64,000 bases of DNA from assembly GCA_017505705.1 (NCBI GenBank), contig JAFVOS010000011.1, positions 45,449-109,448 of the forward strand, given 5' to 3'. The position numbers and the translations under genes were made by a program. Shown one piece after another: positions 1 to 64,000 of the stretch (the stretch's first letter is position 1; the number at the start of each line of letters is the position of its first letter). The notes beneath the pieces were generated by a model, which was not told the origin of the DNA, ran no database searches, and saw only the letters and a program-made list of their open reading frames with translations. The stretch comes from Alphaproteobacteria bacterium (GTDB lineage: Bacteria > Pseudomonadota > Alphaproteobacteria > Rs-D84).

Positions 1-290
1 CTTCTAATTTACCGAATATAGACCATTCGATTTCTGCACGCATTTTATCACAAACTTCTAAACCCAATGCTGCACGTCCCTGCAGAACAGTATCGGTCAT
101 AGATTCTTTTTGACCATTATAGCGATAGTTTAGATTTGTATATGATGCACCACCACGCAGTCCAACATATGGATCCATTCCCCACATTGTCCAACTGCTG
201 CCCTGATTCGGGTTCCCTATGCCTGCGAACGCTGGGCATGCCAACAACACCGCCAGTGTTGATACAACTATTTTTTTCATACTCTCTCCT
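1..290 (-). CDS. Outer membrane beta-barrel protein, N-terminal part (continues left of window)
   Basis: Reverse translation from ATG at 288-290 gives MKKIVVSTLAVLLACPAFAGIGNPNQGSSWTMWGMDPYVGLRGGASYTNLNYRYNGQ... This has a Sec signal peptide and an alternating aromatic/glycine pattern typical of small OMP barrels. The ORF runs off the window edge. Confidence 0.5.
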
Positions 291-448
291 TTTAGGTTTT
301 GTTTTTAAGTTTATACTAGTTTCATGTCAACACTGTAATTCTATCAAGCAAAAACAAATAATTACACAGGTATGAATCCCTGGGAAAATTATCAAATCAC
401 CCACAAAAAGCGCATAAAAAACGGTCACTTTCGTGACCGCCTATTTCA

Positions 449-524
449 TGGTGGACGCGCAGGGACTCGAACCCTGGACCCACTGATTAAGAGTCAGTTG
501 CTCTACCAACTGAGCTACGCATCC
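449..524 (-). tRNA. tRNA-Lys (anticodon CUU), CCA encoded
   Basis: Reverse complement reads GGATGCG-TA-GCTCAGTTGGTAGAGC-A-ACTGA-CTCTTAA-TCAGT-GGGTC-CAGGG-TTCGAGT-CCCTG-CGCGTCC-A-CCA. All four stems pair, with one G-U in the acceptor stem. The anticodon loop CT-CTT-AA gives CTT. The D-loop AGTTGGTAGAGC is typical of tRNA-Lys. Confidence 0.85.
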
Positions 525-585
525 AGAACCGAATTTTATTCAGAACGGGGCTAATTATAGACTTTTTTATACAAAATGCAAGTTT

Positions 586-1797
586 TTATAACGCACCTTC
601 GCAAACTTGCCTACATCTATATCGCAATTTTATATTTTTTATGTCTTCGACTGTTTGCGCCCCTGCCAACCACATTACACGACGCAAATCATCTTTTAAA
701 TAATCAAACAGCGACACAACCCCCATCCATCCGCCCAATGACAATGCATAAATCACAGGCCGCCCAATGGCGACAACATCCGCCCCAGATGCAATTGCCT
801 TAAAGATATGCGTACCATTACGAACACCACTGTCAAATATAATCGGTACACGCTTATTTACACGTGCGGCAATTTCAGGTAAAACCTCAATCGATGCTGG
901 TGCCCCATCTAATTGACGTCCCCCATGATTTGACACCCAAATTGCATCCGCACCTGCATCTATGGCTGCATCTGCATCATCTGGGTGCTCAATCCCCTTA
1001 ACAATAACAGGTAATTTTGTAAAAGATTTAACATATCGTACAGTATCGGTTGCAAATTGATTCTGTGCCGCTGCAAATATTGCGCCTATCCCCTGACCTT
1101 TTGTATCACCAGATTTTTTTGCCATATTTGGTAACCTAAGGGGAAACTTAAAATTATTTCTGGCATCCCTGAATCGATTGCCCCCGATTGGCGCATCAAC
1201 AGTCAGAACAATTGCACGCATCCCCAAGCTTTCTGCCAACTTTACAATACTACGGTTAAACGCATCATCCTTGCTAAGATATAATTGAAACCATTGTGGT
1301 GCACCTGCCCCTGCAATTGCGATATCACGCAGCGAAGAACTTGCATAATTACTGATTGCCATTATTGTACCGGCCACTGCCGCACCACGTGCTGTCCCTG
1401 CTTCGGCTGAAACATGTGCCAGACCGTGTGCCGCCGCAGGCGCAACAATTACAGGCAATGAAATATCTATTCCCAATATTGATGTATTTAAATCTGGCGT
1501 ATCAACACCACGCAGTACACGTGGCACAATATCAACATCATCAAATGCAGATATATTTCGACACAGTGTTTGTTCTGTCTCGGCCCCACCTGCGATATAA
1601 TCAAATGCCCCCTGTGGAATAACTTGTTTTGCCTGTTCTTCCAGGGAATTTACATCAATAATATTAATCTTATTAATATTTTCTGGTGCTATATATTGTT
1701 GTTTTTCCTGTTTGATTCGATTATACCTGTATAATATATATCCAAGCGCAGAACTGAATAAACATATAAACAACACCCAAATAAAAATTCGTTTCAT
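586..1797 (-). CDS. lldD: FMN-dependent alpha-hydroxy-acid dehydrogenase (L-lactate dehydrogenase-like) with N-terminal membrane anchor
   Basis: 403 aa. C-terminal region has ...VSNHGGRQLDGAPASIEVLPEIAARVNKRVPIIFDSGVRNGTHIFKAIASGADVVAIGRP..., characteristic of the glycolate oxidase/LldD FMN family. The N-terminus MKRIFIWVLFICLFSSALGYILY is a hydrophobic helix. Confidence 0.7.
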   Translation of the reverse strand: MKRIFIWVLFICLFSSALGYILYRYNRIKQEKQQYIAPENINKINIIDVNSLEEQAKQVIPQGAFDYIAGGAETEQTLCRNISAFDDVDIVPRVLRGVDTPDLNTSILGIDISLPVIVAPAAAHGLAHVSAEAGTARGAAVAGTIMAISNYASSSLRDIAIAGAGAPQWFQLYLSKDDAFNRSIVKLAESLGMRAIVLTVDAPIGGNRFRDARNNFKFPLRLPNMAKKSGDTKGQGIGAIFAAAQNQFATDTVRYVKSFTKLPVIVKGIEHPDDADAAIDAGADAIWVSNHGGRQLDGAPASIEVLPEIAARVNKRVPIIFDSGVRNGTHIFKAIASGADVVAIGRPVIYALSLGGWMGVVSLFDYLKDDLRRVMWLAGAQTVEDIKNIKLRYRCRQVCEGAL

Positions 1798-1872
1798 AAA
1801 AAATCCCCCTGGTCACTGTTCAGTTTATCACATGCGGGGGATTTAATTTTATACGACTGTATTCTCACGACA

Positions 1873-3258
1873 CTACTTTAAGTGCGCAGTCGGATTATAC
1901 GCCTTGGTTCCTTTACGAATTTCGAAATGTAATTGTGGTGTATCAACCTTGCCTGTTTCACCAACGGTACCTATTTTCTGACCAACATTAACACGTGTAC
2001 CACGTCGCACTGCCAACGAATCCATATGGGCATAAACCGTCATCCACCCTGCTGCATGCTGTACAATAATCAGATTTCCCATGCCTTTTACTTCATTCCC
2101 AGCATATGCAACAACCCCATTTTCAGCAGCCTTTACTGTTGTACCCTTGGCTGCACCGATATTTATTCCATCGTTAAACAATCCACCAGACTTTGCCCCA
2201 TAACCAGACAAAATCTTTCCTTTTACTGGCCATGAAAATTTTGACGAAGAACGCGCACTGATTGTTGGCAACTTTTTTGTTGGATCTGACGATATCTTTT
2301 TCTGTTCCTGTTTTACTGGCACAGACGCTTTTTCTGTTTGCACCGCAACTTTCTTTTCCGACGCATTCTGTACGACAGTTTTTTTCACATTTGCTTTTGC
2401 CAAATCAGGCACCTTTAACTTCTGTCCCACAGACAGCACAAATGGTGCTTTTAAGTTATTTAGAACCGCCAAATCGTTAACCGGCACAGAATATTTACGT
2501 GACACAGAATACAATGTGTCCCCCACCCCAATTGTCACTTCTTTCAATGCCACACGTGTTGTTGTCTGAACCCCTGTTGGCTTCTTTGCCGGTACAGCAA
2601 TTAAATCTGGTGCATCTTTTGATTCTTTTTTTGCAGCTGTCACAATTTCTTTCGCTTCTGCCACCTTCAACCTTTGCCCAACAGACAAGACATACGGCCT
2701 CTCCAAAGAATTCATCTTGGCCAATTCATCAACAGACATTTCATATTGTTTGGCCAATGAATACAATGTATCTCCACGTGCCACAACAACAAATTTTTCG
2801 TCTGTATTTTTAACAGTTCCATACATTGGCACCTGTAAATAATCGTCCTGATTATCTAACTTATCATCTGGCGATTGATATTCTGCGACGATAACGACCT
2901 GTTCTGATTTTTGATTATTTTCTTCTGTAATTTCGGGTTGTCTTTCTTCTGACTGGGGCGGAACAATATAGTCATCCACAGATGCATACATAACATAATC
3001 ATCATAACTGGACACATCAGACCCATACAAATCAGGCGATGCATATATATCATAATCCGTTGCCGCCGATGCATAAATTTCTGGCTGTGCATTTGGATCT
3101 GCCAGCAAGGCTGGATAACGCTGTGAAATAAAATCCCCAACAGAATCCGGCAACGACAAAATTTTTGGTTGCAAATCACAGCCCACGAACACAGGCATCA
3201 ACAAGATTACAAAAAGCAAACTGAATTTTTTCACAAGACAATTATAGCACAAAATCAA
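1873..3258 (-). CDS. nlpD: LysM-domain peptidase M23 (NlpD-like murein hydrolase activator)
   Basis: 461 aa. Two LysM repeats (GDTLYSLAKQY..., GDTLYSVSRKY...). C-terminal M23 domain ...GNLIIVQHAAGWMTVYAHMDSLAVRRGTRVNVGQKIGTVGETG...PQLHFEIRK. The N-terminus has a lipoprotein-like signal (LLMPVFVGC). Confidence 0.8.
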   Translation of the reverse strand: MILCYNCLVKKFSLLFVILLMPVFVGCDLQPKILSLPDSVGDFISQRYPALLADPNAQPEIYASAATDYDIYASPDLYGSDVSSYDDYVMYASVDDYIVPPQSEERQPEITEENNQKSEQVVIVAEYQSPDDKLDNQDDYLQVPMYGTVKNTDEKFVVVARGDTLYSLAKQYEMSVDELAKMNSLERPYVLSVGQRLKVAEAKEIVTAAKKESKDAPDLIAVPAKKPTGVQTTTRVALKEVTIGVGDTLYSVSRKYSVPVNDLAVLNNLKAPFVLSVGQKLKVPDLAKANVKKTVVQNASEKKVAVQTEKASVPVKQEQKKISSDPTKKLPTISARSSSKFSWPVKGKILSGYGAKSGGLFNDGINIGAAKGTTVKAAENGVVAYAGNEVKGMGNLIIVQHAAGWMTVYAHMDSLAVRRGTRVNVGQKIGTVGETGKVDTPQLHFEIRKGTKAYNPTAHLK

Positions 3259-3965
3259 TCTTGTCGCATGAATAAAATACTGATTTCAAAAAGCAACCAC
3301 ATTGGAATTGCCAATATTATTTGGCTAACTATATCTGGTGGGGTCAATACCGCCGCAACAATCGCAATCAAGACAATAATATAACGACGTATTTTAACAA
3401 CATATGAACGTTTTAACACACCGATTCGATTCATCAACACCATCACCAACGGCAACTGAAACGCCAGACCAAAAATTTTCAACAAACCAATCGACATTGT
3501 CAAATAATCACGCACCGATGGCACAACAACCGCCGGCACAGGCGAAGACAAATTTAGTTCTACAAAAAACTTAAACACAACTGGCAACAAAACATAGAAC
3601 GCAAACGCAGCCCCACAAACAAACATAATTGGCGACAAAACCAAGAATGGCCAAATAAAATTCCGCTCTTTATTTTTTAACCCCGGCGCAACGAACGCCC
3701 ATATATGCCATAAGATAAATGGCAGAACAACCATCAACCCAAACGTCACCCCCAGCGACAAATCAATCATCAGCCCATCAGACAAACCATTGTATAACAG
3801 TGCTGCGCTTGGCCACACCATCAACAACGGCTGTGTTAAAAAATTTTGAATCTGTGGTGCGAAATAAAGCCCAACACCAAATGCAATTACAAAGCTTAAG
3901 ACACACCATAAAATTCTGCGACGCATTTCAGAAAAATGCTGCATCAGGGTCATATTTTTCTTCAT
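3255..3965 (-). CDS. tatC: Sec-independent protein translocase TatC
   Basis: 236 aa polytopic membrane protein. MQHFSEMRRRILWCVLSFVIAFGVGLYFA... matches the TatC family. It overlaps upstream tatB by 4 nt. Confidence 0.85.
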   Translation of the reverse strand: MKKNMTLMQHFSEMRRRILWCVLSFVIAFGVGLYFAPQIQNFLTQPLLMVWPSAALLYNGLSDGLMIDLSLGVTFGLMVVLPFILWHIWAFVAPGLKNKERNFIWPFLVLSPIMFVCGAAFAFYVLLPVVFKFFVELNLSSPVPAVVVPSVRDYLTMSIGLLKIFGLAFQLPLVMVLMNRIGVLKRSYVVKIRRYIIVLIAIVAAVLTPPDIVSQIILAIPMWLLFEISILFMRQD

Positions 3966-4258
3966 TTATTTTTACCCCCTGATTTTTTAGCAGATTTTCT
4001 TTTAACCTTATTAATAGGCTCTGAAATTTCAGCCAAGATATCATCTGTTGTTGTTTTGATTAACTGATCTATTGGTGCTTCTCGTTCTATCTGCTCTTTA
4101 ATTTTTTCTGACGCATCTGTAATACGCCATACAACCCCACGTACAAATTTAACCGCACGTGCCAAGAATCTGGCTACATCTGGCCAATGACGTGCTGGTA
4201 TCACCAACACAGCCACCAATAAAACGACAAAAAATTCAGCCCAACTGATTCCAAACAT
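3962..4258 (-). CDS. tatB: Sec-independent protein translocase TatB
   Basis: 98 aa. MFGISWAEFFVVLLVAVLVI... is a TatA/B-type N-terminal TM helix followed by an amphipathic helix. Position directly upstream of tatC supports TatB. Confidence 0.7.
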   Translation of the reverse strand: MFGISWAEFFVVLLVAVLVIPARHWPDVARFLARAVKFVRGVVWRITDASEKIKEQIEREAPIDQLIKTTTDDILAEISEPINKVKRKSAKKSGGKNK

Positions 4259-4263
4259 TTTAA

Positions 4264-4875
4264 TTAATCATAGTAATCATCGCCACCACTGGTACTAATT
4301 GTCTTATGGCGTTCTATCTGGAAATAATCACGTCCAAAATTTGTTTTTGCTTTCAGGTCCTTGAACACCACATCTGTCTTGGCCCCTGTTGCATCGACCA
4401 CCGACCATGAATTTAATTTAACCGGACTTTTATCAAACACAACTGTCATATAGCCCAGTCCTTCTTGCCCACGCAAATTCATCTTTAGCGAAAAAGTATT
4501 TTTATTTTCCAATGTTTCAACAACATTAATATCTGCATTGCGCAGGTCAATATTTTTTCGCACCAATATTCCCGCTGGCGTACTGGTCAATGGTACAGTT
4601 GTAATCTGATCCAATGACTTATCAAAGAAATACAAATCATCACCATCAGAAATTAATTGTATTGGCATGTCCGCATAATCCAAACGAACACGCCCTGGAC
4701 GCAACATTGCAAAATTACCACCTTCGCTGTGTCCATTTGCATTTTGCACAAATTGTCCCGCCAGGCCGGTCACAGAATTCAAATATTTTTCTGCCATACC
4801 AACCAAATTCGAATCAACCCCTGCCCTGGCAATGCCACAAAACATTAACACAAACAAGATGAACAGCTTTTTCAT
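4264..4875 (-). CDS. lolA: Periplasmic lipoprotein carrier LolA-like protein
   Basis: 203 aa with signal peptide MKKLFILFVLMFCGIARA. The segment ...GGNFAMLRPGRVRLDYADMPIQLISDGDDLYFFDKSLDQITTVPL... resembles the LolA fold signature. Confidence 0.55.
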   Translation of the reverse strand: MKKLFILFVLMFCGIARAGVDSNLVGMAEKYLNSVTGLAGQFVQNANGHSEGGNFAMLRPGRVRLDYADMPIQLISDGDDLYFFDKSLDQITTVPLTSTPAGILVRKNIDLRNADINVVETLENKNTFSLKMNLRGQEGLGYMTVVFDKSPVKLNSWSVVDATGAKTDVVFKDLKAKTNFGRDYFQIERHKTISTSGGDDYYD

Positions 4876-4877
4876 AT

Positions 4878-5834
4878 CTACTTTAACTCCCCATGAAATA
4901 ATTCAATGATTCTGTTACGAACATTTTCAACCGAATCGTTTACAACAGCACCCGCCGCACACATATGCCCACCACCCCCCAGTGCCTCTGCGATATGATT
5001 AACCGGCTGTCCACGACTGCGCAACGATATCCCCGTTTGATTTTCTTTTTGTTCTTTCAACAATGCGATATATTCCACACCCTTAATCGAACCTAATAAA
5101 TTTAATACCGTATCCCCACGCCCATCCAGATATTTATAATCCTTGCGTGGGACAATTGCGATGGCCAATCGCCCTTTAAACAAGAATTCTGCACGTGATG
5201 TAACACCGGCCTCCATTACAACAGTTTTACGTGGTTTATTTCGCAAATTCTCGAATAAATGGCGCAATACCACACCACTATCAACCAATTCACCCATAAT
5301 TTGCATGATACGACCATCACGCACAAATTTAAAATTTCCCGTATCAGTGATAATAGCCGCCGCCAACAAATCTAAAACATCTTTATCAAATTGCCAATTT
5401 GCAGATTTCATAATCTCAAAAATTATCTGTCCTGTGGCGGCCGCCATTTCATCATCAATACACAAACTTCCCAGCTTTTCATCATTTTGATGGTGATCAA
5501 TTTCAACAATGAAACGTGCACTGTCCACAATTGGTTGCGCCCCGCCAATATGATTTGGCGTGCCATAATCCACCAAAACAACCAAATCATATACTTCTGT
5601 TAAATCGACACGTTCATAATACTTAATCCACGAACGCAATGGCAGCTCATCCAGATATTCTGGGATATTTCCATCATATATACATGTTGGCCGCAAACCG
5701 AAATTCAGTTCTATTAGTTTTGCCAATGCCAACACACTGCAATACGAATCGCCATCAGGATTTTTATGTCCCATAATTGCAATATTTTTTGCATTTTTAA
5801 TTTTTTCAATAAACGTTTTTATATTTTGTTCCAT
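4878..5834 (-). CDS. nrnA: DHH-family oligoribonuclease / pAp phosphatase NrnA
   Basis: 318 aa. N-terminal IAIMGHKNPDGDSYCS (DHH motif I), internal DHH, and C-terminal GGGGH (DHHA1). Confidence 0.8.
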   Translation of the reverse strand: MEQNIKTFIEKIKNAKNIAIMGHKNPDGDSYCSVLALAKLIELNFGLRPTCIYDGNIPEYLDELPLRSWIKYYERVDLTEVYDLVVLVDYGTPNHIGGAQPIVDSARFIVEIDHHQNDEKLGSLCIDDEMAAATGQIIFEIMKSANWQFDKDVLDLLAAAIITDTGNFKFVRDGRIMQIMGELVDSGVVLRHLFENLRNKPRKTVVMEAGVTSRAEFLFKGRLAIAIVPRKDYKYLDGRGDTVLNLLGSIKGVEYIALLKEQKENQTGISLRSRGQPVNHIAEALGGGGHMCAAGAVVNDSVENVRNRIIELFHGELK

Positions 5835-5837
5835 AAC

Positions 5838-7589
5838 CTATACCGCAATATCTTCGACAATAAATTGTGCCGAAACACGACCATTATATTCATTTTCTTT
5901 CAGTTTACCCAACATCAGTATTTTAGCGTCGATATTTCCATCGTCCAGCAAAAAATCCCCAACTGGCGTTCCCACCAGATTAAATCCAACAAAAGCCAAA
6001 TTTGTACCACTGCTTGTTGCGATTGTTCCACGCAGATGCGATCCATTCCCCATCATTGCCACATGACGCAACATCGCCCCATGCAACACCAGCGTTGGTT
6101 CTGGGTTTCCTTGACCAAACGGTTCCAGTGCTTCCAACTTTTTTATCAGTCGCATTGTCGCCCCACCTGCATCCATTTCTGCATCAACAACAACTTCACG
6201 TTCTGGCATATGTCCATTCAATTGTTCACGCACTGCTGCTTCTAAAAACTTACAAAAAGCATCTTCGTTTTCTGCCGGTAATGAAAATCCTGCCGCCGCC
6301 GCATGTCCGCCCCCCTCAGACACAATACCTGCGGCCAATGCATCATGAATTATTTTTCCCAAATCCACCCCTGGAATAGAACGCCCCGAACCATTAATGA
6401 CGCCATCTGATTTTGTTGCAACACACGATGGCAAATTATATTTATCCTTGCATCGACCGGCAATAATCCCCATAACACCACCATGCCAGTTTTCACCACA
6501 CAGGAATAAACTGCAATTTCCTTTTGCACAGCACTGTTCTGCCATTTCTGTTGCCCGCAGCATAATAGCATTTTGTATATCAATACGTTCTTGATTCATC
6601 TGATGCAGTTTTTCTGCCAAATCATGTGCGATTAATGGATTGTCTGTTAATAACAAATCCAATGCAGGTGCCGCAGAATCCAGACGTCCTGCTGCATTCA
6701 ATCGTGGCCCCAGTGCAAAACCTGCTGCATAAACAGATGGCTTTTTTATCCCTGCAATATCCATCAGCACCCGCAGCCCCAAATTCTGGCGCAACCCCAT
6801 AACCTTTAATCCTGTTGCAACAAATGCACGATTTAATCCAACCAATGGCATCGTGTCACAAATCGTTCCCAACGCCACTAAATCCATATAATTCATCAGA
6901 TTAATATTTTCCAATTTTGCGGCCACCTCTGATGACACGTTTCGTGTTTTTAGTTCACGATTAACCGCAACCAATGTCAAAAACGCAACCCCAACACCGG
7001 CCAAATACTGCAACCCCGATGTATCATCACTGCGCTTTGGGTTAACAACCGCATCTGCATCTGGCAGGACCATATCTGGCGAATGATGATCTGTCACAAC
7101 CACACGCATACCAGACTGTACCGCATGTGCAACCTCTACATTACCGCTGATACCACAATCAACTGTAATCAACAATTTTGCGCCATTTGCAACAATATCA
7201 TCCACCGCCGCAATATTCAGACCATATCCTTCGCCTTCACGTGTTGGCAAATGCCAAATAACATCAGCCCCGATTTGTTGCATATACTTTACCAGAATCG
7301 CCGTAGATGTAATTCCATCAACATCATAGTCACCATATACAGCAATCTTGTCCCCATTACAAATTGCATCTGCAACGATAACAGCCGCCCTATCCATATC
7401 AGTCACAACCGATGGATCTGGCATATATTCCTTGATACTGGGGTTTAGAAATTTTTCTGCATCTTCAATTCCTCGATTAATTAATATTTTACTAATCAAG
7501 TCATCTTTTTTTTCTGGCAAAACATTTTCTGTATACACTGGCACCACCCATGCCTGACCCAGCATGGATTTTTCTACTATCTTTCTCAC
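5838..7589 (-). CDS. recJ: Single-stranded-DNA-specific exonuclease RecJ
   Basis: 583 aa. AVYGDYDVDGITSTAIL..., VVVTDHHSP and a DHHA1 region give RecJ architecture and length. Confidence 0.9.
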   Translation of the reverse strand: MRKIVEKSMLGQAWVVPVYTENVLPEKKDDLISKILINRGIEDAEKFLNPSIKEYMPDPSVVTDMDRAAVIVADAICNGDKIAVYGDYDVDGITSTAILVKYMQQIGADVIWHLPTREGEGYGLNIAAVDDIVANGAKLLITVDCGISGNVEVAHAVQSGMRVVVTDHHSPDMVLPDADAVVNPKRSDDTSGLQYLAGVGVAFLTLVAVNRELKTRNVSSEVAAKLENINLMNYMDLVALGTICDTMPLVGLNRAFVATGLKVMGLRQNLGLRVLMDIAGIKKPSVYAAGFALGPRLNAAGRLDSAAPALDLLLTDNPLIAHDLAEKLHQMNQERIDIQNAIMLRATEMAEQCCAKGNCSLFLCGENWHGGVMGIIAGRCKDKYNLPSCVATKSDGVINGSGRSIPGVDLGKIIHDALAAGIVSEGGGHAAAAGFSLPAENEDAFCKFLEAAVREQLNGHMPEREVVVDAEMDAGGATMRLIKKLEALEPFGQGNPEPTLVLHGAMLRHVAMMGNGSHLRGTIATSSGTNLAFVGFNLVGTPVGDFLLDDGNIDAKILMLGKLKENEYNGRVSAQFIVEDIAV

Positions 7590-7632
7590 GCGCTTTACTC
7601 TTTTTTATTATCACGCATATTATAATCGAAAT

Positions 7633-9258
7633 TTATTCAAATAGCAACGGCAGTATACTGTCCAAGATTTTTCCAGTTGTCGGCACTGCATTCCACGCAG
7701 CTGTCTTCCACCCCCAAGAATCCTTGGTTGCCTGGGGTTCATCTAAAATTACCAGAATAGTATACTGTGGTGCATTTGCAGGAAATATACCTACATACGC
7801 AGTTAAATTTCTTTTACTGTCAACCTTGCCATTGCTGTACTTTTCAGCTGTTGCAGTTTTACCACCTATTTCAATACCCGCTATACGTGCTTTTTTTCCA
7901 CTGGTTTCTTCATTCACACGCACCATTATCTGACGCAGTCGTGCCGAAATCTCTTCATCCAGCACCCGTTCACCACGCACAACCCCCAATCCACGTTTTT
8001 GCAAGGTTGGATATATATAAATTCCGCCATTTGTCACCGCATTTACACCCAACATCAGATGCATTGGCGTCACACTCATTCCATGTCCATATGACAACGT
8101 TGCACGTTCAACAGGTCCCCATTTCTGTGGCATCAAACTGCGTTCTGTGCGTCCGAATTCCAAATCTAGCGCCTCATCAAAGTGTAATTTTTCAAAAAAT
8201 TCACGTTGTGCACCATCTGGCAAATCCAGCGCAATTTGCGCACTGCCAACATTACATGAATGCACCATAATTTCTTCGATTGTCAAATTTGGTCTTGGTG
8301 GTTTAAAACTGTAAATATCCTTTACCCGATGAACCACACGCCCAAATTTATCTTCGATTGGGAAAGGTTCTTTGACATAATATTCCTTGTTTATTCCATT
8401 TTGCAGTGCCAACGCAGTATTAAATATTTTAAATATAGACCCCATTTCAAACACACCACGCATTGGCATAAACATACGATTTCGTGCCGGATCCAACGAA
8501 ATATTTTCCGGATCATAGTCTGGCAAAGACACCATCGCCACAATTTCACCCGTTCGTGAATTCATCAGCATTCCCATGGCCGCCTTGGCCCGATATGTTT
8601 GCATTGCAATTGACAATTGGTCATAAAATACGGCTTGAACACGTGCATCCAATGACAACTGCAATGGGTCCTTATTTTCAATCAAATATTTATTATAAAC
8701 ACGTTCTGCTCCTTCCAGGCCACGTCCATCGCCACTAACAAATCCAACAGCATGTGAACACATACGCCCCTTTGGATATTTTCTATCCTGAACAGATTCT
8801 ACTTCCAACCCACGCAGCTTGGCTTTCTTTACCAAATTGCGCTGATAATCACTGGCATACTTTTTTAAATATATATTTTTACGTGACGAATTAACCAACC
8901 CCAACGCATCATTTAAAGAATATTCATACGGGAACACCTGATGAATCATTACTGCGACAGCTTCCTTGTCTTCAACCAGCTTGTTACGTAACACCACATG
9001 TCCCGACATAACATTTTTAGCCAAAATGTCACCATTTCGGTCAACGATGTCTGTACGCTGTACTTCCCACGTTCCATCAGAAACACCACGTCTTGTTTTA
9101 TCACTGCCCGCAAAGCCGTAATATAACGTGCATGCAATAAATGCAACAAACGCCAATCGCAGCCACCAATACACAGTATGCATACGTCCACGACCATCCA
9201 CGTCACCACGAATGCCTGTAAACCCACGTTTAAAAATATCTTGTCCTACATTAAACAT
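7633..9258 (-). CDS. ftsI: Peptidoglycan D,D-transpeptidase FtsI (PBP3-like class B penicillin-binding protein)
   Basis: SxxK (GSIFKIF), SxN and KTG motifs with an N-terminal TM anchor. The six-frame ORF extends to 9345. The start at 9258 (MFNVGQ...) was chosen because it follows the ftsL stop at 9251. Confidence 0.8.
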   Translation of the reverse strand: MFNVGQDIFKRGFTGIRGDVDGRGRMHTVYWWLRLAFVAFIACTLYYGFAGSDKTRRGVSDGTWEVQRTDIVDRNGDILAKNVMSGHVVLRNKLVEDKEAVAVMIHQVFPYEYSLNDALGLVNSSRKNIYLKKYASDYQRNLVKKAKLRGLEVESVQDRKYPKGRMCSHAVGFVSGDGRGLEGAERVYNKYLIENKDPLQLSLDARVQAVFYDQLSIAMQTYRAKAAMGMLMNSRTGEIVAMVSLPDYDPENISLDPARNRMFMPMRGVFEMGSIFKIFNTALALQNGINKEYYVKEPFPIEDKFGRVVHRVKDIYSFKPPRPNLTIEEIMVHSCNVGSAQIALDLPDGAQREFFEKLHFDEALDLEFGRTERSLMPQKWGPVERATLSYGHGMSVTPMHLMLGVNAVTNGGIYIYPTLQKRGLGVVRGERVLDEEISARLRQIMVRVNEETSGKKARIAGIEIGGKTATAEKYSNGKVDSKRNLTAYVGIFPANAPQYTILVILDEPQATKDSWGWKTAAWNAVPTTGKILDSILPLLFE

Positions 9259-9559
9259 CTGTGTTTTTAGGTTCCCTGTCTGGCAATTCATCAACTGATA
9301 CAGATTTTTGATAACCAATTGCGGCTGCACGTGGCACAACCCCACCGACTAAATTCCGCAAAACTTCTGGTCGCTTATATCCTTCGAATCGGGTTGCAGC
9401 ATCTGCAATATCCTGCTGGGTACGAACAATTTGCTGTCTGACATGATTTCTTGTTCTGTTTTGGGTTCTGTAGCACACCTGTAATCCAACCGTCAAAAAG
9501 AACATGGCACACACTGCCCAGATTCCAATATGGAACATTTTTTCGTCTTCACCTATCAC
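9251..9559 (-). CDS. ftsL: Cell division protein FtsL-like (small bitopic membrane protein)
   Basis: 102 aa with a single TM (IGIWAVCAMFFLTVGLQV). Lies immediately upstream of ftsI. Sequence identity alone is weak. Confidence 0.5.
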   Translation of the reverse strand: MIGEDEKMFHIGIWAVCAMFFLTVGLQVCYRTQNRTRNHVRQQIVRTQQDIADAATRFEGYKRPEVLRNLVGGVVPRAAAIGYQKSVSVDELPDREPKNTDV

Positions 9560-9592
9560 GCAAACACCCCCAACCTGATTGATTGCATTTTA

Positions 9593-9955
9593 TCATAAAT
9601 TATGAAAAAAACGAATCATAGAATTCAGACCATTCATTCGCCCCGCCCCCAGATTCAAATTTATCTGACTAAACTCACCTGCTATATCCATCATTTTGAT
9701 TTGTTCATCTGTTTTTCCACGCACCATTTCAATCAAAACGGCAACAATACCACGCACCAACGCAGAATCTGCAACACCATAAAAGACATTATTTTTACGA
9801 CATATTTCAACACGTGACGCACACCCAATAATCTCTGTACAAACCGCCCCATCTGGCACAGGTTCCAACATGCGTCCAAAATCCATAACAATTTCTAATT
9901 TTTCAACTGGATCAGACACAGCCATTAAAATATTTTTCATCTCATTATATGTCAT
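9593..9955 (-). CDS. sufE: Cysteine desulfuration (sulfur acceptor) protein SufE-like
   Basis: 120 aa. Conserved ...IIGCASRVEI... resembles the SufE active-site Cys loop. Lies downstream of sufS and sufT. Confidence 0.6.
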   Translation of the reverse strand: MTYNEMKNILMAVSDPVEKLEIVMDFGRMLEPVPDGAVCTEIIGCASRVEICRKNNVFYGVADSALVRGIVAVLIEMVRGKTDEQIKMMDIAGEFSQINLNLGAGRMNGLNSMIRFFHNL

Positions 9956-9959
9956 AAAA

Positions 9960-10274
9960 TTACCACCCCTGTTCTGTTAAATCTAATTCCAGTCGTGCAA
10001 CATCTGACATTTTTGATAAATCCCAGGGCGGATCCCACACCAATTCTATACGCACCGGCGTTTCACCACAGACCGACTGCACTGCATCTTTCACCTGCAG
10101 CATTAATTCTTCCATCATCGGGCATGTTGGACTGGTAAAAGTCATTGTTATAACAACTTCTTTGTCACTAATATCAATATCATAAACCAATCCTAAATCC
10201 CATATATTCACAGGAATTTCTGGATCATACACAGTTTTTATTGCATCAATAATACATTCACGACACACCGTCAT
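9960..10274 (-). CDS. sufT: Fe-S cluster assembly protein SufT (DUF59/MIP18 family)
   Basis: 104 aa. ...VYDPEIPVNIWDLGLVYDIDI...TFTSPTCPMME... is the DUF59 signature. Overlaps sufS by 4 nt. Confidence 0.75.
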   Translation of the reverse strand: MTVCRECIIDAIKTVYDPEIPVNIWDLGLVYDIDISDKEVVITMTFTSPTCPMMEELMLQVKDAVQSVCGETPVRIELVWDPPWDLSKMSDVARLELDLTEQGW

Positions 10275-11401
10275 TTTATAATCCTTTGTACGATATCAAC
10301 AAAATCATCTATATCTTCAATTGTATTATACGCCCCCACCGACACCCGAACAGACGATTCGATTTGCAATCTTTGATGAATCCATGTGGCACACATATTT
10401 CCAACCCGCACACATACACCATGCGCCCCGACCAGTGCCCCAAAATCCATCGCATGCATATTATCAACAACAAAAGTTAACATTGATGCATCACGTGGTG
10501 TAAGTATCCTGATATGATTTAATTCTTTTAACTTGTCATACAAATATTTAATCAGATTTAAATCAGGTCTTTTTTCATTAATTTCATCAATTGCCACCCC
10601 CATACCTGCTATTTGCGTCAATGGCAATGTACCGGCCTCAAAAACATCTGGTCCATCCCCCAGTTCCACACGTCCATCGGCATAGACCCGATTTACCATT
10701 CCGCCACCAAACTTATCTGGCATAAACCGATTCGGATTTTTTATATACATAACCCCAATTCCCGTATCCGCACCAATCTTGTGACCAGACCAAACGACAA
10801 AATCTGCATCCCATTTTTGCACATCAATATTTTCATGTACTATATATTGAGCCGCATCCACCACGACAATAACATTTGGATTTTTTTGACGTGCCGCCTT
10901 TATAATTTTTTCCACATCTTGTGGCATTCCCATAACATTAGACATCGCCGTCACAACCATAACATCCGCAAATGGGATTCTGGTTGTATCTATATTTAAT
11001 TTATCATCCAGTGGACACTGCACAATATTTGCCACCGTCATTTGAAATGGCAAACGTGCACTGTGATGATCCAAATCTGACACCGCCACCGTCATATCCG
11101 ACGAGATATTCAGCATACGAACGATTCGATTAATTGCATCTGTTGTCCCAGATGTAAAAACAATGTTGCGCACATTAGCATTCATACGCATTGCAATTTT
11201 TTTTCGAACATCTGCGACCATTTTATCCACATTGCTGGCCCGACCACAAACACCACGCCCAGCATTAGCATATTTATTTCGCAAAAAATCACTTTGTTCT
11301 TCGATAACAGCATTACTTTTCAAATAACTTGCTGCGGCATCTAAGTATATGAATTTATTCATTTTGTTTTTCTCTTGCATTTTGCGCTGATTATAATACA
11401 C
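10271..11401 (-). CDS. sufS: Cysteine desulfurase SufS/class-V aminotransferase
   Basis: 376 aa. FIYLDAAASY N-terminal motif, PLP-lysine region ...VVWSGHKIGADTGIGVMYIKN... and C-terminal ...RVSVGAYNT... True start may be the internal MNKFIYLD. Confidence 0.8.
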   Translation of the reverse strand: MYYNQRKMQEKNKMNKFIYLDAAASYLKSNAVIEEQSDFLRNKYANAGRGVCGRASNVDKMVADVRKKIAMRMNANVRNIVFTSGTTDAINRIVRMLNISSDMTVAVSDLDHHSARLPFQMTVANIVQCPLDDKLNIDTTRIPFADVMVVTAMSNVMGMPQDVEKIIKAARQKNPNVIVVVDAAQYIVHENIDVQKWDADFVVWSGHKIGADTGIGVMYIKNPNRFMPDKFGGGMVNRVYADGRVELGDGPDVFEAGTLPLTQIAGMGVAIDEINEKRPDLNLIKYLYDKLKELNHIRILTPRDASMLTFVVDNMHAMDFGALVGAHGVCVRVGNMCATWIHQRLQIESSVRVSVGAYNTIEDIDDFVDIVQRIIK

Positions 11402-11436
11402 TCTCGCTGAATATCAATAATTATAAGGAGAAAAAG

Positions 11437-11763
11437 ATGGCACTAGAACATGCAAATGATACTACATTTGACACATTGATTGGCAATGGTATTACGCTTG
11501 TAGACTTTTGGGCATCATGGTGTGGTCCATGCCGAATGTTTGGCCCAATTTTTGAAAATGTTTCTGACAAGGTTCCAGATGTAAAATTTATCAAATTTGA
11601 AATTGACGAATCGAATCGACGTACTCCTGCTAAATACGGTATTCGCAGCATTCCATCTGTACTGGCATTTAAAGATGGTCAATTAATTGAAGCACGCAGT
11701 GGCCTGATGGACGAAGACACTGTAATTGATTGGATAAAGGAATTACAAAATGGGAACAGTTAA
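11437..11763 (+). CDS. trxA: Thioredoxin
   Basis: 108 aa with the WASWCGPCRM active site. Strong RBS AAGGAG 8 nt upstream. Confidence 0.95.
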   Translation: MALEHANDTTFDTLIGNGITLVDFWASWCGPCRMFGPIFENVSDKVPDVKFIKFEIDESNRRTPAKYGIRSIPSVLAFKDGQLIEARSGLMDEDTVIDWIKELQNGNS

Positions 11764-12181
11764 TTATAGAACAATTGAATTGGCATCCAATTACAAGCCC
11801 AAACTTTCTGAACCATACATGTGTCCAGAACAATTGGCATATTTTTACCACGTACTGAACAGTCAACGTGAAGAATTGATAAGCGAACGCGACGATGTTT
11901 TAAATGCTGTACGTCTTGCTGACAAGACCGAAGCAGCTGGTGTCGGCGACGATTCGGATAACGCAGCATACAACCAAGACATCACAATGGATTTACGCAT
12001 GTCTGAACGCAATAACAAATTACTGCAAAAAATAGATGCTGCCCTGGAACGTATTTCAAATGGTACATACGGTTTCAGTGTTGTATCCGGCGAAGAAATT
12101 GGTATTAAACGTATGATGGCCCGTCCATTGGCGACAATGACCGTCGAAGAACAAGAAGAATACGAAAGTCGTAAAAACTAA
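11750..12181 (+). CDS. dksA: DksA-family RNA-polymerase-binding transcription factor, lacking zinc-finger cysteines
   Basis: 143 aa. Coiled-coil region with DxxDxA-like acidic tip (GVGDDSDNAAYNQD). C-terminal GTYGFSVVSGEEIGIKRMMARPLATMTVEEQ aligns to DksA [31 protein letters not shown] with all four Cys replaced. Start may be the downstream ATG at 11819. Confidence 0.7.
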   Translation: MGTVNYRTIELASNYKPKLSEPYMCPEQLAYFYHVLNSQREELISERDDVLNAVRLADKTEAAGVGDDSDNAAYNQDITMDLRMSERNNKLLQKIDAALERISNGTYGFSVVSGEEIGIKRMMARPLATMTVEEQEEYESRKN

Positions 12182-12193
12182 TTGTAATACCAG

Positions 12194-12231
12194 AAAAAAA
12201 TCCCCCCATTCCTTCCTGGGGGATTTTTTTA
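12194..12231. terminator. Bidirectional rho-independent terminator hairpin (C6-loop-G5 flanked by A/T tracts)
   Basis: Sequence aaaaaaaTCCCCCCattccttcctGGGGGAttttttt lies between convergent dksA and the Cys-rich gene. Confidence 0.8.
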
Positions 12232-13584
12232 TTGGATACCAACATTAAACTCATCAGACCAACCGGCGACTGTCTGACCACCAATTGAACAATTCAAATC
12301 TTCAAAACCATCTTCTATTTGGTTTTTCTTTACAACATGACTGGTAATCAATCCACCTGCTGTCCCCAGCACAACCCCAGCAATCGAATCGGACGCCAAG
12401 CGTGCTGTATTAAACTTGCCCTGGGCATCACGCCATTTTTTTACATCCAAATCCGACGTCAATGTCTGCAACACAGAAACAGATTCACTAATCTTTGATT
12501 GCGCCGTACTAAAACCAATTACAACGACGGTATTATCTTTTTCTGGTTCATCCACACACGTTGTATCAACCACCACTTTCAATTCATCATACAATCGCAA
12601 GAAAACATCTTTATCCGGTACAGCTGCACAATATGCTTCCAGCGCACTGATTTGCGTCAAAACATCTGCAAAGTTCACACAGCGATTTTTCCACGACACG
12701 ACATTTGCCAACAGCATCGCATCACAGATATATTTTTCTGGTTCTGTCACAACAACTGTTTTTGTCTTGCATACCCATTCATTATTTTCCTTAACAAAAT
12801 CCCCACCATTTACACAAACACACTTATTTACACTTGGCGTCCAGATTGTTTCTGTTCCTGGTTTTGCGCAACATGCCTTACATACCTCAGATGTACATAC
12901 TGACGGATGACATTTACCAACCACTGGATTTACTGGTTTTACCGGCTTAACCGGATCAACTGGCTTCTTATTATCAACCATCCCTGATTTACACACACCA
13001 TTTGCATCTGGCGCTAACCCCTCTCTACATTTTGTTGCCAAACAGAAGAATTCGGGTCCCTCCACACACACACCCTTAAATTCAATCCCTGATGGATCAG
13101 ATAAACGATAACCACTACAATCAACATTTGTCAGTGTTCTGCACCCACCACCTGCATCTGGTACACAATCACCAACTGCCACATCACCAAAACCATTTGT
13201 ATGACAAATTCCGTCTTCTACAACAACCCATTTATTATTTAAGCCAACTAGATTTTTACATTGATATTTTTGTTCTTTGTTAATAACTTGCCCTTTAAAA
13301 ACATGCCCTGGCCACATTGTCACAACCGATTGTGGCTTACACCCACTTACATTTTGTCCAGCATCACATTCATACGCCAACCCTGCCCCAGAATTTTTTC
13401 GACCTGAATTAATAAAACCCTGTTTAGTTAAATTCCAATCATTTTCATTTTTATACAAAAACTCATCATCTTCTGGATTTTGATTTCCAACATAGCTAAC
13501 CGTTGTATAGGAATTACATTCTGGCGCAGCCATTGTAACCATTGGCATAACAACAAATATCGCTAACAACAAAAACTTTTTCAT
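12229..13584 (-). CDS. Cysteine-rich secreted protein, unknown function
   Basis: 451 aa. Signal peptide MKKFLLLAIFVVMPMVTMAAP. More than 40 Cys. PVDPVKPVKPVNPV proline repeat. No recognisable enzymatic motif. Confidence 0.6.
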   Translation of the reverse strand: MKKFLLLAIFVVMPMVTMAAPECNSYTTVSYVGNQNPEDDEFLYKNENDWNLTKQGFINSGRKNSGAGLAYECDAGQNVSGCKPQSVVTMWPGHVFKGQVINKEQKYQCKNLVGLNNKWVVVEDGICHTNGFGDVAVGDCVPDAGGGCRTLTNVDCSGYRLSDPSGIEFKGVCVEGPEFFCLATKCREGLAPDANGVCKSGMVDNKKPVDPVKPVKPVNPVVGKCHPSVCTSEVCKACCAKPGTETIWTPSVNKCVCVNGGDFVKENNEWVCKTKTVVVTEPEKYICDAMLLANVVSWKNRCVNFADVLTQISALEAYCAAVPDKDVFLRLYDELKVVVDTTCVDEPEKDNTVVVIGFSTAQSKISESVSVLQTLTSDLDVKKWRDAQGKFNTARLASDSIAGVVLGTAGGLITSHVVKKNQIEDGFEDLNCSIGGQTVAGWSDEFNVGIQ

Positions 13585-13651
13585 TACATTCCCCCATATA
13601 ACATCAAGTATATTTTACCACAAAACGATACCCCAACAAAACAAAATCTAA

Positions 13652-13690
13652 TAAAAATCCCCCCAGGAAGGATTGGGGGGGGATTTTTTA
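13652..13690. terminator. Bidirectional terminator hairpin; inverted copy of the 12194-12231 hairpin
   Basis: Sequence aaaaaTCCCCCCaggaaggattGGGGGGGGAtttttta. Stem and loop are the reverse complement of the hairpin at 12202-12222 with one loop mismatch. Confidence 0.75.
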
Positions 13691-14980
13691 TCTGCACTCT
13701 TCAATCAATTGTTGAATCTGTGCACTTAAAACCAAATCTGTTGCTTTTTGCTTTTCAATCTGACGAACCGCATACAATACCGTTGCGTGATCACGTCCAC
13801 CAACATAATTTCCAATTTCTGCCAAAGACAAACCTGTTGCATTTTTTAATACGACCATCATTGTCTGGCGTGCCAAGACCAAATTACGACTGCGCCCACT
13901 GCCACATACTGCATCATATGAAACGCCTAATTTTTCACACATATTTTTTACCATTGCCAATGGTGTCTTGGCACGTTGCAATGTATCTGCCAGCAATCGT
14001 GTTGCAACATCCATATCAACAGCTGTGCCCATTAATTCTGTGTATGCCTTGATTTTTGTAGCAACCCCAGCAACCAAATGACCATCATTTGCAATGCGTA
14101 CTGCCAACTGTTCTGCAACATTTGCATTAACACCTGCACGACGCAGCAATACTGATTTAACATGTGCATTTGGTGCAACAACATCTGCAACCAACCCAGA
14201 CGCCAACAAAGATTGTGCACGACGATCAAATCCTGTCAAACTATTTGGCGCAACATTCGCAGTCAGAACAACATTTTTACCTGCTGCTTTCAGATCAACA
14301 ACCAACTGCAAAAATTCATCCATTGTCGCTTTTTTTCCGGCCAAGCTTTGCACATCATCCAAAATAAACGTATCACAATTACGGCAATAATCTTTGAATG
14401 CGAACACTGTACGATCATGCAGGCTGCGTGTAAATTCAGCAACAAACTGTCCACCATTCATCATAATAACACGACCATTTGATGCATTTTTAACACATTC
14501 CATCAGCAATGATTTCCCACAACCTGCCGCCCCATGAACATACAGTGGTGAAAACGCAGCTGCCCCACTTGCAATTTTTTTACATGCCGACAGCACAAAA
14601 ATATTATCATCTGTTGCAACAAAAGAATCAAATGCAATTGAATTGTTCGACTGTGCAACAACTGCTGGTGTGAAAGATTGTGTGTTATTATCATTTGCAA
14701 CCGGTGCAACATTTGCAACAACTGTGCGTTTTGCCGACCCCACAAACAGATTCAATGTCAAACCAAATGTTTCTGCAACACTGCGCAAAACATTACCATA
14801 CGCAGACATAACATAATTAAAGGAAAACTGATTTTGCACACCACAATTCAACACATCGTTTTCAATTTCAAAATTGATTGGTGCAATCCAAGAAGTAAAA
14901 CCAGCAGCATCAATTTTTTCGGCAACAGCCCCCTTGATAACATCAACATTTATCATTTGCTTTGTTGCCGTCATCTGCAT
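13688..14980 (-). CDS. dnaA: Chromosomal replication initiator protein DnaA (divergent, short)
   Basis: 430 aa. AAA+ Walker A HGAAGCGKSLL, Walker B FILDDVQ, and C-terminal domain IV ...LSLAEIGNYVGGRDHATVLYAVRQIEK (DnaA signature helix). Confidence 0.85.
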   Translation of the reverse strand: MQMTATKQMINVDVIKGAVAEKIDAAGFTSWIAPINFEIENDVLNCGVQNQFSFNYVMSAYGNVLRSVAETFGLTLNLFVGSAKRTVVANVAPVANDNNTQSFTPAVVAQSNNSIAFDSFVATDDNIFVLSACKKIASGAAAFSPLYVHGAAGCGKSLLMECVKNASNGRVIMMNGGQFVAEFTRSLHDRTVFAFKDYCRNCDTFILDDVQSLAGKKATMDEFLQLVVDLKAAGKNVVLTANVAPNSLTGFDRRAQSLLASGLVADVVAPNAHVKSVLLRRAGVNANVAEQLAVRIANDGHLVAGVATKIKAYTELMGTAVDMDVATRLLADTLQRAKTPLAMVKNMCEKLGVSYDAVCGSGRSRNLVLARQTMMVVLKNATGLSLAEIGNYVGGRDHATVLYAVRQIEKQKATDLVLSAQIQQLIEECR

Positions 14981-15347
14981 TCTTTTTCTCCTTTCCTTCC
15001 TGTTTTATGCCTGTGCATCCATCACAAATTGATTGCAAAAGACACCCGCACATAAACGCTAAATTCTTCCCTCACACGAAAAAATTTAGTGTTTATGTTG
15101 CTTTAACTTCTACTCTCTCGCTTTGGCACTAAACTTTTCACACATATTTGCAGTAAAAAATCCAGTGTCGTTTCTTTTTTTTGTTTTTTGATATTTCTAT
15201 CGTTTGGATACGTCAAATAATTTATAAGATTAATTTCAATTTACAACCACTTTAAAAGCAATTTTTAACATTTATTTTTTTGACAACGATTCGTTTTTTT
15301 GCCCGATTTCTGCACTTTGTATATACACTGTATATACATTTAAAAAA
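14981..15347. promoter_or_regulatory. AT-rich dnaA upstream/intergenic region with tandem palindromes; candidate dnaA promoter or origin-proximal region
   Basis: 367 bp non-coding stretch between the dnaA start and the dprA stop. Contains TGTATATACA-c-TGTATATACA at 15318-15338, long T-tracts and A-tracts. No canonical TTATCCACA box was found by eye. Confidence 0.3.
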
Positions 15348-16364
15348 TCATGCACGCACATAACCGCCATCAACTTTTCGCACAATTCCCTGCAGTTCCA
15401 GGACAACCAATTCACTTTTTATTTCCGAAACCGATTTTTTGACAATTTCTGCCAATACAGATTCGGACACCGGAATTGTTCCTAACTTGTCTACAAGAAT
15501 ATTTTCATGTTGGTTTTTTTTCTCAAAATTTTCTTTTTTAGTATTTTTATTACCTGTTTTGAAAAAATCATCCACACCTGAACATAAAATTGCATCGCCC
15601 GACTTAATCAGTGAATTTGGCCCAGATCCCCTGGGATCTGACGGATGCGACGGTATTGCATACACAATTTTATTATATTCTTTTGCGAATCGTGCCGTTG
15701 TCATTGAACCAGACTTCATATCCGCTTCCCCCAGAATCAAACAATCACCCAATCCCGCAACGATTCGGTTTCGTTGAACAAAATTTGTCACCACCGGCGT
15801 AAAGCCAACTGGCATTTCACTAATAATTGCACCATTTTGCACAATATCCCAATATAACGATTCGTTTTCCAGCGGCCAAATATAATCTGCCCCACCTGCC
15901 AACACAGCAATTGTCGTCCCACCATTACGCAAAGCACCACTATGTGCGGCGGTATCTGTTCCTATGGCCATACCAGACACAACAGAAAAACCATTTTGCG
16001 CAAATTCCGATGCTAAATCCGACATAAAATTCATTCCTGCTGCTGTTGCATGTCGTGTTCCAACCATTGAAACCATTGGTTTGGTCAACACATCAATATT
16101 TCCCCGCACTGTTATTACCGGCGGATGATTTTCAATCGCCTGTAATGATTTTGGATACAATGCGTCTTCATCGGATATATAATGAATCCCCAACTTACTT
16201 GCCAAATCCATTTCTCTGCGCACCATATCAACATGCGCAACATCAGACCTTAAACTTTGTGCTGCGGCCTCAACCGATCCAAATTTTTCAACCAGCGCCC
16301 TATAACGTGCCGGCCCTATTTTTGGCGTACGCAAAATCAATAACTTATTAAACACGTTCATCAT
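15348..16364 (-). CDS. dprA: DNA processing protein DprA (Smf)
   Basis: 338 aa. Rossmann core with GMAIGTDTAAHSGAL (GxxxGID-like) and ...LILGEADMKSGSMTTARFA... Confidence 0.8.
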   Translation of the reverse strand: MMNVFNKLLILRTPKIGPARYRALVEKFGSVEAAAQSLRSDVAHVDMVRREMDLASKLGIHYISDEDALYPKSLQAIENHPPVITVRGNIDVLTKPMVSMVGTRHATAAGMNFMSDLASEFAQNGFSVVSGMAIGTDTAAHSGALRNGGTTIAVLAGGADYIWPLENESLYWDIVQNGAIISEMPVGFTPVVTNFVQRNRIVAGLGDCLILGEADMKSGSMTTARFAKEYNKIVYAIPSHPSDPRGSGPNSLIKSGDAILCSGVDDFFKTGNKNTKKENFEKKNQHENILVDKLGTIPVSESVLAEIVKKSVSEIKSELVVLELQGIVRKVDGGYVRA

Positions 16365-16403
16365 ATCCTAATTATAGTGATTATATATATAATGATAAAA
16401 GAC

Positions 16404-16437
16404 AAAAATAAAATCCCCATCTGGGGATTTTATTTTT
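16404..16437. terminator. Bidirectional terminator hairpin
   Basis: aaaataaaATCCCCatctGGGGATtttattttt. Confidence 0.75.
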
Positions 16438-17317
16438 AACACGCCAGCAGGCTCTTATAATCAAACCCACGCATATTTTCTATATCCTCTGGCTTTGGAT
16501 TGCATGCATCTGGCATTGGATTTTCTTCATCCCATTGCGTTTCTTCACAATATTGTTTTAAGGTTGTCAACGCATCAACAATATCATTATATTTAGAAGA
16601 CTTTTCTTGTTTTAAAACCTTCATCTGCGAACACAGCAATTCTGTTCCGCTTAATGCAGCCTGTCCTTCGACGGCACCACCAATTAATTTATTACCGAAC
16701 AATTCCATTGCGCCAACCCCAACTGCTGCGCCACCAACAGCACCACCAACAGTCGCCCATGTGCGTCCCTTCTTTTTGGCATCCAAGATACGATTACGCA
16801 ACGCATCCTTATCAGCCCATTCACCACACGTAATATTTTCACCCATTATAAAATATTTAGTTGGTACATCAGACACATTTATCCGAGAATCACTTGATTT
16901 CAACTCTACCTTTACAAAACAGACATTATTTTCAGGATTTTCAACATCTTCAATCATCGAAGAATAATTTCCAATATTGCTATAACGAGATGCCCAAACA
17001 AAAGTCGCCCCTACACCAATATTATTATTAATACATGCCGCCTTTTCACGTTCACGCATATCTTTTTCTGGTACGCCCCCCATATCCGGCTTTACATCTT
17101 CAATCTTGTCCGATGGCTCTTGTGGTTTTTGTGCATCACCCGGCTTATTATTATCTTCATTTGTTGCTGCGATATGTTCCAACTGGCGCTTTGACACCGC
17201 CGCCCTGGAATCCATCTGATTTGCCATTGATGCGCGACCACGCCCAGATTCTGGAACCGCTGCAAACGCAGACACCGACACAGAAAAGACAGTAAACAAT
17301 GCCACCAGTAATTTCAT
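16436..17317 (-). CDS. Secreted protein of unknown function (Gly-rich C-terminal region)
   Basis: 293 aa. Signal peptide MKLLVALFTVFSVSVSAFAA. Acidic/lysine-rich N-region. GGAVGGAAVGVGAMELFGNKLIGGAVEG glycine zipper-like segment. Ends ...SLLAC. Confidence 0.55.
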   Translation of the reverse strand: MKLLVALFTVFSVSVSAFAAVPESGRGRASMANQMDSRAAVSKRQLEHIAATNEDNNKPGDAQKPQEPSDKIEDVKPDMGGVPEKDMREREKAACINNNIGVGATFVWASRYSNIGNYSSMIEDVENPENNVCFVKVELKSSDSRINVSDVPTKYFIMGENITCGEWADKDALRNRILDAKKKGRTWATVGGAVGGAAVGVGAMELFGNKLIGGAVEGQAALSGTELLCSQMKVLKQEKSSKYNDIVDALTTLKQYCEETQWDEENPMPDACNPKPEDIENMRGFDYKSLLAC

Positions 17318-17387
17318 AACCTACATCCTTATATAATCTCAGCATATTATACCATAAAAACGCACAAAAATAAAGATATAAAAGAAA

Positions 17388-17422
17388 CAAGGGGGCCCCA
17401 GCCCCCAAGATTTTTATTTTTT
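17388..17422. terminator. Bidirectional terminator hairpin
   Basis: caaGGGGGCcccaGCCCCCaagatttttatttttt, downstream of plsY. Confidence 0.7.
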
Positions 17423-18004
17423 CCACTTCCACTCTATTTTTGATTCGGTACCTGATACCAGTCTGGAAATATTTGCCCGATGTCGCCACATACACAACAA
17501 CCCGATACACAAAAATGGCCAACCAACAGAACAACTGATTGCAAACCCCAACACAGGTATTAAGCAAAATACTATTACCGCCCCCAGCGAAGAAATTCCA
17601 GATGTCAACGCAACCAACAACCATTCTATTCCACACACCAAGAAAGACACCGGGCTGACCGCCAGCAACACCCCAAACAGCGAAGAAATCCCTTTACCCC
17701 CATGAAATTTCAACCACACTGGATAACAGTGCCCAACAATTGCCACAAAACCACACCATGCACCAAATGCCACACCTGCAATTGACCACCCAATCCACAC
17801 TGCCACTATGGCTTTAAGCATATCCAGAATCCAAACCAGCCCTGCCATACGCAAACCACCGACCCGCATAACATTCGTTGCACCTATATTACCGCTGCCA
17901 ACTTTGCGCAGATCGTCCTTACCCATTAATTTCGTAAACAACAAGCCCATTGGAATCGAGCCCAGCAAATAAGCAACTATTATTGCAAATACGTAAAATA
18001 TCAT
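17414..18004 (-). CDS. plsY: Glycerol-3-phosphate acyltransferase PlsY
   Basis: 196 aa. ...LLGSIPMGLLFTKLMGKDDLRKVGSGNIGATNVMRVGG... is the PlsY signature. Confidence 0.9.
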   Translation of the reverse strand: MIFYVFAIIVAYLLGSIPMGLLFTKLMGKDDLRKVGSGNIGATNVMRVGGLRMAGLVWILDMLKAIVAVWIGWSIAGVAFGAWCGFVAIVGHCYPVWLKFHGGKGISSLFGVLLAVSPVSFLVCGIEWLLVALTSGISSLGAVIVFCLIPVLGFAISCSVGWPFLCIGLLCMWRHRANISRLVSGTESKIEWKWKK

Positions 18005-18077
18005 GTTATTTTTCCTTGATTTTATGTTTCTTTTCTATAAAATAACAAAAACATGACGAAAATAAAAGGAAAATAAC

Positions 18078-18338
18078 GTGGCAAATCACAAGTCATCTGA
18101 AAAAAGAATTTTGGTATCAGCCAAGAAAAATGCAATTAACACATCACGTCGCAGTGCTGTAAAAACGGCTACTAAGAAAGCATTGGTTGCTGTTGAATCT
18201 GGCGACAAAGCGGCGGCAACTGTTGCGGCACGCAACGCAGAAAGCAAAATTATGAAATCTGCTGGCAAAATCATGCCAAAGAAACGTGCAGCACGCAAAA
18301 TTTCTCGCTTGGCTAAGAAAGTTTCCAAAATGGCTTAA
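18078..18338 (+). CDS. rpsT: 30S ribosomal protein S20
   Basis: 86 aa. MANHKSSEKRILVSAKKNAINTSRRSAVKT... is canonical S20. Confidence 0.95.
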   Translation: MANHKSSEKRILVSAKKNAINTSRRSAVKTATKKALVAVESGDKAAATVAARNAESKIMKSAGKIMPKKRAARKISRLAKKVSKMA

Positions 18339-18409
18339 TTATACAGAACACAAAAATTTGTGCGCCGTTGGCGCACTTTTTGTCGTTTTCAAACGAAACA
18401 CACAAACAA

Positions 18410-18446
18410 AAAAGCACCCCCTTGCGGGGGATTTTTATTTTTTCTT
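18410..18446. terminator. Bidirectional terminator hairpin between convergent rpsT and tatA
   Basis: aaaaaagCACCCCCttgcGGGGGAtttttatttttt. Confidence 0.8.
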
Positions 18447-18644
18447 CACCGACTTCTTAGCCGTCGACTTCTTCACAGTCTTTTTCGAATCTGACTTTTT
18501 AGTATCTTTCAGTTCCTTTTTAAACACATTGATACCATTCGCCAAATTACGCATCATTCCTGGGATTTTGTTGCTCATAAACAAAATCATGACCAAGATA
18601 ACGATTAAAATTATTTCAGTCCAACCTAATCTCATATCCATCAC
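18435..18644 (-). CDS. tatA: Sec-independent protein translocase TatA/E-type subunit
   Basis: 69 aa. ...LGWTEIILIVILVMILFMSNKIPGMMRNLANGINVFKKELKD... is the TatA TM plus amphipathic helix. Lys-rich tail. Confidence 0.65.
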   Translation of the reverse strand: MMDMRLGWTEIILIVILVMILFMSNKIPGMMRNLANGINVFKKELKDTKKSDSKKTVKKSTAKKSVKKK

Positions 18645-18650
18645 CTTTGT

Positions 18651-28494: not shown

Positions 28495-28994
28495 TGCAAT
28501 TAAATCAATCGATGGCTGAAAAAATATTGTCTGACATGGGTATGGACGACATGCCAACGATTGAATACACCCCCATACCAACAGCACTATCTGCCGATTG
28601 GTTCAAGAAATACAAAGACCTGTGCCATACATTTGTATCCAGCCTAACAGATTCTGTCCAAGAACTTGCGTTTATGAATCTAAGCCAGGATGAATTTATG
28701 GCATTACTTATGGGTCAACGAATTCCCAGCAACCTATCCTTTCGCTTTCGCATTCCGTTGACCTGGGGCGGCAAATTAGAAATTGACAATATGTTCATGT
28801 GCTGGACATTCCCACACAGTCAAAGATTAGATAAATTCATCATGATGCAAGGGGACGCAAGAACAATCTGGTTACCAAATCCAGCAAAAAAGATATATCT
28901 GCCCGCCCATACCACTGGCGGCGGCGATGGTGGTAATGCAACCGAAGACCGCTTGGCACAAATGGCTGCTCAACTGGCATCTGGACGCGAATAA
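28494..28994 (+). CDS. Hypothetical protein (166 aa)
   Basis: Translationally coupled to the upstream gene. ...RFRIPLTWGGKLEIDNMFMCWTFPHSQ... is a possible GG...N...C..H HNH-like remnant (speculative). Confidence 0.45.
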   Translation: MQLNQSMAEKILSDMGMDDMPTIEYTPIPTALSADWFKKYKDLCHTFVSSLTDSVQELAFMNLSQDEFMALLMGQRIPSNLSFRFRIPLTWGGKLEIDNMFMCWTFPHSQRLDKFIMMQGDARTIWLPNPAKKIYLPAHTTGGGDGGNATEDRLAQMAAQLASGRE

Positions 28995-29009
28995 AAAGGA
29001 ACGTCAACA

Positions 29010-29444
29010 ATGACATGCGACGAATTTTTGTCTGTAATATCTGCACGTGGTGCAATACTTGCGCCACCTGTATCCGAATCGGACATTGCCCAAACTAACT
29101 CTAATCTCCAGCATATGCGTGCTGCTATATTACCAATGTTTATGATTGATTTATATCGTCACACTGGTGGCATTATGCTGGATACTGGGTATATATTTGG
29201 CCCACACGAAATAGAAAACGGTGCCCGCACCCCTGTCCCTGGCATACTGGACATTAATCGTGATATGTCTGTCATACCTGGCATGATTGGCAAAACAATA
29301 TTTGGGCGCAACGATTTATTTTATTTTGCATTTGACGCATTTGGCACATGCTATATGATGGACAACCTGTCACTGCGCATTCTGCGTAAATACGATGACC
29401 CCCACAAGGCCATGATTGATTGCCTAATAGCTGGAAAATTCTAA
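29010..29444 (+). CDS. Hypothetical protein (144 aa), possibly SMI1/KNR4 (SUKH-1) immunity-like
   Basis: ...VSESDIAQTNSNLQHMRAAILPMFMIDLYRHTGGIML... resembles the LPxDYxxFLxxxNGG pattern of the SMI1/KNR4 family. Similarity is judged by eye only. Confidence 0.4.
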   Translation: MTCDEFLSVISARGAILAPPVSESDIAQTNSNLQHMRAAILPMFMIDLYRHTGGIMLDTGYIFGPHEIENGARTPVPGILDINRDMSVIPGMIGKTIFGRNDLFYFAFDAFGTCYMMDNLSLRILRKYDDPHKAMIDCLIAGKF

Positions 29445-29445
29445 C

Positions 29446-29652
29446 ATGAAAAAAATATCTGTATCTTTATCAGGTCACCAAACCAGTATAACCCTGGAAC
29501 CAGAATTTATTGATGTATTAAAACGCATTGCAAACGCACGTGGTGTATCTGTTGCATCAATAATCTCTGACATTGACAATACACGCACCCCTGATTCCAA
29601 CCTGTCATCTGCGATTCGTGTATGGGTCCTGACCCAGGTTATGAAGCATTAA
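29446..29652 (+). CDS. Ribbon-helix-helix domain DNA-binding protein (alphaproteobacterial 'SLSGHQTS' RHH family)
   Basis: 68 aa. MKKISVSLSGHQTSITLEPEFIDVLKRIANARGVSVASIISDID...NLSSAIRVWVL. A 1-nt gap separates it from the upstream gene. Confidence 0.7.
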   Translation: MKKISVSLSGHQTSITLEPEFIDVLKRIANARGVSVASIISDIDNTRTPDSNLSSAIRVWVLTQVMKH

Positions 29653-31691
29653 TTATTTTCTTTTTTATCAACTGCTGACATTGCAATTGATGACACGCAC
29701 GCAAATCCCAATATGATTATAAACCACCAATTCATACCAATCATTCTGTATGGCGTCATATGTGCACCCCATACAAAACCATCGATATGTCCCGACACAC
29801 CAATTGGGATACTGTCAATAATTGTACCATCGGCTGCAATAAATGCACTTATCCCGGAATAGTTTGCCCGCACAATTGGCAGTCCTGCTTCAATTGCATA
29901 ACGTCGCACCATATCCAGATGTTGATATGTCCCTGGCGTATATCCAAACCAGTTATCATTTGTAATATTAATAATTGCATCTGGCATCAGCCCTGCCCCA
30001 TCTGGCAACAATGAATCAGAAAAAATTATTTCATAGCATACCGCTGGTGCGAACACAAAATCACGTCCCGACACATTCAGACTTATCAGTTCTGGTCCAT
30101 CACCTGGGACCAGATTCGCTGGACTTGGCAAAAATCCCAACGGTCTGTATTCTCCAAACGGCACCAGATGAGATTTGCTGTATACGCTAAGAATCCGGCC
30201 CAAATCATCTGATACCACCAATGAATTTTGCACCCCAACAGATGGTTTATATGTCGACGCACCAACAACAACATTTGTTCCAAGCGCCGTTGCCAATGGC
30301 ATTTCATCACCATCGACCAAAACAAATGGATATGCAGTTTCTGGATATATAACTAAATCAGCACGTGATTGTCCCACCCCTAAAAACAATAATTTTCGCA
30401 GATTTTCTTCTGCATTTTTCATTGCCTGTTCACGATTATGTGTTGCTTTCTGCACCTGGGAAAAAGCAGGTTGTACCACACGAATCATTTGTGGTTTCAT
30501 CTCTGCCCCACTGTCAGATTTCATCATATTTTCACGCCCACACGCAACACCAACCAACATCAATAATATAAATACTAACAGCGAACCCAGCACTGCTTTA
30601 TTTTTTCTGTTTCGCAAAAATTCAACAACCGCCCCAGAAAACCCAACTATTATAAACGTCAGGCCCAACGCCCCCCACAACGACATCGAATTTGCCAACA
30701 TTGGAAAAGGCATTGCAATATTCGCAATTGGATTCCATGGAAAACCCGTAAACAGCCACTCACGCAGCCACAGCACAACCGTCCACACACCTGCAAAAAA
30801 GAACGGACGTGCCCCAGGTTTTACATTAACAATTCTTAATATTGCAAATGGCACACCAAATATTATCACACCTGCCAACCCCAAACCTATTACCCCAGGA
30901 ATTGTCCAAATTGCATATTGTGCGGTCAATTCCGGCACCACATATATAGAATTCAAGACCCACCAAAACATTGAAATTCCATACATTGCACCAAATGGCG
31001 ACACACGTAATAACGCCTGCCAGAAACCAACCTTTTTTGTTGTCCGCACTGTCAACCAATATGCCCCCATAAAACATAAAATCGTCATCCACCAAACATT
31101 AAAAGGTGCAAACCCAAACGCCGCACATGCACCAAACACTGCGTACAGCGCATATTGCCAAAATCCATCATCACGTATTTTCAGTTTGTTAAAAAACGCA
31201 AACACACCTGCCCCAGGACAACAAGATTCATCACCACAGACAAACTCTTGTTCATCATCATACGGATTTTTGATACCAATTTTTTTCAGTGCTTCAATCT
31301 CTTTAGATTCCATTTTTTTTGCTTGTCTATCATTTAAATGATCATATCCAATCAAATGCAAAACACCATGCACAACCATATGTGCCGTATGATTTTCCAT
31401 CGTTATATTTTCTGTTTTTGCCTGTTGCATCACCGTATCAAATGAAATATAAATATCCCCCAACAGAACATCATCCCCCAGTTCAAACGATAAAACATTT
31501 GTTGGCATATCTTTGCCACGATATTCACGATTAAGCGCATGAATTTCCGAATCATTTGTTAATATAATCGACACCTCTGATTCGCCATATCCCTTTAAAT
31601 CCAGCGCAGACACGATTTTTTCAAAATCGATTTTGAATTTTTTCCAGCGTTTATCATGAACATCAACATATACTTTCATTTGCATTCCCAT
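29649..31691 (-). CDS. lnt: Apparent fusion: rRNA maturation RNase YbeY (N-terminal ~150 aa) + apolipoprotein N-acyltransferase Lnt (C-terminal ~520 aa)
   Basis: 680 aa in one frame. N-terminal ...HMVVHGVLHLIGYDHLNDRQAKKMESKEIEALKKIGIKNPYDDEQEF is the YbeY H3xH motif and typical end. The Lnt N-terminal TM region (ALYAVFGACAAFGFAPFNVWW...) follows a ~20 aa linker (VCGDESCCPGAGVFAFFNKLKI) with no stop. The C-terminal CN-hydrolase domain (...VCYEIIFSD...) completes Lnt. Confidence 0.75.
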   Translation of the reverse strand: MGMQMKVYVDVHDKRWKKFKIDFEKIVSALDLKGYGESEVSIILTNDSEIHALNREYRGKDMPTNVLSFELGDDVLLGDIYISFDTVMQQAKTENITMENHTAHMVVHGVLHLIGYDHLNDRQAKKMESKEIEALKKIGIKNPYDDEQEFVCGDESCCPGAGVFAFFNKLKIRDDGFWQYALYAVFGACAAFGFAPFNVWWMTILCFMGAYWLTVRTTKKVGFWQALLRVSPFGAMYGISMFWWVLNSIYVVPELTAQYAIWTIPGVIGLGLAGVIIFGVPFAILRIVNVKPGARPFFFAGVWTVVLWLREWLFTGFPWNPIANIAMPFPMLANSMSLWGALGLTFIIVGFSGAVVEFLRNRKNKAVLGSLLVFILLMLVGVACGRENMMKSDSGAEMKPQMIRVVQPAFSQVQKATHNREQAMKNAEENLRKLLFLGVGQSRADLVIYPETAYPFVLVDGDEMPLATALGTNVVVGASTYKPSVGVQNSLVVSDDLGRILSVYSKSHLVPFGEYRPLGFLPSPANLVPGDGPELISLNVSGRDFVFAPAVCYEIIFSDSLLPDGAGLMPDAIINITNDNWFGYTPGTYQHLDMVRRYAIEAGLPIVRANYSGISAFIAADGTIIDSIPIGVSGHIDGFVWGAHMTPYRMIGMNWWFIIILGFACVSSIAMSAVDKKENN

Positions 31692-31710
31692 TTTTATTTT
31701 TTAACAAAAA

Positions 31711-33588
31711 TTATGCCATTGTTGTCTTATACTCTTGACCATACAGCAACAAATCATTCTTTGCATTTTTCTGATGAATTTGTTTAATTCCTGCATTAAA
31801 AGCAATTTTATTTTTTCCACTCTGCTTAATTTTCTCTGCAACACGTGTAATATCTTTTTGCACTTTTCTGTTGCCGTTGGCCAACGCCAGTTTATAGTTT
31901 GCCAACGCTTTTTGATAATTTCCCAACTGTTCATACGCAAACCCAGCATTATATTGTGCCGCCCCATATTGAGATTTATCACCGATTCGCTGAACAATCT
32001 CGCGTGCCTGGGCAATTGCTTCGTTATACATCCCCAATTTATTATATGTTACAGATAAATCATTACGCAGCAATGCATTATCTGGATACTGCAAAATCAT
32101 ATCATTATATTTTTCAGCTGCTGCTTTATAATCACCTGCCCGATACGATGCCACTGCATCTTCATACAACTGGTCATATCCAATAACATATGTTTTAACT
32201 TCAACAGCTTCTTCTTTTTTTATTTTTTTGTCTGATTTTAGAACATTGTCCCAAACAGTTGGCGCACCAATTTCACATTTTCCCTGTGCGCAATGTTGCG
32301 CCACATCTTTTGGCAACCAATCAGACACAGGCTGCCACAAACCGCCAACTAATGGATTTCCTTGTCTATCTACTGGATTTTCCAACCACGCATTAAACTT
32401 ATCCAGTGTTTCATCATTTACGACACGCTGTCCTTGTTCTTCTATGAACCAATTATCTCTTTTGCCACCAACGATTTTATAGAACTCATAGAACCCCCCA
32501 ACTGGTATTTTCAAGAAAACCTCTGGTGCTATATTTCCTTTTATAACCTGGGCTTCCAACCATCTGCGCCATTTCAACCCATTGCCACCCTTTAAAAAAT
32601 TTCCCAAACTGTCGGCTATATCTTTTTTATCCCCACCCATCAGCCAAACACTGCCAACGGACGTCATATGTTCTACTGGATATTTGGCGAACACAGCCTT
32701 TACCATTTCATTTGTTATCGCATTTCCGTTTTCCGCATGCAGTTTATCCAGTTCTGCAAATCTTTCATGATAATTACGATTTCTTTTTTTTCCTATATAC
32801 GACGGCTCTATTAAATCCGTCCCCAGATTATATGTTGCCGCCGACAAAGATATTAATTCTGCCGCCTGTTTTATATCAACATCACCGAATGCCACATCAT
32901 AACAATACAACCTGAACAAAGTCTCGTTTTCCATAATATGCCAGCATGCCAATTCATATGCTTCTTCTGTTGTAATTGGTGGCGTATCTTTGGTTATACT
33001 TTTTTTATCTTTTAACATTGTCGAACCAAAACCAATTGTCCAAACGCCCTGTCCATCCTGATATGGTATATGTTCTCCTTTATCATTGGTTTTAACGCCT
33101 TCTTTGGCAATCAAGTCTGCAACCAGATACGGCAACACAGGTTTCATTTTATCCAGATATTCTGCATATGTTCCACGCTTTGCCTGCTCTGCTTCACGTT
33201 CTGTTTTTACCCGTTCCACCAAATCGGCCAGTTCTATTCCCCCTTTAACCCCACCGATAATCAATGCAATCATCATGTAATAAATAATATGCACCGACAA
33301 ATTTGGATTTTTTTTCATAAACGCAGACAGCTTTTTATCCTGCTTGTACTTATTTTTTTCAACCTTCATTTCACGCAATGCATTTTCCCCGGCCCGCAAC
33401 GCATGATTATCCAGCGTCAAATATTTTACAGCCCACGTTAAAAACTGCATCAACCCAGTCATGGTCAACCCCGCCCCCTTGGCGGCTTTTCCATACCACT
33501 TATCAGGTTGTAAACTCAGAATCCGCTTTGTCGCCCGACCAAACGCACGATGCGGTGCATTAACAATATTTTCAAAATCTTCAGACAT
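31711..33588 (-). CDS. Membrane-anchored protein with GH24 (T4-lysozyme-like) domain and C-terminal TPR repeats
   Basis: 625 aa. One TM (VHIIYYMMIALIIGGV). ...IAKEGVKTNDKGEHIPYQDGQGVWTIGFGST...ITTEEAYEL matches the GH24 E...D...T signature (EG..Y.D..G..TIG.G). C-terminal YEDAVASYRAGDYKAAAEKY...LGMYNEAIAQ...LGNYQKALANYKLAL forms TPR-like repeats. Confidence 0.6.
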   Translation of the reverse strand: MSEDFENIVNAPHRAFGRATKRILSLQPDKWYGKAAKGAGLTMTGLMQFLTWAVKYLTLDNHALRAGENALREMKVEKNKYKQDKKLSAFMKKNPNLSVHIIYYMMIALIIGGVKGGIELADLVERVKTEREAEQAKRGTYAEYLDKMKPVLPYLVADLIAKEGVKTNDKGEHIPYQDGQGVWTIGFGSTMLKDKKSITKDTPPITTEEAYELACWHIMENETLFRLYCYDVAFGDVDIKQAAELISLSAATYNLGTDLIEPSYIGKKRNRNYHERFAELDKLHAENGNAITNEMVKAVFAKYPVEHMTSVGSVWLMGGDKKDIADSLGNFLKGGNGLKWRRWLEAQVIKGNIAPEVFLKIPVGGFYEFYKIVGGKRDNWFIEEQGQRVVNDETLDKFNAWLENPVDRQGNPLVGGLWQPVSDWLPKDVAQHCAQGKCEIGAPTVWDNVLKSDKKIKKEEAVEVKTYVIGYDQLYEDAVASYRAGDYKAAAEKYNDMILQYPDNALLRNDLSVTYNKLGMYNEAIAQAREIVQRIGDKSQYGAAQYNAGFAYEQLGNYQKALANYKLALANGNRKVQKDITRVAEKIKQSGKNKIAFNAGIKQIHQKNAKNDLLLYGQEYKTTMA

Positions 33589-34014
33589 TTACTTTTTTCC
33601 CAATCCTGTTTTCTTTGCAATTTTTGATCGTTTACGTGCATAGTTTGGTGCAACAAATGGATAATCAACCGGCAATCCCCACTTTGCCCGATATTCTTCA
33701 GGTGTCATATTAAATTTACGCTTAACATATCGGCGCAGCATTACATGCCATGTGCCATCTTCCAGACACTGAATTTTATCTGGCTGAATTGAATCTTCAA
33801 TCTGTTGTGGTGTCACAGACGCCCCACGTAAAATCTCACGTGCTTGACTGACCGCTACTTCCATTGTCAAAGATGGATTTGCCGCAATTGCCGCCGCCGC
33901 CAGGTTTGCCACCGCCAACGCAAATTCTGAACTTTTATTTATATTTACCAATTGATAAAACCCTTTTATTCTAATAGAATAATTATAGCATAAATAAACA
34001 TCAAATAAAAGCAC
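33589..34014 (-). CDS. mucR: MucR/Ros-family transcriptional regulator homolog lacking three of four zinc ligands
   Basis: 141 aa. C-terminal ...KIQCLEDGTWHVMLRRYVKRKFNMTPEEYRAKWGLPVDYPFVAPNYARKRSKIAKKTGLG aligns to Ros ...[57 protein letters not shown], with C82 to D, H92 to Y and H97 to F. Confidence 0.7.
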   Translation of the reverse strand: MLLFDVYLCYNYSIRIKGFYQLVNINKSSEFALAVANLAAAAIAANPSLTMEVAVSQAREILRGASVTPQQIEDSIQPDKIQCLEDGTWHVMLRRYVKRKFNMTPEEYRAKWGLPVDYPFVAPNYARKRSKIAKKTGLGKK

Positions 34015-34020
34015 AGTAAA

Positions 34021-35292
34021 ATGACACGTCCACTTGCCGATTTAATGCGCCCAAACACAATTGACGAAGTTGTTGGTCAAACAACACTTCTTGGCGAAAA
34101 CGGCTTGGTTCGTCGCATGGTTGACAACAAAAAATTATCTAACCTAATTTTATGGGGGCCGCCAGGATGCGGAAAAACAACGATTGCACGTGCACTGGCA
34201 AATTCAGTTGACATGGATTTTGTTCCAATGTCTGCCGTTTTTTCAGGAACAGCCGACATAAAAAAAGCGATGGATGCCGCTCGTATGAATCGTGACATTG
34301 GCCGTAACACATTACTGTTCATTGATGAAATACACCGATTTAATAAAACCCAACAAGATACCCTGTTGCCATACCTTGAAGATGGCACTGTTGTGTTTAT
34401 GGGTGCAACCACAGAAAACCCCAGTTTTAATTTAAACAATGCATTACTGTCACGATGCCACGTTGGTGTATTGCAACCATTGTCCAGCGAAGATTTATTG
34501 ACATTAATTCAGCGTGCCGAAGATTTCTTGGAAAAAAAATTACCACTGGATGAAAACGCCCGCACACATCTGGCCCAGATGGCGGATGGCGATGCCAGAT
34601 TTTTATTAAACACTGTTGAATACCTGATTAATGCAAATTTCAAAAAAGATCTGAGCCCCGAAGAATTAGATAACGCTGTCCAGAAGCGTGCACCCTTGTC
34701 TGACAAAAGTGGTGACGAGCATTATAACCTGATATCAGCTGTTCATAAATCTTTGCGTGCCAGTGACACTGATGCCGCCCTCTATTGGACGGCACGCATG
34801 ATGACATCCGGCCAGGATCCAATGTACATATTCCGGCGGCTCACCCGATTTGCTGTCGAAGATGTTGGCTTGGCCGATCCGAACGCACTTCAAATGGCAA
34901 TTGCTGCATGGTCTGCATACGAAAGATTGGGCAGCCCCGAAGGCGACCTGGCCCTGACACAATTGGTAATATACCTTGGCACTGCCCCAAAAAGCATTGG
35001 AAATTACAAGGCACAAAAGGCAGCATATGCCATGGCACGTGAAACCGGCAGCCTGATGCCCCCAAAAAACATTTTAAACGCACCAACCAAAATGATGAAA
35101 AATCTGGGATACAACGCTGGATACATCTATGACCCAGACACAGCCACTGGTTTTAGCGGACAAAACTGTTTTCCAGAATCCCTGGGACGGCAAAAGTTTT
35201 ATTATCCCGTTGAACGTGGTTTTGAACGTGAAATCAAAAAACGCTTAGATTATTGGGAATCCCTGCGCAAGAAAATGAATTCAGATAAATAA
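34021..35292 (+). CDS. rarA: Replication-associated recombination protein A (RarA/MgsA AAA+ ATPase)
   Basis: 423 aa. LILWGPPGCGKTTIARALA Walker A, LLFIDEIHRFNKTQQD Walker B/sensor, and a C-terminal MgsA helical domain. Confidence 0.9.
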   Translation: MTRPLADLMRPNTIDEVVGQTTLLGENGLVRRMVDNKKLSNLILWGPPGCGKTTIARALANSVDMDFVPMSAVFSGTADIKKAMDAARMNRDIGRNTLLFIDEIHRFNKTQQDTLLPYLEDGTVVFMGATTENPSFNLNNALLSRCHVGVLQPLSSEDLLTLIQRAEDFLEKKLPLDENARTHLAQMADGDARFLLNTVEYLINANFKKDLSPEELDNAVQKRAPLSDKSGDEHYNLISAVHKSLRASDTDAALYWTARMMTSGQDPMYIFRRLTRFAVEDVGLADPNALQMAIAAWSAYERLGSPEGDLALTQLVIYLGTAPKSIGNYKAQKAAYAMARETGSLMPPKNILNAPTKMMKNLGYNAGYIYDPDTATGFSGQNCFPESLGRQKFYYPVERGFEREIKKRLDYWESLRKKMNSDK

Positions 35293-35309
35293 ATTTATAT
35301 CTCATAACA

Positions 35310-35336
35310 AAAAACCGGCAAAAGCCGGTTTTTTAA
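35310..35336. terminator. Bidirectional terminator hairpin
   Basis: aaaaaaCCGGCaaaaGCCGGtttttt between convergent rarA and the OMP gene. Confidence 0.8.
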
Positions 35337-36034
35337 AACAAAATATTTACCTTGGCACCAATTTGAACATCATCATGCTCAAATTCATAATCAATATGTC
35401 CAACATATTGTGTGCGTCCAAATTGGCGAACCAGTTTGCCCCCAATCCACTCTTCATTAAATGAAGGTGTGGTTGCTTTGCGAATAACAGCATTCAGGCC
35501 CAAACGCCAATCTGCATCAAATCTAAAATACGCTTCTGGCATAAAATCAATATACGCCATACCACGTTCATCATCAAAAATCCAATTAGACTGGATTGTT
35601 CCAGCCAATGTCACACCCGCCCATTGACGCCCAAAACGCCACCCAACATAATATGTTGAATCTGCATAATCAGGTGTTCTTACCTGGCGACTGCCACCAA
35701 ATTTAAAGCCAGCCAAAACGTCTGAGATAAACGTATCAGACGCACCTGCACGATACACAAAACCTAAATCAGTGCTGGTAAATCCGTCATTTTCCCCGGA
35801 AAAATCAATCTGATAATTTACATTTGCCATCACACTAAGTCTGTCATTTAAACCATACGACAGTGTTTCACCGAAACGCAATATATCCCGTCCAAACGTT
35901 GCCACCGATTCAGATAAAATTTCCTGCGTTTTCAGCATATACAGCGGATCAGACGTATCATGTTCCAAAATATTTGCATTTGCACCACCAACCAGCACTG
36001 TTCCAAACAAAAAAGCAGACAACAACTTATGCAT
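35333..36034 (-). CDS. Outer-membrane beta-barrel protein (small, porin/OmpW-like), unknown function
   Basis: 233 aa. Signal peptide MHKLLSAFLFGTVLVGGANA. Alternating hydrophobic beta-strand pattern. C-terminal ...AKVNILF aromatic terminus. Confidence 0.55.
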   Translation of the reverse strand: MHKLLSAFLFGTVLVGGANANILEHDTSDPLYMLKTQEILSESVATFGRDILRFGETLSYGLNDRLSVMANVNYQIDFSGENDGFTSTDLGFVYRAGASDTFISDVLAGFKFGGSRQVRTPDYADSTYYVGWRFGRQWAGVTLAGTIQSNWIFDDERGMAYIDFMPEAYFRFDADWRLGLNAVIRKATTPSFNEEWIGGKLVRQFGRTQYVGHIDYEFEHDDVQIGAKVNILF

Positions 36035-36105
36035 GATTTAAATCCTCTCTCCGATTTATTACAAATCACCGCCCCCATATTCAGGGACGGTGTTATTTTA
36101 TATTT

Positions 36106-37344
36106 TTAGAAATGGAATATCGCTTGGACACCTAACGACATTTCAGATACGTTATCTATCTTAGCATCACCAGAATACTCAAGCCCCGTATTCACCGATG
36201 GATCATACAAATATGTTTTCAGATTTTTACCATCTGCACTATCATAGATTGAAGATTTTGCATAAAGGTTTAATGCAAACCAATCATTTGGCTGCCAACC
36301 TAATGCCGCCTTGACAGATGCCTGGTTATGCCATCCATAGTGACCAAACACACCCTCAACATTTAATGTCCAATCCTGGTTCAAGACGCTAAACACACCC
36401 AAACCACCTTCGATATAGAACATATCTTTTACATCTGTATCATATGCAATATAGAATGCGCCACCATTTGATTCTTCGACAATTGCGCCATATGAATTTT
36501 CATCTAAATTCAGATACCAACCACGTGCCAACCCATAGATTGTTGAACGTGCAACCTTGTACCCTGCTTTTAATTCCAGAACCAGGTTATTAGAAAAATC
36601 TTTCTGATGCTGATAATGTGCCGACGCCATTGCAATCCAATCGGTATTGTCAACCATACGCCATTGACCACCAATGCCAAAGACACTCAGAGAATTATCA
36701 TCCATTTTACTGTCTGCATCAGTTTCATCAAAATCAAATTTGTATTCTGCCATATCAAATTTAGCCATCGCAACCAATGCGACTGTATCGGTAATACCAT
36801 AACTAAAATCTTCTTTGATTGAGAAAGTATTTGATTTCCATTCGCCACCTGGTTCTACAAAATAATCCGACAATTCAAAATCGAACGAATTTTGATTATA
36901 AGACAAATCTGTTATAGAACCAAAGTTTCCACCCAATGGCTGAAAGAATGGATGTGCCAAATAATATTTACGATTTAATTTTGTGATAACCTTTTCACTG
37001 CGTGTTGTACGCACTGTATTCTTTGTTGCCTTGGCCGATGATGAAGATGCCGCATCATACTGTTTGTACAAATCGCTGCGCTTTGATGGTTGTGCATAAT
37101 ACAAATCACCTGCATCAGACTGTTTATACGTACGTGTTGTTGTACGTGTCTGATATTTTTGATAGTTGACATTTTCACGTGTTCTGACCGCTGGCCCACT
37201 TGTCAAATCAGCACTGGATGCCCCACGCAACCCCGAATTAGTTGCCCCAAATACAGGCGTCATTCCAAACATAGCGACCGCCCACACAAACAAAGACAAT
37301 TGCTTCTTCATAAAAAACTCCTTTTGACTAAAATTATAACACAA
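36106..37344 (-). CDS. Outer-membrane beta-barrel protein (larger), unknown function
   Basis: 412 aa. Probable start at MKKQLSLFVWAVAMFGMTPVFGA (about 37311). C-terminal ...LGVQAIFHF. Tyr/Gly-rich strands. Confidence 0.55.
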   Translation of the reverse strand: MCYNFSQKEFFMKKQLSLFVWAVAMFGMTPVFGATNSGLRGASSADLTSGPAVRTRENVNYQKYQTRTTTRTYKQSDAGDLYYAQPSKRSDLYKQYDAASSSSAKATKNTVRTTRSEKVITKLNRKYYLAHPFFQPLGGNFGSITDLSYNQNSFDFELSDYFVEPGGEWKSNTFSIKEDFSYGITDTVALVAMAKFDMAEYKFDFDETDADSKMDDNSLSVFGIGGQWRMVDNTDWIAMASAHYQHQKDFSNNLVLELKAGYKVARSTIYGLARGWYLNLDENSYGAIVEESNGGAFYIAYDTDVKDMFYIEGGLGVFSVLNQDWTLNVEGVFGHYGWHNQASVKAALGWQPNDWFALNLYAKSSIYDSADGKNLKTYLYDPSVNTGLEYSGDAKIDNVSEMSLGVQAIFHF

Positions 37345-37373
37345 ACAGCAACAATATAAAAGTATTTTTAGCG

Positions 37374-39698
37374 TTATAAAACTTGACGTTTACCACTGGC
37401 ATCTGGGGCACTGATAATACCTTCTTGTTCCATACGTTCGATAAATCCAGCCGCCTTGTTATACCCAACCCCCAACCTGCGTTGAACATATGAAATTGTT
37501 GGTTTTTTATCACGCAACACCACTTCTTTTGCCTGTTCATACAGGTCGGCATTCTTTTCTGCCTTAACCTCTGCGGCGGATGGTGCAGGCGCCCCACCAC
37601 CTGCGATTTCTTCGCCTTCTGTGACACCGGCGGCATATTCTGGTGCCCCCTGGGCACGCAGGAAATTACCAATTCGTGTCAATTCATCATCAGCAATAAA
37701 TGCCCCATGAATACGAACTGGCACACGTCCTGCCTCACTAAACAACATATCACCACATGCCAACAATTGTTCTGCCCCACCTTCACCCAGGGTCGTTGCA
37801 CTGTCGATACGGCTGCGTGCCTGGAAAGATACACGTGTTGGGAAATTCGCTTTTATCACACCTGTAATGGTGGTTGCGTCTGGTCGCTGTGTCGCCATAA
37901 CCAGGTGAATTCCCGCTGCACGTGCCTTTTGCGCAATACGCTGAACACACGCTTCAACCTCTTTACGTGCCAGACTCATCAAATCTGCAACCTCGTCAAT
38001 AATAATGACAATATACGACATATCAGACAAATCTATTTCCTGGGTTTCGAACAACAGTTCCCCAGTTTCTTCGTCTGTACCAACGGCGACCTGCTTGGTC
38101 AATTTTTCACCAGCCGCCCTTTTTTGTGCTGCGATTTCATTATAACTTTCAATATTTCGTGCATTCAGAACCTGTAATTGCTTATACCGTTCTTCCATTT
38201 CACGCACCGCCCATTTCAGCGCATTAACCGCCGCTGCCGGGTCCAATTTTACAATTGGTGTAATAAGATGTGGAATCTCATCCCAGAACCCAAAATCCAC
38301 CCCTTTTGGGTCAATAATCATCAGTTTACACTTATCTGGTGTAAAATGATAAACAATAGATGTGATAATAGACTGAACAAAAACAGACTTACCAGATCCC
38401 GTACGCCCTGCAATCAACATATGCGGCATCTTTGCCAAATCGAAATACATTGGATTTCCACCAATATCAACCCCCAGTGCCAATGGTATCTTGTATTTTG
38501 ATTCTATAAACACCTGGTTTTCAATCAGTCCACGATACCGCACCGTCTGGCGATTCAGATTTACCATTTCAACACCAACAAAATTAGTACGTGGAATATG
38601 TGCAATACGAATATTTTCTGTTGCCATTGCACGCGTCATATCTTTAACGGTCTTGGTAATATCCACCATACGCATACCACTGTCTGGTTCAAATTCATAC
38701 AGCGTCACAATTGGCCCAGGCTTAATACCAACAACCCTGCCGCGCACGCCATATTCTGCAAAGTGCACCTCCATATTTTTTGCATTCTGCTTTAATTCTG
38801 GCGTCACAACACATTTACCAAAATTAGATTTTTCTAAAAACTTAGGATCTGGCAACGGATAATCACACATTGCAATATTTGAACGCATTGCCACAGCTGC
38901 ACTGACCGCACGTGTTGCCCGTTTTTTTGCAGTACGTTGTTTTGGCTGCACATCTTTATCATCTGTTTCATCATCTGCATCATCTTCTTGCGCATCTGAC
39001 TGTGCTTGCTGTTCTTCTTCGCCGAACTTTTTACAACATTCCACCCGACCAGACAAATGGAACGCAGCCAAAATCCAGCACACACAACGCCAAAAATAAC
39101 GCACAACAACATTTACATGTACCCATTTTATATGCAACAATCGGGCACCAATCAGCACAAATCCCGCAATTAATATCAACCCTGAAACAACGGCCCCAAC
39201 CGTCCCCAGCAATGGCACCAAATCATTTGCGACAATCGCCCCGGCCAACCCACCAAATGTCGCAGACGGCACCAGTAAACCAAACCCAGACGCCCCAATA
39301 AATGTTGCAATAAATCCACGTAAAATATTATATTCTGGTGCGGTATCATCGGTCCATTTTACCATTAATGCCAATCCGCCACGTATCATGCACAAAAAGA
39401 CAAACAATGTCGGCATAAAGCCAATCGCATATCGTAAAAAACCAACAATTTGCCCAATCCAAGACTGATTACCAAACGTGCTGGCGGCGGCAAACCCATC
39501 CAGGTATGGATTGTGAAAAAACAGTCCCCACACCAAACACAGTCCCAACAACATTAAACATGCGCCAAACACACGCCACGCCATACTTTTCAGCGCCCCA
39601 GACATACGTTCTGGCAAAAATCTTGAATTATTACTCATGCGATGCATTTTATCATAATTTTTAGTAAAAAAACAGGCGATAAATTTATCGCCATGCAA
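37374..39698 (-). CDS. ftsK: DNA translocase FtsK
   Basis: 774 aa. N-terminal TM domain, acidic linker (DDADDETDDKD), motor domain with HMLIAGRTGSGKSV Walker A, and a C-terminal gamma winged-helix (...VQRRLGVGYNKAAGFIERMEQEGII...). Confidence 0.9.
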   Translation of the reverse strand: MHGDKFIACFFTKNYDKMHRMSNNSRFLPERMSGALKSMAWRVFGACLMLLGLCLVWGLFFHNPYLDGFAAASTFGNQSWIGQIVGFLRYAIGFMPTLFVFLCMIRGGLALMVKWTDDTAPEYNILRGFIATFIGASGFGLLVPSATFGGLAGAIVANDLVPLLGTVGAVVSGLILIAGFVLIGARLLHIKWVHVNVVVRYFWRCVCWILAAFHLSGRVECCKKFGEEEQQAQSDAQEDDADDETDDKDVQPKQRTAKKRATRAVSAAVAMRSNIAMCDYPLPDPKFLEKSNFGKCVVTPELKQNAKNMEVHFAEYGVRGRVVGIKPGPIVTLYEFEPDSGMRMVDITKTVKDMTRAMATENIRIAHIPRTNFVGVEMVNLNRQTVRYRGLIENQVFIESKYKIPLALGVDIGGNPMYFDLAKMPHMLIAGRTGSGKSVFVQSIITSIVYHFTPDKCKLMIIDPKGVDFGFWDEIPHLITPIVKLDPAAAVNALKWAVREMEERYKQLQVLNARNIESYNEIAAQKRAAGEKLTKQVAVGTDEETGELLFETQEIDLSDMSYIVIIIDEVADLMSLARKEVEACVQRIAQKARAAGIHLVMATQRPDATTITGVIKANFPTRVSFQARSRIDSATTLGEGGAEQLLACGDMLFSEAGRVPVRIHGAFIADDELTRIGNFLRAQGAPEYAAGVTEGEEIAGGGAPAPSAAEVKAEKNADLYEQAKEVVLRDKKPTISYVQRRLGVGYNKAAGFIERMEQEGIISAPDASGKRQVL

Positions 39699-39712
39699 AA
39701 TTATTTACATCA

Positions 39713-40411
39713 TTATGCTTTTGCAAGCTTTTTCATAAACAGCCATTTTACAATATCTGCCACAACCATACCAATAAAAGCCCCTAAAATCACATCACTG
39801 AACCAGTGTGCCCCAATACAAATTCGTGACAACCCGACAATCACAGCCAATGTCCATGTAAATGGTTTATATCGTGGTGCCAACATTCCAATCATAACTA
39901 AGCCCGCAAACGTGACCGTTGTATGCCCAGATGGCATTGAATGCCATGCCCACGCAAAACGATCAAATTCTGGAATCTGCCCAGACATTACAAAAACAGG
40001 TCGCAAACGTGCAAATATCACTTTTAACACCCAAACCAACACACTGGCACAAAATACGCTACTAAATATTAAAAACGCATTACTTGTCTTTGTTTTTACA
40101 TAAGTTTCCTTTAAAATATCCATAAACCTAAACTGAATTTTTCGGTTTTTAATTGATTCTATTGTTTTTACGAATCTTTTTAAACCATATACCGCAAAAA
40201 CAATCGCCGTCACCAGCAACCAAAGTTTAGCATCAAAAACCTGCCCCAAAATTCGCCATAAATTCCAGTCGTTAACATTAGCTGTCAGCATATAGATGCG
40301 TTCATCCAAACAGCAAATACCAATCAAAACCAAACACAATGTGACCAGTGTCCCCCACCCCATACGTCGCCACAAAATATTATTATCTGTTGTTAAGAAC
40401 ATAATTTTCAC
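39713..40411 (-). CDS. PAP2-family lipid phosphatase (PgpB/LpxE-like)
   Basis: 232 aa polytopic. PAP2 motifs KxxxxxxRP-like (FARLRP), PSGH (MPSGHTTV) and SRxxxxxHxxxD (LSRICIGAHWFSDV). Confidence 0.7.
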   Translation of the reverse strand: MKIMFLTTDNNILWRRMGWGTLVTLCLVLIGICCLDERIYMLTANVNDWNLWRILGQVFDAKLWLLVTAIVFAVYGLKRFVKTIESIKNRKIQFRFMDILKETYVKTKTSNAFLIFSSVFCASVLVWVLKVIFARLRPVFVMSGQIPEFDRFAWAWHSMPSGHTTVTFAGLVMIGMLAPRYKPFTWTLAVIVGLSRICIGAHWFSDVILGAFIGMVVADIVKWLFMKKLAKA

Positions 40412-40416
40412 CTATT

Positions 40417-41958
40417 TTATTCTGCCACCAGTCGATTATACACCTTGGTATCTGTCAATATCTTCGCCGCCACAGCCGCCACCAGCGCATCTTCATCTGC
40501 GCCACTGACAATCACTGGACACCCCTTACGTATAACATCTGGATTAACTGTCACATCCTTATTGAAATCTTGTGCATGAAAATCATTATTTAACACATTC
40601 AAGAAAAAAGCATTCTGTTGCTGTGACGACCTAATATTAGATAAGCATACAATTGGAAAGACCCCACGCCCATCTAATTTTCGTCCGTTTCCTGTCTTAA
40701 TCGATTTGTTCAGCAATTCCAATGCCCCACCATTACTCAGGTTTATACGTGATGCAATGCGTGCATTCCCAGCAGTTGGTGTACCAATTAAAACCCCACG
40801 TTCATTTTCGTATATCGCCGCCACCAATGCTTCTGCGGTGCCACGTGTCATATTAGACATAACAACCACCATTGGTACATTTGTAATTGCATCACCACCC
40901 GGTACAACTTCTACTTCTTCCATTGCTGTTTCTTGGATACGCATAACAGGTTTTTGCCCAATAAACAGCCCTGCCAATTTTGCTGCAGCCCGTTCATCAT
41001 CACCCGTCGCAGCCCGCAAATCCAATATAATACCTGTTATATCTGGATATTTTGCCAACGCTTCATTAATAATCGCCACTGAATTATCGCTAAGCTTATG
41101 AACAATTATTTCCAAAATTCCGCCAGTATCCTGGGCCGAACGATGAATAATATCTGCATCTGCCAAGACCACCGTTGCCCGGCGCAGCACAACATCACGC
41201 CCCCCCCTTTCAGACAGTACATGCACCTTGGACGTCCCCGAATTGAAACCCGACATCGCAGCAGCAATTTGTACATCCGACATATTTGCAACCGCCACGC
41301 CATTTATCTTTGTAATTAAATCATTGGCACGAATTCCTGCAACATCTGCTGGCGCCCCTTTGAACACCCCTGTCACACGAAAATTTCCACGATTATCACG
41401 TCCACCTTCCAATCCAACACTGGTCAAGATACGCCCATCTTCTGTAATTTCTGCATCCCTGGAATAAATATACCGCCCCTGTTCATCAATTCCTTGCATC
41501 AGGCTATCTACAACCACCTGATACATTGCATTTTCAGACAAACCACGCAAATAAGGGTCAACCCCACGCAGCTTTAAAATCAAAGCCGTTGTTATTTCAC
41601 CAAATCCATTCCAATCTGCCACTGCTGGGCGTGGATAATTTGCAATAATATCATCCTGCCACACTAACACGACTCGTTCATCTGTTGCTGCAACATGCGC
41701 AGATTTATTTAAATTTTCCAGGCTTTCAATTGCAATATTAATATTTTTCCCGGCCCAGTTGATATCATTTAATTTTTCATAAATTTCTGCAAAATTTTTT
41801 GAGACATCAAAAACCCTAATTCCATCCTGAACAGGTTCATCTTCAAAGAACAAGCTTTCTGCATGTGCGCCACAACCGGCCCCAATTAAGGCAAAAAACA
41901 TCGTGAATTTTATCAGCATTCTCATCATTGATTTCCCCCTTGGCCGATTGTGACACAT
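40417..41958 (-). CDS. S41 (C-terminal processing/tail-specific) peptidase homolog with PDZ domain; catalytic Ser and Lys apparently substituted
   Basis: 513 aa with signal peptide. PDZ (...GIRANDLITKINGVAVANMSD...). S41 core ...IILDLRAATGDD... and ...SNMTRGTAEALVAAIYENERGVLIGTPTAGNAR... aligns to Prc ...FSASASEIFAAAMQDYGRALVVGEPTFGKG..., with nucleophile Ser to Gly and Lys to Asn. Confidence 0.55.
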   Translation of the reverse strand: MCHNRPRGKSMMRMLIKFTMFFALIGAGCGAHAESLFFEDEPVQDGIRVFDVSKNFAEIYEKLNDINWAGKNINIAIESLENLNKSAHVAATDERVVLVWQDDIIANYPRPAVADWNGFGEITTALILKLRGVDPYLRGLSENAMYQVVVDSLMQGIDEQGRYIYSRDAEITEDGRILTSVGLEGGRDNRGNFRVTGVFKGAPADVAGIRANDLITKINGVAVANMSDVQIAAAMSGFNSGTSKVHVLSERGGRDVVLRRATVVLADADIIHRSAQDTGGILEIIVHKLSDNSVAIINEALAKYPDITGIILDLRAATGDDERAAAKLAGLFIGQKPVMRIQETAMEEVEVVPGGDAITNVPMVVVMSNMTRGTAEALVAAIYENERGVLIGTPTAGNARIASRINLSNGGALELLNKSIKTGNGRKLDGRGVFPIVCLSNIRSSQQQNAFFLNVLNNDFHAQDFNKDVTVNPDVIRKGCPVIVSGADEDALVAAVAAKILTDTKVYNRLVAE

Positions 41959-41969
41959 ATAAATATGTA

Positions 41970-42854
41970 TTATTTTTTACTTTCCCCACGCAAATCAAAG
42001 TTCATCAATACCACATTTGAAATATAGATACTGGTAAAAGTACCCATAATGATACTGAATGTCATTGCGATTGCAAAATCCCGCAGCACTTCACCACTGA
42101 ACAAATACAGCCCCAACATTGCCAGCAATGTAGATACACTGGTCATCATAGTACGACGAAACATTTCATTAATTGATAAGTCAATCAAATCCGGCAACGG
42201 CATTTTGTGGTACTTTTTGATATTCTCTTCTATACGGTCATAGTTTACAACCTTGTCATTAATAGAATACCCAATACCCGTTAAAATAACCGCAATTGCT
42301 GTCTGATTAAATTCCAGACCTGTAATTGAAAAGAACCCAAACATTAAAATAAAATCCAAGAACAATGACACCAGCGCACCAACCGCATACCCCCCACGAT
42401 AGCGCACCCATACATACACAGCCATCATCAAGAACGCAAACAAAATTGCCAAGATACCACCACGTACCAATTCGCCACCAATCTTGGGTCCAACGATTTG
42501 TACCTGGGAATACTGCACATCATCACCTAAAATATTTTTTATCTGTGCGACACGTTCGTTTTGCTGTACATCTGTCACCCCTTTGGGCAAACCAACCCTG
42601 ATTAAAATTGATTTGCCATCAATTTGTTGTAATTCCGGACTAAATTCAGACAATTCTGAACGCATTTTATCAATGGTCATAGATTCTACAACCGGCGTCA
42701 CTTCCATTGAAATACCACCAGAAAAATCAATACCATAATTAAAACCACGTATCAAAATAGACAACACTGACAATACCAACAGTGTCCCCGAAATAATATA
42801 CGATAACTTACGATATTTCATAAAATGCAGTTTCATAACATTTCCCCTTTGCAT
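41970..42854 (-). CDS. secF: Protein-export membrane protein SecF
   Basis: 294 aa. ...GFNYGIDFSGGISMEV... is the SecF N-terminal signature. Six TM segments. Confidence 0.9.
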   Translation of the reverse strand: MQRGNVMKLHFMKYRKLSYIISGTLLVLSVLSILIRGFNYGIDFSGGISMEVTPVVESMTIDKMRSELSEFSPELQQIDGKSILIRVGLPKGVTDVQQNERVAQIKNILGDDVQYSQVQIVGPKIGGELVRGGILAILFAFLMMAVYVWVRYRGGYAVGALVSLFLDFILMFGFFSITGLEFNQTAIAVILTGIGYSINDKVVNYDRIEENIKKYHKMPLPDLIDLSINEMFRRTMMTSVSTLLAMLGLYLFSGEVLRDFAIAMTFSIIMGTFTSIYISNVVLMNFDLRGESKK

Positions 42855-42857
42855 TTA

Positions 42858-44411
42858 TTATTTAACAAAACCAATCTTTTTATTTTTGCCATTCATGTAC
42901 CAGTCGATTAGTACCTTGGCCAACCAAACACATGTAAACAATGTTGTCAAAATACCAATAGACAAAGTGACTGCAAATCCACGAATTGGCCCTGCTCCGA
43001 ACTGGAACAACACTAATCCACAAATCAATGTAGTCAAATTTCCGTCCAAAACAGTTTTCAAAGACCGATCAAATCCCATATTTACCGCACGCAACGTCGG
43101 AACACCGGCCTTAACCTCGTCCCTGATACGTTCAAACGGCAAGATATTTGCGTCCACCGCCATCCCCAGTGTCAACACAATACCTGCGATACCTGGCAAT
43201 GTCAGTGTCGCCCCAAACAACGCTGTCAACCCGACAATCATCCCCAGGTTTATCATCAACGTCACACTGGCCAGCACACCAAACATACGATATGCAAATA
43301 TCAAGAATATAAAGATAAATATAACACCAACGACTGCGCCAATTTTACCACGTTCAATCGTATCTGCCCCCAGCCCTGCACCAACTGTACGTTCTTCGAT
43401 TACTGTCAACGGTGCTGGCAACGCCCCGGAACGCAACAACACTGCTAAATCTTTGGCGCCCTGCAATGAAAAACCACCTGAAATTTGACCACGCCCCCCA
43501 GGAATTGGTTCACGAATTGTCGGTGCGGACAAAACCTTGCCGTCCAAAACAATTGCAAAACGTTCATTTACATGTTCTGTTGTCAAGCGTGCAAATTTAC
43601 GTGCCCCGGTCGCATCAAATACAGTTGTCACAACCGGCATATTATTTTGATCATAATCCGCCTGAGAATCTTTCAAGGATTCACCCGACACTTCTACACG
43701 TGAATATACCGGCACTTTCTGTTCTGGCATATCCATATATGGCAGAAATTCCGTACCATTTGGTGCACGCCCAGACATTAACTGATCTGGTGAAACATTT
43801 TCATTTACCAAATGAAATGTCATTTTTGCTGTCTGACCAATCAGTTGCTTAATATGTTCTGGGTTATCAACGCCAGGCAACTGAACCATAATATATTTAC
43901 CACCCTGGCTTTGAATAGATGGCTCCTTGGTTCCCAACGCATCAATACGACGACGAACAATTTCGATGCTTCGTGCCAATGCATCTTTGGTCATTTCTTC
44001 TTTTTGCGCTTCTGAATAAGACAGCGTTATTGTTTTTCCATCAGATGCGATATCTACCGTATTACCAAATGTGCTTTTTAATCTTCCCTTGGCATCGGCC
44101 ACCTGATCTTGTTCACGCACCACCAGCGACACAACACCATCATGATTTCTCAGGTTAGAAAAACGAATAACCCCTTTATCACGATTAATCAGTGCACTGC
44201 GTGTTTCTTCATACAACTGTTCTGCCTTTTCTTGGAACATAGTAGCTGTATCAACCTCCAGCAACAGCTGGGCACCACCTTTCAAGTCCAACCCCAGTGG
44301 CACAGGTTCAATCCATTTTGGAAAATACGGTGCCAGATTTGGCGCCATTGTCGGCACAGCCAACAGAACACAAAACACTGCTGTAAAAATAATAGCCAGT
44401 TTTTTAAACAT
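42858..44411 (-). CDS. secD: Protein-export membrane protein SecD
   Basis: 517 aa. ...LGLDLKGGAQLLLEVD... and a large periplasmic loop. Lies immediately upstream of secF. Confidence 0.9.
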   Translation of the reverse strand: MFKKLAIIFTAVFCVLLAVPTMAPNLAPYFPKWIEPVPLGLDLKGGAQLLLEVDTATMFQEKAEQLYEETRSALINRDKGVIRFSNLRNHDGVVSLVVREQDQVADAKGRLKSTFGNTVDIASDGKTITLSYSEAQKEEMTKDALARSIEIVRRRIDALGTKEPSIQSQGGKYIMVQLPGVDNPEHIKQLIGQTAKMTFHLVNENVSPDQLMSGRAPNGTEFLPYMDMPEQKVPVYSRVEVSGESLKDSQADYDQNNMPVVTTVFDATGARKFARLTTEHVNERFAIVLDGKVLSAPTIREPIPGGRGQISGGFSLQGAKDLAVLLRSGALPAPLTVIEERTVGAGLGADTIERGKIGAVVGVIFIFIFLIFAYRMFGVLASVTLMINLGMIVGLTALFGATLTLPGIAGIVLTLGMAVDANILPFERIRDEVKAGVPTLRAVNMGFDRSLKTVLDGNLTTLICGLVLFQFGAGPIRGFAVTLSIGILTTLFTCVWLAKVLIDWYMNGKNKKIGFVK

Positions 44412-44427
44412 ACCACACTTCCTTTAC

Positions 44428-44739
44428 TTATTCGACAGACGCCACTGCATTTTTATTTACTTCAATAACAACGCCCTTTGCGACTTCCAGTTCGATTGAT
44501 TTTTCATTGATTTTTTTAATAGTGCCATAAATACCAGCCGCCATTACACGATTACCAACCTGTAATGAATCAAGCATTTTCTGATATTCTGCCATACGCT
44601 TTTTATTTGGGCGTACCATAAACAAATAGATAATCCCAAACACAACAACCAGATACAAAACCATACCCCACACACTGCCCTGTTGGGCAACATCGGCGGT
44701 CTGTACCGCATTATCAACAACAACTGCTGCTTGTTCCAT
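44428..44739 (-). CDS. yajC: Preprotein translocase subunit YajC
   Basis: 103 aa. ...VFGIIYLFMVRPNKKRMAEYQKMLDSLQVGNRVMAAGIYGTIKKI... Lies upstream of secD. Confidence 0.85.
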   Translation of the reverse strand: MEQAAVVVDNAVQTADVAQQGSVWGMVLYLVVVFGIIYLFMVRPNKKRMAEYQKMLDSLQVGNRVMAAGIYGTIKKINEKSIELEVAKGVVIEVNKNAVASVE

Positions 44740-44804
44740 ATAAATTCTCCTTACTTTAATACTGGCACAATAGTAAAAAAACCTAGAAAAGTAAAGGACA
44801 AATA

Positions 44805-46577
44805 CTATCTTTCAAACCAACTATCAATTTCTGTTATTGGAAAGAATTTATAAACAGGACGCCCATGATTACACTGTCCCCCACGTTCGGTATTTTCAAT
44901 ATCACGCAACAGCGCATCCATTTGATGTATGTCCAATTTTTGTCCCGCCCGCACAGAATGATGACACGCATAGTTTGCCAGTTTTAAATGCAACTTTTCA
45001 CCCAATCCCGATGAATGACCATTGGCACGAACCTCTTCTGCAACAGATTTTACTAATTTTCCCCAATCAAAATCCCAATCCGCAGGCTTTTCGAAAATCG
45101 CAATTGCATCATCACCAAATGCATCAATATGCACACCCGACGCACGCATTTCATCTGAAACAGACAAAATTGCAGCCACATCTTCTTCACGCAAATTAAT
45201 CACAATCGGGGTTAACAACGGCTGGCTTTTAATTGCATGATTACGCAACTTTTCATACGTAATACGCTCATGCGCAGCATGCTGATCGATAACAACCATC
45301 GAATCTGCGGTCTGTGCAATAATATATTTATTACCAACCTGCCCGACAACACGCCCCAGCGGCATATCATCAAACACATGAACATTATTATCAACTTGCG
45401 CTTGTTCAAAATCGGTCTTTACGCATGATTCTGTGGCTTGTGGCATTTTTTGACACGCTGGCGCCGCAACCATAAAAGCCCCCGGAATCAACCCAAAATC
45501 AAATCTTTCTGGCGCCACCCCCTGTGGTTTAAATCCCCCATTGTTTACACCACGATTTACGTTATGCGTTTCACCTGTCTGATTTTTCGCAACCACCGGT
45601 TGTTGCATTGTTTGTGCCAATCTGTCACGCAAATTCTTGATAATAAACGCTCTTACATGCGCTGGTTCCAGAAAATGCACCTCTGTCTTGGCTGGCGAAA
45701 CATTGACGTCAACCGCATGTGAATCCAAGGTCAAATACAACGCACACAAAGGAAATTCACGTGCATGCATAACATCCATATACGCTGCCCGTAACGCAGT
45801 CACTAAAACCTTGTCCTTAACCGGTCTGCCATTTACAAATAAATACTGGTCAACACTGGACGCCCGACGCAATGTCGGCTCAGACACAAATCCAGTAATC
45901 TTCAAATTTGATCCGGACAAAGATTTTGCATCTATTTCCAACATACGCCCACGAACATCATCGCCCATAACCGCCGCAATCCGCTCAACCAAATCCTGAT
46001 TTTTCGGGAACCGCCACTTATTATTCAAAACGAAACCAACATCTGTACGTGCCATCGCCAGACGCTTAACAACATCTAATACAGACATCAATTCTGCCCG
46101 ATCTGCCCGCAAAAACTTTAAACGTGCTGGCGTCCGTCCAAACAAGTTTCGCACCCGTATACGTGTCCCCGAATCCCAATCAGACGGTTTTACCTGCATT
46201 GTATTGCAATCCAAATGCCAACCATTTGCATCCACCCCATTACACGTGTCAATTTCCATATCAGATACCGATGCAATTGATGGCAACGCTTCGCCACGAA
46301 ACCCCATAAAGTTAATATTTAACAAATCATCCGTTGGCAATTTAGACGTCGCATGCCGCATGACCGCTGTTTTCAAATCATCACACGACATACCAGCCCC
46401 ATTATCAATAACACTGATAAGGGTACGTCCACCATCAACAACATCTATGACAATTTGGTCTGCCCCTGCGTCCAGCGCATTTTCAACCAACTCCTTTACC
46501 ACACTGGCTGGACGCTCAACAACCTCGCCGGCGGCAATTTGGTTAATCAAAAAATCAGGCAACACACGTACAGACAT
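44805..46577 (-). CDS. mutL: DNA mismatch repair protein MutL
   Basis: 590 aa. N-terminal GHKL ATPase (IAAGEVVERPASVVKELVENALDAGA) and a C-terminal dimerisation domain. Confidence 0.9.
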   Translation of the reverse strand: MSVRVLPDFLINQIAAGEVVERPASVVKELVENALDAGADQIVIDVVDGGRTLISVIDNGAGMSCDDLKTAVMRHATSKLPTDDLLNINFMGFRGEALPSIASVSDMEIDTCNGVDANGWHLDCNTMQVKPSDWDSGTRIRVRNLFGRTPARLKFLRADRAELMSVLDVVKRLAMARTDVGFVLNNKWRFPKNQDLVERIAAVMGDDVRGRMLEIDAKSLSGSNLKITGFVSEPTLRRASSVDQYLFVNGRPVKDKVLVTALRAAYMDVMHAREFPLCALYLTLDSHAVDVNVSPAKTEVHFLEPAHVRAFIIKNLRDRLAQTMQQPVVAKNQTGETHNVNRGVNNGGFKPQGVAPERFDFGLIPGAFMVAAPACQKMPQATESCVKTDFEQAQVDNNVHVFDDMPLGRVVGQVGNKYIIAQTADSMVVIDQHAAHERITYEKLRNHAIKSQPLLTPIVINLREEDVAAILSVSDEMRASGVHIDAFGDDAIAIFEKPADWDFDWGKLVKSVAEEVRANGHSSGLGEKLHLKLANYACHHSVRAGQKLDIHQMDALLRDIENTERGGQCNHGRPVYKFFPITEIDSWFER

Positions 46578-46594
46578 TACTTTAACTTATTGAT

Positions 46595-47089
46595 TTAATC
46601 CTTGAATTTAACTTCTAAAATTTCATATTCTTTTTCGCCACTGGGCAATTTTACAATGCACGTATCACCAACACATCGGCCAATCATCGCACGCCCAACT
46701 GGGGACGTACATGAAATAACCGTACGACCATCTGATTCTATATCAGACAATATACGACATTGCATCAAATTACCATCTTCATCTTCGGCGGTTACACGTG
46801 CCCCAAAAACAACCCTGTTTCCAGACAGACTGTCTATATCAATAATAGCTGCATTTTCTATAACCCCTTCGATAAACTGAATTCGCTTATCAATTTGGCG
46901 TTGTTTTTCTTTGGCAGCGCTGTAATCTGCATTTTCAGACAAATCCCCCAACGAACGTGCCCACTGGACCGTTTTCAAGATTTCTGGACGCTGAACTTCT
47001 TTTAAATCCTTTAATTCTTTGATTAAATTATCAAATCCCGTACGTGATATTGGTCTTTTTTCCATAACCTGTTTCCTATTGTTTTTCAC
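46595..47089 (-). CDS. greA: Transcription elongation factor GreA
   Basis: 164 aa. ...ARSLGDLSENADYSAAKEKQRQIDKRIQFIE... coiled-coil plus C-terminal FKBP-like domain. Start may be the internal MEKRPIS. Confidence 0.85.
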   Translation of the reverse strand: MKNNRKQVMEKRPISRTGFDNLIKELKDLKEVQRPEILKTVQWARSLGDLSENADYSAAKEKQRQIDKRIQFIEGVIENAAIIDIDSLSGNRVVFGARVTAEDEDGNLMQCRILSDIESDGRTVISCTSPVGRAMIGRCVGDTCIVKLPSGEKEYEILEVKFKD

Positions 47090-47154
47090 ATCTGATTATA
47101 AGAATTCATTTTAATTTTGCAATTAGGAAATAAGCAAGCTATAATTCACATATT

Positions 47155-48213
47155 ATGTTAAAAATGAATATCTTAACCAGATTTTTAATGCGTCGCTTTT
47201 TTAGTGGCTTTGGCTTGGTTATGTTGGTCGTATGCGGAATCATATTGGCTGTCACGTTCGTGGAACGTCTGCCATCTAATCCCGACGCAATAAGTGCGCT
47301 TTATGAATCTTGGGTACGCTTATTGGAATATGTCCCCCTGTTTTTACCATTGGCGGTATTTATGGGCACATTACTGGCGTCATACAACCTGACTAAATCC
47401 AGCGAAGGCATCATTGTATCCAGCGCTGGCATGTCACCATATCAATCATCACGCCCATTTTTTATTGGTGCCGCCCTGATTGGCATAATCGCAACAACAT
47501 TAGTTAACCCATATTCCGTCAGCATAAGTGCCAACAACATAACCCCAGACCACTTAAAATTAATCGACCACCAAATTTGGCTGCGTGAGGCATCAGACAC
47601 CAATATCATCACCATGAACGCAGATGCGATGCACAAATCTGGCAATATGTTGATATTTGAGAACACAACAATATTTATACAAAACCCATCATTTAAACTT
47701 ACAGAACGTGTAATCGCCGAAACAATGCGTCTATCGGACGAAGGCCTTAGTGCCAGCAATGCCACCATCTGGGACAGCAATGGCAATAAAACAGAATCCG
47801 AATGGCACACAAAAACCCTACTAACCCCACAAACTGTTCTGGACAGATATTTACAGCCCGATCAGATTTCATTTTGGCAACTGCCTAAATTTATAGAAAA
47901 AATGTCCAACATTGGCGTTCCCGTACGTGGTCACCTGGTACAGTTTTGGACACTATTATTTTTACCAATAACAATGATTGCAATGGCAACACTGGGCGTT
48001 GCATTTTCCCAAACAAAACAGCGCCGTAATTACAGTTTTGGCATTAAATTCAGCATCGGCATAATCACATGTTTTGCAGTATATTTTTTAACAAATATGT
48101 TCAACGCCCTGGGGGCAACTGGGGTATTGCCACCACTGTTGGCCATAATTGCCCCACCCCTTATAATAATTGCAGGCGCTGGCATTTTCATAACCAGTTT
48201 CGACACAATATAA
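47155..48213 (+). CDS. LPS export ABC permease, LptF/LptG (YjgP/YjgQ) family
   Basis: 352 aa. MLKMNILTRFLMRRFFSGFGLVMLVVCGIILAVTF... is the family N-terminus. Six TM segments with a periplasmic loop. Confidence 0.75.
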   Translation: MLKMNILTRFLMRRFFSGFGLVMLVVCGIILAVTFVERLPSNPDAISALYESWVRLLEYVPLFLPLAVFMGTLLASYNLTKSSEGIIVSSAGMSPYQSSRPFFIGAALIGIIATTLVNPYSVSISANNITPDHLKLIDHQIWLREASDTNIITMNADAMHKSGNMLIFENTTIFIQNPSFKLTERVIAETMRLSDEGLSASNATIWDSNGNKTESEWHTKTLLTPQTVLDRYLQPDQISFWQLPKFIEKMSNIGVPVRGHLVQFWTLLFLPITMIAMATLGVAFSQTKQRRNYSFGIKFSIGIITCFAVYFLTNMFNALGATGVLPPLLAIIAPPLIIIAGAGIFITSFDTI

Positions 48214-48363
48214 CTAATCAAGGTACCAAAACATGCCACTTAAAAGAAAGAAAAAGCCAACATTCCGCAACATAGTTATATGGCTGTTGATATTATCTGT
48301 TTTAGCATTAATGATAATATCATTTGCCCCCGTACAACATATGAATGAAATCGTTGTATACCC

Positions 48364-49224
48364 ATGAAATATATAGAAGTATTCTTAGAAGCAATGGCCG
48401 CCGAACGTGGTCGCAGTCAAAAAACCTTGGCTGCATACAATTCGGACTTGACCCATGCAGATGCTGCATTAAGCGGCGGTTTGATAAATGCGGATTCCGT
48501 TGCGATACAACAATATCTGTCTAATCTGCCAGACAAGGCATCTTCTGTCGCACGCAAGGCTTCTGCCCTGCGCAGTTTTTATAAATTTTTAATGCTGGAA
48601 AAAATAATAACCCACAACCCAACAACAAATCTAGAGCTACCAAAACGTACACGCACACTGCCTAAATTTTTATCAATGTCCGAAATAGATCTGTTGATAT
48701 CGTCTGCTGGTGACATAAAGACATCGGTACGTCTGCGTGCAATGATTGAATTATTATACGCATCTGGCCTGCGTGTATCTGAATTATGCGAATTACCAAT
48801 GACGGCAATTCTGGGCGACAAATTACTGATACATGGCAAAGGCGCCAAAGAACGAATTGTCCCCATGCATGATGGCGCAATTGACGCATTAAACAAATGG
48901 CTAAGAACACGTGGCGACATTGAATCAAAGTACGTATTTCCATCAAACGGGAAATCGGGCCATATAACACGTGATGGATTTTTCAAGATTCTAAAAAAAT
49001 GCGCTGTTTTATCGGGCATTTCCCCCGATCGTGTATCACCACACGTGCTGCGCCATTCATTTGCGTCACACCTGTTGGCTGGTGGGGCAAATTTGCGTGC
49101 AATACAAACAATGTTGGGGCACGAAGACATATCAACAACCCAAATATACACGCATGTTATGCCCGAACAACTGCAAGAAACAATTGAAAAACATCATCCA
49201 TTATCAAAGTCTAAGGAAGAATAA
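48364..49224 (+). CDS. xerD: Tyrosine site-specific recombinase XerD/XerC (XerD-like)
   Basis: 286 aa. ...RLRAMIELLYASGLRVSEL..., HVLRHSFASHLLAGGANLRAIQTMLGHEDISTTQIYTHV... gives the R-H-R-Y catalytic residues. XerC versus XerD cannot be settled from sequence alone. Confidence 0.8.
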   Translation: MKYIEVFLEAMAAERGRSQKTLAAYNSDLTHADAALSGGLINADSVAIQQYLSNLPDKASSVARKASALRSFYKFLMLEKIITHNPTTNLELPKRTRTLPKFLSMSEIDLLISSAGDIKTSVRLRAMIELLYASGLRVSELCELPMTAILGDKLLIHGKGAKERIVPMHDGAIDALNKWLRTRGDIESKYVFPSNGKSGHITRDGFFKILKKCAVLSGISPDRVSPHVLRHSFASHLLAGGANLRAIQTMLGHEDISTTQIYTHVMPEQLQETIEKHHPLSKSKEE

Positions 49225-49227
49225 AAA

Positions 49228-49731
49228 ATGATAAAAAAATGCGACAAACCAGGATGTACCAAGGCTGGCACATGTCGTGCCCCAAAAACACGTGATTTAA
49301 AAGACTATTGGTTTTTCTGCCCTGAACACGCCGCCGAATATAACAAAAACTGGAATTACTATGCGGATATGAGTCCCGACGAAATCGAAGCCGACTGGGA
49401 AAGTCAGACATTTGGTGCACCACTAAAAGACAAACAAACCGCCAACACAGACGCAACAGATTATGCTAAATTTATAAATGATTTTATCACAGGTCGGTCA
49501 AAATTCGACAGAATTCCTGCAAAAAGCAAACTGCCAACCAATGTTGTATCTTCGCTTAAGGTTTTCGATCTGGGAATATCTGCCACCTGGCGCGAGGTTG
49601 GCGTAAAATACCGCACACTTGCAAAAAAATACCACCCAGATACCGCCACAGACAAAAAGAATGCTGCTACTGAATTTGCCAGAATATCTGCAGCGTACGA
49701 AATATTAAAAAAACATTTTGGCAAGAAATAA
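49228..49731 (+). CDS. J-domain protein with N-terminal Cys-rich zinc-ribbon-like region
   Basis: 167 aa. N-terminal CDKPGCTKAGTCRAP...FFCPEH. C-terminal J-domain ...WREVGVKYRTLAKKYHPDTATDKK...AYEILKK with the HPD motif. Confidence 0.7.
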   Translation: MIKKCDKPGCTKAGTCRAPKTRDLKDYWFFCPEHAAEYNKNWNYYADMSPDEIEADWESQTFGAPLKDKQTANTDATDYAKFINDFITGRSKFDRIPAKSKLPTNVVSSLKVFDLGISATWREVGVKYRTLAKKYHPDTATDKKNAATEFARISAAYEILKKHFGKK

Positions 49732-49732
49732 A

Positions 49733-49758
49733 AAACGCCCCAAAGGGGCATTTTTTTA
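49733..49758. terminator. Bidirectional terminator hairpin
   Basis: aaaaaacGCCCCaaaGGGGCattttttt between convergent genes. Confidence 0.8.
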
Positions 49759-50655
49759 TTGTTTATTCAGAAACGCAACGCAATCCATTGCCGCTGTGCA
49801 CCCTGTTCCAACAGCGGTTGCAATCTGCATTTTTATATCGCTGTGAACATCACCTGCAACGAACATACCATTCGGCAACACATCTGGTGCCAAACGCCCC
49901 ATTGAATCACGTTTAATATCTTCGGTCAGATAATCTGTATTAGCTTCGTGACCGATTGCCACAAAAACGCCATCAACCACCAACTGCTGACCATCTGTGG
50001 TTGTCACGATTAATTCACCCTCTTCTGAATCTGGTTTTGCTTCTATTTTTTCCAAATCAGTGTTAAATAAGCATTCTATATTTTCCCGTCCAGCGACACG
50101 TTCACGCAACACTGCCTCTGCCCGGAAAAATTCAGATTTTCTGTATACAATTTTAACAGTTTTTGCCAAATCCGCTAAATACAACGCATCATTCAGTGCA
50201 CTGTTTCCACCCCCCAGCACAATGACTGTACGCCCACTGTAAAAGAATCCGTCACACGTTGCACAATAAGACACACCACGCCCCATAAATTCACGTGCAC
50301 CTGCAATTTCCAGTTTTCTTGGTGACGCACCTGTTGCAACAATAACACTGCGTCCTGAATACTCTTGACCATTATCACCCATCACCACAAAGCCATTTTC
50401 TGCATCACCACTGATATTTTTAGCAGACACAAATTCAATCTTGGCCCCAAATGATTCCGCCTGATTTTTCATAAATTCAGCCAATGCCATACCCGAACCG
50501 TTCCAGCCTGGATAATTTTCCAATTGTGCGATTCCGGCCATCTGCCCACCCAATCTGTCGCCACCCAACACGATTGTATTTTTATTTGCACGTGCTGTAT
50601 ACAGTGCCGACGTCAAACCAGCGGGACCAGATCCTAATATAATGACATCATACAT
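49756..50655 (-). CDS. trxB: Thioredoxin-disulfide reductase
   Basis: 299 aa. FAD motif MYDVIILGSGPAGLTSALY, redox-active CATCDG, and NADPH motif VLGGGNSAL. Confidence 0.85.
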   Translation of the reverse strand: MYDVIILGSGPAGLTSALYTARANKNTIVLGGDRLGGQMAGIAQLENYPGWNGSGMALAEFMKNQAESFGAKIEFVSAKNISGDAENGFVVMGDNGQEYSGRSVIVATGASPRKLEIAGAREFMGRGVSYCATCDGFFYSGRTVIVLGGGNSALNDALYLADLAKTVKIVYRKSEFFRAEAVLRERVAGRENIECLFNTDLEKIEAKPDSEEGELIVTTTDGQQLVVDGVFVAIGHEANTDYLTEDIKRDSMGRLAPDVLPNGMFVAGDVHSDIKMQIATAVGTGCTAAMDCVAFLNKQ

Positions 50656-50904
50656 AATAACCTTCCTTGTTCCTAATTTCTGGGCTCAGCATACACAATA
50701 AAACAATCCTATGCAAACAAAATCCGCACACACGATTATATTGATTTTATATGTAAAAGTTTATATAATCATCTTTGTCATGATAAGAATTTTTAATTTT
50801 TTCAGTTCATCTTCATCCCCGTTGGGGGAATAATTTAATTGTGTACATTTTCATAATTTTTCATACAATATAAATCAAAATAACAAATCCATAAGGAATA
50901 ATAC

Positions 50905-52182
50905 ATGTTGGACATAAAATTTATACGTGAAAACCCAGATGCTGTTAAGCGTGCATGCGAATTAAAGGGCATCGATGACAGAACCGATGAAATATTGGCA
51001 TTGGACACACGTGTGCGTGAATTAAAGACCATCACCCAGTCTAAGACAGCTGAAAAAAACAAAATCACACGTGAAATCCCCACTGCTACAGACAAAGCAC
51101 CATTAATTGCACGCAGCAAAGAAATTGCAAACGAAATTGCATCTGACATGGCCGAATTGGCGACCAAAGAAGCCGAATTGGATGATTTATTGCATCGTGT
51201 TCCACAAATTCCGGCACCAACTGTACCATTTGGTCACGACGACAAAGATAATGTAGAAGTACGTCGTATCGGCACACCACGTGAATTTGATTTCACCCCA
51301 CGCCCACAGTGGGATTTGCTGGAAATGAATGGCTGGTGGAAACCAGAAAAAATTGCATCAATTTGTGGGACACGCACATATGCACTGTTTGGCGAAGCCG
51401 CTGAACTGGAACTGGCAATACAAACATACGTTTTGCAAAAATTGATGTCCAAGGGATTTACATTTGTAAACTGTCCATCAATTACCAAACCACAAACAAT
51501 ATTTAACGCTGGTCACTTTATGGGTTCGGACCCAGCTGTCATGAATAACGATGTATTTATGCTGACCGATACAGATCGCTGTCTGGCTGGAACCGCTGAA
51601 ATCATCTTAAATTCTTTGCACAGCGACGAGGTTTTAAACGAAAAAGACCTGCCAATCAAATACGCTGGTTTTTCACCATGTTTCCGCAAAGAAGCGGGCG
51701 CTGCTGGTCGTGACACACGTGGAATTGTGCGTATACATCAATTTAACAAGGTTGAACAATACATATACTGCACCCCAGAACAATCAGACAAAATGCACGA
51801 ACATCTGTTGAACAACCTGTGCGAAGTCATGGAAGATTTAGAATTACCATATCGTGTAATCGAAGCATGCACCGGCGACATGGGATTTAACAAGGTAAAG
51901 ATGCACGACGTCGAAGCATGGTTCCCCAGCGAAAACGCATATCGTGAACTGGGTTCTTGTTCATCGATTGGTCAATTCCAGGCACGCCGTACAAACACTC
52001 GTTTTCGTGCATCCGACGGCAGTTTGCAGTTCTGTGCAACCTTAAACAACACTGGTATTGCCCTGCCACGTGCAATTGTACCTGTAATTGAAAATCACCA
52101 GAATCCAGACGGTTCGGTAAACATTCCAAAAAAATTACAGGCTCTTATGGGCGGCCGCACAAAAATAGGTGGCAAACACTAA
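50905..52182 (+). CDS. serS: Serine--tRNA ligase
   Basis: 425 aa. MLDIKFIRENPDAVK... N-terminal coiled coil and class II motifs (...FRKEAGAAGRDTRGIVRIHQFNKVEQ...). Confidence 0.9.
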   Translation: MLDIKFIRENPDAVKRACELKGIDDRTDEILALDTRVRELKTITQSKTAEKNKITREIPTATDKAPLIARSKEIANEIASDMAELATKEAELDDLLHRVPQIPAPTVPFGHDDKDNVEVRRIGTPREFDFTPRPQWDLLEMNGWWKPEKIASICGTRTYALFGEAAELELAIQTYVLQKLMSKGFTFVNCPSITKPQTIFNAGHFMGSDPAVMNNDVFMLTDTDRCLAGTAEIILNSLHSDEVLNEKDLPIKYAGFSPCFRKEAGAAGRDTRGIVRIHQFNKVEQYIYCTPEQSDKMHEHLLNNLCEVMEDLELPYRVIEACTGDMGFNKVKMHDVEAWFPSENAYRELGSCSSIGQFQARRTNTRFRASDGSLQFCATLNNTGIALPRAIVPVIENHQNPDGSVNIPKKLQALMGGRTKIGGKH

Positions 52183-52185
52183 AAA

Positions 52186-52216
52186 AAAATCCCCAATATT
52201 TTGGGGATTTTTTTAT
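52186..52216. terminator. Terminator hairpin after serS
   Basis: aaaaaaaaATCCCCaatattttGGGGATtttttta. Confidence 0.8.
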
Positions 52217-52300
52217 CCACAAAAGAAAACGGTCCTAAAAAAACATAGATTTTTATATTTTATCCATATAAAATGAATATATATAACCCAAGGATATTTT

Positions 52301-53239
52301 ATGCCTTCACACATTACAAATACAAAAAAACACTTCTGGCCAAATCTTCTGACATCAATTATTCCAGTCCGCCACATCCGTCGCAACGCACGTGGAATTT
52401 TAACAATGGGATTCAGGGAATATCGAAAACAATTACACAATGACAAACAGACAAAATTTGAAAACGAATTGTCTATTGTTGCGATTATGAAAAACGAAGG
52501 GCCATACATTAAAGAATGGTTGGATTATCATATCCTGGTTGGGGTAAATAAATTTTACCTTTATGACAATGAATCAACCGATAACACAACTGAAATATTA
52601 AAACCATATATTGAACGTGGTATTGTTGATTACACATATTTCCCAGGTCGTGCAAAACAACGTCCTGCATATTATGACGCAATCGAACGACACGCCGATG
52701 CAACACGCTGGATGGCACTGATTGACTTAGATGAATTTTTGGTTCCCGTACACCACAAAACATTACCAGAATTTTTACATACCCTGCCCCGTTTCAGCCA
52801 GTTAATTGTCAGCTGGGTTGACTATGGTTCAAATGGCCACGAAACAAAGCCAGACGGATTGGTTATCGAAAATTATACAAAACATGCACGTGATAATTGG
52901 GGCGTAAAATCTATTATAAATCCACGCTTAATAACATTCCTTGGTAATCCGCATTACAATTATGTTGCCGGTCCAACAATTGATGAAAACGGCAAAAGGA
53001 TTGGGAAACTTAACCAAGAAAAGAACCCTACAACAATAAATAAAATAAGATGCAATCATTACATAACCAAATCACATGCTGAATACATGGCCCGTTGCAA
53101 TCTTGGGGACGCTGGCAGTGGCGCCAAGGTAAAAACATTTGGTCGTGATCCTGAAACAAATTTCCGCCGTTTCAACAAGAACGATGTTTATGACCCAATA
53201 ATGAAAAAATATGTAACAAAATTAAAGAAGTTAAAATGA
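52301..53239 (+). CDS. Glycosyltransferase (GT2-like 'Glyco_tranf_2_4'/GT92-like fold)
   Basis: ...LSIVAIMKNEGPYIKEWLDYHILVGVNKFYLYDNESTDNTTEIL... is typical of this nucleotide-sugar transferase family. The start may be the internal MGFREY at about 52406. Confidence 0.6.
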   Translation: MPSHITNTKKHFWPNLLTSIIPVRHIRRNARGILTMGFREYRKQLHNDKQTKFENELSIVAIMKNEGPYIKEWLDYHILVGVNKFYLYDNESTDNTTEILKPYIERGIVDYTYFPGRAKQRPAYYDAIERHADATRWMALIDLDEFLVPVHHKTLPEFLHTLPRFSQLIVSWVDYGSNGHETKPDGLVIENYTKHARDNWGVKSIINPRLITFLGNPHYNYVAGPTIDENGKRIGKLNQEKNPTTINKIRCNHYITKSHAEYMARCNLGDAGSGAKVKTFGRDPETNFRRFNKNDVYDPIMKKYVTKLKKLK

Positions 53240-54081
53240 AGAAACGTCTATTTTTATTCGCCGGCTATGACAAAAATGGCATTATTGACGCATCATTGAT
53301 TATGTATATAACTGCATTGTCCAAACTGGGCGATGTTGTTGTTTGCATGGATTCAGACTGTCCTAAATCCGAATTGAACAAGCTAAAAAAGATAACCATA
53401 CATGCCATGGCCACCCGTCACAGCGAATACGACTTTGGCTCTTACAAGCGTGCATACAATTGGGCACAAGAAAACCTGGACACAGCCGAATACGAATTTG
53501 TATATCTGATAAACGATTCTGTATATGGCCCATTATTTGATTTAAATCCATACCTGAACACAATGGAATCACAGAATCTTGATGCATTTGGTCTGGTCAA
53601 GAATCCACACAAACGCTCGCCCCATATTCAGTCTTGGTTTATTGGCATGCGTGCACCTGTATTTACATCAAAATGGTTTAATGATTTATTACAATCCGTA
53701 CGCCATCACGATGACAAGGGTATGATTACCGCCTTGTACGAACATGGATTTACAAAACGCTTGATTGAAAACAATATGTCATGGGATGCGCTATATTCTG
53801 CCCCAGGCCGTTCAATATATAATCGTGTAAAATATTTTTATAAGCGCAAAATGCCATTTATCAAAAAGATGGCTTTTTCACGCCACTATGGTGCCCTGGG
53901 ACGACAGCTGTTATATGTTTTGAACCACATCCCAAAATCTGTACGCACCCCAATAATGGACAATGCAAATCGTGTATATGGCAAGCAATATGTATCAAAA
54001 ATGTTAACACACAACCCATTTACAATTATGTGGCGTAATATCAGATACGTTATTCACAAACTAAGGAACGAAGGGCTATGA
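53236..54081 (+). CDS. Polysaccharide biosynthesis glycosyltransferase-like protein (RgpF-like N-terminal pattern)
   Basis: 281 aa. MKKRLFLFAGYDKNGIIDASLIMYITALSKLGDVVVCMDSD... resembles rhamnan-synthesis F-type proteins (weak). Overlaps neighbours by 4 nt on both sides. Confidence 0.4.
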   Translation: MKKRLFLFAGYDKNGIIDASLIMYITALSKLGDVVVCMDSDCPKSELNKLKKITIHAMATRHSEYDFGSYKRAYNWAQENLDTAEYEFVYLINDSVYGPLFDLNPYLNTMESQNLDAFGLVKNPHKRSPHIQSWFIGMRAPVFTSKWFNDLLQSVRHHDDKGMITALYEHGFTKRLIENNMSWDALYSAPGRSIYNRVKYFYKRKMPFIKKMAFSRHYGALGRQLLYVLNHIPKSVRTPIMDNANRVYGKQYVSKMLTHNPFTIMWRNIRYVIHKLRNEGL

Positions 54082-54920
54082 AACAAAAAAATTTAAAACG
54101 CATTGCCGCCATTACAATGGCCCGCAACGATGAATTTTTTCTGTCACGCTGGATAAAATATTACGGCGATGAATTAGGGTATGAAAACCTGTATATTTAC
54201 CTTGATGGAACCGACCAGATTGTTCCTGAAAATGCGGGTGCTGCGCACATCACCAAATTACCCCACACAGATATGTCACGTGCTGCTGGCGACAAATATC
54301 GCATTGGATTAATGTCTGAATTGGCAAAAAAACTGTTCAACGAATACGACATAGTAATCGGATGTGATTGCGATGAATTTTTAATTGTCGACCCAGACGT
54401 AAAAATGGGACTGCGCGAATATTTATCTGACAAAACGTTCAACACAACATTATCTGGCCTGGGTCTGGACGTGGGCCAACACATGAAATATGAAACACCC
54501 CTGGACACCACCAAACCATTTCTGAGCCAACGTGGGTATGCATTTTTATCAACACGATATACCAAACCTGTCGTACTGAATAAACCAGTATCATGGGGCT
54601 CTGGCTTTCATCGTGTAAAGAATCATAATTTTCACATTGATAACAACCTGTATTTACTACATTTTGGCGCAGTTGACATGGACATGCTAATTGCCAAGGC
54701 CGCCAAGCGTGGCACCGATTGGGTAAACCACCTGAAACGTCGTGGCAATGGCACAATTAATGAGATAACAAATCGTTTCGCCCATGGTGAAAAGTGGATA
54801 AAAATTGCCCGCACGATACAACGCTATGTACGTGCACCATACGCATGGAATAAACCCAACATGTGTGGAATCAAGATGGTTGTAAAAATTCCGGGACGAT
54901 TTAAGAAATCTAACGTTTAA
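54078..54920 (+). CDS. Glycosyltransferase (same family as 52301-53239)
   Basis: ...IAAITMARNDEFFLSRWIKYYGDELGYENLYIYLDGTDQ... Acidic DxD-like CDCDEF. Confidence 0.55.
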   Translation: MKQKNLKRIAAITMARNDEFFLSRWIKYYGDELGYENLYIYLDGTDQIVPENAGAAHITKLPHTDMSRAAGDKYRIGLMSELAKKLFNEYDIVIGCDCDEFLIVDPDVKMGLREYLSDKTFNTTLSGLGLDVGQHMKYETPLDTTKPFLSQRGYAFLSTRYTKPVVLNKPVSWGSGFHRVKNHNFHIDNNLYLLHFGAVDMDMLIAKAAKRGTDWVNHLKRRGNGTINEITNRFAHGEKWIKIARTIQRYVRAPYAWNKPNMCGIKMVVKIPGRFKKSNV

Positions 54921-56051
54921 TTTTTTTTACAACATCTTTTACAATTTGTGCTGCATCAAAACGTACCAGCGATTTTGTTGCAGCATCTTTCATTTTTTCA
55001 ATTTCGACAGTCCTGTTATATACCCTGTCCATATGCATCGCTAAATCTTCGGCATTACCGGGTGCAAACAACAATCCCGCATCCCCATCCAACAAAATTT
55101 CACGTGGTCCATTTTTACAATCTGATGAAATATTTAACGTACCAGCCAACATAGATTCCACCAACACAACCCCCATTCCCTCGCTATGGCTGGACAGAAT
55201 ATGTGCCAACGCCCCACGCATAAAACCAAAAGGATTTTTTTGCGGTCCAACAAAAACAATCTTATCACGCGCAACAAAAGTATCTGCGATTGTGCGATAC
55301 TTATTCACATCCCCACCGCCAACAAACACCATATAAGTATCAGGACAATTATTTTTTTGCCAAAACATATCAAATGCCCGCAGAATCGTTTCTATATCTT
55401 TATCCCCAGACAATCGTGCAACACTAACAAAATATTTTCCATAGTGTGGGATTACAGCCGCATCAATTCTGCGACGGCAGTCTTCTAAATCCACCGGGTT
55501 ATAGATACGAACGATTTTCTTTTTATATTTTGGCCAGCGTTGTCTAAATTCTTCTACAAATCCATCTGTCAACGTGACAAACAAATCATAGTATTTTACA
55601 TAGTTTATATAACTGGCCCTGTCCAAAAATTTATTAATAGACGAATGCCACCATGCAATTTTTTTGGCCCGCACACGCCTTAATTCCTTGCGAAAACCAA
55701 AATCATAGTAATCCACCACCACATCTGCATTATGCAAAATATGATGTTTAAAGAACATGCGACGCACCCCACGATACGCATCACGTGCTGCATAATCCGC
55801 ACCAAGAAAAAATGTTTTAATCTTGTCCCCAACCACGAACATGGATATAAGACATATCTTTTAACTTCTGGATGCGCATTAAACCATTCTGCATAAATCT
55901 GTTCTGTAATTTTCACATACGATACAAACGAAATTTCCAAATCATCACGTTTAATCAATTGTTCCAAGACTCGAATCAAAACCGATTCCACCCCACCCAA
56001 TTGCATATCACGCAGACAAAAAACAACCTTTAATTTTTTCTTGCGTCGCAT
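54910..56051 (-). pseudogene. GT4-family glycosyltransferase split by an apparent +1/-1 frameshift near 55840-55862
   Basis: The N-terminal GT4 start (MRRKKKLKVVFCLRDMQLGGVESVLIRVLEQL...VKRYVLYP) is in one frame (56051 down to about 55860). The remainder of the protein (MFVVGDKIKTFFLGADYAARDAY... then ...SHSEGMGVVLVESMLAGTLNISSD... EX7E-like) is in the adjacent frame (55842-54910). The two frames overlap around ccatgttcgtgg. Confidence 0.6.
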
Positions 56052-56056
56052 TTTGA

Positions 56057-57073
56057 TTATTTTCCTATAAATTTCATAATTTCGTCATGTGTTTGAACAG
56101 CCCACTTATAGGGCGGATTTGACAGTGCCCCCATCTGATTCAATTCAGAAAAACACTTACGTGCTGCTGCAAAATCTGCATCTGATTCAAGATACTTAAT
56201 CTTTCTGAACGCCCAGCGTATAAAATACCACTTAAAATTAGAATTCCATTTTTCCATTTGGTAATCTGTTGCATTTTCCACATATGCCCCATACGCATCA
56301 GCAATCCCAGCACACAGACTTTGCATAATGCGCAATTGCTTGGCACTTAACACAATACCACCAAAGTTTGGAATATAAAAATACAATGGCAATGGTGCAA
56401 TCGTCACACGTGGATTACGCAACATAACCCTGCTCCACCATGGGAAATCTTCGAACAACAAACCTTTAATAAACGGAATATCTGCAATTAATTCACGCTT
56501 GTATAAATTTTTCCAAACCTGACAATGTTTAATCAGCCATTTACGTTTCGGATTAAATTTATTGTGTGTACGTTCTGTTGCATATTCAAAAACATCATCT
56601 GTCACACGTGTTTTAATTTTTGATATATCATACTTTTTATGTAAACGTCGTGGGATTACATTATCTGTATCCAACCCCAACTTGTACCGCACCATTAATT
56701 GTGGTCGATAAATTCGGTCATAAGTAAACGACACAATATCAGACCCATCACGCACCGCCAATGAATATGCAATTTCCATTGTCTGTGGATGAATAAAATC
56801 ATCACTGTCCAGATACAGTATATAATCCCCTGTTGCATGTTTCATCCCGACATTTCGGGCATCTGACAACCCCCCATTCTCCTTAGAAACAACGACAATT
56901 CTTGAATCTTTTTTTGCATACTCTTCCAAAATGGCGGCACTGTTATCAGGACTGCCATCATTCACACATATTGCCTGCCAATCCTGAAAAGTCTGATTTA
57001 AAACACTGTCCAGACATCTGCGCAGATACTTTTCAACATTATAGATTGGGATGATAATAGAAATCGCTGGCAT
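56057..57073 (-). CDS. Glycosyltransferase family 2
   Basis: 338 aa. MPAISIIIPIYNVEKYLRRCLDSVLNQTFQDWQAICVNDGSPDNS...GDYILYLDSDDF is the classic GT2 DxD fold. Confidence 0.85.
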   Translation of the reverse strand: MPAISIIIPIYNVEKYLRRCLDSVLNQTFQDWQAICVNDGSPDNSAAILEEYAKKDSRIVVVSKENGGLSDARNVGMKHATGDYILYLDSDDFIHPQTMEIAYSLAVRDGSDIVSFTYDRIYRPQLMVRYKLGLDTDNVIPRRLHKKYDISKIKTRVTDDVFEYATERTHNKFNPKRKWLIKHCQVWKNLYKRELIADIPFIKGLLFEDFPWWSRVMLRNPRVTIAPLPLYFYIPNFGGIVLSAKQLRIMQSLCAGIADAYGAYVENATDYQMEKWNSNFKWYFIRWAFRKIKYLESDADFAAARKCFSELNQMGALSNPPYKWAVQTHDEIMKFIGK

Positions 57074-57082
57074 TATAAATCC

Positions 57083-57979
57083 TTACATTTTAATCATTTC
57101 ATCAGCAAACGAACCCGGAATTGGATTTTTAGCCTGTTGATACGTTGTCTTTTGAAAGAATGCCCCACTTGTCACATCATCAAAAGTCTTTTTATCGAAT
57201 GGCTTGTCATGATAATCCCACCATAATGCGTGTGTTGGATCTTGGTCAACATGTGGCATTTCGGCGAAATATTTTTTAGCACGTGGATCATTTTCCACCA
57301 TTGTCTTGAACAACAACTGATGCATAAAGTAATCAAAGTTTGAATTTTCATGCATCCAGTAATCTAAAATCATCGCCCGCCACGCATCCAACAAATAGGC
57401 ACCTTTTCGTGAACGAATAAAACAATTTTGCATAAATGAATACGGACTGCCAACCTTTTGTCCCGCCATATAGACAAAGAAGTCTTGGTCACTTATCCAT
57501 TTTGGAATTGGTGCGGTTGCGAACCCGGTTGAATCCAACCAGTACCCACCATGATTGTATAATAATTCCACACGACAAATGTCGGCAAAATGCGCATGTC
57601 CAATTTTTCCACGTTTATACTTATCCACAATTTCTTGTGGCAACGTGATATAATCAAACACAGAATCTAAATCCAACACAACCAATTCTTGTTTACAGTT
57701 TTTTCTGATATTTCTGAAACAAGCTTTAACCAATGGTGGCGCCTTGTCTTCGCCCTGTAACCACAATGTAAAAATCTTGTCATTTTTATCATTATTTTCG
57801 ACCTGTCTTTCAACAACTGCGGCGGCAGCTGGCAAATAACGCTTAAAATATTGTGGAATAATTTTTGAAATAACATCACTGCGCACAGCACGACGCTGTT
57901 CACGCGAACGCCATGGCCAATTTAGTATATGCCCAAACACCGCAATTTTCGTCATTGCCCACGCTCTTGAAATATTCAT
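57083..57979 (-). CDS. Capsular-polysaccharide-synthesis/OCH1-type DXD glycosyltransferase (Caps_synth/Gly_transf_sug family)
   Basis: 298 aa. ...IFTLWLQGEDKAPPLVKACFRNIRKN... and ...HFADICRVELLYNHGGYWLDSTGF... are family signatures. Confidence 0.6.
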   Translation of the reverse strand: MNISRAWAMTKIAVFGHILNWPWRSREQRRAVRSDVISKIIPQYFKRYLPAAAAVVERQVENNDKNDKIFTLWLQGEDKAPPLVKACFRNIRKNCKQELVVLDLDSVFDYITLPQEIVDKYKRGKIGHAHFADICRVELLYNHGGYWLDSTGFATAPIPKWISDQDFFVYMAGQKVGSPYSFMQNCFIRSRKGAYLLDAWRAMILDYWMHENSNFDYFMHQLLFKTMVENDPRAKKYFAEMPHVDQDPTHALWWDYHDKPFDKKTFDDVTSGAFFQKTTYQQAKNPIPGSFADEMIKM

Positions 57980-58220
57980 AACACATCCCTTTTTGTTCTA
58001 TATTATTTTACAATTAATCCCCAGCACGCAACCGCCAACTGGGGATAAATCTTTACCATTCATCTGATTCTTTTTTTATTTTTCTGTAAATATATTCTGT
58101 TTCACGCATATTCTACTCCTTTTGCTTACCCATCAATATCGTTTTTCATGGGCCACTAATTATCATTAGCCAGTAAAATCATCTGAATAAATATTTTTCA
58201 TTGCGCTCTCCTTTGGTTGG

Positions 58221-59297
58221 TTATTCTTCGACTTCCGCCATTGGTTCATCATCATCGATTGGACCCGTTGTCATTTCTTCGGCAATACCCGATGCACGTG
58301 CCATAATTTTATCAAGTAATTCCTGCTGTGCTTCTGGATGGTCTTTTAACCATTGACGTGCGTTGGCCTCGCCCTGGCCCATACGTTCACTGTTATAAGA
58401 ATAGAAGCTACCGGCTTTTTCAATCAGGTCATATTTCACACCCATATCCAAGATTTCACTAATACGACTAATACCTTCGCCATACATAATTTTGAAATCA
58501 ACCGTACGGAATGGTGGTGCAACCTTATTCTTAACAACCTTGACCCGGGTTTCATTACCGATAATATTTTCTTTATCCTTAATCTGACCTGTACGGCGGA
58601 TATCCAGACGTACAGACGCATAGAATTTCAACGCATTACCACCAGATGTTGTTTCTGGATTACCAAACATAACACCAATCTTCATACGGATCTGATTAAT
58701 AAAGATAAGCAATGTATTACTGCGTGACACCGACCCCGCCAGTTTTTTCAAAGATTGACTCATCAAACGTGCGGTTGTACCAACAAACGAATCCCCGATA
58801 TTACCTTCTAATTCAGCCTTGGGCACCAGTGCCGCCACAGAATCAATTACCACAACATCAACCGCCCCAGACTTAATCAATGTATCTGCGATTTCCAATG
58901 CCTGTTCACCAGAATCTGGTTGTGAAATAATTAAATTTGCGACATCAACCCCCAACTTTTTTGCATAACTTGGGTCCAGTGCATTTTCCGCATCAATATA
59001 TGCACACGTACCACCCTTTTTCTGGGATTCAGCCACCGCATGCAATGCCAGCGTTGTTTTACCAGAACTTTCTGGTCCATATATTTCAACAATACGTCCC
59101 TTGGGATAACCACCAATACCCAACGCAATATCCAACCCCAATGATCCAGAAGAAATCGCCTCAATATTTTGCTGGGAACCATCACCCATTTTCATAATTG
59201 CTTCTTTACCGAATTGCTTTTGAATTTGTGCCAACGCAGATTCCAACGCCGGATTTTTTGCGGCCACTGCATCTTTTGCAACATCTTTTTTCGCCAT
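58221..59297 (-). CDS. recA: Recombinase RecA
   Basis: 358 aa. ...[18 protein letters not shown]... Walker A, L1/L2 loops and an acidic C-terminus. Confidence 0.95.
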
Positions 59298-59361
59298 AAA
59301 TTTTCCCCTTTATTTTCTTACTAAAATCATAGCGGGGATACACATAAAAAGCAAGGAATTC

Positions 59362-60552
59362 TTATCTTTTTTCTGCCAATAAAATGACTGTTGCCAAAAC
59401 ACCAACCATGGCTGATATCCACCACACAGCAGACGTCACACCAGCCACTGAAATCACCCCTGCTGCCAACGCCGGCACGATTACACTTGGCAAATTTGCA
59501 CTGGTTCTGAACACACCATAAAATTTTGTCTGTTGTGTTTTTTTCACATTATCAAAGAACAATAAATCATGCACAGATTCCATCAGTGCGCCCGATACCT
59601 GCCACGCAATAAATATCACCAGCAAGGAATATCCAGTCGCCATCGTCGCCATTGCGGCCAAGCCTGCAAACGACAAAAAACCAATCGTCAGCCACAATTT
59701 GTTTCCATAATTTTTGGCCAATCGTCCCATTGTCTCACTCAGCAACAGATATGGCACAATCCCCAGTGTCAGCACCCATCCCAATGTATCTTTGGAAAAA
59801 CCTGCTTCTATAACCAGAATCGGCACATATAACACCCGCAACGCACGCAAAGAATAATAGCCAAAATTCACCAAATACGCACGTGTCATACCATCTGTTT
59901 GGAAAAAAGCGACTGTATTTTTCCACAATGCACGAAATGTCCGTCGTGGATTAACCGGCTTAATTTTTTTATCCTGTTGAACAATGGCAAAGTACTTAAA
60001 CATCCCCCACCCTGCCAGATATATCATCGCCGACGCCATAAACGCAGACCGATTGGTACCAAAATAATCAGCAATCGCCACCGCCACCATTGGTGCAAAC
60101 AACGCCCCAATATTCAGCCACAAATGATACCTGGCGTTCAGGCGTGCCATACCAATATTTCTTGAAAAATCAGACATAAACAATGGTATCAACATACCAA
60201 CCAGTGTTGCTGCAATACCACTGGTATAATCCAGTATAATAAACGTGCGTGGTAATACAGAAAAACTCATCATCGCATAACACGCCGCCATCATTAACAT
60301 AACAAAATAAAACACACGCACTTTTGAAAAACGTCTGAATACTTCATTTGCAAACAATCCAACAAACAAACAGAACGCAGAATATAATGCAACATACAAA
60401 CCAACCGTTGCCGACGATCTGAAAATATCTAAAATAACCAACGAATAAACGGCATTATAAATACCATCTGCAAAACCTGTAAACAGCCCCAGATTTGCAA
60501 ACGAAAACCCACTGACCTTATTACTTACTGAAATATATTTATCTTTTGCCAT
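59362..60552 (-). CDS. MFS transporter
   Basis: 396 aa with twelve predicted TM segments. MFS loop 2-3 motif-like (…FANEVFRRFSKVR…). Confidence 0.7.
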   Translation of the reverse strand: MAKDKYISVSNKVSGFSFANLGLFTGFADGIYNAVYSLVILDIFRSSATVGLYVALYSAFCLFVGLFANEVFRRFSKVRVFYFVMLMMAACYAMMSFSVLPRTFIILDYTSGIAATLVGMLIPLFMSDFSRNIGMARLNARYHLWLNIGALFAPMVAVAIADYFGTNRSAFMASAMIYLAGWGMFKYFAIVQQDKKIKPVNPRRTFRALWKNTVAFFQTDGMTRAYLVNFGYYSLRALRVLYVPILVIEAGFSKDTLGWVLTLGIVPYLLLSETMGRLAKNYGNKLWLTIGFLSFAGLAAMATMATGYSLLVIFIAWQVSGALMESVHDLLFFDNVKKTQQTKFYGVFRTSANLPSVIVPALAAGVISVAGVTSAVWWISAMVGVLATVILLAEKR

Positions 60553-60601
60553 AGGTTAAATTATATCACACACACCACCCGCAACAAAACATAATTCTCT
60601 T

Positions 60602-61084
60602 CTATTTTATAAACTGAACCATATTCGTATGTGCCAACGCAATTGCGATTGCATCCGCTTCATCTGGTGTCTTTGGGTGGGCATTTGGCAACAAAATCTG
60701 AACCATTTTATCAACTGCTGATTTATCAGCATGCCCCACCCCTGTCAGGGCTTTTTTTATTTTATTTGGCTCATATTCAAAGATTGGTATATCCTGATTT
60801 GCAACTGCAACAACTGCCGCCGAACGTGCGTGCCCCAAAATCAATGTTGTTTTTGGATTTTTATTAACAAAAATAATTTCGATACTACACTCATCAGGCT
60901 TAAAAGTTTCACAGATTCTTGTTAATTCACGAAAAATAGTCACCAATCGTTCACTCATTTCCATTTTTGGTTTTGGCAAAATCACACCACTGGCAACATA
61001 TTTACGTGACTGCCCTGCGGTATCAACGACCGCCCAACCTGTATGCAACAAACCTGGGTCAATTCCCAACACACGCTTTGTCAT
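60602..61084 (-). CDS. ruvC: Crossover junction endodeoxyribonuclease RuvC
   Basis: 160 aa. MTKRVLGIDPGLLHTGWAVVD... catalytic D7. Other acidic residues conserved (E, D, D). Confidence 0.9.
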   Translation of the reverse strand: MTKRVLGIDPGLLHTGWAVVDTAGQSRKYVASGVILPKPKMEMSERLVTIFRELTRICETFKPDECSIEIIFVNKNPKTTLILGHARSAAVVAVANQDIPIFEYEPNKIKKALTGVGHADKSAVDKMVQILLPNAHPKTPDEADAIAIALAHTNMVQFIK

Positions 61085-61416
61085 TTTCTAAAACTTATTT
61101 TTCCCACTGCATCATAACCAAAGTATTTATTTATACGTTTTGTAATATCATCTGCCATATAAGACAATTGTAATGTATACGCTGGATTTGTTGGTCTGAT
61201 TACGATATTAAATTTATCATCACGCATTTTTTTTATGGCCGCCAATGTTGCCACCGCTGAAATATCAGCCCCCATAATCTCTGCCCAGCGGGCCGCCAGA
61301 TCTGAATCAGACGCACGCATTCCGAACATTTTTAAAAATCCCCCCATAACCCCAGCCATTGTCTGTGGTCGTGCGGCTCTTTTTAAAAACTTGTCATCAT
61401 TATTGTGGTTTGACAT
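61081..61416 (-). CDS. DUF721 (DciA-like) small protein
   Basis: 111 aa. ...WAEIMGADISAVATLAAIKKMRDDKFNIVIRPTNPAYTLQLSYMADDITKRINKYFGYDAVGKISFRK resembles the DUF721 pattern. Judged by eye only. Confidence 0.45.
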   Translation of the reverse strand: MSNHNNDDKFLKRAARPQTMAGVMGGFLKMFGMRASDSDLAARWAEIMGADISAVATLAAIKKMRDDKFNIVIRPTNPAYTLQLSYMADDITKRINKYFGYDAVGKISFRK

Positions 61417-62488
61417 AACTGTAAACTTTCGGCATCAGTATAAACATTTGTCCCTGGGCATGTTGTCCCTGGGCCAACTTATAGGCCTCATCACCCGACC
61501 CAAAGAAAATATCTGCACGAATCCAGCCACGAATTGCACTGCCAGTATCCTGGGCAATCATCAATCGACGGAACGGACGTCCATCTGACAGATTTGTGTT
61601 AATATAAACCGGCAACCCCAACGTATACAAATCATCATCCATTGCGATACTGCGAATCTTAGACAACGGCGTTCCCAATTTACCAACTACATCTGCTGGC
61701 TTTGATTCATAGAAATACACATAACGTGGATTAGTATAAATCACATCACGTGCCAATTTTGGATTTTGTTTTAAATGCATCCATACTGCATCTGCTGAAT
61801 ACCCACCGGCGGGTCTAATCCCACGACGACGCAGTTCTTCGCCAATTGATTTAAACGGCATATCATTAACAGCGGCAAAATTTAACTTAACATTCGTACC
61901 ATCATCCAACCGCAACACCCCAGATCCCTGAATCTGAATATTTTGTACATCGACAACATTAGCCCAATATAAAACACGTCCAATTTGCTTTTCTACAATA
62001 TCCTTCTTTGCCACCCCCTTGTAATTACGACCATCTGTTGGGATTCCCATCAGCGGTTCATTACATTGCGCCGTCTTTGTTCTGCACCCCGGGATAACAG
62101 GTGAATAATATCCCGTATACGTTCCTTTATCACCACCATTATCATTATAGATTTGATATGGCTGAAAATGGGATTCGAACCATGCCCGCACAGTCTTTAT
62201 ATCTGCTGACGCACTGGGCAGCATGCGACATTTTTCTGCGAATAGTTCTTTATCAGGGATAACACGCCCAACATACTGAATTTTTGCCCGACAAGAATTA
62301 CGAAACGCCTGCAACGCATAGCGCACATCATCATCACGCCACCCTGGCATCTGTGAATAAGACACCTTTTTAAAATTAGCCGGCAACACAGAATTATCAG
62401 ATGACGATGTCGGCGTTGACAAATCACAAGACGCCAGCACAAACACAGCACACACCGCCAAAAACGCACGCACAACTAAATTTCTCAT
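61400..62488 (-). CDS. mltA: Membrane-bound lytic murein transglycosylase A (MltA), lipoprotein
   Basis: 362 aa. Lipobox LASC. MltA-specific domain and 3D domain (...YWANVVDVQNIQIQGSGVLRLDDG..., ...AQDTGSAIRG...). Confidence 0.8.
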   Translation of the reverse strand: MRNLVVRAFLAVCAVFVLASCDLSTPTSSSDNSVLPANFKKVSYSQMPGWRDDDVRYALQAFRNSCRAKIQYVGRVIPDKELFAEKCRMLPSASADIKTVRAWFESHFQPYQIYNDNGGDKGTYTGYYSPVIPGCRTKTAQCNEPLMGIPTDGRNYKGVAKKDIVEKQIGRVLYWANVVDVQNIQIQGSGVLRLDDGTNVKLNFAAVNDMPFKSIGEELRRRGIRPAGGYSADAVWMHLKQNPKLARDVIYTNPRYVYFYESKPADVVGKLGTPLSKIRSIAMDDDLYTLGLPVYINTNLSDGRPFRRLMIAQDTGSAIRGWIRADIFFGSGDEAYKLAQGQHAQGQMFILMPKVYSYVKPQ

Positions 62489-62592
62489 TTTTTACCCATC
62501 CCCCACTTGTAAAATAAATTTATAATGTTATATTATCATAAAAGGCAAACCTAAGTCCAGTGTCTTGAACCGCCAGAAAAGGAGATAAAATA

Positions 62593-63018
62593 ATGGCAAA
62601 ATTCAATATTATTTCACAGTTTTTAAAAGACATTTCTTTTGAAAGCCCTAATGTTCCAGAACTGTTTTTTAAACAAGAAAACAACCAAGCTAAGATGGAA
62701 ATAAATATCGACCTTCAGGTTAAGGGCGCAGAAAACAATCTGTTCATGGTTGATTTGATTGTAAAGGTTCATTCAAAACTGAACGAAGGCGACAAATCAA
62801 TATTCTTGATTGAATCAACATATTCTGGTCTGGTTCAAATGGAAGAAGAAAAAGACGACGAAGTTAAAAAGCGCACATTACTGATTGATGTTCCAACATT
62901 GTTGTTCCCAGCAGTGCGTGGCCTGATTACACGTTTAACAAGTGAATCTGGCTTTCCTGCATTTTCTATGCAACCTGTTGACTTTGCGCAACTGTATGAA
63001 CAAAAACAAGCAAAATAA
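62593..63018 (+). CDS. secB: Protein-export chaperone SecB
   Basis: 141 aa. MAKFNIISQFLKDISFESPNVPELF... is the SecB N-terminus. Acidic C-terminal tail. Confidence 0.85.
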   Translation: MAKFNIISQFLKDISFESPNVPELFFKQENNQAKMEINIDLQVKGAENNLFMVDLIVKVHSKLNEGDKSIFLIESTYSGLVQMEEEKDDEVKKRTLLIDVPTLLFPAVRGLITRLTSESGFPAFSMQPVDFAQLYEQKQAK

Positions 63019-63048
63019 AAAAACCGCCATTTGGCGGTTTTTTTATTT
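63019..63048. terminator. Bidirectional terminator hairpin
   Basis: aaaaaaCCGCCAtttGGCGGttttttta between convergent secB and mnmE. Confidence 0.8.
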
Positions 63049-64000
63049 ACCCAAACACAACTGACCAAACGTCATATCCAGTATTTCATCCGCACTGATT
63101 GTTCCTAATATCTTTCCAATCGCATCCGCTGCACACCGCACATGTTCCGCCAAGATATCGTAATTATCCCCTGCTGCAATTGCATTTGCCAACTCGCCAT
63201 ATGCGGTTTCCAGCAACACCTTGGTACGTGCATTTATCGACAAATCTGATTCACGCCCATCAAAAATTTCATGAATTTTTTGACAGATTTTATCCATCAA
63301 CAGATCCATACCTTCACCTGTTTTTGCAGATGTATAAATTACGTTTTTTATATCTTGCGATTTTATGGTATCTGACTTGTTTATAACAATAATTTCATTC
63401 GCACCCGAACCAGTCTGTCCTATGTTTTCCGGCGTATAGACAGAAATTATAATATCTGCATTTTCAATTTCATTTTTTGTTCTTTCTATACCAATCGATT
63501 CAATTTTATCTGTTGTTTCACGAATACCAGCGGTATCCGACAGATTCACCATATATCCATCAATATCAATCATCGACGACACCACATCACGTGTGGTACC
63601 GGCAACATCTGACACAATTGCACGATTTGATCCAACCAAGTGATTAAATATAGAAGATTTACCAACATTTGTTTGACCAACCAGCGCAATATTCACCCCA
63701 CCACGAATTGCACGTGATGTACGATATTCACCCAACGCTGCGCCAATTTCTTCATATAATTTTTTCACACGTTTTTTTATCGTTTCATCAATATTAGCCG
63801 GCAAATCATCTGGACTGTAATCCAGCATTGCCGCCGCATACGCAGATATTTCAACCATCTGGCTGCGCCAATTATTATATATTTCGCTGTCCCGTCCCAT
63901 CATAGATTGCAATGCGTGCTTACGCTGTTTATCAGTCTGGGCATCCAGCAACGCCGCCAATCCATCAACATCCGCCAAATCCATCTTATTATTATAGAAC
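63043..64000 (-). CDS. mnmE: tRNA modification GTPase MnmE (TrmE), C-terminal ~318 aa; N-terminus lies beyond window end
   Basis: G-domain ...IALVGQTNVGKSSIFNHLVG...DTAGIRET... and C-terminal ...LGQLCLGK (CxGK tail). The ORF is open at the right edge. Confidence 0.85.
   Translation of the reverse strand, partial: FYNNKMDLADVDGLAALLDAQTDKQRKHALQSMMGRDSEIYNNWRSQMVEISAYAAAMLDYSPDDLPANIDETIKKRVKKLYEEIGAALGEYRTSRAIRGGVNIALVGQTNVGKSSIFNHLVGSNRAIVSDVAGTTRDVVSSMIDIDGYMVNLSDTAGIRETTDKIESIGIERTKNEIENADIIISVYTPENIGQTGSGANEIIVINKSDTIKSQDIKNVIYTSAKTGEGMDLLMDKICQKIHEIFDGRESDLSINARTKVLLETAYGELANAIAAGDNYDILAEHVRCAADAIGKILGTISADEILDMTFGQLCLGK

Follow-up and report, generated by a model that had tools for sequence, protein, structure and literature searches.

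The 64 kb stretch of alphaproteobacterial DNA analysed here (64,000 nt; the window) carries a gene for a Cys-rich exported protein between dnaA and the trxA-dksA pair, and the gene is enclosed by two inverted copies of one hairpin. Is this bracket the scar of a gene that was inserted beside dnaA, or do the hairpins and the gene each belong to the locus in their own right? We consider it likely that the ORF is a lineage-specific core gene of reduced-genome gut Alphaproteobacteria of the order Rs-D84, and that both hairpins are the terminators of dnaA and dksA, with a loop core that is under selection.

The position of the gene directly downstream of dnaA, between dnaA and trxA-dksA, was confirmed by the ORFs and by Pfam matches, and a gap of 103 nt separates dnaA from the Cys-rich ORF. 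The identity of dksA is further supported by a 100% identical protein, P0286, which has the NCBI name 'RNA polymerase-binding protein DksA'. The coordinates of the features are collected in Table 1.

Table 1. Features of the dnaA-dksA interval and of the dnaA leader, in window coordinates
Feature	Position	Strand	Basis or remark
Cys-rich exported protein gene	12229..13584	minus	451 aa, 25 Cys; ortholog of the dnaA-adjoining gene across the Rs-D84 / Enterousia clade
Signal peptide MKKFLLLAIFVVMPMVTMAA, aa 1-20 (predicted)	13525..13584	minus	Hydropathy 1.99 and homolog alignment
Strain-variable N-terminal ectodomain module, aa about 8-205	12972..13564	minus	blastn vs L045, protein comparison, AF2
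Pro/Val-rich linker KKPVDPVKPVKPVNPVV, aa 205-221	12922..12972	minus	3' breakpoint of the allelic replacement; pLDDT <50
Nearly invariant C-terminal module, aa 384-451	12232..12435	minus	Invariant alignment columns, profile matches, hydropathy
Right hairpin, predicted intrinsic terminator of dnaA	13653..13689	minus	Begins at the dnaA stop codon; fold -18.2 kcal/mol
Left hairpin, predicted intrinsic terminator of dksA	12194..12230	plus	12 nt past the dksA stop; folds -20.9 and -19.4 kcal/mol
dnaA	13688..14980	minus	Pfam Bac_DnaA, Bac_DnaA_C, DnaA_N
trxA-dksA pair, converging on the Cys-rich gene	11437..12181	plus	trxA 11437-11763, dksA 11750-12181; Pfam Thioredoxin, DksA_N
Putative extended -10-like element TGTGGTAAAAT (TGATAAAAT in relatives)	13612..13622	minus	Conservation; downstream of the dnaA terminator
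Invariant leader, ribosome-binding site and start ATGGGGGAATGTAATGAAAAAG	13576..13597	minus	Leader alignment
AGGAAGGA, exact complement of the loop core	14994..15001	minus	dnaA leader, 13 nt upstream of ATG, just 5' of the AAGGAG Shine-Dalgarno

The preliminary description of the locus had reported near-perfect inverted copies of a hairpin, loop included, on either side of the gene, and this holds. A repeat search returned two arms of 36 nt (12194-12229 and 13653-13688) that are 83% complementary, and the two loops, read on one strand as AGGAAGGAAT and AGGAAGGATT, are one mismatch apart. At three or fewer mismatches, the 22-mer has two sites in the 64 kb window and none in 100 shuffles of it. 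In the dnaA sense, the right hairpin consists of an A-tract, C8, AA-UCCUUCCU, G6 and a U-tract, and orthologs of it were found at loci L001, L044, L045 and L053. The left hairpin, in the dksA sense, consists of an A-tract, C6, AU-UCCUUCCU, G5 and a U-tract, and is abutted by the stop codon of the Cys-rich gene.

Both hairpins were scored as terminators on both strands, with the A and U tracts paired in folds of -18 to -21 kcal/mol. They share with intrinsic bidirectional terminators between convergent genes the G+C-rich stem, the downstream U-tract, the symmetric upstream A-tract and the placement next to stop codons, at the 3' end of a transcription unit. The loop, in contrast to the short unconstrained loop of such terminators (typically 3-8 nt), is 10-12 nt, or 8 nt if an inner A-U pair forms, which is long for an intrinsic terminator. 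The sequence assigns the right hairpin to dnaA and the left to dksA, and each would act as the intrinsic terminator of its gene. Generic intrinsic terminators are shared between convergent genes, and in this genome the Cys-rich gene probably uses the left hairpin in the same way, from the strand opposite to dksA. Three cases are co-directional (dnaA to the Cys-rich gene, L006 and L007), and in each of them UCCUUCCU is read in the sense of the upstream gene. The hairpins form an inverted repeat because dnaA and dksA converge and each hairpin lies in the sense of its own housekeeping gene.

If the bracket were instead the footprint of a cassette or mobile element, the gene would have been inserted between dnaA and trxA-dksA with terminal inverted repeats of about 36 bp, in the manner of an integron cassette, a MITE or a composite transposon. 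The 36-nt inverted repeat is real and encloses exactly one gene, and paralogs of the family do occur at junctions of other housekeeping genes: L020-23 have one behind rpsK, and L029 has one at the mutL-yajC junction, which carries no family gene in the window. However, the Cys-rich gene adjoins dnaA in nine relatives, directly downstream in eight of the nine, at protein identities of 98, 75, 74, 62, 59, 42, 39 and 34%, plus L053; these loci were chosen via homologs of the Cys-rich protein itself, except L053, which was chosen via DksA. The order plsY-hyp-dprA-dnaA followed by the Cys-rich gene was seen in L001 (75%), L044 (74%), L046 (62%), L002 (59%), L026 (42%), L031 (34%) and L053, whilst in L024 (39%) one OmpA gene lies between dnaA and the Cys-rich gene. 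The norm in every relative examined is rpsT-plsY-hyp-dprA-dnaA and then the Cys-rich gene, and no empty site lacking it was seen among the dnaA-linked loci examined.

The comparison of dnaA neighbourhoods that had been proposed as a check on the preliminary description thus finds the gene kept in nine relatives, also where the flanking hairpins are unrelated (L002, L046, L026 and L031). What lies past the gene differs: gyrB in L002, L026, L031 and L046, and dksA in the window, L001, L044, L045 and L053. It had been suggested that dnaN should follow dnaA here, but this is an expectation from Firmicutes and Gammaproteobacteria, and the relatives examined have the Cys-rich gene in that place. The gene content is non-canonical when set against textbook model organisms only; for this order, the arrangement is canonical.

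Further evidence bears on the bracket itself. L044 and L053 carry separate, unrelated terminators of the Cys-rich gene (CCCCCAATCGGGGG and CCCCCTGTTTGGGGGGG) inside it, between the stop codon of the gene and the dksA hairpin, and the same hairpin follows clpX and a lipoprotein gene with no member of the Cys-rich family there. No direct repeat flanks the arms (ATACCAG vs ATCTGCA), the sites share no flank homology, and there is no transposase or integron integrase nearby. The arrangement is unlike an integron cassette, with two inverted hairpins rather than one 3' attC, no adjacent integrase and a conserved position beside dnaA, and unlike a MITE or composite transposon, with no target-site duplication and the gene present in all dnaA-linked loci.

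The Cys-rich gene also appears to have its own transcription signals. A putative extended -10-like element is kept in L001, L002, L044, L045, L046, L020, L026 and L031, and it is followed by an invariant leader (Table 1), consistent with transcription from a conserved promoter and leader of its own. The conserved adjacency to dnaA, together with this promoter-like element and leader, argues against a recent acquisition of the gene as a cassette. With conservation at 34-98% identity, a promoter-like element of its own and neither target-site duplication nor mobility gene, the suggestion of cassette-like acquisition in the preliminary description finds no support, and we regard an inserted cassette as very improbable.

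The inverted repeats also enclose a variable surface-protein gene, and could be imagined as recombination sites that flip it in a form of phase variation. Since the repeats enclose the promoter as well as the gene, inversion would not switch expression. In each of the 10 dnaA-linked loci (window included) the gene points the same way relative to dnaA, no invertase is adjacent, and what does vary is the N-terminal module, by replacement. An invertible segment is the most improbable of the explanations considered, and we give it almost no weight. An inverted repeat around a gene can stem from convergent genes with the same type of terminator, and should not be taken as an insertion scar without comparative data.

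As described before, the gene is a real ORF of 451 aa with a signal-like N-terminus and a repeat (PVDPVKPVKPVNPV, at aa 208-221). The protein has 25 Cys residues (5.5%), not the more than 40 that had been reported. The earlier statement that the C-terminal stretch of about 150 aa is Cys-poor is roughly right, with 4 Cys in aa 302-451 vs 21 in aa 1-301. At the level of sequence prediction, the protein has the properties of a Sec-exported envelope protein anchored at its C-terminus: a hydrophobic signal-like segment at aa 4-22 (Kyte-Doolittle 1.99), and a putative transmembrane helix at aa 400-418 of borderline hydropathy (1.54), followed by KK and a 30-aa tail. In the homolog alignment, a conserved Cys stands at about +2/+3 of the mature end with an inconsistent lipobox; a lipoprotein signal was rejected because the residue preceding this Cys is not kept as G, A or S.

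The predicted layout is modular. A Sec-exported, disulfide-rich protein would present an N-terminal ectodomain, followed by a Pro-rich linker, a small Cys-knot-like segment, a helical stalk and a C-terminal hydrophobic anchor with a short tail. AF2 assigned pLDDT >90 to most of aa 30-200, and low confidence to the C-terminal module. This last module has the pattern W(K/R)D..G.FNTARLASDSIAGVVLGTAGGLITS.VVKKNQ...GFED..C.IGGQ.VA.WGDEF.VGIQ and is always at the protein end, and profile matches stop at the protein's C-terminus; a search with the C-terminal part alone returned short fragments only. The C-terminus is compatible with inner-membrane, outer-membrane or oligomeric anchoring, between which the sequence does not discriminate.

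The family comprises at least 1000 clusters at 50% identity, unannotated, in uncultured gut Alphaproteobacteria (Rs-D84 / Ca. Enterousia). No match was found in Pfam (for all 91 members), in NCBIfam or in a PDB sequence-profile search. In the 64 kb window, tblastn found no second copy of the family, and a secreted neighbour of 293 aa was rejected as a paralog.

Cassette-like exchange does occur at this locus, inside the gene. L045 represents another strain of the same species, and in it the N-terminal domain has been replaced wholesale: no blastn alignment was obtained over the segment that encodes the N-terminal module, whilst the flanks are 99.4% and 98.5% identical. The proteins of the two strains share about 30% identity over aa 1-205, vs 245 of 246 identical residues in aa 206-451. 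In L053, the N-terminal module is present in triplicate.

Trimeric autotransporter adhesins and the variable outer-membrane antigens of Anaplasmataceae are surface proteins that combine a conserved anchor with an exchangeable outer domain. The Cys-rich protein resembles such proteins in its signal peptide, its variable and modular N-terminus, its stalk, its highly conserved C-terminal anchoring module and the swap of the exposed part between strains. It differs from them in that neither YadA_anchor nor any Pfam, NCBIfam or PDB family matches it in sequence or fold; its predicted anchor is a single hydrophobic helix with a 30-aa tail and not a recognisable beta-barrel, and its ectodomain is Cys-rich. 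Its most likely role is in envelope or surface recognition, as an adhesin-like protein with a diversifying outer module.

The hairpins raise a question of their own. Their family has the form of an A-tract, C4-8, a loop with UCCUUCCU, G4-8 and a U-tract. In other Enterousia genomes, the same type of hairpin terminates clpX and a lipoprotein gene (L006). Within the window, clpX was searched for and is absent, and a 425-aa ORF at 50905-52182 proved not to be clpX. Across four site types, the 8-nt loop core TCCTTCCT is unchanged in 20 of 20 copies, with variation in the stem length (4-8) and in the loop flanks. This constancy stands against a four-fold-site identity of 0.59-0.64 in dnaA among the four carrier lineages, at which synonymous sites are nearly saturated, and against ordinary terminators at similar divergence, which were replaced or had a changed loop. 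At the clpX site, the whole 35-nt hairpin is invariant in seven loci next to a variable spacer. The invariance of the core despite near-saturated synonymous sites argues for selection on the loop, and points to purifying selection on the 8-nt core; the loop would then be a recognition element besides being part of a terminator. The four carrier lineages may represent one clade, in which case the presence of the hairpin at both dnaA and dksA could go back to one or two events in an ancestor.

The hairpins could also be ordinary terminators with a functionless loop, kept alike by common descent and occasional short-patch gene conversion. In these genomes, terminators all share the AAAAATCCCC...GGGGATTTTT architecture, by which any loop is flanked on both sides by 10-14 nt of homology, and the copy number of the hairpin is low. 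Yet the core has stayed constant in lineages and at sites where stems, loop flanks and nearby spacers have changed, and the hairpins differ from generic terminators in combining a loop of 10-12 nt with a core that does not vary between non-homologous sites or among highly diverged lineages. The loop flanks are specific to the site, AA at dnaA and AT at dksA, and are stable across lineages, which argues against ongoing homogenisation. We consider ordinary terminators the less probable account, though one that retains some weight.

The preliminary description had also offered a dispersed family of bidirectional terminators, and had taken dozens of copies as the sign of a generic terminator. This is the better of its two suggestions but has to be modified: the family is low-copy, each hairpin is owned by a housekeeping gene and not by the Cys-rich gene, and the loop core is conserved well past the needs of a generic terminator. 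Scanning about 186,000 species genomes for the exact pattern yielded 17 matches, of which eight were in Enterousia or Alphaproteobacteria MAGs, one per genome, and the exact pattern misses variants, such as the two copies of L053, which escaped it. In JGI metagenomes, one of 11 exact matches had the alphaproteobacterial terminator form.

REP/BIME elements and other dispersed extragenic palindromes are likewise short palindromic units found repeatedly in intergenic 3' regions, often where two genes converge. REPs, however, occur in hundreds of copies together with a RAYT transposase, whereas the hairpin has two copies in 64 kb and one exact match per genome in eight species, with no flank homology between sites and no associated transposase. 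Nor does the core reach the tens to hundreds of copies per genome of a REP-like family: TCCTTCCT/AGGAAGGA occurs three times in the window, a count to be read with the variants missed by the exact pattern in mind. A DNA-uptake sequence and a dif site were rejected on copy number, and DnaA and CtrA boxes on their motifs, which do not match. A CsrA site, for which the antisense strand of the loop offers a GGA, was rejected because the GGA-bearing strand is not consistently transcribed. An Rfam search around the locus gave nothing credible.

What might a selected loop core recognize? The three occurrences of AGGAAGGA in 64 kb (0.54 expected) are the two hairpin loops and the dnaA leader, where the element is the exact complement of the loop core and is conserved in nine of the 10 dnaA loci examined (window included), with conservation reaching across the order. 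Among 57 start regions, that of dnaA forms the best predicted duplex with the loop (-13.4 vs -10.5 kcal/mol for the next). In the minimum-free-energy fold of the leader this element stays unpaired, and for dksA-type loops the complementarity reaches 9-10 nt. One reading is that the dnaA, dksA and clpX mRNAs expose at their 3' ends a UCCUUCCU loop that pairs with the invariant AGGAAGGA just 5' of the dnaA Shine-Dalgarno. For dnaA such pairing would be in cis, for the others in trans, possibly as 3'-end fragments, and it would tune DnaA translation or mRNA stability.

In S. aureus RNAIII, C-rich hairpin loops serve as anti-Shine-Dalgarno elements. Two further precedents are the 3'UTR of S. aureus icaR, in which UCCCCUG pairs with the ribosome-binding site / Shine-Dalgarno region of its own mRNA (PMC3868564), and B. 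subtilis hbs, with its 5'/3'-UTR interaction (PMC5737220). Common to these systems and the present locus is a pyrimidine-rich 3' motif, in a hairpin loop, that is complementary to a purine-rich ribosome-binding-site element; as in icaR, the 3' motif of dnaA matches its own ribosome-binding region, here with an 8-nt perfect complement between loop and leader. They differ in that the pairing is predicted here, the motif lies within the terminator loop itself, the same motif is found on the dnaA, dksA and clpX mRNAs, the target is upstream of the Shine-Dalgarno rather than the Shine-Dalgarno itself, and the host is an uncultured alphaproteobacterium.

Several observations weigh against this reading. 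The observation is post hoc, loop and leader are both invariant where present and show no covariation, and clades without the hairpin conserve the leader just as well, as they would if its match to the loop were a coincidence of purine-rich, AGGA-rich strings that are typical of ribosome-binding sites. The loop is closed by a 6-bp G-C stem, allowing just an 8-10-nt kissing interaction, and the copy at the lipoprotein gene (L006) fits no logic of replication control. We treat the complementarity as a post hoc lead and not as a result; regulation of dnaA through its leader is doubtful, and in our judgement somewhat less probable than terminators with a functionless loop.

If loop and leader did interact, DnaA synthesis would be coupled to the output of regulators of stress and proteolysis in a genome of <1 Mb with few protein regulators, and the Cys-rich gene would merely share one of the regulatory terminators. 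Were the match functional, replication initiation would be under a compact form of control at the RNA level. For Enterousia, reduced genomes and a lifestyle that depends on a partner have been described (PMC12306168). The uncultured Rs-D84 / Enterousia bacteria are widespread in the gut, have genomes of <1 Mb and are probably partner-dependent, and their surface and regulation are almost uncharted. Against this background, the gene beside dnaA belongs to a very large, unannotated family of predicted disulfide-rich, anchored proteins. With its fixed place next to dnaA and an exposed module that is swapped between strains, its product is an obvious candidate for the recognition of a partner or host.

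The two hairpins that bracket the Cys-rich gene between dnaA and trxA-dksA are real, and pair up as an inverted repeat of 36 nt, 83% of it complementary. The window has a G+C content of 41% and a strongly C-rich plus strand. With up to three mismatches allowed, the 64 kb held only these two hairpin copies, and shuffled sequences gave no match. On either strand, predicted RNA folds reached -18 to -21 kcal/mol, and the A and U tracts lengthened the stem. About ten further AAAATCCCC...GGGGATTTT terminators were found within the window, with loops that differ from those of the hairpin pair.

Features of the dnaA region and of other loci discussed, in window coordinates
Feature	Position	Strand	Detail
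sufS	10271-11401	-	
trxA ribosome-binding string	11425-11442	+	AAGGAGAAAAAGA(A)TG
trxA	11437-11763	+	
dksA (DksA family)	11750-12181	+	
Left hairpin	12194-12230		plus strand: AAAAAAAT-CCCCCC-ATTCCTTCCT-GGGGG-ATTTTTTT
Cys-rich gene	12229-13584	-	451 aa
Right hairpin	13653-13689		plus strand: AAAAAT-CCCCCC-AGGAAGGATT-GGGGGGGG-ATTTTTT
dnaA	13688-14980	-	
dnaA ribosome-binding string	14976-14993	-	identical to that of trxA
Third AGGAAGGA	14994-15001	-	dnaA leader, AGGAAGGAAAGGAGAAAAAGAATG
AT-rich inverted repeat	~15057-15091	-	upstream of dnaA
dprA			beyond dnaA
AGAT-loop terminator	16410-16431		AAAATCCCC-AGAT-GGGGATTTT
Secreted protein, family unknown	16436-17317	-	293 aa, beyond dprA
plsY			beyond the 293-aa gene
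Tandem Cys-rich proteins	21617-22750; 22683-23717	-	
YbeY/LNT ORF	29649-31691	-	680 aa
mutL-yajC junction	44740-44804		~65 nt

When the right hairpin is read along dnaA and the left one along dksA, the two run alike (C-run, UCCUUCCU, G-run, U-run); only the convergence of these genes makes them mutually inverted. Genomes that share the dksA arrangement carry the TCCTTCCT loop in both hairpins. In two of the compared loci, L044 and L053, the Cys-rich gene has its own different terminator (CCCCCAATCGGGGG and CCCCCTGTTTGGGGGGG), and the TCCTTCCT hairpin stands separately after it, beside dksA, which assigns the left hairpin to dksA. In the window, in L001 and in L045 (another strain of the window's species), the Cys-rich gene would use the dksA terminator from the opposite strand. 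Where gyrB lies downstream, the Cys-rich gene is flanked by ordinary terminator hairpins that share no sequence relationship with the window pair, and no obvious hairpin was seen on the dnaA side of L026.

Screening a single genome from each of ~186,000 species for the exact pattern returned 17 matches; 8 came from MAGs of Enterousia or Alphaproteobacteria, each with one match, and none of them lay at dnaA. Six of the eight were the clpX terminator, hence one orthologous site, as the ClpX proteins are 93-100% identical; another followed a 107-aa lipoprotein gene (L006). JGI metagenomes yielded just one extra clpX copy. The exact pattern was too strict, missing two copies with 4-5-bp stems in L053, which comes from the same assembly as L006. 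Beyond the A/T tracts, the flanks showed no homology between site types. The hairpins appear to form a family of few copies, spread over no fewer than four site types (dnaA, dksA, clpX and the lipoprotein gene). The preliminary description had considered a dispersed terminator family as one of two readings; this holds in a sharper form: dnaA and dksA each have a sense-oriented terminator, both belonging to a small family, not one of dozens of copies, whose loop motif is apparently selected.

The 8-nt loop core, TCCTTCCT, was identical in all 20 hairpin copies compared, across which stems ranged from 4 to 8 bp and loop flanks varied (A, AA, AT, ATT, TTA, TCC; trailing T or none). In the four lineages with both dnaA and dksA copies, four-fold degenerate sites of dnaA were 59-64% identical, near saturation, so an unconstrained 8-mer is not expected to persist unchanged at two sites in four lineages; a rough estimate from these identities puts its chance survival below 1e-6. 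At clpX, the 35-nt hairpin was invariant in seven loci, with a variable 30-nt spacer before it and unalignable sequence after it. As controls, the dnaA terminators of L002 and L046 were unrelated at comparable divergence, and the terminator between the 293-aa gene and dprA either swaps its loop (AGAT, GCAAT, GCAT) or is replaced. That each site type keeps its own loop flanks across lineages speaks against ongoing homogenisation. We infer that purifying selection acts on the loop core. Short-patch conversion via the shared A-tract/C-run and G-run/T-tract arms is a plausible route by which it could have spread from one terminator to another. The AGAT version of the 293-aa gene/dprA terminator is a second recurring element, present also in L001 and directly after the clpX TCCTTCCT hairpin in L009 (4251) and L036 (3065); its recurrence may be due to chance, the loop being 4 nt.

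The complement of the core, AGGAAGGA, occurs three times on both strands of the window against 0.54 expected. Two occurrences are the hairpins, and the third lies in the dnaA leader, directly before the Shine-Dalgarno sequence. This part of the leader, (A/G)GGAAGGAAAGGAG, was kept in 9/10 dnaA loci examined (window counted, hairpin-less loci included), and the fold predicted for the leader itself leaves it unpaired. Among predicted duplexes of the loop with 57 start regions, dnaA was best (-13.4 versus -10.5 kcal/mol). The predicted pairing resembles the icaR 3'UTR/5'UTR (PMC3868564) and hbs 5'/3'-UTR (PMC5737220) interactions. However, we consider it improbable that the loop recognises the leader element through this predicted pairing: the observation was post hoc, the partners do not covary, the leader element is independent of hairpin presence, and the lipoprotein-gene copy does not fit.

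Further upstream of dnaA, an AT-rich inverted repeat (ACTAAATTTTTT...(8-17 nt)...GGAA(A/G)AATTTAGCG, then GTTTATGTGCGGGTGTCTTTTGCAATC) was kept in 9/9 dnaA loci with a variable loop, and may be a regulatory hairpin or promoter element. The identical ribosome-binding strings of trxA and dnaA form an 18-nt inverted repeat. GC skew was negative in all 2-kb bins of the window (-0.07 to -0.34) and did not switch sign at dnaA, so the replication origin, judged by skew, is outside the window although dnaA is inside.

The other reading put forward initially was that the hairpins were a footprint of cassette-like acquisition of the Cys-rich gene. The order plsY-hyp-dprA-dnaA, then Cys-rich gene, was found at 75, 74, 62, 59, 42 and 34% identity to the window protein (L001, L044, L046, L002, L026 and L031, respectively), in L053, selected via DksA, and, with one OmpA gene interposed, in L024 (39%). 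Downstream of the gene, gyrB follows in L002, L026, L031 and L046, and the window, L001, L044, L045 and L053 have dksA-trxA-sufS there; the gene is therefore tied to dnaA, and its opposite flank has been rearranged. Upstream of the ATG, an extended -10-like TG(A/G)TAAAAT and a leader, TTGAT(A/G)TTATATGGGGGAATGTAATG, are kept down to 59% protein identity, pointing to a putative promoter of the gene's own downstream of the dnaA hairpin. The acquisition reading fails, since the gene adjoins dnaA down to 34% identity and has its own conserved promoter-like element; rather than being an insert, it has long resided at this site. The 293-aa protein, which contains a glycine-zipper-like stretch and matched neither Pfam nor NCBIfam, is encoded between plsY and dprA in all relatives examined, and represents a second conserved unknown near dnaA.

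A search with the window protein gave >1100 matches, all unnamed or 'hypothetical' and all from uncultured Alphaproteobacteria. A profile search of 1.84 billion representative proteins gave at least 1000 clusters at 50% identity, at least 833 of them below 1e-30; among the matches listed, the alignment always reached the protein's last residue. Family members had no match in Pfam, NCBIfam or PDB sequences. Related loci are recorded as 'Candidatus Enterousia sp.', of order Rs-D84. These gut bacteria have genomes of <1 Mb and presumably depend on a partner (PMC12306168). Distant members follow rpsM-rpsK in L020-L023 and lie between mutL and yajC in L029, showing that paralogs colonised other junctions; the mutL-yajC junction of the window is without a family gene. 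Of the copies, it is the one linked to dnaA that is stable. The sequence that follows the paralog differs between the L020 and L021 samples, so the rpsK-side junction has been rearranged.

The 451-aa protein has an N-terminal hydrophobic signal-like segment and PVDPVKPVKPVNPV at aa 208-221. Our count gave 25 Cys, 21 in aa 1-301 and 4 in aa 302-451, correcting the >40 reported in an otherwise largely accurate preliminary description. An AlphaFold2 model built with 91 homologs (mean pLDDT 73.6) comprised a beta-rich N-terminal domain (about aa 30-200, pLDDT >90 over most), a disordered Pro-rich linker (aa 205-223), a small beta unit (aa 225-275), a helical bundle (aa 289-377) and, at low confidence, the family's most conserved part (aa 391-451). 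This last part includes SIAGVVLGTAGGLITSHVV (hydropathy 1.54), then KK and a tail of 30 aa in which a Cys, GG, Q and D are invariant. Fold searches returned generic helical bundles only.

The N-terminal module is modular: L053 has three tandem copies of it, and many family members have just the C-terminal half in common. The L053 ortholog (GCA_045645645.1, Enterousia; 4510-6387, minus strand) is 625 aa long, with DDEFLY...ECD...GHYFKG...YRC as the repeated module. L045 is 99.4% identical to the window over 10004-12971 and 98.5% over 13565-13700, and blastn found no alignment for window positions 12972-13564. Its protein matches that of the window at 245/246 residues of aa 206-451, with ~30% identity over aa 1-205. 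Recombination has therefore replaced the exposed module in L045, with breakpoints in the signal peptide and Pro-rich linker. Cassette-like behaviour thus exists, but within the Cys-rich gene.

Other surface and secreted proteins were also encountered. The window's tandem Cys-rich secreted proteins (30 Cys each, 8-9%; 40% mutually identical) have a common C-terminal CxCxxGYYG...CxxCP...DCY motif and no Pfam match at 1e-5, and are a different family from the dnaA-linked gene. In L048-L052, where dksA does not adjoin dnaA, the region ~1.2 kb downstream of dksA encodes a 216-aa trimeric autotransporter protein (YadA_anchor) and an unknown of 191 aa; the clade therefore also has conventional autotransporter adhesins. 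The 680-aa ORF of the window joins YbeY endoribonuclease to apolipoprotein N-acyltransferase (LNT_N + CN_hydrolase); either the genes are fused, or the mechanical ORF call has merged two separate ones.

Neither the architecture of the locus nor, within the clade, its synteny is out of the ordinary; what is unusual is the constrained terminator loop, its dnaA-leader match and an unannotated, strain-variable protein family. The Cys-rich protein is predicted to be a Sec-exported, disulfide-bonded envelope protein, anchored in the inner or outer membrane by its invariant C-terminal module. Its architecture and variability, and the organism's lifestyle, suggest that the outer domain is a module for recognition or adhesion that is diversifying.

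Follow-up and report, generated by a model that had tools for sequence, protein, structure and literature searches.

A recurrent in-frame fusion of ybeY and lnt in Alphaproteobacteria

We found that the endoribonuclease YbeY and the apolipoprotein N-acyltransferase Lnt share one reading frame in the stretch of alphaproteobacterial DNA analysed here (64 kb, below called the window), which comes from a gut bacterium with a very small genome, Candidatus Enterousia. We consider it probable that the shared frame reflects a genuine gene fusion, maintained in evolution, which arose by operon shrinkage and yields a single polypeptide. YbeY is near-universal, is usually important in 16S rRNA maturation and is among the most conserved bacterial proteins, while its exact mode of action is under debate. 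The architecture is a variant of known enzymes that is not described in the literature we found, our searches having returned no account of a YbeY-Lnt fusion, and public databases label these proteins only 'apolipoprotein N-acyltransferase'.

Results

The preliminary description of the window had claimed a single open reading frame of 680 aa holding a complete YbeY and, without interruption, a complete Lnt with its membrane N-domain and CN-hydrolase domain. The frame is present as described, opens with ATG, and both domains are complete by Pfam and NCBIfam profiles. The features of the locus are as follows.

29649..31691, minus strand: ybeY::lnt fusion ORF, complete, 680 aa from the first ATG
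31245..31679, minus strand: YbeY endoribonuclease domain, residues 5-149, complete to the native C-terminus
31338..31370, minus strand: YbeY zinc site HGVLHLIGYDH, H108-x3-H112-x5-H118
31194..31244, minus strand: inter-domain linker, residues 150-166, predicted flexible
31212..31238, minus strand: Cys-rich motif C152-G-D-E-S-C157-C158-P159-G160
31158..31211, minus strand: Lys/Arg-rich juxtamembrane segment, residues 161-178, predicted helix 161-169
30507..31157, minus strand: Lnt membrane domain LNT_N, residues 179-395, seven predicted long helices, W319
29757..30506, minus strand: Lnt CN-hydrolase domain, predicted periplasmic, residues 396-645
30339-30341, 30174-30176 and 30036-30038, minus strand: codons of the hydrolase residues E451, K506 and C552
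29649..29756, minus strand: TM8, the last predicted transmembrane helix, with a short tail and the stop codon
31711..33588, minus strand: gene upstream of the fusion, 625 aa, phage-lysozyme-like with TPR
29446..29652, plus strand: RHH_4 gene, convergent, 68 aa

Translation probably begins at the third ATG (M5, position 31679), which gives 676 aa: GGGA lies 7 nt 5′ of it and homologues begin with MKVY. The YbeY half matches Pfam YbeY (PF02130) over residues 31-137 (E 6e-34, 117 bits against a cut-off of 25) and the NCBIfam equivalog YbeY TIGR00043 with 124.7 bits against 45. Residues 26-149 of the query align with residues 27-155 of the 155 of E. coli YbeY (1xm5, E 8e-26). Both the HGVLHLIGYDH site and the NPYDDEQEF terminus named in the preliminary description are found, and the AF2 model is mostly confident (pLDDT) over this region. 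The domain appears functional, a predicted zinc-dependent endoribonuclease for the 16S rRNA 3′ end.

The Lnt half is likewise complete: LNT_N (PF20154) covers residues 187-353 (E 1e-19, 71.6 bits) and CN_hydrolase (PF00795) residues 433-625 (E 1e-16, 61.1 bits), both above the curated cut-offs, and the NCBIfam equivalog lnt TIGR00546 scores 224.1 bits against a cut-off of 132.9. E. coli Lnt uses the triad E267-K335-C387, and W237, E343, Y388 and E389 are also essential (PMC3850990). The hydrolase domain of the fusion has, besides E451, K506 and C552, the residues E514, Y553 and E554, while W319 is the equivalent of W237; all seven are kept in 263/263 fusion proteins. Judged by its sequence, the Lnt domain appears functional, a predicted apolipoprotein N-acyltransferase.

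In the AF2 model the linker is followed by seven long helices, then the hydrolase domain, then one more helix, and a Lys/Arg-rich stretch lies before TM1. The helix count and this basic segment are consistent with an N-in topology. A flexible tether of ~17 aa, followed by the basic tail that belongs to Lnt itself, would connect YbeY to Lnt TM1. Lnt can work only with its CN-hydrolase domain in the periplasm, and with seven helices ahead of that domain YbeY would be cytoplasmic, anchored at the inner membrane and produced in a 1:1 ratio with Lnt. We thus infer membrane tethering of an active YbeY through Lnt TM1; AF2 gave no confident inter-domain arrangement.

Since the last residue of E. coli YbeY in 1xm5 corresponds to query 149, and E. 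coli Lnt residue ~16 aligns to query 182, residues ~150-166 are a true linker. The Cys-containing linker sequence VCGDESCCPGAGVF noted earlier is present. The pLDDT of the linker is below 50, the AF2 model shows no ordered structure in it, and no Pfam or NCBIfam family covers residues 150-178, nor was a described metal-binding Cys motif matched. The juxtamembrane segment is the counterpart of the cytoplasmic tail with which native Lnt starts and resembles MMKKNNIGGVFNRFKS, the N-terminus of the unfused Lnt at locus L084. The junction-spanning tryptic peptide of the window protein is NPYDDEQEFVCGDESCCPGAGVFAFFNK.

In Enterousia-type linkers the Cys motif has the consensus C-x-D-x-S-C-C-P-G (C-x4-C-C-P-G). 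Among the 78-80 sequences with a residue in the respective column of an 81-sequence alignment, Cys152 is found in 73, Cys157 in 71, Cys158 in 75, Pro159 in 75 and Gly160 in 74. At Pro159 and Gly160 all four synonymous codons are used, and TGT as well as TGC occurs at the Cys positions. Because synonymous codons vary so freely, the motif is under selection at the protein level, and the same codon use rules out CCPGG as an RNA-level Shine-Dalgarno element (GGNGG). The motif is not a lineage-wide protein feature either: all 63 occurrences of CCPG among 413,105 aa of open reading frames lie in the fusion linker. A lipobox was also rejected, as there is no signal peptide, the preceding residues are unlike L-[AS]-[GA]-C, and the segment is predicted to be cytoplasmic. 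Metallothionein-like Cys-rich expansions of the linker occur in two fusions, L057 and P0352. From the Cys pattern and these expansions only, the cluster is most plausibly a metal- or redox-binding element. It is unnecessary for the fusion as such, since 28 of 259 parsed fusions have Cys-free linkers.

Relatives are encoded in 212 GTDB species genomes. Of these, we examined the best 80, and all 80 carry the uninterrupted ybeY-lnt frame at 54-79% identity. They belong to Candidatus Enterousia, order Rs-D84, and each is smaller than 1 Mbp. The three Pfam domains are present in all of the top 120 database matches. In total we collected 263 distinct fusion proteins, with linkers of 4 to 47 aa that are always in frame; every genome is a MAG or metagenome contig, none from a cultured organism. 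In outer-clade fusions the linkers are as short as ~4-10 aa and share no motif, and among the most diverged fusions YbeY identity drops to ~43%. One collected sequence, P0250 (504 aa, an unrelated N-terminal part followed by a YbeY fragment), was set aside as it looks like a chimeric contig.

The gene upstream of the fusion is on the same strand at a distance of 19 nt, and the two are probably co-transcribed. It stands where miaB/phoH would be. On the other side, the stop codons of the RHH_4 gene and of the fusion overlap by 4 nt; an RHH_4 gene also adjoins the distant fusion L081. The canonical layout of separate ybeZ-ybeY-corC-lnt genes, cited in the preliminary description as the rule elsewhere, is indeed seen in a related alphaproteobacterial contig, L082, which reads miaB-phoH-ybeY-corC-lnt, and is not the layout of the window locus. 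The reported absence of corC was borne out: tblastn with the PhoH and CorC of L082 gave no match in the whole 64-kb window, nor in 83 fusion loci, which also disposes of a corC remnant in or near the linker.

The gene orders of relatives show the likely origin of the fusion. Locus L084 reads miaB-ybeY-lnt, with ybeY and lnt overlapping by 17 nt across an A8 run, and in L086 the overlap is 11 nt, while L081 and L083 read miaB-ybeY::lnt with short linkers lacking Cys. An ancestral miaB-phoH-ybeY-corC-lnt locus would have lost phoH and corC in a reduced-genome lineage. After this loss ybeY and lnt would have overlapped, the start codon of lnt (ATG) lying in the +1 frame within the terminal NPY-D/E codons of ybeY, and a small frame change within the overlap may then have merged the two frames. 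Enterousia-type proteins would later have gained the C-x4-CCPG cluster in the tether. A second, independent fusion in a mlaD-ybeY-lnt lineage is possible (one contig, P0154).

The single frame could be an artefact, with a stop codon or frameshift at the junction lost in assembly and the genes really separate. Such errors are suggested by P0130, which looks like a frameshifted fusion, by P0154, a lone fused contig with unfused relatives, and by the A8 run in the L084 overlap. However, 80 independent species genomes and 263 distinct proteins from varied studies and assemblers all show the frame unbroken, and the linkers vary in length yet always by a multiple of three and carry a conserved amino-acid motif. 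This recurrence across species effectively refutes a sequencing artefact, and strongly supports the genuine fusion that was one of the two options offered in the preliminary description. The other option, a lost stop with internal reinitiation for Lnt, fared differently. The window does have a GTG at V163 after GGGGCAGGT, but it is not conserved: across 81 aligned genes we found no conserved ATG, GTG or TTG and no conserved Shine-Dalgarno sequence from the linker to TM1. At the junction, 5% of sequences combine an in-frame start with a Shine-Dalgarno-like motif, against a background of 7%, so reinitiation was rejected. Occasional initiation at non-conserved starts such as this GTG is possible. 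More broadly, one frame could yield two proteins, by internal initiation of Lnt or by cleavage of a polyprotein in the linker. The linker is predicted to be disordered and hence protease-accessible, and processing at the conserved Cys-Cys-Pro-Gly is conceivable in principle. In unfused relatives, translation of lnt is coupled to the ybeY end, so that a start signal was once there. Against this stand, besides the missing start signals, the outer-clade linkers with no common motif usable for cleavage, and the lack of any returning stop codon in 80 species, although, were separate products needed, selection would not oppose one. We therefore regard two separate products as unlikely; with no internal start conserved and the linker conserved as protein, a single polypeptide is favoured, and we infer its expression from these sequence patterns.

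A reading in which only the Lnt activity matters, the YbeY part of this single polypeptide being in decay or repurposed as a cytoplasmic, catalytically inactive domain of Lnt, is very improbable. Reduced genomes do often hold decaying genes, and the locus lacks PhoH/YbeZ and CorC/YbeX, which are partners of YbeY. But YbeY is the best conserved region of the fusion, with 67% mean pairwise identity, and its equivalog score (125 bits) far exceeds the cut-off. H108, H112, H118 and R58 are invariant in alignment A1, and R58, the conserved Arg that is R59 in E. coli, is kept in 263/263 fusion proteins (the zinc-site His motif served to select these 263, which makes its count among them circular). 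The near-universality of YbeY and its usual importance in 16S rRNA maturation also speak against a remnant, and no second ybeY is seen within the window.

Discussion

The fusion locus has the same enzymes, in the same order and orientation and with intact catalytic residues, as the E. coli ybeZ-ybeY-ybeX(corC)-lnt and alphaproteobacterial miaB-phoH-ybeY-corC-lnt operons. It differs in that phoH, corC and the stop codon of ybeY are lacking and a dedicated linker joins the two proteins in one chain, in which YbeY is predicted to become membrane-tethered. Lnt occurs in another two-domain protein, the Lnt-Ppm1 of Mycobacterium tuberculosis (Rv2051c; BCG_2070c), whose M. smegmatis counterparts are the separate adjacent genes MSMEG_3860/3859 (PMC3850990). 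Rv2051c, with a functional Lnt, likewise combines this enzyme with the protein of a neighbouring gene in one natural chain; its partner, however, is a polyprenol-phosphate-mannose synthase at the C-terminus of Lnt, whereas the window fusion has an RNase at the N-terminus. For this RNase, YbeY, we know of no biochemical link to lipoprotein modification. Plant chloroplast YbeY has an extra C-terminal HAD-like domain and so is also extended C-terminally by a second enzymatic domain, but that partner is a different, soluble one and the protein is a eukaryotic organelle protein. RNase Y has an N-terminal transmembrane helix and RNase E an amphipathic membrane-targeting helix. Both set a precedent for RNA-processing nucleases working on the cytoplasmic face of the membrane, although their anchors are dedicated short segments rather than a whole second enzyme, and the families are unrelated to YbeY.

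To our knowledge, there is no agreed reason why ybeY and lnt remain linked in the ybeZYX-lnt operon. The fusion might be adaptive and reflect a real link between the two enzymes, for instance between ribosome maturation or quality control and the biogenesis of envelope lipoproteins at the membrane, with the Cys tether as a metal or redox regulatory module. [quoted passage not shown] Yet the merging of adjacent overlapping genes is an expected neutral result of genome reduction, the fusion is topologically harmless here, a biochemical connection between YbeY and Lnt is not known, and the possible second event comes from one contig. We regard an adaptive link as doubtful. Slightly less probable still is the specific proposal that the fusion couples ribosome maturation or quality control by YbeY to the inner membrane and lipoproteins, with C-x4-CCPG as a metal- or redox-sensing switch for the nuclease. 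The tether might, for instance, cap the zinc of YbeY as a 'cysteine switch' or store zinc locally, and some of what the lost CorC did as a metal-homeostasis partner might now fall to it. Were this so, the coupling would be a natural 'Rosetta stone' for the ybeY-lnt linkage across Proteobacteria.

The series of loci offers a stepwise example of how operon shrinkage may turn overlapping genes into a bifunctional protein, and the Cys-rich tether stands out in Enterousia-type fusions as a short element under strong conservation. There is also an annotation gap: since the records name only the acyltransferase, genomes carrying the fusion could seem to lack ybeY. The natural fusion is a ready-made construct with which a possible YbeY-Lnt link can be tested. 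As it is stable over hundreds of species, YbeY presumably works in these bacteria tethered to the membrane and in a 1:1 ratio with Lnt, and a membrane-tethered YbeY would constrain models of where and how this enzyme acts.

Results

The ORF runs without interruption from YbeY into Lnt:

29649-31691, minus strand: ybeY::lnt fusion ORF, 680 amino acids, ATG start (sequence read directly)

The preliminary description of this ORF as a single frame encoding YbeY and then Lnt is accurate. Its Pfam domains are YbeY (residues 31-137), LNT_N (187-353) and CN_hydrolase (433-625), with scores well over the gathering cut-offs, and both halves pass the NCBI equivalog models (YbeY, rRNA maturation RNase, 124.7 bits versus a cut-off of 45; Lnt, 224.1 bits versus 132.9). 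Against solved structures, E. coli YbeY (1xm5) can be aligned up to its final residue, at query residue 149, and the alignment to E. coli and P. aeruginosa Lnt begins at about their residue 16, query residue 182. Residues ~150-166 (FVCGDESCCPGAGVFAF) thus form a genuine linker, and residues ~167-178 correspond to the native short N-terminal tail of Lnt. Only the start needs refinement: the third ATG (M5, position 31679) has GGGA 7 nt upstream, agrees with the MKVY start of homologues, and is the likely initiation codon.

The fusion is real and is not a sequencing or assembly artefact. In a search of 5.8 billion proteins, the top 120 matches, drawn from ENA, NCBI, JGI and Logan assemblies, were 663-698 amino acids long (identity from 99% down to 59%) and all contained the three Pfam domains. 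When one genome per GTDB species was scanned, 212 genomes encoded a relative. The best 80 of these (54-79% identity) were fetched; most are labelled Candidatus Enterousia or uncultured Alphaproteobacteria and come from the gut of ruminants, horses, chickens, mice and humans. The orthologue check proposed earlier found the same uninterrupted ybeY-lnt frame in 80/80 of them. Enterousia is placed in the order Rs-D84, the members of which have genomes of less than about 1 Mbp and are presumed to depend on partners (PMC12306168).

In YbeY, the zinc ligands H108, H112 and H118 and also Arg58 are invariant in a 62-sequence alignment, as are E451, K506 and C552 of Lnt. All 263 distinct fusion proteins collected have the YbeY Arg58, and all 263 have equivalents of the seven essential residues of E. 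coli Lnt (W237, E267, K335, E343, C387, Y388 and E389; PMC3850990). Mean pairwise identity is highest in YbeY (67%, versus 62% in the hydrolase domain and 56% in the membrane domain). As the best-conserved region of the protein, YbeY is evidently not in decay.

The linker follows the consensus NPY-x5-7-C-x-D-x-S-C-C-P-G-[GA]-[KR], after which comes a basic juxtamembrane helix. Of the 78-80 sequences without a gap at the respective column of an 81-sequence alignment, 71-75 carry each of Cys152, Cys157, Cys158, Pro159 and Gly160. All four synonymous codons are in use for Pro159 and Gly160, and the cysteines are encoded by a mix of TGT and TGC; conservation of the linker is at the protein level. 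CCPG occurs 63 times in the 413,105 amino acids of long ORFs from these loci, every time in the fusion linker. At least three cysteines are present in 215 of 259 parsed fusions, and none in 28. The homologous locus L057 (linker at ~6430-6520; CNCGCGGKCNCVDCKCKNCSCCNCPG) and the similar database protein P0352 have expanded, metallothionein-like linkers with 9-11 cysteines. No Pfam or NCBIfam model covering the Cys-rich segment was matched. Our leading guess is that this tether is a putative metal- or redox-binding element beside a zinc enzyme; less favoured are juxtamembrane S-acylation and a role as a processing site.

The preliminary description left open whether this is a genuine fusion protein or a lost stop with internal reinitiation for Lnt. 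Reinitiation finds no support: an in-frame start with a Shine-Dalgarno-like motif occurs at the junction in 5% of sequences versus 7% in windows of equal size from other parts of the gene, and the 81 aligned genes share no conserved ATG, GTG or TTG from the linker up to TM1, the first transmembrane helix of Lnt. Linker length from NPY to TM1 varies from 4 to 47 amino acids, always in frame. The synonymous-codon variation, the in-frame lengths, the restriction of CCPG to the linker and the lack of a conserved start point to translation through the junction and to selection on the resulting peptide. A genuine fusion protein is thus supported by the uninterrupted frames and by conservation of the linker as protein, and it may still be cleaved post-translationally.

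An AlphaFold2 prediction with the family alignment as input (mean pLDDT 81, pTM 0.70) folded both domains confidently, with pLDDT below 50 at residues 146-171 save for a short helix at 161-169. In the model, seven long helices separate the linker from the hydrolase domain and one more follows that domain; a Lys/Arg-rich segment precedes TM1. Lnt activity requires the hydrolase domain to be on the periplasmic side (Lnt structures such as 5n6h and 5xhq). Because the helices preceding this domain are odd in number, the N-terminus, and hence YbeY, would be cytoplasmic, where the YbeY substrates are; the fusion would therefore be topologically permissive, giving a YbeY that is tethered to the membrane and produced 1:1 with Lnt.

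With YbeY plus linker as the query against 1.84 billion cluster representatives, the closest YbeYs included many fusions of 618-720 amino acids and, from about rank 20, ordinary proteins of 140-180. In distant fusions (P0131, P0132, P0134, P0137, P0138 and many others) NPY is followed by a short Lys/Glu-rich, Cys-free linker and directly by TM1, so the fusion predates the Cys motif and is more widespread. Absence of corC, noted earlier, extends from the window to all 83 fusion loci examined, and PhoH is likewise missing from both.

Gene orders at homologous loci
L082 (stand-alone YbeY, 45% identity): miaB-phoH-ybeY-corC-lnt
L084 (stand-alone YbeY, 54% identity): gatB-miaB-ybeY-lnt
L081, L083: miaB-ybeY::lnt
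Enterousia: fusion behind a lysozyme/TPR gene, without miaB
L086-L088 (second lineage): proS-mlaD-ybeY-lnt-...-dksA-trx

The orders from L082 through L084 and L081/L083 to Enterousia make up a series. In L084, ybeY (ending NPYDDEKK) and lnt (beginning MMKKNNIGGVFNRFKS) are in different frames and share 17 nt, a stretch that spans an A8 run. The ATG of lnt falls within the terminal NPY-D/E codons of ybeY (TAT GAx, +1 frame) both there (3320-3340) and in L086 (~5995-6011), the overlap in these unfused loci being 11-17 nt. This looks like translational coupling and would predispose to fusion, as a one-base indel within the overlap would be enough to merge the frames. In the second lineage ybeY and lnt overlap or lie 19 nt apart; one contig, L085, carries a fused version (P0154) within that gene order. 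The Lnt half of P0154 is 40-46% identical to the unfused Lnts of that lineage versus 30-36% to other fusions. P0154 may have fused independently, or may reflect a frameshift error in this single contig.

Neighbouring genes

31711-33588, minus strand: protein with a phage-lysozyme-like domain and C-terminal TPR repeats, directly upstream of the fusion
27514-29652, plus strand: convergent cassette adjoining the fusion; RHH_4 (68 amino acids), then ORFs of 144, 166 and 326 amino acids
27514-28494, plus strand: the 326-amino-acid ORF
26840-27616, minus strand: 258-amino-acid ORF

The lysozyme/TPR protein (625-654 amino acids) is likewise encoded upstream in the fully read Enterousia loci L007, L009 (4035-5999), L012 (4077-5978), L013, L015 and L019; its gene occupies the place of miaB/phoH in relatives and is preceded by a MucR/Ros regulator gene. 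The distant fusion-bearing genome L081 (7470-9567, minus strand) has the same cassette layout (RHH_4 of 69, then 142, 171 and 319 amino acids). The stops of RHH_4 and the fusion overlap (4 nt in the window, 56 nt in L081). None of the three other cassette ORFs of the window has a Pfam match. The 326-amino-acid ORF, which has a hydrophobic segment at the N-terminus and a long low-complexity middle rich in Pro, Thr and Gln, overlaps the end of the 258-amino-acid ORF, also without a Pfam match, by ~100 nt; at least one of the two probably has a misplaced start.

In several Enterousia genomes, genes downstream of the fusion code for large, repeat-bearing, secreted-looking proteins (640-790 amino acids) that are very rich in Cys and have a common C-terminal region (IDELQKNA..MKEKEQSTANK):

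L009 8053-10155: Cys-rich repeat protein
L019 7917-10289: Cys-rich repeat protein
L012 8051-9973: Cys-rich repeat protein
L007 8024-8647: Cys-rich repeat protein

Plus-strand GC skew is uniformly and strongly negative throughout the window (1-64000; -0.13 to -0.32 per 4-kb block, GC 39-43%), and most long ORFs are on the minus strand, an unusually strong asymmetry. The database protein P0250 (504 amino acids) has a fragment from the N-terminus of YbeY, with 68% identity to residues 6-86 of the window's fusion protein, between an unrelated 350-amino-acid region and further unrelated sequence, and probably reflects a chimeric or misassembled contig.

Discussion

The components are ordinary YbeY- and Lnt-family members, and source databases label the fusion proteins just 'apolipoprotein N-acyltransferase'. 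What is new is the domain architecture in which these well-known enzymes are combined, together with a linker specific to the lineage; a full-text literature search found no paper describing a YbeY-Lnt fusion. Among Lnt fusions, the closest precedent is M. tuberculosis Rv2051c (Lnt-Ppm1), the halves of which are separate adjacent genes in M. smegmatis (PMC3850990). In comparison with the ybeZYX-lnt operon of E. coli (bioRxiv 10.1101/2023.03.20.533420), phoH and corC are lost here, and ybeY and lnt are fused. The fusion most probably arose by operon compaction in reduced genomes, and a neutral origin is the simplest account. Functional coupling of YbeY and Lnt is a less likely alternative. Membrane-anchored RNases such as RNase Y and RNase E show that RNA can be processed at the membrane. 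The fusion is a clean natural experiment on the site of YbeY action and on the unexplained ybeY-lnt linkage.

Follow-up and report, generated by a model that had tools for sequence, protein, structure and literature searches.

Enzymes of the YceG family (MltG/MpgA) have a cytoplasmic N-terminus, one anchor and a periplasmic glycan-cleaving domain, and work, tethered, with the wall-synthesis machinery. CpoB/YbgF, LpoP and NlpI are periplasmic TPR adaptors of cell-wall enzymes, and Slt70-type soluble lytic transglycosylases combine a helical-repeat module with a peptidoglycan-acting catalytic domain of the lysozyme superfamily. Phage GH24 endolysins (P22 gp19, PDB: 2anv; FAHEc1 endolysin, PDB: 7m5i; DLP12 RrrD, PDB: 4zpu; T4 lysozyme) share a two-lobed fold in which a Glu ending helix 1 is followed by Y-x-D-x2-G-x2-T-I-G on a β-hairpin and by a Y-N-x-G motif. 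In SpmX of Caulobacter and Asticcacaulis, a GH24 phage lysozyme was co-opted for housekeeping in Alphaproteobacteria. SpmX consists of an N-terminal muramidase, a variable intermediate region and two C-terminal transmembrane segments (10.1101/418723).

The gene that we compare with these systems lies in a 64-kb stretch of DNA, referred to below as the window. The ORF is a real gene, and from the N- to the C-terminus its product comprises a basic region (1–96), an anchor (97–116), a GH24 domain (~141–352), a middle domain (353–460) and a TPR module (468–607). Its features are as follows.

31711..33588, minus strand: whole ORF, 625 aa plus stop; NCBI MBR2012388.1, 'hypothetical protein', Alphaproteobacteria bacterium MAG
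33301..33588, minus strand: N-terminal basic region, residues 1–96, helical, 18 K+R vs 9 D+E
33412..33477, minus strand: weakly hydrophobic Gly/Ala/Ser/Thr-rich helix, residues 38–59, Kyte-Doolittle (KD) value ~1.0
33241..33300, minus strand: main hydrophobic anchor, residues 97–116, KD 19-residue mean 1.75, with a strongly basic loop just before it
33169..33240, minus strand: charged helical linker, residues 117–140, extending the anchor helix, weakly conserved
32533..33168, minus strand: enlarged GH24 (T4/P22-type) lysozyme domain, residues 141–352
33025..33102, minus strand: catalytic motif, residues 163–188 (E163, H173, Y176, D178, G181, T184-I-G-F-G188)
32209..32532, minus strand: family-specific middle domain, residues 353–460, ~105 aa, helices and a β-hairpin, W401-L-x-N-P-V motif
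32275..32292, minus strand: C433-x4-C438 pair in the middle domain
31768..32187, minus strand: three TPR repeats (helices 472–570) and a long capping helix (574–607)
31714..31767, minus strand: C-terminal tail, residues 608–625

The predicted structure of residues 141–352 has the two-lobed T4/P22-lysozyme fold, with E163 closing helix 141–163 in the AF2 model, and its nearest folds are phage endolysins, with which it also shares the motifs listed above. Confidence in the AF2 models is high (pLDDT 82.7 and 87.9). PF00959 (Phage_lysozyme) matches residues 173–289 (E=2.4e-7; 31.5 bits vs a gathering score of 22.3), and a PDB search with the family profile matches GH24 lysozymes, that of P22 among them. 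In hhalign, residues 174–258 were aligned with P22 lysozyme at 94.8% probability (E=5e-8); residues 16–64 of the P22 sequence used agree with the PDB alignment. NCBIfam yielded far-sub-threshold matches alone, such as BaGTA endolysin BgtA (30 bits vs a cutoff of 315). No lytic transglycosylase catalytic domain (GH23, GH102, GH103 or MltG/YceG) is present in the protein.

The domain differs from phage endolysins in several respects. Identity is just 21–23%, and ~210 residues stand here against ~150, the excess including a 6-aa insertion between the Glu and the β-hairpin, present family-wide, and ~50 residues in the C-lobe. The motif reads E163-G164-x11-Y176-x-D178-x2-G181-x2-T184-I-G-F-G, which corrects the E-G-x7-Y spacing given by the sequence-only reading and places the Tyr six residues further away than the x5 of P22/T4 lysozymes. 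The canonical E-x8-D-x5-T spacing is likewise absent (E163-x14-D178-x5-T184), only its D-to-T part being canonical. The domain ends in an invariant G-L-x-W-R-R-W-x-E helix (335–345). Read by eye, outside the hhalign-aligned region 174–258, this helix looks like the one at the C-terminus of P22 lysozyme, and an R-R-x-x-E helix at this end seems to be shared with phage GH24 endolysins.

The GH24 identity had been staked beforehand on the catalytic Glu, Asp and Thr being conserved in orthologues. Among 59 species-level orthologues, E163, Y176 and T184 are each kept in 59/59 and D178 in 57/59. The identity therefore withstood this test, and it is upheld by sequence, profile, fold and catalytic residues alike. 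As judged from its sequence, the domain would be a catalytically competent muramidase.

The claim of one transmembrane helix holds in that a single clear hydrophobic segment (97–115) is present, but a second, weakly hydrophobic helix at residues 38–59 has to be added; this helix is amphipathic or re-entrant, or else forms a weak first transmembrane segment. Across orthologues, the anchor has KD values of 1.06–1.75, merely moderate in many, and a G/A/S/T fraction of 0.21–0.47. Its N-terminal side is basic and its C-terminal side neutral, and paralogues and distant homologues start either with a short N-terminus rich in K/R that leads into the anchor, or with a sequence resembling a signal peptide. 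Because the basic loop precedes the anchor, everything after the anchor should lie outside the cytoplasm; the charge asymmetry and the starts of the paralogues place the enzyme there as well. The sequence thus points to a bitopic inner-membrane protein with a cytoplasmic N-terminus and periplasmic GH24 and TPR modules. Residues 1–96, probably cytoplasmic, include conserved F5, V9, P12, L-D-N (59–61), E68, K92 and P95.

The stretch of ~350 aa previously left unassigned was overestimated, since the GH24 fold runs to residue ~352 and just ~105 aa (353–460) are without assignment. Pfam searches with the isolated N-domain, C-lobe insert and middle domain returned no match at E<=10. For the middle domain, homologues were sought and none detected, and BFVD viral structures gave no match; a match to P0252, a Cys-rich repeat protein, was judged spurious on inspection. 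The Cys pair in this domain, claimed as conserved, is so in orthologues (C433 in 57/59, C438 in 52/59), but the L074 and L076 paralogues lack it. It is a candidate periplasmic disulfide, as far as sequence can suggest.

The C-terminal repeats, read as TPR-like from the sequence, are borne out as three TPRs: several Pfam TPR families match residues ~457–580, and the tandem helix-turn-helix repeats fit TPR profiles and fold. This module is the best-conserved part of the protein, with N509, N547 and N573 invariant. It is similar to the periplasmic adaptors YbgF/CpoB and LpoP, but the three-TPR peptide-binding domains of Hop, CHIP, Sgt2 and OM64 score as well as or above them, so the likeness is one of fold class and not of a specific adaptor family. 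Unlike in those adaptors, the TPR module is here fused to the hydrolase itself; Slt70-type enzymes likewise join a helical-repeat module to a lysozyme-superfamily domain. A conserved A-F-N motif (596–598) lies inside the capping helix just upstream of the tail, and the tail together with the low-confidence end of that helix forms a disordered, variable stretch (AF2 pLDDT <50 from residue 592).

Two genes flank the ORF closely.

33589..33951, minus strand: mucR/ros-family regulator gene (ROS/MucR, E=1.6e-27), probably 120 aa from a TTG at 33951
29649..31691, minus strand: ybeY-lnt fusion, the downstream gene, 19 nt past the stop of the 625-aa ORF

The mucR genes called in relatives encode 116–121 aa. 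As the mucR stop abuts the start of the 625-aa ORF (TAAATG), mucR is likely the first gene of an operon. The 19 nt before ybeY-lnt hold no terminator-like site, and the ORF is probably co-transcribed with both neighbors, to judge by the sequence. The gene keeps its slot between mucR and ybeY-lnt, among housekeeping genes, throughout about 75 species-level genomes. The adjacency to mucR singled out previously is real, with mucR directly upstream, but it has little significance: members of the order Rs-D84 share a collinear neighbourhood of ~12 kb in all, from ftsK to orf326, so the adjacency carries little specific information. Nor is it universal, for in L079, a Rickettsiales MAG with a distant homologue of full architecture, the gene lies between rarA and trmB, and mucR and ybeY-lnt are absent there.

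Our survey of the window covered every ORF of 120 aa or more and found no phage structural or lysis genes among them, all being housekeeping or unassigned. Envelope genes are abundant (PBP, with PBP2 at 7633..9345; LysM-M23 at 1873..3258; SPOR, FtsK, Lnt, LolA, LptF/G), and secretion-system genes are absent from the 64 kb. The gene of a canonical lytic transglycosylase, MltA, lies at 61400..62488, and the idea that the reduced genome had kept the GH24-TPR protein as its only enzyme for glycan cleavage was therefore dropped.

Members of the family occur exclusively in uncultured gut Alphaproteobacteria of the order Rs-D84 (Candidatus Enterousia and relatives) with genomes under 1 Mb, and the gene is a core chromosomal gene of this lineage. 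One complete Rs-D84 genome, OZ007020.1, measures 958,618 bp. It has been proposed that Rs-D84 bacteria live with other cells as obligate symbionts or parasites, and the lineage is predicted to draw metabolites from such cells (PMC12306168). No relative is encoded in the 2.9 million viral contigs of IMG/VR, and lysozyme matches among BFVD viral structures are weak (best E=1.7e-3, query TM-score <=0.37). The statement of the sequence-only reading that no phage genes lie nearby, and that this is not a prophage endolysin, thus agrees with the housekeeping context, the position conserved in ~75 genomes and the absence from IMG/VR.

The gene is under purifying selection, with dN/dS of 0.07–0.23, close to that of ybeY-lnt; some mucR and omp412 values were left out as ORF-extraction artefacts. 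Allele identity is decoupled from the flanks (39–47% where the flanks are 81–86% identical), and alleles at the locus are either exchanged or diverging in jumps. A plain housekeeping enzyme would not usually show such decoupling.

In L081, L083 and L084 the gene is duplicated in tandem, a short enzyme-only copy standing against a long TPR-bearing copy. Because the duplicates split the enzyme and TPR modules into adjacent copies, the two modules appear functionally linked. The L081 long copy is 52% identical to the 625-aa protein over residues 1–113 and diverged in the remainder; its N-domain and TPR are retained, whereas the Tyr, the Asp and ~80 C-lobe residues have been lost, and an intact GH24 copy lies immediately upstream. 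Retention of the scaffold part thus does not require catalysis in cis. In L083, the Asp is missing from P0162, the short copy, which has a signal-peptide-like start, and the long copy P0148 has the Glu, Y-D-D and T-I-x-I-G motif intact. Simple subfunctionalisation of the duplicates thus fits L081 but not L083.

We put at about 55% the probability that the protein is a tethered, partner-controlled cell-wall remodelling enzyme with a periplasmic GH24 muramidase, as its sequence suggests. A catalytic domain descended from a phage endolysin and held at the membrane would cleave the glycan strands in the peptidoglycan of its own cell. Periplasmic partners would dock in the highly conserved TPR groove and cytoplasmic partners would bind the N-terminal domain, the bound partners setting the place and time of cutting. 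We infer the topology, the enzymatic activity, the self-directed housekeeping role and the control by partners. Predicted topology and proposed role would resemble those of MltG/MpgA as an analogy of design, the catalytic domain being GH24 here and a YceG domain absent. Of the three roles suggested from the sequence, peptidoglycan remodelling is thus the most plausible, and assembly of a secretion system is unsupported, there being no such genes in the 64-kb window.

Several observations weigh against a tethered enzyme: the L081 scaffold without catalysis, the presence of MltA, the allele-flank decoupling and the moderate hydrophobicity of the anchor. The first two are in line with an SpmX-like landmark or scaffold, in which GH24 binds peptidoglycan or localises the protein, the N-domain and TPR recruit partners, and catalysis is weak or dispensable; MltA would then be available for ordinary glycan cleavage, and the TPR and N-domain are indeed the parts best preserved between distant copies. 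We regard this as possible but distinctly less probable. The SpmX cleft is remodelled (D20L/R/G, T26X, Y18 lost), whereas here 57–59 of 59 orthologues retain the Glu, Tyr, Asp and Thr, which speaks for selection on catalysis itself, and the degenerate L081 copy has an intact GH24 copy directly upstream.

An unlikely reading is that the muramidase attacks the wall of a partner or prey at a contact site, an arms race driving allele turnover. The predicted uptake of metabolites from other cells, the replacement and jumps of alleles at an otherwise stable locus, and short copies with signal-peptide-like starts (P0162) are consistent with it; anchoring in the inner membrane together with a cytoplasmic domain of 96 aa, the lack of secretion-system or contact-apparatus genes nearby, purifying selection in close pairs equal to that of ybeY-lnt, and a best-conserved part that is the TPR rather than a variable targeting domain are not. 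Equally doubtful is a broader proposal, an opener of peptidoglycan at cell-cell contacts, in the partner's wall or the cell's own, whose allele jumps would reflect conflict or partner specificity and which, in one variant, would have a SAR-like anchor and membrane-potential-dependent activity. A SAR-type regulated autolysin proper, kept inactive by its anchor in the energised membrane and released and activated when the potential is lost, is more improbable still. Its anchor composition and hydrophobicity, the second such helix upstream and the endolysin folds would suit such a device, yet 96 residues precede the anchor and a 45-residue linker follows it, unlike in known SAR endolysins; no phage lysis cassette (holin/pinholin, spanin) or other phage context surrounds the gene within 64 kb, R21 is not among the PDB sequence matches, and genomes of less than 1 Mb are unlikely to keep a lethal device universally as a core gene. 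Finally, GH24 is typical of phages and the protein matches PHROG 7 (endolysin; E=1.8e-9), but a remnant of a decayed prophage without cellular role is highly improbable, being effectively refuted by the position shared by about 75 species-level genomes, the low dN/dS, the housekeeping neighbors in 64 kb devoid of phage genes, the lack of relatives in viral contigs and the fused TPR, N-domain and middle domain, which phage lysozymes do not have.

Unlike phage endolysins, the GH24 domain here stands in a cellular context and forms one permanent chain with an anchor, a novel domain and a TPR module. SpmX has a Pro-rich variable region and lacks the TPR, the N-terminal cytoplasmic domain and the middle domain; it belongs to Caulobacterales, whereas the GH24-TPR family belongs to Rs-D84, and it was not among the sequence homologues found for this family. 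Because the lineages differ and no sequence homology to SpmX was found, the domestication looks independent. If active, the protein would give a second, independent example of a phage lysozyme turned into a core gene of bacteria, one in which, in contrast to SpmX, the catalytic triad was kept and docking modules were added.

Since few non-essential genes survive in genomes under 1 Mb, retention of this gene probably marks an important, unstudied step of envelope biology in a widespread but uncultured gut lineage. The gene alone does not resolve a long-standing open question, but the split into enzyme-only and scaffold copies and the allele exchange at a fixed locus offer comparative handles on the safety and targeting of a lytic enzyme. 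A literature search for GH24+TPR fusions returned nothing relevant. Relatives are auto-annotated in IMG as 'GH24 family phage-related lysozyme/TPR repeat protein', and both domains are thus already recognised by automatic annotation.

The lysTPR gene encodes a protein identical to MBR2012388.1 (annotated in NCBI as 'hypothetical protein IKA08_03955 [Alphaproteobacteria bacterium]', on a 288,746-bp MAG contig). Residues 173–289 match Pfam family PF00959 (Phage_lysozyme; E=2.4e-7, 31.5 bits vs the gathering score of 22.3), and several TPR families match residues ~457–580. The GH24/TPR protein described in the sequence-only reading is real and was correctly read. The features of the window considered here are as follows.

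31711–33588, minus strand: lysTPR ORF, 625 aa
29649–31691, minus strand: ybeY-lnt fusion, 680 aa (YbeY, residues 23–141; Lnt, residues 187–625)
33589–34014, minus strand: mechanically called mucR ORF, 141 aa from GTG
35333–36034 and 36106–37344, minus strand: unnamed conserved ORFs, 233 and 412 aa
27514–29652, plus strand: conserved four-gene block opposite the putative operon (326-aa P/T/Q-rich membrane protein, orf166, orf144, RHH_4)
61400–62488, minus strand: canonical MltA lytic transglycosylase, 362 aa, MltA and 3D domains, 28 kb from lysTPR

In the PDB, the family profile matched P22 lysozyme together with several further GH24 lysozymes (E~1e-3), and hhalign aligned it to P22 lysozyme with 94.8% probability over residues 174–258 only. 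AlphaFold2 models built with 29 orthologues reached pLDDT 82.7 and pTM 0.73 for the full-length protein, and 87.9 and 0.84 for residues 140–465. E163 is located at the end of helix 141–163, like the catalytic Glu of GH24. E163, Y176 and T184 never vary in the 59 species-level orthologues, nor do R341, R342 and E345 in the final helix of the domain, and D178 is present in 57. The catalytic motif proposed earlier stands in substance but not in spacing: the gap from G164 to Y176 is 11 residues, not 7, and is six residues longer than in P22 and T4 lysozymes. By-eye comparison with the P22 sequence, outside the hhalign-aligned 174–258, gives a C-lobe ~50 residues larger than that of P22 lysozyme and a fold ending in G-L-x-W-R-R-W-x-E; if this reading is correct, the GH24 domain would span ~141–352.

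The following residues, 353–460, form a confidently predicted fold of helices and a β-hairpin that had no match in Pfam, PDB or viral structures and is present only in the lysTPR family. This middle domain carries C433 and C438, found in 57 and 52 of the 59 orthologues, respectively. The TPR segment is the best-kept part of the protein in every comparison (47–86% identity vs 15–50% for other segments), with N509, N547 and N573 invariant, and the final ~35 residues are disordered and variable. When 1.84 billion representatives were searched exhaustively with an HMM profile of residues 140–462, only about 45 clusters matched the whole profile (E<1e-30), below which the matches fell sharply to ordinary ~150-aa lysozymes covering the first ~100 positions only. 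The enlarged lysozyme and middle domain thus constitute a narrow, sharply bounded family, and lysTPR is a lineage-specific variant assembled from known parts.

The sole strongly hydrophobic stretch comprises residues 97–115 (KD 1.75). Residues 1–96 contain 18 K+R vs 9 D+E, the sequence beyond the anchor is neutral, and the pre-anchor loop is positively charged across orthologues (net +2 to +11, mostly +4 or more). In two paralogues (L074 and L076) and in distant homologues, a short K/R-rich N-terminus leads directly into the anchor, and the start of one relative, P0162, resembles a signal peptide. From the single anchor, the basic N-terminal region and these starts, we infer that the lysozyme, middle and TPR domains are periplasmic, a location with which the conserved Cys pair is consistent. 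Helix 38–59, which is weakly hydrophobic, may be either amphipathic or a weak first membrane span; in both cases, the C-terminal part would face outward.

A search of 5.8 billion proteins revealed at least 250 relatives, the best 120 of which are nearly all full-length (about 590–700 aa; 43–99% identity), with one 378-aa fragment. Scanning one genome for each GTDB species yielded 78 loci, every one in an uncultured gut MAG that carries the label Candidatus Enterousia, Alphaproteobacteria or Rickettsiales; one of the loci is on a complete chromosome of 958,618 bp. The host group is the order Rs-D84, whose members have genomes <1 Mb, are fermentative, lack flagella and retain RodA/MreB/PBP2 (PMC12306168). 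A phage gene or prophage remnant is excluded, as the sequence-only reading had held. The window ORFs of at least 120 aa, all of which were scanned, encode tRNA synthetases, dnaA, recA, ruvC, secDF, secB, tatC and similar genes, together with lolA, lptF/G, ftsK, a class B PBP, a LysM-M23 peptidase, a SPOR protein, an S41 protease, glycosyltransferases and a few proteins without family assignment (including the sizeable ORFs 12229–13584, 16436–17317, 21617–22750, 22683–23717 and 26840–27616). The only 'phage integrase' match is a 286-aa XerC/D-type recombinase, and no relative turned up when 2.9 million IMG/VR contigs were scanned by pattern, with tblastn confirmation.

Comparison of the window's neighbours with the 78 loci by tblastn showed the same arrangement of genes in almost every locus: ftsK, two predicted outer-membrane proteins, rarA (reverse), mucR, lysTPR, ybeY-lnt and, on the other strand, RHH_4, orf144, orf166 and orf326. 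The genes ybeY and lnt are usually separate members of a ybeZ-ybeY-corC-lnt cluster. Here the rRNA-maturation RNase YbeY and the apolipoprotein N-acyltransferase Lnt form a single fusion downstream of lysTPR. The fusion recurs in practically every related locus, as in the 672-aa gene of L081. The ROS/MucR regulator gene lies directly upstream, its TAA abutting the lysTPR ATG (TAAATG), and rarA/mgsA is transcribed divergently. This junction, the 19-nt gap between the lysTPR stop and ybeY-lnt, and the lack of a terminator-like site there point to a mucR-lysTPR-ybeY-lnt operon. The weight earlier placed on mucR adjacency was excessive: the whole neighbourhood is frozen, which leaves the adjacency with little information of its own, and the gene for a more distant homologue with the full architecture (P0158, from a Rickettsiales MAG) lies between rarA and trmB, without mucR or ybeY-lnt. 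Translation of mucR probably starts at TTG 33951, which would make the product 120 aa long, in line with the 116–121-aa genes called in relatives, and would leave space for divergent promoters shared with rarA. An extended −10-like sequence, TGcTATAAT, occurs at 33982–33990 (minus strand).

In closely related genomes, the dN/dS of lysTPR (0.07–0.23) is similar to that of ybeY-lnt (0.08–0.16) and above that of rarA (0.02–0.06); the gene is functional. The relationships of lysTPR disagree with those of its flanks. By flanking sequence, the loci nearest to the window are L027 and L065 (81–82% concatenated identity), yet their lysTPR proteins share only 47% and 39% identity with the window's. The window's lysTPR instead shows 70–76% identity to its counterparts in L008, L002 and L003, loci with 71% flank identity; this is the top value among 219 genome pairs in the same flank-identity bin. 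Between the window and L027, MucR is 90–95% identical in its last 40-residue windows, the first 40 residues of lysTPR are 40% identical, and identity rises again within YbeY, placing a sharp breakpoint at the mucR/lysTPR junction. For the pair L027 and L065, flank identity is 86% and lysTPR identity only 47%; conversely, L002 and L003 show a dS of 0.20 for lysTPR vs 0.58–1.27 for the flanks. A plain housekeeping model does not explain this pattern, which suggests that discrete alleles have been replaced through recombination at a fixed core locus; episodes of fast divergence may have contributed. The loci compared with the window for decoupled identity also included L012 and L069. In L073 (5932–8041), whose flanks are among those closest to the window's, lysTPR occupies two frames (520 aa and a 133-aa TPR fragment), either an assembly frameshift or a pseudogene.

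Three more distant MAGs have two tandem genes between mucR and ybeY-lnt (L081, 6001–9212; L083, 583–3523; L084, 2562–5369), a short TPR-less GH24 protein (398–443 aa) followed by a long TPR-bearing paralogue (516–618 aa). The L081 long copy keeps the TPR and the N-domain (52% identity over residues 1–113) and has lost the Tyr, the Asp and ~80 C-lobe residues, while the motif of its short copy is intact. The reverse holds in L083: there the Asp is absent from the short copy, and the long one appears intact. These tandem copies tie the enzyme and scaffold modules together functionally. In the shorter paralogues of L074 (5827–7410, 527 aa) and L076 (5878–7488, 536 aa), both the N-terminal domain and the Cys pair are missing; the TPR, the R-R-W motif and all four of Glu, Tyr, Asp and Thr are present, and the genes adjoin IMPDH or alaS in unrelated housekeeping contexts.

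Beyond its established domain identity and conservation, we infer a topology, activity and role for lysTPR, the best-supported reading being a tethered, partner-controlled muramidase acting on the cell's own wall. It would be a membrane-tethered periplasmic enzyme of phage ancestry, placed or controlled via its TPR and N-terminal domain. It may alternatively be mainly a non-catalytic scaffold: the L081 copies show that the scaffold part is able to survive in the absence of catalysis in cis, with an outcome that varies by lineage. Against this reading, the catalytic positions are kept in 57–59 of the 59 orthologues. LysTPR may also be aimed at partner cells, a dependence of Rs-D84 on other cells having been proposed (PMC12306168), or may act as a SAR-like (signal-anchor-release) regulated autolysin. 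If lysTPR is an own-wall muramidase, it is not the sole glycan-cleaving enzyme, since the window also encodes MltA and the genome thus has at least two. Among known cases, the nearest is SpmX, in which Caulobacterales have domesticated a GH24 domain; it differs in architecture and has a remodelled cleft (10.1101/418723), whereas the lysTPR family retains the canonical residues. The best description of lysTPR is therefore a separate, independent domestication in a new architecture. Its place as a core gene of very small genomes and its unusual allele history add some interest.

Several other features of the neighbourhood were observed. The 233- and 412-aa ORFs, without a Pfam or NCBIfam match, have conserved synteny, hydrophobic N-termini and C-terminal ends ILF and FHF, respectively, and look like lineage-specific outer-membrane β-barrel proteins. 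The RHH_4 product is a ribbon-helix-helix protein, and orf144 has a weak YrhA-family match (E=1.4e-5, under the cutoff). Plus-strand GC skew is strongly negative throughout the window (1–64000; −0.07 to −0.34 per 2 kb), and the majority of genes, dnaA (13688–14980) among them, are on the minus strand.
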